From NCBI GenBank assembly GCA_024137785.1, contig JAHRHZ010000032.1:4676604-4708673 (forward strand): a DNA stretch of 32,070 bases, in the 5' to 3' direction. Position numbers and translations under genes: made by a program. This stretch comes from Ginglymostoma cirratum (lineage: Eukaryota). Under the pieces are notes generated by a model. It had not been told where the DNA came from and did no database searches. It was given only the letters and a program-made list of their open reading frames with translations. Positions 1 to 32,070 of this stretch are shown here, piece after piece; positions within the stretch are counted from its first letter, which is position 1; each line of letters begins with the position of its first letter.

Positions 1-1459
1 TAAATGTCCGAATCATTCAGCATCAGCTCCCGGGTGATGAGGAAACTCTCAGACATAGACACGGACACACAGATAGCAAGAGCTGCAGATGCTGGAGTAA
101 GAGTTAATACAGCTGGACCTCTCCACCACATTCTGAAACAAACCTGTTGCCACAGCTCCTTTCTCAGTACCTGCCCACTGCAGCCTGCTCATACCCTAAG
201 GACTCCAAACAATGTTCAGACCATCCCAATTTGGACCAAACCACCACAACGGTTATCTAGTACATCCTGAGCCTCCAGGAAGGGTTTTCTCTGCGGGTCC
301 TCAGTTCAACGCTCACAGGCATGCACAGGCATTTTCTTTCACTACAGCCAGCCTTATCCCAGCTCAGAGCCTCTTTTCCCCCAGACCTGCAAAAGACCTC
401 TACTGTTTTTCATTCTGCACAGGATCTACACTGAAACACTGGGGGCTGTTTTTCATGAAGTTCCTGGATCTGTTGCCTCTGAAGTCAGAAATTTCTCTTG
501 CCTGACACCAACATTATTGCCCCAAATCAGCCCACTCTTCTCCCGCTATCAGGCTACAGTTGATCCGAGCTGTCTGACCTCTCAGGAGGGAGAGAACTGG
601 AGGAGACTCAATCACTTCCAGAAGGACAACAGGCCCTGGAACTTAACAAGACAACAAATGGGACCATTAGCTCCACAGAACTGAGTCTAACTGCAATGAC
701 TGCTAACTGGAATCAAAGTGAATCCTTACCTAAGACTAAGAGCCAGAGCCTGAGAACTGCGCCCATGTTACTGAGGATGATGCTGCCTCTCTGGTCACTT
801 GGAACTATTGGTTATTATGCAGGAAATTCAAGTCGCAGGGAGACTGATGCGTGTGTAGCGAGCACTGTGTCACATCACATTGACTGCTGCTCACAGACCG
901 AATGGAACAGCAAAACTAACCCTATCAGTGCCAGTATATTAGCTTCTGCCATGCATAACAATCTATGCTCCCCTTCATGCACAATCCTACACCAAAGTTT
1001 ACAAAAGATTAATGCAGTAGCATTTTGTTTTAAATTAACTGGTAGAATCACTCCAGCCTAACATAGCAAATTTCCTTAAACATTTGAAACAAGTACATCC
1101 ATGAACCACATGAATTTCAAAGAATGAATCTTGTCCAGAATTCAGGTAATACTGAGACAATATGCAGTTAGTTCATGAAATCCCTGAAAGCTGTGATTTG
1201 TTAGTGATGAATATCAAGCCTGAATATGAACCTTGGTCAGTATATGCAGGTTCTAATTTTATGAATACTTTCAGAACCATTTTCTGCCAGTTCCCCTCTG
1301 AACTTTTTTTCTCAACTCACTCATGCCGGTACCACTGGCAAGGCCTGCAGTTTTGTCGCATTGACAAAGTGATGGAAAGTCACCATCTTTAACTGCGGCA
1401 GTCATTGGAGAGTAGCTACACGCATGTTGGGGAAGGACTTTCCCCCAGTGACAGTGAAG

Positions 1460-2145
1460 CAGGGAAACCAAGCGGAGGCTTGGGGACCGCTTTGCAGAAC
1501 ACCTGCGCTCAGTTCGCAACAAACAACTGCACCTCCCAGTCGTGAACCATTTCAACTCCCCCTCCCATTCCTCAGATGACATGTCCATCCTGGGCCTCCT
1601 GCAATGCCACAGTGATGCCACCCGAAGGCTGCAGGAACAGCAAATCATATTCAGCCTGGGAACCCTGCAGCCCAATGGCATCAATGTGGATTTCACAAGC
1701 TTCAAAATCTCCCCTACCCCAACCGCATCCCAAAACCAGCCCAGCTCATCTCCACCTCCCTAACCTGTTTTTCCTCTCACCCCAAGCCACACCCCCATCT
1801 CCTATCTACTAACATCATCCCGCCCCCTTGACCTGTCCGTCCTCCCTGGACTGACCTATCTCCTCCCTACCCCCCTACCTACACTCACCTTTACTGGCTC
1901 CATCCCCGCCTCCTCGACTTGTCTGCCTCCTCTCCACCTATCCTCTCCTCTATCCATCCTCTATCCGCCTCCCCCTCTCTCCCTATTTATTTCAGAACCC
2001 TCTTCCCCTCCCCCATTTCTGATGAAGGGTTTAGGCCCGAAACGTCAAGTTTTCCTGCTCCTATGATGCTGCTTGATCTGCTGTGTTCATCCAGCCCCAT
2101 GCTTGTTATCTCGGATTCTCCAGCATCTGCAGTACCTTTGATCTC
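1460..2145 (+). mobile_element. 5'-truncated Penelope-like retroelement (GIY-YIG C-terminus plus 3' tail) with 11-bp target-site duplication
   Basis: Translates as (G)ETKRRLGDRFAEHLRSVRNKQLHLPVVNHFNSPSHS...RRLQEQQIIFSLGTLQPNGINVDF, a typical PLE GIY-YIG endonuclease end. A pyrimidine-rich tail follows. Flanked by TGACAGTGAAG at 1449-1459 and 2146-2156. Confidence 0.9.
2019..2046 (+). ncRNA. Minimal hammerhead ribozyme motif in the PLE tail
   Basis: CTGATGA-A-GGGT(TTAG)GCCC-GAAA-CGTC: both catalytic boxes, stem II and a palindromic ACGT mini stem III. Stem I pairing is poor in this copy. Confidence 0.7.
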
Positions 2146-2640
2146 TGACAGTGAAGGAATGGCAGGATAGTTTCAAATCAGGTGGTGTGTGGCTTGGAGG
2201 GGAATTTGCAGGAGATGCTCTTGTGCAATCACTGGCCTTGTTCTATTTGATAGAAATTATGGATTTAGAAGTCATGACCTAAAGAACCAAAGTAAGTTAT
2301 TCCAATATATCTTGTCAATGCTGCTTCTGTGGTGGAATGCTTAGGTTGTGGGTGGCCTGCCAATGAAGTAAGCAGCTTTTTCCTAGATGGTATTGAGCCA
2401 AATGTGCTTTGTTGGCGTTGCACCCACCTAAGTCGTGGGCAGGCTTTAGGGAGTCAGTAGATGAGTTATTTCCTGCAGGCTTTTCTGCCTCCGTTTTTGT
2501 AGCTACAGTATTTAGATGGTAGGTCCAGTTCAATTCTTGGTCAATGGTAACTTCACATAATGTCAATGCTACTCCAATCTCTATGAAGCCAATACTCTGA
2601 AAGACATGAACTGCGAGATGACCCTGACAAAACGAGTCAA
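2146..2640 (-). mobile_element. Old LINE (CR1/L2-like) 3' fragment hosting the PLE insertion; continues at ~1370-1459
   Basis: Similar to copies at 10240-11530 and 22405-22810. The minus frame has GV/EVTIDQELNWTYHLNTVATK, a LINE RT C-terminal motif. Confidence 0.65.
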
Positions 2641-3329
2641 TGGACAAGATTTCATTTTAGATCTTTTACTGAGTAATCAAATTTCAATTAATAGTTTCAG
2701 TGGGAAATAAGGTGAATTGTAAATAAATTATACAGGAAATATCAGCTATAACACCAGTAAGTCCTAGATTTATGTGGCAGTCGACACTTCGGGTTTAGCA
2801 CTAATTTGAACCATTAAGAACCTCAAAGTACTGAATCATATCAAATTGATTTCCAGCTCCCTTTGTTTCTAGCATTTTGTGTGATTCCCAGTTGATAGCA
2901 GATCCAAACCAATTGGAGTTCAATGGGTATAACACTGAACAAAATGGTTCGCATCTGTATAAACACTTCAACTCTGCTTATAATGGTCTTGATAGTGTGG
3001 ATCTATCAATGTTAGCTTCAAGTAAAAGAAACAGCTGCAGCAACTGCCAATTTCCCTATCCCAATTCCTGAATCCAGCCTCCCTCTCCTTTAGCACTTCT
3101 GAAGTCAGCATCTGAGCTCAGCTCTGCCTTGGCCCTTTTATTTGACTATATTCATTTTTAGTTTTTCTCAAAACCTTGGGTTACACTCTTCAGATATCAA
3201 ATTCCGGTTCCTATCCTCACCTTCAGTTCCTCCCCATTCTTCTGCCACCTTCAAAAAGACATTGATTTCAAATTAAACTTATTTTTCTTTTAAAGAGAAC
3301 ATGAGATTAAAATAAGGAGGAGAAGTGTA

Positions 3330-3430
3330 ATCAAAAACAGAAGTTGCTGGAAAAGCTCAGCAGGTCTGGCAGCATCTATGAAGAGGAATGAGAGTGAACA
3401 TTTCAGGTCTGGTGATCCGTCATCAGAAGG
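3330..3430 (-). repeat. PLE-derived short tail fragment with hammerhead-like core
   Basis: Reverse complement of 3396-3426 reads CTGATGA-CGGATCACCAGACCT-GAAA-TGTTC, followed by the gatgctgccagacctgctgagc tail. Confidence 0.65.
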
Positions 3431-3944
3431 TTTTTAACAGATCAGTAAAGTTAGATTTTTAATCAGAATTTCAGTGAAAGATGGTTCTTGCAATTTTTCC
3501 AGGATTTCCATAGGTTCTGCACTACAGTTGTGGTAATAAATGTTTAAACACTTTTACACAAAAAAACCCCTCATTTTGTATCCTCTATAGTAAAAACCGA
3601 TGCAAAATACCCTTTCAACTCACCTGCCATGAATTGATTTTCACCTGATAATTTTTAAGACTTACTTATTAGAGTATCAATGTTCACTTTGCTAACCTTA
3701 TTTTAAGTATTCATACTTCTGGCTAGCTATCTCTTGTATTCTAACTTCTTGTTTCTTATTAATTTAACCATTCAAAGCTATTTCTTTCCAAGATTCTGAC
3801 CTGCCATCCATTTTGTACAATTATATAGTTTTTGAAGTTTAATACTACCTTTAACCTTTCTAGTTAATCTTAGAAAGTGAGTCCATCCCTTGGAATTGTT
3901 CTTACTCATTCGCATGCATCTGGTCCGTGTATCCGTAAATATCC

Positions 3945-4225
3945 CATAGAAACAAAGAAATGTAGAAAACTGGAGCAGGAGTCAGCCATTTGGCCTTCAA
4001 ACATGCTCCACCATTCAATAGCATCATGGTTGATCACTCAACTTTGTCACCTGTTCCTGCTTTTTCCACATAACCCTTAAACCCTATAGCTCTAAGAACT
4101 ATTCTAACTCAATTCTGAAAACATTCAATATTTTGTTCTCACCTGCTTTCTGTGGCATAGAATTCCACAGGCTCACCACTCTGTGAAAAAACTTCTCCCC
4201 ATCTCAAACCTGAATGGCCAACTCA
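3945..4225 (-). mobile_element. CR1-type LINE 3' end
   Basis: catagaaac...ggagcaggagtcagccatt... is the reverse complement of a CR1 3' UTR with its short terminal repeats. Same family as 25712 and 31920. Confidence 0.7.
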
Positions 4226-4324
4226 GTATCCTCAAAAATGGCCAATGACAACATCATTATCTTATGTGATCAGACTCTTAATGTGACAGTCCACATATGG
4301 ATTGCTTGTAGTCCATTCATTTGA

Positions 4325-4520
4325 CAACGGTAATGTAGAGAGCCCATCAGCTTTCCCATGTAAGTTGAATTGCTGATACCTAATTGTATAAGTGTAAGCT
4401 GATAACAGCAATACCCATATTCACATCCAGCTCATTGTGAGAGAAGGCATTGCTGCTCGAGTCCTAAATGTTATTCTCGCTGGCCTGTGGTCTGTTAGTA
4501 GATTAAGTCCTAGCCATACA
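4325..4520 (-). mobile_element. Ty3/Gypsy pol RNase H fossil
   Basis: Minus frame LLTDHRPARITF...PSLTMSWM*IWVLLLSAYTYTIRYQQFNLHGKADGLSTLPL matches the Gypsy motif TDHKPL..RW.L.LS.Y.Y.I.Y..G..H..AD.LSRLP. Confidence 0.8.
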
Positions 4521-4609
4521 TGAATCATTTAATACCAAAAATGATTTCTAGACCTTCTTTCTCTTTTCCTGCTTAGTTAGTTTCTGCTCTGTTTAACAAT
4601 GAACACTGA

Positions 4610-7600
4610 AGAAAGTTAGGATCTGCGCCATTGGGATTGCATACACCTGAAGCATGCTGGGATAGGTGTTCTGGCAAGGAGCATAGCTGGGGAGTAGAGA
4701 CAAGTGATAATAAAGGCAAGAATTCACTTATGGAAGTGATTTATAGCGCCCCTAACTAAAACAAAATGGCAGGACAGAATTTAAAGCAAGGTACAGCAAT
4801 AATCATGGGTGATTTTAGCTTATATGTAGATTGGAAAATTCAGATGGGCAATGTTAGTTTTGATGTGGAGTCCATACAATGCTTTCAGGATAATTTCTTA
4901 GAACAGTATATTTTACAGCCAACAAGAAAGCGGACTGAAGTAGACTTGATATTATGCAAAGAGATAAGATTAATTAATGACCTCATGGTGAAGGCACCAA
5001 CTAGGTAACAGCAACAGAATATGATTGAATTTTACATTCAGTTTGAGGGGGAGAAGGGTAGATCCATAAATAATATTTTAAACTTAAATGAAGGCAATTA
5101 TGAAGGCATAAAAGCAGAGTGAAAACTGGCAAAAAAAGTTAAGAAATGCAGTAGCAGACATTTAACAGTTTATTTCAGAAAGAACAAAGCAAAAAGTTTC
5201 AAACAAGGAAGAAAAACTCAGGAAGGGACTCATAGAGTTAGTTATACAGCACAGAACGAAACCCTCCAGTCCAAATCACCCATGGCAACCAGGCATCCCA
5301 ATCTGACGTAGTCCCATTTGCCAGTATTTGGCCCATATCACTCTAAACCCTTCCTATACATATAACTATCTAGATTCATTTTAAATATTGTAATTGTACC
5401 CACTTCCATCACTTCCTCTAACAGCTTGTTCCAGACATGCACCATCAACTGCGTGAAACAAAAAGAGCTTCAGGTCCTTTTTAAATCTTTCCCCTCTCAC
5501 TTTAAACCTATGTTCTGTGGTTTTGGACTCCTCCACGCTTGAAAAAAGATGTTGCTTATTCACCCTATCCATGCCCCTCATGATTTTATAAACCTACATA
5601 AGGTCACTCCTCAGCCTCCAATTCTCCAGGGAAAAATCCCCAGCCTATTCAGCCTCTCCCTTTAGCTCACACCCTCCAGTCGCAGCATCATCTTTGCAAA
5701 TCTTTTTTGCACCCTCTCGAGCTTAACCAACACCTTTCCCATAGAAGGGCAAACACAATTGTACACAGTATTCCTAAAGTAGCCCCAACACGACATCCCA
5801 ACTCCTATACTCAATGTACTGACCAAAGAAGGCAAACATGCCAAATGTCTTCTTGTCCACCTGTGATTCCACTTTCAAGGAACTGTGCGCTTGCACCCCT
5901 AGGTCTCTTCGTTCAGCAGCACTCCCCAGGGCCCTACCATTAAGTGTAAAAGTCCTGCCCTGGTTTGCCTTACCAAAATGTAACACATTATATTTACATA
6001 AATTAAACTCCATCTGCCACTCCTCGGCCCATTCGCCCATCTGATCAAGGCCATCATCCATGATAAACTAAAGATGGTGAAGAGAGCATCACACTCAAAG
6101 AAAAAGCATATAATTGTGCAACAGTAGATGGCAGGTCAGAAAATTATATAGAATACAATAAAGCAGCAAAGAATGACTAAAAGTTAATAAGGGAAACATT
6201 AACAGTATGAGACAGCTAGCTAGAAATATAAAATCAGATGATAGAAGCTTTTATAGATGTTTAATAATGAAAGAGTTGAGTGCTGGTCCAAAAGAAAGTG
6301 AGACTGGAGAACTAACAAGGCAAAAGTCAAAACACAGAATTGGCAGTAAATCAGGAAGTGGAAGAAAGGAACACAAAAACATCACAATTTATCAGGGAGG
6401 TAGTACGAAGCAAATCTTTGGAGTTGTAGGCTCACAGTCCTTGGGACTTGATAGACATAATTCTGGAGTCTTAAAAGAAGTGAGATGTGAGATAGTTGAC
6501 ATATTGGTTTTAATTATGCAACCTTCTCAAGATTCAGGTAAGGTACTGTTAGATTCGAAACTAGTAAATGTAACACCTTTATTCACAAACAGAGGGAGTC
6601 AAAAATTAAGAAATTATAGTTAGCCTACATCTGTCATAGAGAAAATGGTAGAAGCTATTATTAATGACACCATAGCAAAGCACTAGAGGCAATTAAACAG
6701 ATTCAACATCAGTCTGTGCAAGGAAATTATGTTTAACTAATTTATTTGAAGTATTTTTAAGGCTTTACATTTGCTGTGTGCAAAGGTGAATTGTTCGAAG
6801 TACTGTATTTAGATTTTGGGAGGATTTTTTGTAAGGTCACATCTCCAAGATTATTTTGGAAAATAAAGTTTACAGCGTGAGGGGTAACATAAAAGGTGTG
6901 GATAGAAGATTGATTAGCTAACATGAACGAGAGAGTAGTCATAAATAGATTTTTTTGAGTAAGCTGTAATGAGCAGTATACGACAGAGGTCAGTGCTGGG
7001 ACCTTAACTGTTTACAATTTATATAACTGACTTGGATGATGGTGTGATTAAATTTGATGATGACCCAAAGAATGTTTGGAAAGTGAGTTTTGAGGTGAAA
7101 TTAATTAGGTTACGAGGAGATATATAGAAAGTGGGTAGTAATTTGGCGAAGTATAATGTGGGAAAATATGAAATTGTCCATCTTGGCAGGAATAATTAAG
7201 ATGGGTCTGATATAGAGTCATACTGGGTTCAAAGTGTTAACTCTTTTTTTTTCTCCATAGATGCAGGCAGAGCTGCTGAGTGTCTCAAGTACTGTTTTGT
7301 TGTTTATAATAAAACTGGATATTGTCTAACTGATGAGAAATTTCAAAGCTCTGAGATAAAAAAGTGTTTTGAGTGTCTTAGAACATTAGTATGCTCTACG
7401 TAATTAGGAAAGCTGACACTCTTATTGTTTATTGTAAGGAGAATTGAATGCAGATTTAGGTGGCTATGCTTCAGTTATATAGGGTATTGTGAAACCACAT
7501 TGCAGTACAGTGTACAGTATTAATCTCCTTATTTAAGGATGGATGTAAATGTGTTGAAGGAATTCAGACATTAAATGAACTCATCCCTAAATGGGCAGGT

Positions 7601-7990
7601 TGCTTTCAATGAGAGGTTCAACAGATGAAACTTATATTCTCTGGAATTTAAAAGTGTAAGTTGTGATATTCTTGAAACATAGGTCCTGATAGGATGGATG
7701 TGGAAAAGATGTTTCTTCTTGTGACAGAATCCACAACCAGGGGCCATTGTTTCAAAATAAGGAGTCATTCTTTTAGAGGCAGAGATTAAGAAAAATACTT
7801 TCTCACAAAGGGTCATGAGTCTTTGCAACTCTCCACGTCATTAGGTGGTGGAAGTAGATTCTTTGAATGTTTTAAATGCAGACATAGCTAAATTCTTGAA
7901 AAGCAAGGGAATGAAAAGTTATCAGTGTAGGCATGCTGATAAAGTAATCAGATCAGCCATAATCTTATTGAATGGCAGAGGAGGCTTTCA
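4610..7990 (+). mobile_element. Old, heavily decayed CR1 LINE (end of ORF1, APE endonuclease, RT, 3' UTR) interrupted by younger insertions
   Basis: IIMGDFS...FLEQYILQPTR...DLILC (APE), GLD...LKEV..EIVD.L...K.VNVTPLF...NY (RT N-terminus), CR1-like 3' end near 7950-7990. Many stops and frameshifts. Confidence 0.85.
5231..6050 (-). mobile_element. 5'-truncated CR1 LINE nested in the older CR1
   Basis: Minus ORFs LDQMGEWAEEWQMEFNLCKYNVLHFG...RDLGVQ, LERVQKRFAKM, MRGMDRVN. 3' terminus near 5231. Confidence 0.9.
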
Positions 7991-8039
7991 GTATCCAGGG
8001 CCGTACACCTGAAATGTATCTTCATATAATGGTACTATT

Positions 8040-8545
8040 TCCAAGTCAAGAGTCACCAGGTTCCATCAACCAATATTTTCTATTGATCAAGAAAATTACA
8101 TTTGATTGTTTTGATACAAACTCATTAAAGTTCTTTCAAACATTGTGCAATACAATTACAGATTCCCCAGAACTTTCAAAATTACAAATCTTCCTTGCTT
8201 CTGGACCAAAGATTGTGATACAATTCTCTGCATTTTGGGTGCTTTTTATAGTTGGTTAAAGTTTCATATGTCAATAAGGAGTGATAAGATAAATGATGAA
8301 GTATTATTATTCCTGCCTCCTGGTTTCTGCCAAATCCAGTTTCTCACAAACCTAGGAGAAGGAACAGAAGCTCAAGTGGTTGAAGAGGGAAGAGCAGGAA
8401 AAGAAAACAGCTCTTAGCAGGAGGCTATAACTTATAGGGGTTTTTGTAAAGTATAAGCATGACATCCAAGATCCATTTAGATTTCAAATTTTCCAAGATT
8501 TTGGGTTATGCTTCAAAATGCCCTACAAGATGAAGCTGCTTGTCT
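8040..8545 (-). mobile_element. Possible Ty3/Gypsy gag fossil
   Basis: Minus frame IFGPEARKICNFE...VLHNV*KNFNEFVSKQSNVIF...MEPGDS resembles Gypsy gag G.EA..I...F..YF.PK.NVIFER..F...Q.PGES. Confidence 0.5.
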
Positions 8546-8999
8546 GTAAAAGGACGTGCTGACCAGCCAGCAATGTCCATGCCCCATGAGTGAATTTAAA
8601 AAAAATTATTTCCATGCTTCTATTTTGATGACCATTCATGAAAACTCATATAAAGCAAATTTAATTAGTTGAGGCTCTGGGGAGTTCCTACATTGCCAAA
8701 ATGAAGTGCAATACTCTGCTGTATTGCCGGCTTAAGCTTTCACTTGTTACTATCTAGCTTATGCTGCAAAGATCCCCTGCGGCTGTTTGAAAGGAGTCTG
8801 GCCTATAGAAAGCCAATGATCATGATGACCTTCACAATTACTGTTCTGGTGCACCTGTAAAAGTGGACGGTTATTGAATGGATAGTACATATCATGAGTG
8901 GCTTCCAGTGACTCTGGTTTTAGGTCCATTACAGTTTTTAAACAGAATGAGTTGTGGTATTATACCTGTATTTTATCTGCCTGAAATTTATGACCAAGA

Positions 9000-9750
9000 T
9001 TTGAGATATCTGCACTTCACTAGAGAGATTTTCACTGAAATCTACCAACAGTTGCAGCCACAAAATGTTCAGAGCAGGGCAGGGACTGCATTGTAACTGT
9101 TCTGGTTGAGTAGTGAGCAGTGTGTGTAAGCTATGAACTATGTGTTTGAGATGTGCAACAGTGGTGACTATGAGTGGTATGGTAGCTCAGTGGTTAGCAT
9201 TCCTGCCTCACAGCAACAGGGACCCAGGTTCAATTCTACCATTGGGTGGCTGTCAGTTTGCTCTGGTTTCCTTCCTCCAGTCCAAAGATGTGTAGGTTAG
9301 GTAGATTGAGTATGCTTAAGTTGCCCATCATATCCAGGGGTGTGTGGATTAGACATGGGGGATGGGGATGGGTCTGGGTGGGATGCTCTTTGGAGGGGCA
9401 CTGTGGACTTGTTGGGCAGAATGGCCTGTTTCCACTCTGTAGGGACCCTATGATTTTATTCTATGCGAGGGTGGGATGAAACATGTAAATATGGACTATT
9501 TAGGTGAGTAATGGGGGCATGGAATTTTGTATCAGAACAAAGTCACTGATCTTGAACACCTTTCTCAAATCATTAAATGCTTTTTAGCACAGCACCAAGG
9601 GCTTTGGGATTGACTCCTGCTATTGACCTCCATGTCTATCAATTCCAACTGCCTTCTCATCTAGTGTCTGGAAGTCCTCCTGATGCTCTGAAAGCACAGG
9701 AAAGCTCAGTGAGGCTTCAGAAAACCAGGATGCCCATTCCCTTTCTTCAT
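9000..9750. mobile_element. PIF/Harbinger DNA transposon fossil with convergent transposase (+, ~9000-9096) and Myb/SANT (-, ~9545-9750) remnants
   Basis: Plus strand RYLHFTREIFTEIYQQLQPQNVQSRAGTAL resembles a HARBI1-like N-terminus. Minus strand PGFSEASL...MRRQLELIDMEVNSRSQSQSPW.../KAFNDLRK resembles a Myb/SANT-like domain. Confidence 0.55.
9173..9464 (+). mobile_element. tRNA-derived SINE (HE1-like)
   Basis: Pol III A box TAGCTCAGTGG (9183-9193) and B box GGTTCAATTC (9227-9236), V-SINE-like core and CR1-like 3' tail. Confidence 0.85.
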
Positions 9751-10239
9751 CTGCAATTTCTTTTCCCTTAGTTCATAATTCGAAACAACTTCCAACTCCT
9801 GTTCAATGCAAGTCACAATGCAGCCTTTAAGTAAAGCAAATCATTAATGATAATTTGGCCTCTCAGTGAACAGCACAGTAAATGCTGGCTGCATACTCAA
9901 TCTTTGATGTTGGCATGCTGCCTACATTTTGACTCAATGGACACTGCGATCCCATCAACCAAACCAATGTTTTGGGATGAAACTGAAGATTTCAAGGAAG
10001 TTTTCAAATTGCTAAAAGTGATGTATTAGTTTCCATTTTGTCAATTCCTCAATTTAGATGAAAGCAATTTAAGTCAGTGGGAAAATAGCAGATCACACAT
10101 TTTTAGCAAACAGTTGACGAATCCATTCAATGATACCAGCTGCTGATCAGAACCTTACTAATTCAAAATATTTTGAATAGGATTGCACACCATCATAGAT
10201 GTTGTATGAGGGGGTGTGAGTGGAAATTTTGTCAGCATT

Positions 10240-11530
10240 ATTATTTTTCTACTCACTCAAGGCATGTGGCCTTGCTGGCTGACCAGCATTTCTTGCCCAT
10301 CCCGAGTTGCCCACAAGATGGTGGTAGTGAGTTCCCTTCTTGAACTGCGGCTGGCCACCGAATGCAGGTGCACCCATAATGATGCCTGGATTTCGACCCA
10401 TTGACACTGAAGGAATGGTGATACGTCTCCAAGTTAGAGTGGCAAGTGAGATAACAAGGTGTAGAGCTGGATAAACACAGCAGGCCAAGCAGCATCATAG
10501 GAGCAGGAAAGCTGACATTTCGGGCCTAGACCTTTCTTCAGAGATGGGGGAGGGGAAGGGGGTTCTGAAATAAATAGGGAGAGAGGGGGAGGCGGATAGA
10601 AGATGGATAGAGGAGAGGATAGGTGGAGAGGAGACAGACAAGTCGAAGAGGCGGGGATGGAGCCAGTAAAGGTGAGTGTAGGTGGGGAGGTAGGGAGGAG
10701 TTAGGTCAGTCCAGGGAGGATGGACAGGTCAAGGGGGCGGGATGAGGTTAGTAGGTAGGAGATGGGGGTGGGGCTTGAGGTGGGAGGAGGGGATAGGTGG
10801 GAGGAAGGACAGGTTAGGGAGGTGGAGACGAGCTGGGCTGATTTTGGGATGCGGTAGGGGGAGGGGAGATTTTGAAGCTTATGACTTGGAGGGCAATTTG
10901 CAATTGGTGGTGTTCCCATGTGTGTGCCGCCCTTGCCCTTTTAGGTAGTTGGGTTGTGGGTATGGAAAGTACTGCTTAGGGAGCCTTGGTGGATTTCTGA
11001 AGTACATCTTGTAGATGGTACACTGCTACTGGGCGTCGGTGGTGAAGGGAGCGAATGTTTGAGGATTTGGTGTGAATTAAGCAGGCGGCTTTGTTCTGGG
11101 TAATATCAAATCTTGAGTGTTGTTGGAGGGCTATTATCCAGACAAATGGAAAATAATTTTCCTGACCTGTGCCTTGTAGGCTGCATGCAGGCTTTGAGAG
11201 TCAGAAAGTGATCCACTGTTAGAGTCACACAAGTCTACAACACAATAAAAGGCCCTTCAGCCCATTGAGTCTGCGCCAGTCAAAAACATCCATCTATTCT
11301 AATCCCGTTTTTCAGCACTTGGCCTGTATCCTTGTATGTCTTGGTATCACAAGTGTAATATATAGCCTTAGCATTTATAATCCAGTTCAGTTTTTGGTCA
11401 ATGGGAATTCTCGAGTGTTGACAGTAGGAGAATTAGCAACAGGAACGCCATTGAGAATTAGCGATAGTAATGCCATTGAATATCAAAGGACGATAATTAG
11501 ATTCTCTCTTGTTAGAGATGGCCCTTGCCT
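10240..11530 (-). mobile_element. LINE 3' fragment (same family as 2146-2640 and 22405-22810) with a nested PLE and a short CR1 tail (~11220-11355)
   Basis: Shared motif gaccagcattt..gcccatccc..gttgccc...ggtggtagtgag. The sequence resumes after the insertion at gacttggaggg. Confidence 0.7.
10448..10884 (-). mobile_element. Penelope-like element 3' fragment, close copy of 1697-2112 in the opposite orientation, with hammerhead motif at 10514-10541
   Basis: Direct comparison with the element at 1460-2145. Reverse complement reads CTGAAGA-AAGGTCTAGGCCC-GAAA-TGTC. Confidence 0.85.
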
Positions 11531-12472
11531 GGCATTTGAGAAGCCTCTTGTCCTGTATCCTTGCACCTGAAACAAGTGCATTTCTGGCATTCTGTGCAAA
11601 AGAATATCTGACTTAAAATAAAGGGCAGTTTTGTTTGAGAGAATTGAACTAAATGTTATGGGTTTGCACAATTATCGCTTAATATTCAACTCCCCTTTTA
11701 ACAAACTATCTCTTTCGTTTTCCCTAAGATATTATCCTATTGTGCCAGTTCACACCAAGAAGTGGGCACTTTCATGTTTGAGAAATTCATGGAGGAAATT
11801 GAACAGGAGTTTCCCACATGCGATAACTTTCCAAGTACTTTTTGTCCTCCAAAATGTTGGATATTGCTGTTTTAAATTTGAAAAACATTGTACACTTTTA
11901 GGGCTCCTAATGAGGAATGTTTATTTATAAAGTTTTCACATTCATTTATGGTTTGCCAAGTTCATGTTTTTATTTTCTCATGCATGGCATTTTGAGAAAC
12001 AACCTGTGTTACTTAGCATGCCCCAATTAGACAAATTCTGGTCAAACCTCATCTGAGAGAGAAGTAGTCAGTCCGGTTTTGATTTACCGAATTTATGTTT
12101 CAACAAATTACTCTGAACTGAGTTGCACTTGTTGCCTGATATTAATATCAAGTTACTTACCTTTAGCATGTTCTCATTTTCAAAATGCTGCTAAGTGCAT
12201 TTGCTAAGTTCCCATTGAGCTTGATATCTAGTTTTTGAATTGAGATGCTGGAGTAACCTTACCTTGCAGAGTTAGCCAAGTGTCAGAATTTGGCAGACGG
12301 CCATCTGATTTTCCCTGATCAATCTCTCAAGGAAGTTTTGACCCAGTTATTTTCTCTTTGAATATTCCATAAATGTTTTACGGAAAATTAAAAATTTGAA
12401 GGTACCAAAGGCAGGTATTTCAAGCATATAACAAGATTAGATTTAATGTTGTCAATATGGATCTCTTGATAG

Positions 12473-12634
12473 AGCAAAGAATGTCTTCAACAGGTTCTGG
12501 AAAGCCTCAATATGAATGACTGCTCTGTAGAAGATCTTGGACTGGACACACTACCTGGATATGCCAGTGTTGAATTGGAAAAAGGAGGCAAGGATACGAC
12601 TGTCACCATACACAACTTGGAAGAATATCTCAGG
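12473..12634 (+). pseudogene. TRIP12: Orphan exon derived from the TRIP12 HECT domain
   Basis: ctcttgatAG|...|GTatgt, 162 nt, phase 0-0: [54 protein letters not shown]. Recalled TRIP12 reads [55 protein letters not shown]. The conserved F codon is missing and no neighbouring TRIP12 exons are recognisable. Confidence 0.85.
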
Positions 12635-12699
12635 GTATGTGTGTTGATTTTCATCTGTATGAAGTAAATAACAAATAAAACCAGCGAATAAACTTGGAC

Positions 12700-13372
12700 C
12701 ATAAGAGGCCATGACCAGCGATGTTCCACAGAGATGGATGGTGGGTCCACTTTGGTCTGTCATTTATATAAATGTTTTAGATGAGACTTTGGAAGGCATG
12801 GTGAGTAAGTTTGCAGATGAATCCAAAATTGGGTGGTATAGTGGAGTGTCAGGAAGGTTATCGAAGATTACAAACAGACCTTGATTAGTTGCAGCAATGG
12901 GCTGAAGAGTGGCAGATTGAGTTTAATTTGGATAAATGCAAGATGTTGTATTTTGGTAAAGCAAAGAGAGGCAGGTCTTATACAATTAAAATTGGGGCCT
13001 TGGGTAGTGTTGCAGAACAGACAGAACAAGGGGTTCAGGTACGTAATGCTTTGAAATTTGCATCACGTAAGACAGGGTCGTTAAGAAGACATCTGGCACG
13101 CTTGCCTTAGACCTTTGAGTGTCGGAGTTAAGATGTCACGTTGATGTTTTATCGGATGTTGGTAAGGCCTCTTCTGGAGTACTGTATCCAGTTGTGGTTG
13201 CCCTGTTGTAGGAAGCACATTATTAAATTGGAGAGTAGTCAGAAGAGATTTGCCAGGATGTTGCTGGGAATGGAGGGTTTGAGTTATAAGGATAGGCTGG
13301 GACTTCTTTCACTGGACATAGGAGGTTGAGGATGACCTTATAGAGGTTTATAAAATCATGAGGGACATAGAT
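12700..13372 (+). mobile_element. CR1 LINE RT C-terminal fragment
   Basis: SKFADESKI, QQWAEEWQIEFNLDKCKMLYFG, LVRPLLEYCIQLW. Confidence 0.9.
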
Positions 13373-16300
13373 AGAGAGTGGTGAGAGTGCAAGCCAGGGG
13401 GCAGCTGGGAAGATAAGGCTTCCTTATGAGACAGCGGCCTCTAATTCACCGGCAGGGGTGGTGAGAACGCGAGCCAGGGGACAGCTGGGTAAGTGAGCTA
13501 ATATATTCGGGCAGTGGCTAAACCCGAAACATTGTGTGGTGACTCCCACCATCCTCCTCTTCTAACTGTGAAAGAAGACAGTGTAGAGAGTCGGTAAGGT
13601 AAGCTTCCTTTTTTTAATCTCTTTGGCATTCTAGAGTAGAGGGGATGAAAGCTAGGGCACTTGCGTGCTCCTCTTGCAGGATGTAGGAGGTAAGGGTCAC
13701 TACTAGTGTCCCTTCTGACTTCACCTGCGAGAAGTGCACCCAACTCCAGCTCCTCACAGACCGCATTAGGAAACTAGAGCTGGAGCTGGATGTACTCCGG
13801 ATCATTCGGGAGGCTGGGGTGGGGGGGTAGAGAGCAGTTATAGGGAGGTGGTCACACCCAAGTTACAGGACAAAGGTAGTTGGGTGACTGTCAGGAGGGG
13901 GAAAGGGAATAGGCAGTCAGTGCAGGGATCCACTGTAGCCATCCCCCTCAATAATAAACATACCGCTTTGGATACTGTTGGGGGGTGGGGCGGGGAGACC
14001 TACCAGGGAAAAGCCATAGCGGCCAGGTCTCTGGCACTAAGCTTGGCTCTGTGGCTCAGGAGGGAAAGGGGGAGAATAGGAGAGTGATAGTGAAAGGAGA
14101 TTCAATAGTTCAGGGAACAGATGGGAGATTCTGTGGTCCCGAGCGAGACTCCCGGATGGTATGTTCCCTCCCGGGTACCAGTGTCAGGGATGTCTTGGAT
14201 CAAGTCTACAAGATTCTCAAGGAGGAGGTTGAGCAGCCAGAAGTCATGGTACACATTTGCACCAATGACAAAATGAGGTAAAGGGTTGAGGTCCTGAAAA
14301 GTGAATATAGGGAGTTAGGTTTGAAGCTAAAAAGCAGGATGAGCAAAGTAGTAATTTCAGGATTACTACTGGTGTCACAGGCTAGTGAGGCCAGGAAGAG
14401 AGAACGACTACAGCTGAACACGTGGCTATGGAGCTGGTGTAGAAGGAAGGGCTTCAGATATGTGGATCATTGAGATACCTTCTGGGGAAGGTGGGACCTG
14501 TATAAGAAGGACGGGTTGCACCTGAACTGGAGGGGCACCATTATCCTGGGTGGGAGGTTTGCTAGAGCTCTTTGGGAGGGTTTAAACTAGTGTGGCAGGG
14601 GGGTGGAAACCAGACCTATGGATCAGAGGATGGGGTAGCTGGTGTACTGGCAGATTCAGTATGCAGAGTCTGTGAGGAAGGATAGACAGTTGATAGGGCA
14701 AAGTTGCAGTCAGTGCAACGGCTTGATGTGTGTCTATTTTAATGTAAGAAGTGTCAAGAATAAGGGTGACGAGCTTAGAGCATGGATCAGTACTTGAAGC
14801 TATGATGTTGTGGCCATTACAGAGACTTGGATAACAGAGGGGCAGGAACGGTTGTTGGATATTCCAGGGATTAGATGTTTCAAAAGAAATAGGGAGGGAG
14901 GTAAGAGGTGGGGGAGTGGCATTGCTAATTAGGGATGGCATCACAGCTGCTGAAAGGGAAGTCGTCGAGGAGGGTTTGTCTACTGAGTCAGTATGGGTGG
15001 AAATCAGAAACAGGAAAGGAGCAGTCACTTTATTGGGAGTTTTCTATCGACCCCCCAGTAGCAACAGAGACACTAAGGAACAGATTGGGAGCCAGATTTT
15101 GGAAAGGTGCAGAAGTAATAGGGTTGTTGTTATGGGTGACTTCAACTTCCCTAATCGACTGGAGTTTCCAAGTGCAAATAGTTTGGATGGCGCAAGTTTT
15201 GTCAGGTCTGTCCAGGAAGGATTTCTGACTCAATATGTAGACAGGCCGACTAGAGGGGAGGCCATATTGGATTTGGTGCTTGGCAACAAACCAGGCCAGG
15301 TGTCAGATCTCTCGGTGGCAGACCATTTCAGTGATAGTGATCACAACTCCCTGACCTTTACTATAGTCATGGAGAGGGATAGGAGCACGCGGTATGCAAA
15401 AGTATTGAATTGGGGGAGGGGGAATTATCATGCTATTAGGCAAGGACTGCAGAGCATAAATTGGGAACAGATATTCTCAGGGAAATGCACGACAGAAATG
15501 TGGAGGTTGTTCAGGGAGCACTTCCAATAAGTACTGGATAGGTTGGTCCCACTGAGGCAAGGAAGGGATGGTAAGGTGAAGGAACCTTGGATGACAAGAC
15601 TTGTGGAACATCTAGTCAAAAGGAAGAAGGAAGCTTACTTAAGGTTGAGGAAGCAAGGATCGGACAGGGCTCCAGAGGGCTACAAGGTAGCCAGGAAGGA
15701 ACTGAAGAATGGACTTAGGACAGCTAGAAGGGGGTATGAAAAAGCCTTGGAAGGTAGGATTAAGGAAAACCCCAAGGCGTTCCATACTTATGTGAGGAAC
15801 AAGAGGATAGCTCGAGCGAGGGTAGGGCCAATCAAGGATGTAGGGGGTCTTTTCGAACTCTAAAAGACACACCATGAGGACGAGTCTTGCTTCAGTAGAG
15901 GCACTTCTTTATTCAAGTTTGCAATCGATTACAGCAGAGAGAGCTCCAAGACACAGTCACACAGGTCGGTCAGGGAAACTCTGAACATGGTGGACAATCC
16001 CCGACTTTTTATGGCTTTACAAAGCATGGTAATTTCTAACTATGTCATCACTGGTCATGAATCTGTCTCTATCTTTGTTCCCCATCTGTCTGTTTTTCTG
16101 ACCCTTGATCCTGATATGGCCTAATGTTATTATGTTATCAGGTTAACATAGTTGAAGATCTACCTCCTTTGTTAATCATGTCAATGTTCCTATTTTGTTT
16201 GCTAACAAGGGGCATTGTTTTCATGCGAGATAGAGTGCCGTTACGTGCTTGTGGATATCAACTTCCCTGTTATTTCGTTATACTTGTATAACGATCTTGT

Positions 16301-17402
16301 TGCTTTGTCAGCCCAGGTGGGTGTATTATCTTGGTCTCACGGTTTGTAATTTATTTAACAAAACGCTGATGAGTTCATTTGGGCCTGTTTAGCTGTCTTC
16401 TTTCTTATTCATTTCAATGGTGCCTCTATCCCTTCCCTTCTCTCCCAGGTATGGCCTAAGCTACATACGGGTTTGTGTACAATATCATGAAGGCTTAGGG
16501 TTAGATGATGGTAGGGGAGTGCTCCTTCAAGGGATAGTGGAGAGAACTTGTGCGTGGAGTCAGAGGAGGTCCTTAATGAATACATTGCTTCAGTATTCAC
16601 CAGTTAGAGGGACCTTGACGTTTGTGAGGACTGCGTGAAACAAGCTGATACGCTCAAACAGGCTAATGTTAAGAAGGAGGATGTGCTAGAAATTTTGAAA
16701 AACATGAGGGTAGATAAGTCCCCTGGGCCAAATGGGATAAACCCAAGGTTACAAAGGGAAGTGAGGAAAGAGATTGCTGCCCCTTTGGCAATGATCTTTG
16801 CATCCTCACTGTCCACTGGAGTAGTACCAGATGATTGGAGGGTGGCAAATGTTATTCCATTGTTCAAGAAAGGGAACAGGGATAATCCTGGGAATTACAG
16901 ATCAGTCAGTCTTACTTCTGTGGTAGGCAAATTATTGGAGACGATGCCGAGAGGTAGTACGTATTATTACTTGGAAAAGCAGTCTGATTAGAGATAGTCA
17001 GCATAGATTTGTGAGGGGGTCGATCACACCTCACAAATCTTATTGAATTCTTTGAGGATGTGACAAAACACATCAATGAAGGTAGAGCCGTGGATGTGGT
17101 GTATATGGATTTTAGCAAGGCATTTGATAACGTTCTGCATGGTAAACTCATTCAGATAGTAAGGAGGCATTAGATTCAGGGAAACTTGGCTGTCCAGATA
17201 CAGAATTGGCTGTCCAATAGAACACGGAGTGTGGTAGCAGATGGAAAGTATTCAGCTTAGAGCTCGGTGACCAGTGGTGTGCTGCAGGAATCTGTTCTGG
17301 GACCTGTGCTCTTTGCTCTTTGTGATCTTTATAAGTGACTTGGATGCAGAAGTAGAAGGGTCGGTTAGTAAGTTTGCCAATGGCACGGAGGTTGGTGGAG
17401 TT
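13373..17402 (+). mobile_element. CR1 LINE with 5' UTR, ORF1 and ORF2 (APE-RT), truncated at the 3' end inside RT; inactive
   Basis: ORF1 ~13645-14590: CSSC..C.KC zinc finger, coiled coil LTDRIRKLELELDVLR, SGNH esterase GDSIV..LPG..HICTND..DGLHLN, with a premature TAG. ORF2 has VAITETW, VVMGDFNFP, SDHN, KSPGPNG, DFSKAFD and ends just after the FADD-equivalent motif. Two ~35-nt repeats in the 5' UTR (~13378 and ~13458). Confidence 0.93.
15839..16529 (-). mobile_element. Solo LTR (691 bp) inserted in CR1 ORF2
   Basis: TG...CA ends (TGTAGGGG / CTCCTTCA), 5-bp TSD with one mismatch (AAGGA 15834-15838 / AGGGA 16530-16534), and CR1 sequence resumes after it. Minus-strand CATAAAAA (16013-16006) and AATAAA (15913-15908). 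Confidence 0.85.
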
Positions 17403-17810
17403 AATGTGGTCGTGGCTGATCTTATCCTGGTCTCAGTTCCACTTTCCTGCCTACTCCCCATAGCCCTTTATTAGAGATTGAAGAAAGGTTTTTCATCAAA
17501 AATATCAATCTGTTGGTTGCCCCAGAGTGCAGTGGAAACAGAACCAGTCAGTTCCGCAGATTCACAACCCTCTGAGAGAAGTCTCAGTCTCTCCTCATCT
17601 CAGCTTTACTCTAGCGTGCAGTGGAGGTCAGGACACTGAATAAATGGAAGGAGCAGACAGACCAATTTTTAATTAGTAACAGGTTAAAGAGTTACGGGAA
17701 GTAGGCAGAAAGGTTAAGGCCGAGATGAGATCAGCCATGATCACATTAAATGGCGGAGCAGGCTCGAATGGATGAATTGCATATTCCCGCTCCTGGTTCT
17801 TATGTTTTAT
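17403..17810. repeat. Two short CR1 3' fragments (minus ~17403-17610, plus ~17612-17810)
   Basis: gtggctgatc...ccactttcctgcc on one side and gatcagccatgatc...aatggcggagcaggctcga...tcttatgttttatg on the other. Confidence 0.7.
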
Positions 17811-17954
17811 GACTGCCTGTATTAGGTAATTGTGTTCACTGTGAACTAGTGCTGCACATCTTGCGTCTGGAAAAGCTTTACAGTCTGTATAAAAAAAACA
17901 AAAGAATTATTCAGAGAAGGCATTTGAAGGCTTCAATGGAACATCGCTTTTGAC

Positions 17955-18007
17955 TTATAAATCTGGAGAAGGTTCTCCATCATCCAGACGAATCATGGCA
18001 TTCCCAT
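17955..18007 (-). CDS. B7/butyrophilin-like gene, putative last coding exon: (D)GNAMIRLDDGEPSPDL*
   Basis: Strong acceptor ttttccttttctttcAG, phase 1 compatible with the IgC donor, open to TAA at 17957-17955, in non-repetitive DNA. Confidence 0.65.
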
Positions 18008-18826
18008 CTGAAAGAAAAGGAAAAGGAAATGTAAAGATATCACTATTGTTGCTGCTCACCATTTCTTACAAGGTGGTAATGTGTAAAACAAGTCCTATCA
18101 TGGAGAAGTCCCACATTGTCAAGGACAACTGAAGACATCTTTAGACTGGGGAAAGCATTTCAAAGTTATCCATGCTAGTTTAGGCCTGACACTCTGCCCA
18201 GCTCAAAAAAAAAGTGAAGATAAGAGAGGGAATGATGACTTCTAACCCTCAACCTGGAGAAGATGATGAGTTTCCTCATATCTCAGCAAAGGCATAGGGC
18301 AACGAGCAAAGACCGAAGACGACTGCTGTTAACAAACAGATGAGACTATCACTTCCGGCCGTGGCGCTCAGCTTCGTCTATCTCATTATCCATATATAGT
18401 CAGTGTCCTGTTCTGAGCAAAGTTTCCCCATCAGCCATGGAGATTAGTATTGCTATACTTCCTCCATCTGGTACTGACATCTGACACCAGTCAACCATTC
18501 TCACTTGCTGTGCGTTGTGTATCTTTTTCTACATATTTAGGTTGTGTATCACATCAAAAGTATTGGTTCTTAAGAAATTTAATTCAACTACCTTAAAATT
18601 TCCTGTGAATTCTTAATGGCTTACATTGTGACTTCCAAACTCTAAATCCTACAAAACTCAATACATTTAAAAGGAGAAGAAAATTTAGAATTGTCCTTAC
18701 ACAGCTTTTAAGGTTGAGTTATTGATGTGCTTTTCCTCTACGTAACAGATATTTATTTTACACAATTTTTGTAATAGTTCGTTAAGTTACATTTAGTATC
18801 AACAATGATCTCAGAACTTGACTCAC

Positions 18827-19114
18827 CTGTGAATGCGACTCGAGTAAGCCTAGGTTTTGCCATGTGCTGGTGCCATACAGAGCAGATATACTGATTTTCG
18901 GAGTCATGGTCTTGTTTCAGATAATGCTCCACGGAGTATAATCCATTTTTGCCTCTGGTCAATTTTGTTTCACTAACTTCATTCAAATCTTTGCCATGTT
19001 TGTCTTCCCACAAAATCTCTGGTGCTGGGTATAAGCCTGAAGATTGGCAAGTCAGCACATCACGGTTATCCCCATTTGATTTCCACACGATACGAACATC
19101 TCCAGTACCTATTG
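18827..19114 (-). CDS. B7/butyrophilin-like gene, IgC exon
   Basis: tttttttcttAG|...G|GTGAGT, 288 nt, phase 1-1: AIGTGDVRIVW...VLTCQSSGLYPAPEILW...NGLYSVEHYL...YICSVWHQHM. The C-x-S-x-G-x-YP-x-P-x-x-x-W and GLYSV motifs are typical of B7/BTN constant domains. Confidence 0.93.
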
Positions 19115-19549
19115 CTAAGAAAAAAATTGTGGTTATTGCAATAACTAATAATAGCATAAATGAATAACAATTTCTGATTTTTCCGAAAGGAACCATATGG
19201 ATAAGCTTCAACCAGTTTTAGAATGTAACAATTTTCAGAACAGCTTTGAACACATATTTAGGACATTTCATATTCTGCGGTCAATAATGTAAGTTTCATT
19301 TATTGCACAACAAATAAAATTTAAAAAAAGGCACTATTTGATTCCCTTATGCTGAAATTACCGGATTTGAGTTAAATAAAAAGGTACCAGAGAAGCATGG
19401 AGGATAACAGGCACGCGGTCATTCAGCCTACTGTTCCTGTGCAGACATTTGGAAAGGTGTTGCTTTGCTATATGCCATATCTCTGCCTTTTCTATCACCT
19501 TATTTATCAGCCTTAACTACTTGTCCTACTGCTACTTGATATGATTTAC

Positions 19550-20820
19550 AGTCAGCATGGCTTTGAGAGGGGCAGATCATGCCTCAAATCTTATTGAATT
19601 CTTTGAGGATGTGACAAAACACATCAATGAAGGTAGAGCCGTGGATGTGGTGTATATGGATTGTAGCAAGGTATTCGATAAAGTTCCACATGGTAGGCTC
19701 ATTCAGAAAGTGAGGAGGCATGGGATTCAGGGAAATTTGGCTGTATGGATACAAAACTGGCTGTCCAATAGAAGACAGAAGGTGACAGTAGATGGAAAAT
19801 ATTCAGCTTGGAGTTCAGTGACCAGTGGTGTGCTGCAGGGATCTGTTCTGGGACCTCTGCTCTTTGTGATCTTTATAAATGACATGGATCAGGAAGCGGA
19901 AGGGTGGGTTAGTAAATTTGCCAATGACATGAAGGCTGGTGGAGTTGTGGAGAACGTGGAGGGCTGTTGTAGGTTGCAATGGGACATTGACAGGAGGCAG
20001 AGCTGGGCAAAGAAGTGGCGGATGGAATTCAACCCAAAAAAGTGTGAAGTGATTAATTTTGGAAGGTTGAATTTGAATGCAGAATACAGGATTAATGGTA
20101 GGATTCTTGGCAGTGTGGAGGAACAGTGGGATCTCGGGGTCCACATCCATAGATCCCTCAAAAGTTCCTACCAAGTCGATACGGTTGTAAAAAAGGCATA
20201 GTGTGTTGGCTTTCTTTGGCAGGGGAACTGAGTTTCTGAGTCATGAGGTTATGCTGCAGCTCTATAAAACTCTGGTTAGACCACGCTAGGAATATTGTGT
20301 TCTGTTCTGGTCACCTCATTATAGGAAAGATGTGGAAGCTTTAGAGAGGGTGCAGAGAAGATTTACCAGGATGCTGCCTGGACTGGAGGGCAGATCTTAT
20401 GAGGAAAGATTGAGGGAGCTAGGGCTTTTCTCATTGGAGCGAAGAAGGATGAGAGGTGACTTGATAGAAGTGTACAAGACGATGAGAGACATAGATAGAG
20501 TGGATAGACAGAGACATTTTCCCAGGGCGGAAATGACTATTACAAGGGGCCATTATTTTAAGGAGATTGGAGGATGGTGGAGGGGAGATGTCAGAGGTAG
20601 GTTCTTCACACAGAGTGGAGAGCGTATGGAATGTGCTGCCGACAGTGGTAGTGTAGTCAGATACTTCACAGACTTTTAAACGACTCTTGGATAGGCACAT
20701 GGAGGATAGTAAAATGTAGGGTACGCAGGGTAGATTGATCATAGTAGGATAATAGGTTGGCACAACATTGTGCGCCAAAGGGCCTGTACTATGCTGTACC
20801 GTTCTATGTTCTATGTTCTG
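19550..20820 (+). mobile_element. 5'-truncated CR1 LINE (RT to 3' end) in the IgV-IgC intron
   Basis: NLIEFFEDVT..VDVVYMD.SKVFDKVPH..QGSVLGPLLF..ALERVQRRFTRM. Ends in (TTCTATG)n. Confidence 0.93.
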
Positions 20821-20962
20821 ATCAACTTGCACCACCTTTACCGGTACGTCATTCTAGATCCCAGTGACGGGATTTTATTTATCAAATGTTTATCCTCCAC
20901 AAATATAAATGATTTTAAATCTATGATTTCAGTTTCATTGAATCCCTACAGCTTGGGATGAC

Positions 20963-21232
20963 GCCATTCAGCCCATCAAGTCCACACTGACCGTCTGAAG
21001 AGCATGCCTCCTAGACCCAGCCTATAACCCTGCATTTCCCATAGCTAATCCACCTAGCCTGCAGACTATGGAGCAATTTTGGTATGGCCAATCCTCCTAA
21101 ACTGCACATGTTTGGACTGTGGGAGGAAACCCACACAGACATGGGGAGAACGTGCAAACTCCACACAGACAGGTGGAATTGAACCCAGTTCCCTGGTAAT
21201 GTGAGGCAGCAGTGCTAACCACAGCCACCGGG
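20963..21232 (-). mobile_element. tRNA-derived SINE (HE1-like)
   Basis: Reverse complement cggtggctgtggttagcactgctgcctcac...gggttcaattccacc, homologous to 9173-9464. Confidence 0.85.
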
Positions 21233-22404
21233 CAGTTACTCACTCACTAGATAGAGCAGGTCGAGAAATAAACTGCTCTATCGAAACCTCTGATCACCTT
21301 GAAAACCTTGGTTAAGCCACCATTTTATCTTCTCTTAACTTTTCAAACTCTCCTCTAAACTGAAATTATACATTCCTGATAAACTTCCACTTTACCCTTC
21401 AACAGACCTTCACATCTTTAGTGAAATGGTGTGTCCAGAATTGTCCATAATACTCCAACTGAGACCTAACTAGTGATGGGTCATTTTCCAGCACTAGCTC
21501 CTTGTTTTATTACAGTGTTCTACGTATTGACCTGAGAAACGAATTGCTTTTTTAATCACCTTGCCATTTTTACAGACATTTTTTGTATGGTCACTCAGGT
21601 CTCTCTACTCATTTGCATTTTCTACAGGCTTCATTTGCTGACACCACATACCATGCACAGTATACTCCAGGAAGATGTTTGCACGTAGTCTAGTGAATGA
21701 GATTTATTGAAGTGTCTTTGTTACTGAGCTGCTGTCAATTTGGTAAAGGCTAGATCCACAGATGGTGTCAGTGGCTCTCAGCTTCAACTTCTGTGTTTTG
21801 GCTGGCTCCTTATCTTTCACTGTCTATATGGTTTCACACATTTTCAGAATTTAGTTATACTTTTAGATTTTGTTTTAATATATAGTTTAACTACCTTCAT
21901 TTTTAAAGAGGTGAAAAGTTTGGGCTGTGGTGGTTAAGAAAGAGAGATGGGGAGATCAAACAGGGCCTATTTTCTCCCGCTCATGGACCCAAAATATCCT
22001 CCCAGTCCTATCCATTCTCTCTCTCTTCTGCCTCCCCCCGCCTGGTCCTTTGTCCACTCACCCCCATTCATTCTTCCCCATCCTCAATCTGTGTTTTTCC
22101 CCTGCCCCAGCACCCAGTCGGTTCTCTGCCCAGTCGACTCCCATTTCAAGCCCACGTCACTTCTACGCACATGTCCAGAATAGACTTTTGTGGTTGATGC
22201 AACAATGTCAATAAACAGGGCCAGAAACTGTGCATACACACAATGCCGTATGAGCGCGTATGCACAGTCACCTCAAAGTTTCAATGTCACCAAACACGGC
22301 TGTCAATTAAAGTACAATACCTGTCTATATCGTTTGTCTCCACATCACTTCACACTTTGCCACATTGAACTTTATCTGTCATGTTTCTGCCTGTTTTGCC
22401 ATTA

Positions 22405-22810
22405 GTTTTAATTCATTTGTGGGATGTGGGCATCACTGGTTGGCCAGCATTTATTGCTTATACCTAGTTGCCCTTGAGAAGGTGGTGGTGAGTTGCCTTC
22501 TTTAACTGCTGCAGTCCACCTACAATGCCCATTAGGGAGGGAATTCCAGGATTTTGACCCAGCAACAGTGAAGGAACGGCGATATATTTCCAAGTCAGGA
22601 TGGTGAGTGACTTAGAGGGGAACTTGAAGGCAGTGGTGTCCCCATATATCTGCTCCCTTCTCCTTCTAGACGGAAGTCGTCATGGCTTTGGAAGGTGCTG
22701 TCTGAGAATCTTTGGTGAATTTCTGCAGTGCATCTTGTAGACAGTACACACTGCTGCTACTGAGTGTTGTTAGTGGAGGGAGTGGATGCGGTGCCAATCA
22801 AGTGGGCTGC
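22405..22810 (-). mobile_element. LINE 3' fragment
   Basis: Minus frame RRSFTVAGSKSWNSLPN. Same family as 10240-11530. Confidence 0.75.
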
Positions 22811-25125
22811 TTATATCTATGTCATTCTGAAACCCAGAACCACCCTAATCTATCGGCTATGTTTAATACCATCTTCAAACTTTATAATGCTACACCCTAC
22901 CCAGACAATACGCTGGTTAGCAACATGAACTGCAATGGACAGTGGCAAAGTTGGTAACACTCTGACCTGAATCAGAATGTTGTGGAGTCTCGTCCCAAAT
23001 CAGATTTTTTAGCAAGACTGGTTATTGAAGGAACCTTCAAACTTGTCATAAAACTTCATTCATTTCCCTTGATATCCTTGATGCATTAACTTTTAATATC
23101 CTGTCCTTTCTCTTCCAATGAGTAGGTTTAGTTTGTAGCTAAGTGATCTTTTTCCTGAATATGCTCCATGTATACATATAATTAAATTGATTCAAGGTCT
23201 AGATGAGCTAAGCTCTTAGTAAACGTTGTCATTTTGATGTTCTTTTTACTCAATGAATATTATTATGATACCAAAATAGACAGCTCAACTCATGTTTTGA
23301 CATGGTTAGTGTGCAATAACCTTTTAAACTATATAAAAGATGAGACCTAGAGGACTCGTTAAGAGAATAATGCTACAAGATTCTAGGTTTTACACAAACA
23401 ATAATACTTTACTCTACAAGATAGAACATTAACACAAAGTACAATACATGCACAAGTTAGTACCCATATTTAACAGGTGGTAAGCATGGGTAATATACTG
23501 TGATGGAACACACCACAGTGCTCATCAAATGTACAGATCCTGTGGATTTCTTAGCAACTCCTCCACCCCAACCCACCGCACACCCCCCTTCCCCCGCTCC
23601 CCTCCCCCCCACCCGATATTAATGACATAGTGGGTCTTCAAATCTGTCAATCCAGCCTTAAACATCCCTTCCAAGAGCCAAATCCAAAAGGCTCCAATTC
23701 TACGTCTGCTCCTGTTCTCGTTAATCATTTCTTGTTTGCTTCTCAACTTTTCACTCTTAGCGTTACTGCCCTACTTGCAGCACCCTGAATCCTGTGAGCC
23801 ATCACAGCTTCCAGAATTTTTCCCTAAGCCTTGACTGCAATGCCTCAGCTGCCTAATAAATCACACAACTTGGTCTGAGTTCTAATACCGCAAGGAAATC
23901 CACCTGTTCTTGACTTCTTCTCACTGTCTCCTCCATGGAACAATCATGAAATTCATTTGTCTTCCACACACAATAGACCTAAATATTAGTTCTTTTGACA
24001 TGGAATCTACTCTGGCTCTTTCATATACCTATTGATCTTCAGTAACTGTAGTGCTTTGAATTCCTATTCAGTTGACCCAAACTGTTCTGTATGATCGATT
24101 AAAAACCTGCAACAAGCTCATCCCCAAACGCCAAATTGAATGCTACCAGCCAGCAACTTTCAGAACTATGTGCACTCTGAATATTATATTTCATAGGATG
24201 CTGGCTTACTTAATACATAAAATTTCTCAAGGATTTCATCACAATGTGTTATTTTCTTGAAATTTTAATGAAGTTTATAAATGGAGTACCTGTACAATAA
24301 TGCATTTTCTTTTCACCTGATTCCATGAACACCACTGGCAAATGCTCCCTTTTCCCATACCTGAGGTTTTAAATTCACCCGAACATAGTGTGGAAAAGAA
24401 TCCGACAGGGAGAATGACCAACCTTTGACAGAGCTATAGATCATAAATGGGATAAGCACCCAATGTGCGATCCTCAAAATTCTGCCTATGTCTCCATGAA
24501 TTGCCATATAAACCAGAATGGCTAAATGCAGAAACAGGACACGTTTCACCAGTTAATACCAGCAGACAGGGGTCAGTTTAGAATGACAAATTGCTGAAGA
24601 TCTGAACAATTCTTTGTTTTGCTGTACTCTCCAGCTCTGAAAGTGATGCAGCTCAACAAATTCACTGCGGCCAATTTTCAACTTCCAATTGTGGTTTCTC
24701 ATCTGTAAGAAGATCAACCAGCAACTGAAAATCAGGGGCATAGTGTTGTAGACTTCAATCTCATATTCTACATGCCAAGTTTACCTAATTCAATTTGCAG
24801 GCTAATCTTGCAGGACTCTGTTTACAATTTTCAGGAACACATTGTTGACCTCTGTCCCAAGCACAATGGGCCCATTTATTCCATGCAGTGGATGGTCTAA
24901 CTAACTATTCTGAATGTGAGACTAAGAGATTATACTTACATTAATGCCTAGTTTAGCTATCCGGATGAGAAGCCATTATTATTGTGTTTCTGTAAAATGC
25001 TTTGCTAGTTACCATAAGAAATAAAAACTGTCCTTCCCTTTGATGTCATTGGCAATCTCTGTAATAATTAAAGAAATTAAACAAATGATTTTAATCGTAG
25101 AAAGAGAGCAGAACAGCTGACATAC

Positions 25126-25464
25126 CCCAAACAGACAGCACAACTGTTCCATCATCGAATCCATCGTTGATACTGACGCTGCACTTGTACGTTCCTTCAT
25201 CCCAAACATTAACATTCTTCAGAGTAAGAGATGCATCTCCTCCCTTGATGCTGCTACCTCCAAGTGCAGTTCTCTTGGTGTAGTTCTTGTGTTGTTCACT
25301 GAAGTCATCCACATTATTCCTGTATTCATGGATGCTTTGTTCTTCACCTACCTTCTCCCAGATCACTGTCGGGTTACTGCCACCTTCGTCAAAGGTACAT
25401 TTGAGAGTGACATCTTTACCAACTTCTGTAACCACATGCTGGTCACAGATTACATCGAATGTCT
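25126..25464 (-). CDS. B7/butyrophilin-like gene, IgV exon
   Basis: ttcattccttatgcAG|...G|GTATGT, 339 nt, phase 1-1: ETFDVICDQHVVTEVGKDVTLKCTF...VIWEK...IHEYRNNVDDFSEQHKNYTKRTAL...GDASLTLKNVNVWDEGTYKCSV...VVLSVW. Q...Y..RT.L and GDASL.L.NV...DEG.Y.C are hallmarks of the B7 (VTCN1/CD276/HHLA2) and BTN V domains. Confidence 0.95.
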
Positions 25465-25675
25465 CTGCATAAGGAATGAAAATTACACAGTTACAAACAA
25501 ATCTTCCAGTAAATATTAACATAAATAACAATACAAACTTCTGATCAAATAAATTTTATACCATTTACACAGGAAGTTGTTATGCCCCTAAAATGGTTAG
25601 ATTGTGATGGGAAACTCTTCCAAGTTTGTTTTCACTCTCATTTGAAGAGATGACATCAGAGCAGGATGAGGTCTA

Positions 25676-25685
25676 GGGAATTCCC
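25676..25685. promoter_or_regulatory. Perfect palindromic NF-kB site (candidate)
   Basis: GGGAATTCCC in unique intronic DNA ~210 bp upstream of the IgV exon, with a CRE-like TGACATCA at 25651-25658. Confidence 0.3.
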
Positions 25686-25711
25686 CAGTCTATGTAAACT
25701 GCTGTTAAGTC

Positions 25712-27200
25712 CATAAGATCATAAGATATAGGAGCCCATTTAGGCCATATGGCCTATCAAGGCTGCTCCACTGTTTGATCATGGCTGATATTTTTTCAAC
25801 CCCATTCTCCTGCCTTCTACTGTGACTCTTGATCCCCTTAACAGTCAAAAACTAATCCATCCCTAATTTAAAGATACTCAATGACTTGGCTTCCACAGCC
25901 TTCCAATGGCAATGAGTTCCACAGATCCACTACCATCTGGCTGAAGAAATTCCTCCACATCTCAGTTCTAAAGAGTCGTACCCTCAGCTCCTAGTCTCTT
26001 CTACTAGTGGAAACACCTTCTCCACATCCACTCTCTCCAAGCCTTGCAGTATTCTGTAAATTTCAACAAGATATACCCCTTGTCCTTCTATACTCCATCA
26101 ACTCCAGGTCCACAGTCCTCAACTATTCCTCACATGACATGCCCTTTATCCCCCAGGATCATTCTTGTCAACCTCCTCTAGACCCTTTACAATGCCAACA
26201 CATCCTTCCTGAGATAGGGGGCCGAAAACTGCAATTGTTATGGGCGAGGCCAGATCCCTTCAAAATATTTTAGGAAGGTAATCTAGACACTAACTTTTTC
26301 TTATTTTAAAGGGAGAGGGGAAGTGGGTGTTTCAGGTGTGATGCAACTTGTCAAACCACACAGCTTCAACCAAAACAGAATGTATTTAAACACTACAGCT
26401 GAAGCACGAACAAAAGAAAGCAGAATTTAGTGTAACTTACCTCTTGGAAAACTTAACCGACCCATTACAGTGACTTATCGGATTGACTGTTCCATTATAG
26501 TAAAATCTCAAACACACCCCTTGGCAAAAAGACAAATTCAAACACAGAATCTTACAGGCAGGAAGGAAGGAACAACATCCAAAGAGATTTCAGAAACTCA
26601 ATCAGGAATCCTTTACTGTAGCTTGCAACACTTCTGCCACTCAAAACATCTTGCGACTGCTACAGCTAAAAAAATTAGAAAAAACCTGAAGTGGGGAGAA
26701 CTGGCCACTCTCCTTCCTTTGTTAACCTGATACTCGTTAGACTCTTTGTCGCATCTGCCTTTACAACCTCTCTACAAAAACCAAGGACCTTTTTAAAGTG
26801 ACAGCATCGTCACACAATGCTAACAGTGCATTTGACTTCATAACTGCCAACTCAACCTGCATGTTAGCCTTAAGTGAATGCTGAACTCAGACTCCAAAAT
26901 CCTTTTGTATTTCAGATTCAGAAGCCTTTCCCCATTTAGAAAATAGTTGACATTTCTCTTCTATCAGATCGCAGAACCTCACACTTTCTAATACTGTATT
27001 CCAACTGCCACTTCTTTGCCACCTCTCCTAGCCTGTCCAAGTCCTTCTGCAGCTTCCCTGTTTCCTCAACACTACCTGCTCGTTCCTCCTACCTTTACGC
27101 CATCTGCAAACCTAGCAACAGAGCCCTCAGTTCCTTCATCCAGATTGTTAATGTATAACATGAACAGTTGTGATCCCAACACTGACCCCTGCGGAACAAT
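25712..27200 (-). mobile_element. CR1 LINE 3' portion, interrupted by a solo LTR
   Basis: Terminal cataagatcataagatatagg repeats. The RT region (reverse of gttccgcaggggtcagtgttggg and tttgcagatgg) lies near 27100-27200. Confidence 0.85.
26236..26814. mobile_element. Solo LTR (579 bp) with 4-bp TSD
   Basis: TGTTA...TCACA ends, with CAAT on both sides (26232-26235 and 26815-26818). Confidence 0.8.
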
Positions 27201-27492
27201 TCCCTAAATTTATTTTTTATAAATATCTCAACCAGCTGTTCCAGTATCTTCATATCTAACTATTAATCTGTTATTTTTAGAGCAATAACATTGGCATACA
27301 TTTGACGGACTGAGTAACCTCTTCTGTGGTATCTCTATGATGCTAGTGTTATAGCTGAACTTACATTTAGAGACTTTCAGGAAGACCAAAAGTTCACTGG
27401 AAAGTCACTTCACAAGTCTGACTCAGGCAGCCTGTGTGCCGGCTCCTGGCTGCTTTAAGCAGACCTCATTTCCACTCCCATTCCATTCAGAC

Positions 27493-27544
27493 CAGAGGTA
27501 ATAAATAATAACAGCGGGCCATATCGCCAGATCCTAACATACAT
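27493..27544 (-). CDS. B7/butyrophilin-like gene, putative signal-peptide exon MYVRIWRYGPLLLFITS(G)
   Basis: Acceptor ctcctttccAG two bases before the ATG (27544-27542), basic n-region and hydrophobic core. The phase-1 donor is weak (G|GTCTGA). Confidence 0.6.
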
Positions 27545-27949
27545 ATCTGGAAAGGAGTCACTAGCTCGCAGTGACTGCTCTCGCCACTCGGAATTTAAAA
27601 CTGCATTGATCCTGTATTCGGACCAGAGTGGGAAGTTTCCTGCTTCAGCTAAACAACTGCCTATATTACATGCTCATATTCTAGGGTAAAGTGTGAACGC
27701 AACCTTGTGACCAGAGCCAAGGCTGACAACCACAGCAAATGATTAACAACTATCCGCTCCTGTGATATCAAAAGGATCAGGACTGTCTTATTCCGTATGT
27801 TGCTGGCATTATTTACTAAGCCAACTTGCCAGATTCATGTGAAACCCTGCTACCACAACTCTAAACCTCAGCACTGGTACTCTACAGCAGAATACAACAC
27901 CTACGCTGTAAAAGATCGTCAACTTCTTGTCGATACTCAACTCATCAAT

Positions 27950-29530
27950 GCGTATGATGAATGGTAGCTGTTTATCTACACCCTAGCCCTAGCTTCTGGT
28001 CATCATAACCATCAATCCCATGAAATCTAGCTCTGCCTTAAAAATATTTTAGTACCATGGAACTCTCTGCTTGAAAAGATGGTGAAAGAAAAGCCTCAAG
28101 ACCTCAGAGAAAAATAACAGCCTCATGTCAGTTTTACATGAGCGATGATTATAAATAGTGAATGGAATTCTAGATTCTCCCATAATAGGAATCATTCTTT
28201 CCACACAGACCCTGTCATAACTCCTTAGGATCTTAGATGTTTCAAGCAAGTCAGCTCTTACTCATTTAAAGTCCAGTGAATACAAGCCGAACCCATTCAA
28301 TCTTCGCTCGCAAGATTACCCTACTTATTCCAGGTATTTGTCTGATAAACCTTCTCTGAATTGCTTCCAACACAGTCACATGTTTTCTTGCATCAGGAGA
28401 CCAGCAATGTGCACAGTACTCCAGATGCGGTCTCACTTTTATAACTGAAGCAATAACCACCCTATCTTAGCATTCAACTCCCCTTCTGATAAATAATAAG
28501 ATTCCATTAGCTGTCCTAATTACTTCCTGTACTGGCATACTAACCTTTTGTGATTCATGCACTAAGACATGCAGATCCCTCAGAACTCTTCACTCAGTTC
28601 GACAATATGTTTCTTTTTCATTCATCCTGTCACATTGGGAAAATGTTAAGTTGTCCACATTATAATCCATTGGGCATGCATTTGTCCACTCTTAATTGAT
28701 CTATATCCCTCTGCAGCATCCTTATGTCATGTTCACAACCTTCTTTTGGCCCTATCTTTGTGTCTTCAATAAACATACCTTCATACCTTAAACTAAATGT
28801 TCCAAAGTCATTCATCGGAAGCAGGTGAGGTCCCAGCACCAATCCCTGTAGCACACACACTCATTTCATCTTGCCAGCCTGAAGAAGACCCATTTATCCT
28901 TACTCTGATTCCTGCTGGCCAGCCAATCTTCTATCCATGTCAAAATGCTACCCATTACAGAATGGGATTTTGTTTTCCACAATAACATTTGATGTGGCAC
29001 TGATTTTTAACCATTTACAGGATGTGGGCATTGCTGGCCAGGCAGCATTTATTGCCCAGAGGGCAGTTAAGAGTCAACCACATTGCTGCGGGTCTGGAGT
29101 CACATGTAGGCCAGTTCAGGTAAGGATGGCAGTTTCCTTCCCTAAAGGACATCAGTGAACCAGACAGGTTTTTTTGACAATCCACAATGGATTCACAGTC
29201 ATCATTAGATTCTTAATTCCAGATATTTATTGAATTCAAATTTCACCATCTGCCCTGGCAGGATTCAAACCCGTGTACCCAGAACATTATGTGGGTCTCT
29301 AGGTTAACAGTCCAGCAATAATACCACTAGGTCACTGTCTCCCCCACATATCATTTACCATTTGAGAAGGCATTTATCAAATGCCTTCTCAAAACAAGTA
29401 CAATGCATGCACCAAAGGCCCGTTAACCAAAGCATGTGCTAAAGTTGTAACGCTTCTCCTAATGACAGATGTTAAGGTCACTGACCTGTACTTTCTTGAT
29501 TTTAGTCATCCGCTATCTCCCTTTTTGAAT
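27950..29530 (-). mobile_element. Old CR1 LINE fragment with a nested LINE-tail repeat (~29005-29345)
   Basis: VRPHLEYCAHCWSP..LEAIQRRFIR and VLQGLVLGPHLL...EDTKIG. Confidence 0.8.
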
Positions 29531-29539
29531 AAATGAATT

Positions 29540-29960
29540 AGATTGGTGGGTTTGAGCTATAGCAAGAGGCTTAATAGGCCAAGATTTTTATCCTTTGGAG
29601 CAAGGGGGGCTGACGGTGACCTTACAGAGGTTTATAAAATCATGAGGGACAGTGATGGGGTTAAAAGACAACATTTTTTCCCCCAGGATAGGGGAGTGCG
29701 AGACAAAAGATTTAAAAAAGGGACCGGAGGGGTAACATTTGCACATAGAAGGTGGTGTGTATACAGAACAAGCTGCTAGAGGATGTGCTGGAGGCGGGTA
29801 CAATTACAACATTTAAAAGACATCTGGATGGGTATAGGAAGGGTTGAGGGGGATATGGGCCAAATGCTGGCAAATGGGACGAGGTAAGATTTGGATGTCT
29901 GGTCGGCATGAACGAGTTGGACCAAAGGGTTTATTTCCGTGCTCTGTTACTCTGACTTTA
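29540..29960 (+). mobile_element. CR1 LINE 3' fragment
   Basis: GLSYSKRLNR..GDLTEVYKIMR. Homologous to the reverse complement of 5231-5680. Confidence 0.85.
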
Positions 29961-31485
29961 TTTGTTATCTCTAATCTAATGGGACTTTCCCAGAATCAAG
30001 GGAGTTTTTGAAAACCTTGGAAAAGATACGAGCACTGTGTGAACTGTCAATGATGGCTTAGTGTGGAATCTGATGTGATATGTTGCCAAGAATGTGTATG
30101 CAGCCACCAGGACAGTTAATGTGCAAGTGCCTTGGAAGGCAAAGTCACACTGCTGTTCTGTTGTAGGACGATATCCTCTTTGAGCTTGACTACAGGAAAA
30201 CGATGATGAATGTGCACACATTGACATAGCCTATAGTCACTGGATAGGAGCATGAGGAATCCAGCTCCAGCAGATCAGAGGATATTGTGGAGAGTCTGGA
30301 GCCCATGTTTTCTGCCATGAAGGGAGCATTTGATAAGTGTAGTATCTGCTTTGGCTGCAGCACAATCCAAATCCTACTGAGGTAACCGCACTGCAGTGGA
30401 GACTCGGACAGAAGTCATCAGATTACTGGTTGCTGGTTTGCAGTCTCAAGGCACAGATAATTACCACAGATAGATGTCAAGGTGCTGCCTTGCAGCTGTG
30501 GCAGTGGCACCATGGAGCACGAACCTGCTGTCCTCTCTCATCCTCCCATCATCAGCCTTGCTGCTGTCTGTCGGTCAGTTAACCAGCTCAGTCTGCTGCT
30601 ACCCGTGCTGAATTGGTGCAGTCCAAAGCTGGGTTCCTCAAGGCTCATAGTTGCTCAAGGCCGTCCTGCGAGGTTGGCTGCAGCTCTCCCAGTGAAGGTC
30701 AGGAACTTTAGGAGATTACTTACAATTCACTTGCGCATAGGATTTATGCTCAAATTAATTTCCATGTTTCCCACTGAAGACACTACATTGATTTTGCAAG
30801 CTAGTTGACACTTCTCCAGTTAAACAACATGCTCACATTTTGCAAATGAAATCAGTATATGTTCAGACACCTGCTCCCAAATCTAATGTCTTAAAAATAA
30901 ATGGAAATGCATAAATTGAGAGTTTTGAGAAGAATGTTTAAGCAAAGACCCATAAAACACATGCTGTAAAGTGCACTGCATTCTGCACATGAATAGCAAC
31001 AGCTTTCTTATGCACTGTATTTGCTGACCTACCTTCTGGTTTTCATGGACATAGGGGTTTGAAAGGTTAACCCTTAAGGTTTCTCAATTTCATACTCAAA
31101 CTATCCACGTGGAAATCTAGATGCCATTGTTGGCGACCAAACATTTCCTCATATCAAAAGTAAAGTGAGCCATGTTTTGCTGGAGAAGAATGTCAGTTTC
31201 ACCAATACAGGGTGAAATATGATTACTGGTCCCACTGAATGTAAGTTGTGTTTAATGAAATTGCATTTCTACAATCCACCACACTCATTTTGACTGCCAA
31301 AATGTCATTATTAAAATAAAATTAGACTTTGAATAAAGGAGAAAATTAAATTTCACATTGTACGAATCTCCCATAAATAATTAGAATGATTATAGCATCG
31401 GAGTTGTGTATTCAGCCCATAGTCTTCATGTTGCCTCTTTATAAGAGGGACACTTTACAAGAAACACTTAGCCCACTTAAAGTTG

Positions 31486-31918
31486 GAGAAGATTTGTAGC
31501 TCGGGCTGTGGATGAAGTTGTAGATATGCTCACCGAGCCAGTGGGTTTGGTTGCAAATGTTTCATCACCCTGCTAGGTAACATCATCAGTTCACCTCCGG
31601 TGAAGCGTTGATATTCTGTCCCGCTTGTTACTTATATGCATCAATTTGCTGGGGTGGTCGGTATTACTTCTGGTTTTGTTTCTCAGTGGTTTGTACACAG
31701 GGTCTAATTCAATGTGTTTGTTGATGGAGTTCCGGTTGGAATAGCAGGCCTCCAGGAATTCAAGCCAAACAGAGACACGCCAGGGAATTCCTGGAGGCCT
31801 GGTATTCTAATCGGAACTCCATCAACAAATACAATGAATAACAGCCTGTGTACAAACCACTGAGAAACGAAACCAGAAGTAATATCAACCACCCCAGCAA
31901 ACAGAGGCATATAAATAA
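31486..31918. mobile_element. Penelope-like element fragment in inverted configuration, with hammerhead motif (minus, 31555-31589)
   Basis: Plus frame AKQRHAREFLEAWYSNRNSINK is a GIY-YIG C-terminus. Arms ~31628-31761 and 31785-31918 are reverse complements. The minus strand has CTGATGA-TGTTACC(TAGCAG)GGTGAT-GAAA-CATT. Confidence 0.8.
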
Positions 31919-32070
31919 GAACATAAGAACTAGGAGCAGGAGTAGGCCGGCCAGCCCTTTGAGCCTGCTCCGCCATTCAATAAGATCATGGCTGATCTTT
32001 TCATGGACTCAGATCCACTTACCCGCGCTCTCACCGTATCCCTTAATTCCTTTATTGTTCAAAAAAAAAA
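31919..32070 (-). mobile_element. CR1 3' end running off the window
   Basis: aacataagaactaggagcaggagtaggcc...gagcctgctccgccattcaataagatcatggctgatc. Confidence 0.8.

What the first reader, a model, noticed from the sequence alone, without database searches (positions are those of the whole stretch)
17955..27544. Predicted soluble B7/butyrophilin-like protein (signal-IgV-IgC-short acidic tail, no TM) in a probable shark genome
Seen: four phase-compatible exons (52+339+288+53 nt) join into an open 243-aa frame. The IgV and IgC domains are intact, with canonical cysteines and an NYT sequon. IgC is followed by DGNAMIRLDDGEPSPDL* and I found no spliceable hydrophobic exon. Known: B7 ligands (CD80/86, CD276, VTCN1, HHLA2) and butyrophilins are normally membrane anchored. 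Inference: a dedicated secreted or decoy co-stimulatory or checkpoint-type molecule in the oldest lineage with Ig/TCR immunity, not assignable to a named orthologue by eye.
Basis: partly seen in the sequence, partly recalled or inferred. Interest (0 to 1): 0.78.

Follow-up and report, generated by a model that had tools for sequence, protein, structure and literature searches.

The report
Anchorless shark B7-H4 (VTCN1) gene
This shark gene makes a B7-H4-type immune checkpoint protein that ends in a short conserved acidic tail instead of a membrane anchor, a form shared by sharks, rays and a chimaera and already in sequence databases, though I found no paper describing it.

Summary
The IgV exon (25464-25126), the IgC exon (19114-18827) and the 53-nt tail exon (18007-17955, stop TAA) on the minus strand are real. 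Pfam gives V-set 1.4e-13 and butyrophilin-type IgC 3.8e-14. In one polyA RNA run, 71 reads join IgC to the tail exon. Two spliced contigs from a second sample run from the 3'UTR through tail and IgC into IgV. No other acceptor reached the listing threshold.

Database proteins of 231-244 aa from 10 named shark species, 3 rays or skates and the chimaera Callorhinchus have the same layout. Their tails are homologous (D-G-x-x-M/I-I/V-R-L-D-D-G-x-x-S-x-D-L). None of 16 tested has a hydrophobic segment after the leader. Most are named VTCN1 (B7-H4). The IgV scores best against human VTCN1.

So this is a natively anchorless, probably secreted, B7-H4 orthologue that is old in cartilaginous fish.

Secretion and any decoy function are untested. 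Six literature searches found no description. It is a new variant of a known kind, of moderate interest.

The parts
27493..27544 (-). Unverified.
   Evidence: Sequence. It ranks 4th of 50 ATG-to-GT phase-1 candidates against the orthologue leaders. It has no tblastn match to the orthologue leaders. No reads were laid here. The true leader may lie beyond the window end.
25126..25464 (-). IgV exon (339 nt, phase 1-1) with the NYT sequon and a canonical cysteine pair plus one extra N-terminal Cys
   Evidence: V-set 1.4e-13. 85% identical to Stegostoma VTCN1-like. Its 3' end is joined to IgC in 123 reads.
19115..25125 (-). Intron 2, holding a reverse-transcriptase fragment on the + strand (19557-20201)
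   Evidence: RVT_1 2.2e-17. Depth falls to about 0-1 just above 19114.
18827..19114 (-). IgC exon (288 nt, phase 1-1)
   Evidence: C2-set_3 3.8e-14. RNA depth is about 120-170 against 0-8 in the intron.
18008..18826 (-). Intron 3 (819 nt, GT..AG on the minus strand)
   Evidence: Joint 18007|18827, 'skips 819, CT..AC', in 71 reads of X19 and in contigs of X7 and X8.
17955..18007 (-). Tail exon coding part: D-GNAMIRLDDGEPSPDL, then TAA
   Evidence: It aligns to the C-termini of the orthologues at 83% (15 of 18) to Stegostoma. The tail is present in 18 of 19 relatives' sequences that I read.
17101..17954 (-). 3'UTR, contiguous with the tail exon. At least 854 nt; the end was not determined.
   Evidence: Contigs of X7 and X8 run unbroken from 17101 to 18007. 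X19 depth is about 120-150 down to 17162. The lower part runs antisense through LINE-derived sequence.

Best explanation
This is the orthologue, in an orectolobiform shark, of VTCN1 (B7-H4/B7x). Its mRNA encodes leader-IgV-IgC followed by a 17-residue hydrophilic, net acidic tail and a stop, with no transmembrane or GPI-type hydrophobic segment. Unlike mammalian B7-H4, the protein is therefore made as a free, most likely secreted, two-Ig-domain ligand.

This anchorless layout and the tail are shared by sharks, batoids and a chimaera, so it was probably already present in their common ancestor. It is not a splice variant or a shed product.

Inferred, not shown:
- It is secreted and binds the still unknown B7-H4 receptor as a humoral regulator of lymphocyte activation.
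- The conserved tail (turn-former DG, a short alternating strand, turn-former DDG, C-terminal D/E-L) folds back on the IgC domain or serves as a docking hook.
For: Domains:
- IgV matches V-set at 1.4e-13 and IgC matches C2-set_3 at 3.8e-14.

RNA:
- 71 reads at 52 starts join 18827 to 18007 in polyA run X19.
- Contigs of 1624 and 1645 nt in X7 and X8 (one sample, a different study) span 3'UTR, tail, IgC and into IgV.
- All listed loose ends at the IgC donor and the tail acceptor are the same joint (checked).
- Intron depth is 0-8 against about 130 on the exons.
- The stop codon lies in the last exon, contiguous with at least 854 nt of UTR.

Conservation:
- One search returned nine shark proteins of 237-244 aa, with E down to 6.5e-58.
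- One search added three named batoids and one unnamed contig.
- Searches gave Callorhinchus, at 236 aa.
- Searches added Hemiscyllium and Cetorhinus.
- Isoforms X1 and X2 differ by 0-1 residue.
- In 16 of 16 sequences the highest 19-residue Kyte-Doolittle mean after residue 30 is 1.32 or less.
- The tail exon is 52% identical on average among 11 sharks and 46% among all 16. IgC gives 53% and 49%.

Identity:
- The window IgV scores 54.0 bits against human VTCN1 IgV (4gos) and 39.9-44.8 bits per CD276 IgV. The alignment to VTCN1 is ungapped through the shared SEQ motif, where CD276 lacks four residues.
- With the 13-sequence profile, VTCN1 IgV alone scores 80.1 bits, as much as IgV plus IgC of CD276 at 80-86 bits.
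- In seven species the source's name is VTCN1 without '-like'.
Against: - The leader exon is not established in this window.
- Only two RNA samples of unknown tissue gave reads. X20 gave none.
- No bony-vertebrate VTCN1 sequence could be brought in, so there is no tree and no synteny check.
- Callorhinchus entries of the same cluster are named CD276-like, BTNL2 and BTN1A1-like.
- The IgC exon's best solved relatives are CD276 and BTNL8, and no VTCN1 IgC is solved.
- Two rows of the loose-end table were not shown.
Confidence: 0.65

Rival explanations
1. The protein is displayed on cells after all. The conserved tail docks non-covalently on a membrane protein, or on a partner chain, so the molecule works as a surface ligand without its own anchor.
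For: The tail is as conserved as the IgC domain, with near-invariant G, DDG and terminal L. That is more than a mere stop-gap ending needs.
Against: The Pristiophorus, Leucoraja and Callorhinchus tails depart from the motif.
Confidence: 0.15
2. The anchorless mRNA is only one isoform. A TM or GPI exon further downstream or outside the window is used in other tissues.
For: Only two samples gave reads. The window ends 17.9 kb downstream of the stop.
Against: No junction from the IgC donor other than to 18007 reached the threshold of 3 reads, against 71 reads plus 23 short overhangs for the tail joint. The hydropathy scan of the minus strand below 19200 gave ten segments. The one I read, in intron 3, has 13 hydrophobic residues and then a stop, and I did not check the splice sites of the other nine. 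The TM parts of three relatives find nothing in the window. All models read from 14 named species are anchorless, and their isoforms differ by 0-1 residue.
Confidence: 0.05
3. It is not the VTCN1 orthologue. It is a chondrichthyan-specific secreted member of the B7/butyrophilin group, and the automatic pipelines named it by best hit.
For: Callorhinchus members are named CD276-like, BTNL2 and BTN1A1-like. The IgC is of the butyrophilin C2-set_3 type, and BTNL8 gives the best two-domain score at 111.5 bits. The Atlas neighbours are named butyrophilin-like.
Against: The IgV alone scores 80.1 bits against human VTCN1, against about 50 for IgV-only PD-L1 or MOG entries, and 54.0 against 40-45 for CD276 IgV. 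Seven species carry the name without '-like'.
Confidence: 0.2
4. In this species the protein is not secreted. Either the leader is defective, so the protein is cytosolic or the gene is decaying, or the conserved C-terminal D/E-L keeps it in the secretory pathway.
For: The orthologues' best N-terminal windows score 1.4-2.6 in 15 of 16 sequences. The terminal x-D/E-L is near-invariant.
Against: The coding exons are intact, the gene is expressed at depth about 130, and it is 79-85% identical to Stegostoma. The real leader may simply lie outside the window. From what I recall of the KDEL-type retention pattern, the ending does not fit it.
Confidence: 0.08

Closest known systems
Mammalian VTCN1 (B7-H4, B7x, B7S1)
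   Same: Leader-IgV-IgC ectodomain. The IgV is the best solved match (4gos: 54.0 bits to the window exon, 80.1 bits to the chondrichthyan profile). The orthologues carry this name in public annotation.
   Different: Mammalian B7-H4 is a type I membrane protein with only two cytoplasmic residues (PMC5413580, passages read). Here the last coding exon gives 17 hydrophilic residues and no hydrophobic segment.
Soluble B7-H4 (sB7-H4) of human and mouse serum
   Same: A free B7-H4 ectodomain in body fluids. [quoted passage not shown]
   Different: The mammalian form derives from a gene that encodes a membrane-anchored protein. Here the germline gene encodes only the free form and adds a conserved tail.
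CD276 (B7-H3)
   Same: The second-best IgV match and the best solved IgC match. Callorhinchus entries are named CD276-like.
   Different: CD276 IgV scores 40-45 bits against 54 for VTCN1, and it lacks four residues at the SEQ motif. CD276 is membrane anchored (recalled).
Butyrophilins and BTNL proteins (BTN1A1, BTN2A1, BTN3A, BTNL8)
   Same: The IgC belongs to Pfam C2-set_3, 'Butyrophilin subfamily 3 member A2-like'. BTNL8 scores 111.5 bits over both domains.
   Different: There is no TM, no small-exon stalk and no B30.2 domain. The mRNA ends after the tail exon.

Membership tests
B7 family of IgV-IgC ligands | N-terminal V-type plus membrane-proximal C-type Ig domain | tested here: met
   V-set 1.4e-13 and C2-set_3 3.8e-14.
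B7 family of IgV-IgC ligands | One Ig domain per exon, phase 1 boundaries | tested here: met
   Exon ends read. Junctions seen in RNA.
B7 family of IgV-IgC ligands | Cleavable signal peptide | tested here: inconclusive
   The orthologues have hydrophobic leaders. The leader exon of this locus is unverified. No signal-peptide predictor was on hand.
B7 family of IgV-IgC ligands | Transmembrane (or GPI) anchor after IgC | tested here: not met
   The tail exon is hydrophilic and is followed by a stop and the UTR in RNA. None of 16 orthologues has a 19-residue window above 1.32 after residue 30.
VTCN1 (B7-H4) orthologue group | IgV closest to VTCN1 among B7/BTN IgV domains | tested here: met
   54.0 bits against 39.9-44.8 for CD276. 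The profile gives 80.1 bits on the IgV-only entry 4gos, against about 50 for IgV-only PD-L1 or MOG. This covers solved structures only.
VTCN1 (B7-H4) orthologue group | Groups with bony-vertebrate VTCN1 in a phylogeny | not tested
   No bony-vertebrate VTCN1 sequence was returned. One search lists only the best 150 hits, and these are dominated by multi-Ig proteins.
VTCN1 (B7-H4) orthologue group | Conserved flanking genes | not testable with these tools
The ten window ORFs scanned outside the gene gave only retroelement domains or nothing.
VTCN1 (B7-H4) orthologue group | C-terminal hydrophobic anchor with a two-residue cytoplasmic tail (mammals, PMC5413580) | tested here: not met
Butyrophilin / BTNL | TM, stalk of small exons and a cytoplasmic B30.2 (PRY/SPRY) domain | tested here: not met
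   The transcript ends after the tail exon. No match to the TM or cytoplasmic parts of relatives, apart from the IgC exon itself.

The most novel reading that the evidence does not exclude
B7-H4 began as, or became in the chondrichthyan stem, a humoral checkpoint factor. All cartilaginous fish would then make only a free form with a conserved C-terminal hook, and the minimal anchor of mammals (two cytoplasmic residues) would be the derived state.

The pair could be a linked ligand-receptor couple. [quoted passage not shown]
Probability: 0.06. Interest if true: 0.88.

Novelty: new variant of a known kind. Interest (0 to 1): 0.55.

Why it matters
B7-H4 is an immune checkpoint ligand and a drug target whose receptor is still unknown. 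In mammals the free form is a by-product linked to disease.

A whole vertebrate class that encodes only a free form, with a tail conserved from chimaera to sharks, shows that the ectodomain can act without its own anchor. It gives a natural soluble probe for receptor hunts in shark leukocytes. It also raises the question of which state, anchored or free, is ancestral.

For genome annotation, it shows that the short models in RefSeq are real and not truncated predictions.

Tried and rejected
Hidden TM exon. A hydropathy scan of all three minus-strand frames below 19200 gave ten segments. The only one in intron 3 (18344) gives 13 hydrophobic residues after a possible acceptor and then a stop, and it has RNA depth of about 1. 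The other nine lie 9.5 kb or more downstream, and I did not read their splice sites. tblastn with the TM and cytoplasmic parts of three relatives found only the IgC exon. Paralogous Ig exons in the window: none.

Leader exon.
- The candidate at 31924-31858 is strongly hydrophobic and phase-compatible. I rejected it because it sits inside a transposon-like inverted repeat and next to a common shark repeat.
- An in-frame ATG at 25522, contiguous with the IgV exon, cannot be excluded. It overlaps the polypyrimidine tract of a good acceptor.

Orthology by tree or synteny was not possible. The big profile search (8671 hits at E up to 0.001, 285 at 1e-30) lists only 150 hits, mostly long multi-Ig proteins. 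The only new two-domain relative it gave was Callorhinchus.

Literature searches found no paper on shark or cartilaginous-fish VTCN1/B7-H4 or on an anchorless form. Flajnik et al. 2012 (PMC3709836) and Hansen et al. 2009 are not held; I saw only their citations. Supplementary files were not opened. Those of PMC13262535, which tabulate IgSF conservation by species, may list shark VTCN1.

The third homologous-protein search was left unused. Bony-vertebrate VTCN1 shares too few exact words with these sequences to be caught.
Full report
What is in the sequence. The gene lies on the minus strand. The four exons have the stated coordinates and lengths: 27544-27493 (52 nt), 25464-25126 (339), 19114-18827 (288) and 18007-17955 (53, ending in TAA). 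Each has AG before it and GT after it, and all boundaries are phase 1. The window has no N and no soft-masking. Translated alone, the second exon matches Pfam V-set (1.4e-13, 51 bits). The third matches C2-set_3, 'Butyrophilin subfamily 3 member A2-like Ig-C' (3.8e-14, 53 bits). There is no second copy of either exon in the window.

RNA evidence. The look-up of sequencing runs returned 20 runs; 18 hold at least part of the stretch and none of those holders is on record as RNA. I laid four runs on 17000-19400: two raw-read RNA runs of the same species label (X19, polyA; X20) and two contig runs of one sample whose share of words (0.26) was close to the exon share of the stretch.
- X19 gave 1205 laid reads. 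X20 gave none, so it is no test.
- In X19 the summed depth of the two mate orientations is about 120-170 over most of the IgC exon. It is about 120-150 from 17162 to 17971 and 0-8 in intron 3.
- The joint 18007|18827 (skips 819; CT..AC on the + strand, so GT..AG on the minus strand) is shown by 71 reads at 52 start places. One contig each in X7 (1624 nt, depth 138) and X8 (1645 nt, depth 119) also shows it. Both contigs run unbroken from 17101 to 18007, jump to 18827-19115 and continue.
- The continuation, also seen in 123 X19 reads, equals + strand 25127-25156, which is the 3' end of the IgV exon.
- The loose ends listed at 18827 (17 reads) and 18010 (6 reads) are the two sides of the same joint. 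No other acceptor for the IgC donor reached the listing threshold of 3 reads. Two rows of that table were not shown.
- So IgV-IgC-tail-3'UTR is the only listed form in two samples from two studies. The stop lies in the last exon, and the UTR is at least 854 nt. The library is unstranded, so the strand follows from the splice sites. The tissues are unknown to me because the runs are coded.

Relatives. The ORF around the IgV exon, scored on the exon part, found nine proteins of 237-244 aa (E 6.5e-58 to 1.1e-33, 85-57% identity). [quoted passage not shown] The ninth is an unnamed transcript contig.
- All nine end, after the IgC domain, in a 16-18-residue hydrophilic tail that aligns with the window's. 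The Pristiophorus tail is the most divergent.
- tblastn places the Stegostoma protein on the IgV exon (80% identity), the IgC exon (79%) and the tail exon (15 of 18 residues).
- A profile of the nine added Pristis, Amblyraja, Leucoraja and one more contig, at 231-238 aa, with the same kind of tail. Leucoraja's tail is shortened.
- The exhaustive profile search added a Callorhinchus milii cluster. Its 236-aa member ends in a recognisably homologous tail.
- Cluster look-ups added Hemiscyllium and Cetorhinus. They also showed that the isoforms labelled X1 and X2 are identical or differ by one residue. A 282-aa Chiloscyllium entry differs only by an N-terminal extension, and a 271-aa Callorhinchus entry is an intron read-through.
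- In 16 of 16 sequences tested, the most hydrophobic 19-residue window after residue 30 averages 1.32 or less, and the last 17 residues average -0.2 to -1.25.
- Mean pairwise identity of the tail exon is 52% among 11 sharks and 46% among all 16. That is close to the IgC exon (53% and 49%) and below the IgV exon (64% and 55%).

Which family member. Against solved structures, the window's IgV exon scores 54.0 bits on human VTCN1 IgV (4gos) and 39.9-44.8 bits on each CD276 IgV domain. The VTCN1 alignment runs ungapped through the shared SEQ motif, where CD276 lacks four residues. With the 13-sequence profile, the IgV-only VTCN1 entry scores 80.1 bits. That is about as much as IgV plus IgC of CD276 (80-86 bits), and well above the IgV-only entries of PD-L1 and MOG (about 50 bits). 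BTNL8 gives the best two-domain score, 111.5 bits. No VTCN1 IgC is solved, so the IgC says only 'CD276/butyrophilin-like'. Seven species carry the name without '-like', which to my knowledge reflects an orthologue call by the annotation pipeline. Callorhinchus entries are named CD276-like, BTNL2 and BTN1A1-like. I could not obtain bony-vertebrate VTCN1 sequences or flanking genes (closed; one search lists only 150 hits). Orthology is therefore probable but not proven.

The weak point is the leader.
- The orthologue leaders are similar to each other (consensus).
It shares only the first M and an L-L-F run with the consensus.
- It has two arginines and a hydrophobic core of five to six residues.
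- It found no tblastn match and ranked 4th of 50 candidates.
- The best-scoring alternative, 31924-31858, lies in a transposon-like inverted repeat.
- An ATG at 25522 contiguous with the IgV exon is possible.
- The contigs extend about 90 and 118 nt beyond the IgV exon, but their letters were not shown.
- The true leader may lie beyond the window end.

How it most likely works.
- Shown: the mRNA encodes IgV-IgC plus a hydrophilic tail and nothing else, and this layout is conserved in Chondrichthyes.
- Inferred: the protein enters the secretory pathway, because the orthologues have normal leaders. It is released, and it acts as a soluble ligand for the unknown B7-H4 receptor.
- Mammalian B7-H4 is a type I membrane protein with two cytoplasmic residues and an unidentified receptor (PMC5413580, passages). 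Its soluble form is reported to block the surface form (PMC2760136, listing and abstract start).
- If cartilaginous fish have no surface form, 'decoy' is not the natural reading. A humoral agonist, or a molecule held on cells through its tail, fits better.
- The tail reads as turn (DG), a short alternating strand, turn (DDG) and a terminal D/E-L, which suggests a hairpin on the IgC edge or a docking peptide.

Novelty. The gene models are public, so the gene is not new. My six literature searches and the passages read in PMC13262535, PMC11599192 and PMC5413580 do not mention a cartilaginous-fish VTCN1 or an anchorless germline B7-H4. Two key reviews were not available, and supplements were closed. 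I rate it a new variant of a known kind.

Context from this scan, unchecked. Earlier notes call this genome nurse shark (s1-879313). They also place a transcribed NKp30-like VJ receptor gene in the window that starts 5445 nt beyond this window's end, on the 5' side of this gene (s1-878914). That note judged the receptor to have no working ligand beside it, but it did not consider this intact, expressed gene. This is a lead only.

Noticed in passing
window 13800-17500 (+), overlapping the gene's 3'UTR at 17101-17500: A LINE with an endonuclease ORF (14916-15530; Exo_endo_phos_2 6.7e-10) and reverse-transcriptase-like ORFs lies on the + strand. The VTCN1 3'UTR runs antisense through its 3' part.
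   Followed up: partly
window 19557-20201 (+), in intron 2: Reverse-transcriptase fragment (RVT_1 2.2e-17).
   Followed up: partly
window 31625-31761 and 31785-31921: Inverted repeat with 137-nt arms, 88% complementary and 23 nt apart, next to a repeat also seen near 17790. It looks transposon-like. It holds a hydrophobic ATG-to-GT ORF that mimics a leader exon.
   Followed up: partly
orthologues P0010-P0013 and P0165, IgV domain: The four batoid proteins and the Callorhinchus protein lack the second canonical IgV cysteine (Y-x-C becomes Y-I-F, Y-I-V or Y-K-L). They carry other cysteines near the N-terminus (in batoids also C-x-x-x-C), so the IgV disulfide pattern differs from that of sharks. 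The window, Stegostoma, Chiloscyllium and Hemiscyllium have one extra N-terminal Cys, which may be unpaired.
   Followed up: no
window 25155-25024 (-), another frame over the IgV exon's 3' end: An out-of-frame ORF begins with a peptide that matches the orthologue leaders in 6 of its first 8 residues (tblastn E about 1.2-1.6). This is chance level and the position is implausible for a leader.
   Followed up: no
window 19108-19114 (-): A second AG lies 6 nt inside the IgC exon (cttag|caatag|) and would give an in-frame form two residues shorter. The listed loose ends support 19114. Minor use is not excluded.
   Followed up: partly
window 17317, 17423, 17467, 17593, 17744, 17803: Differences between runs in the 3'UTR. 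17744 C>T is in 109 of 146 X19 reads and in the X7 and X8 contigs. 17593 C>T and 17803 T>G are only in X7 and X8. A 7-nt deletion at 17317 is only in X8. These are probably alleles or individuals.
   Followed up: no
An acceptor-like cctttccag lies 2 nt before the ATG at 27544, so that exon, if real, may not be the first.
   Followed up: no
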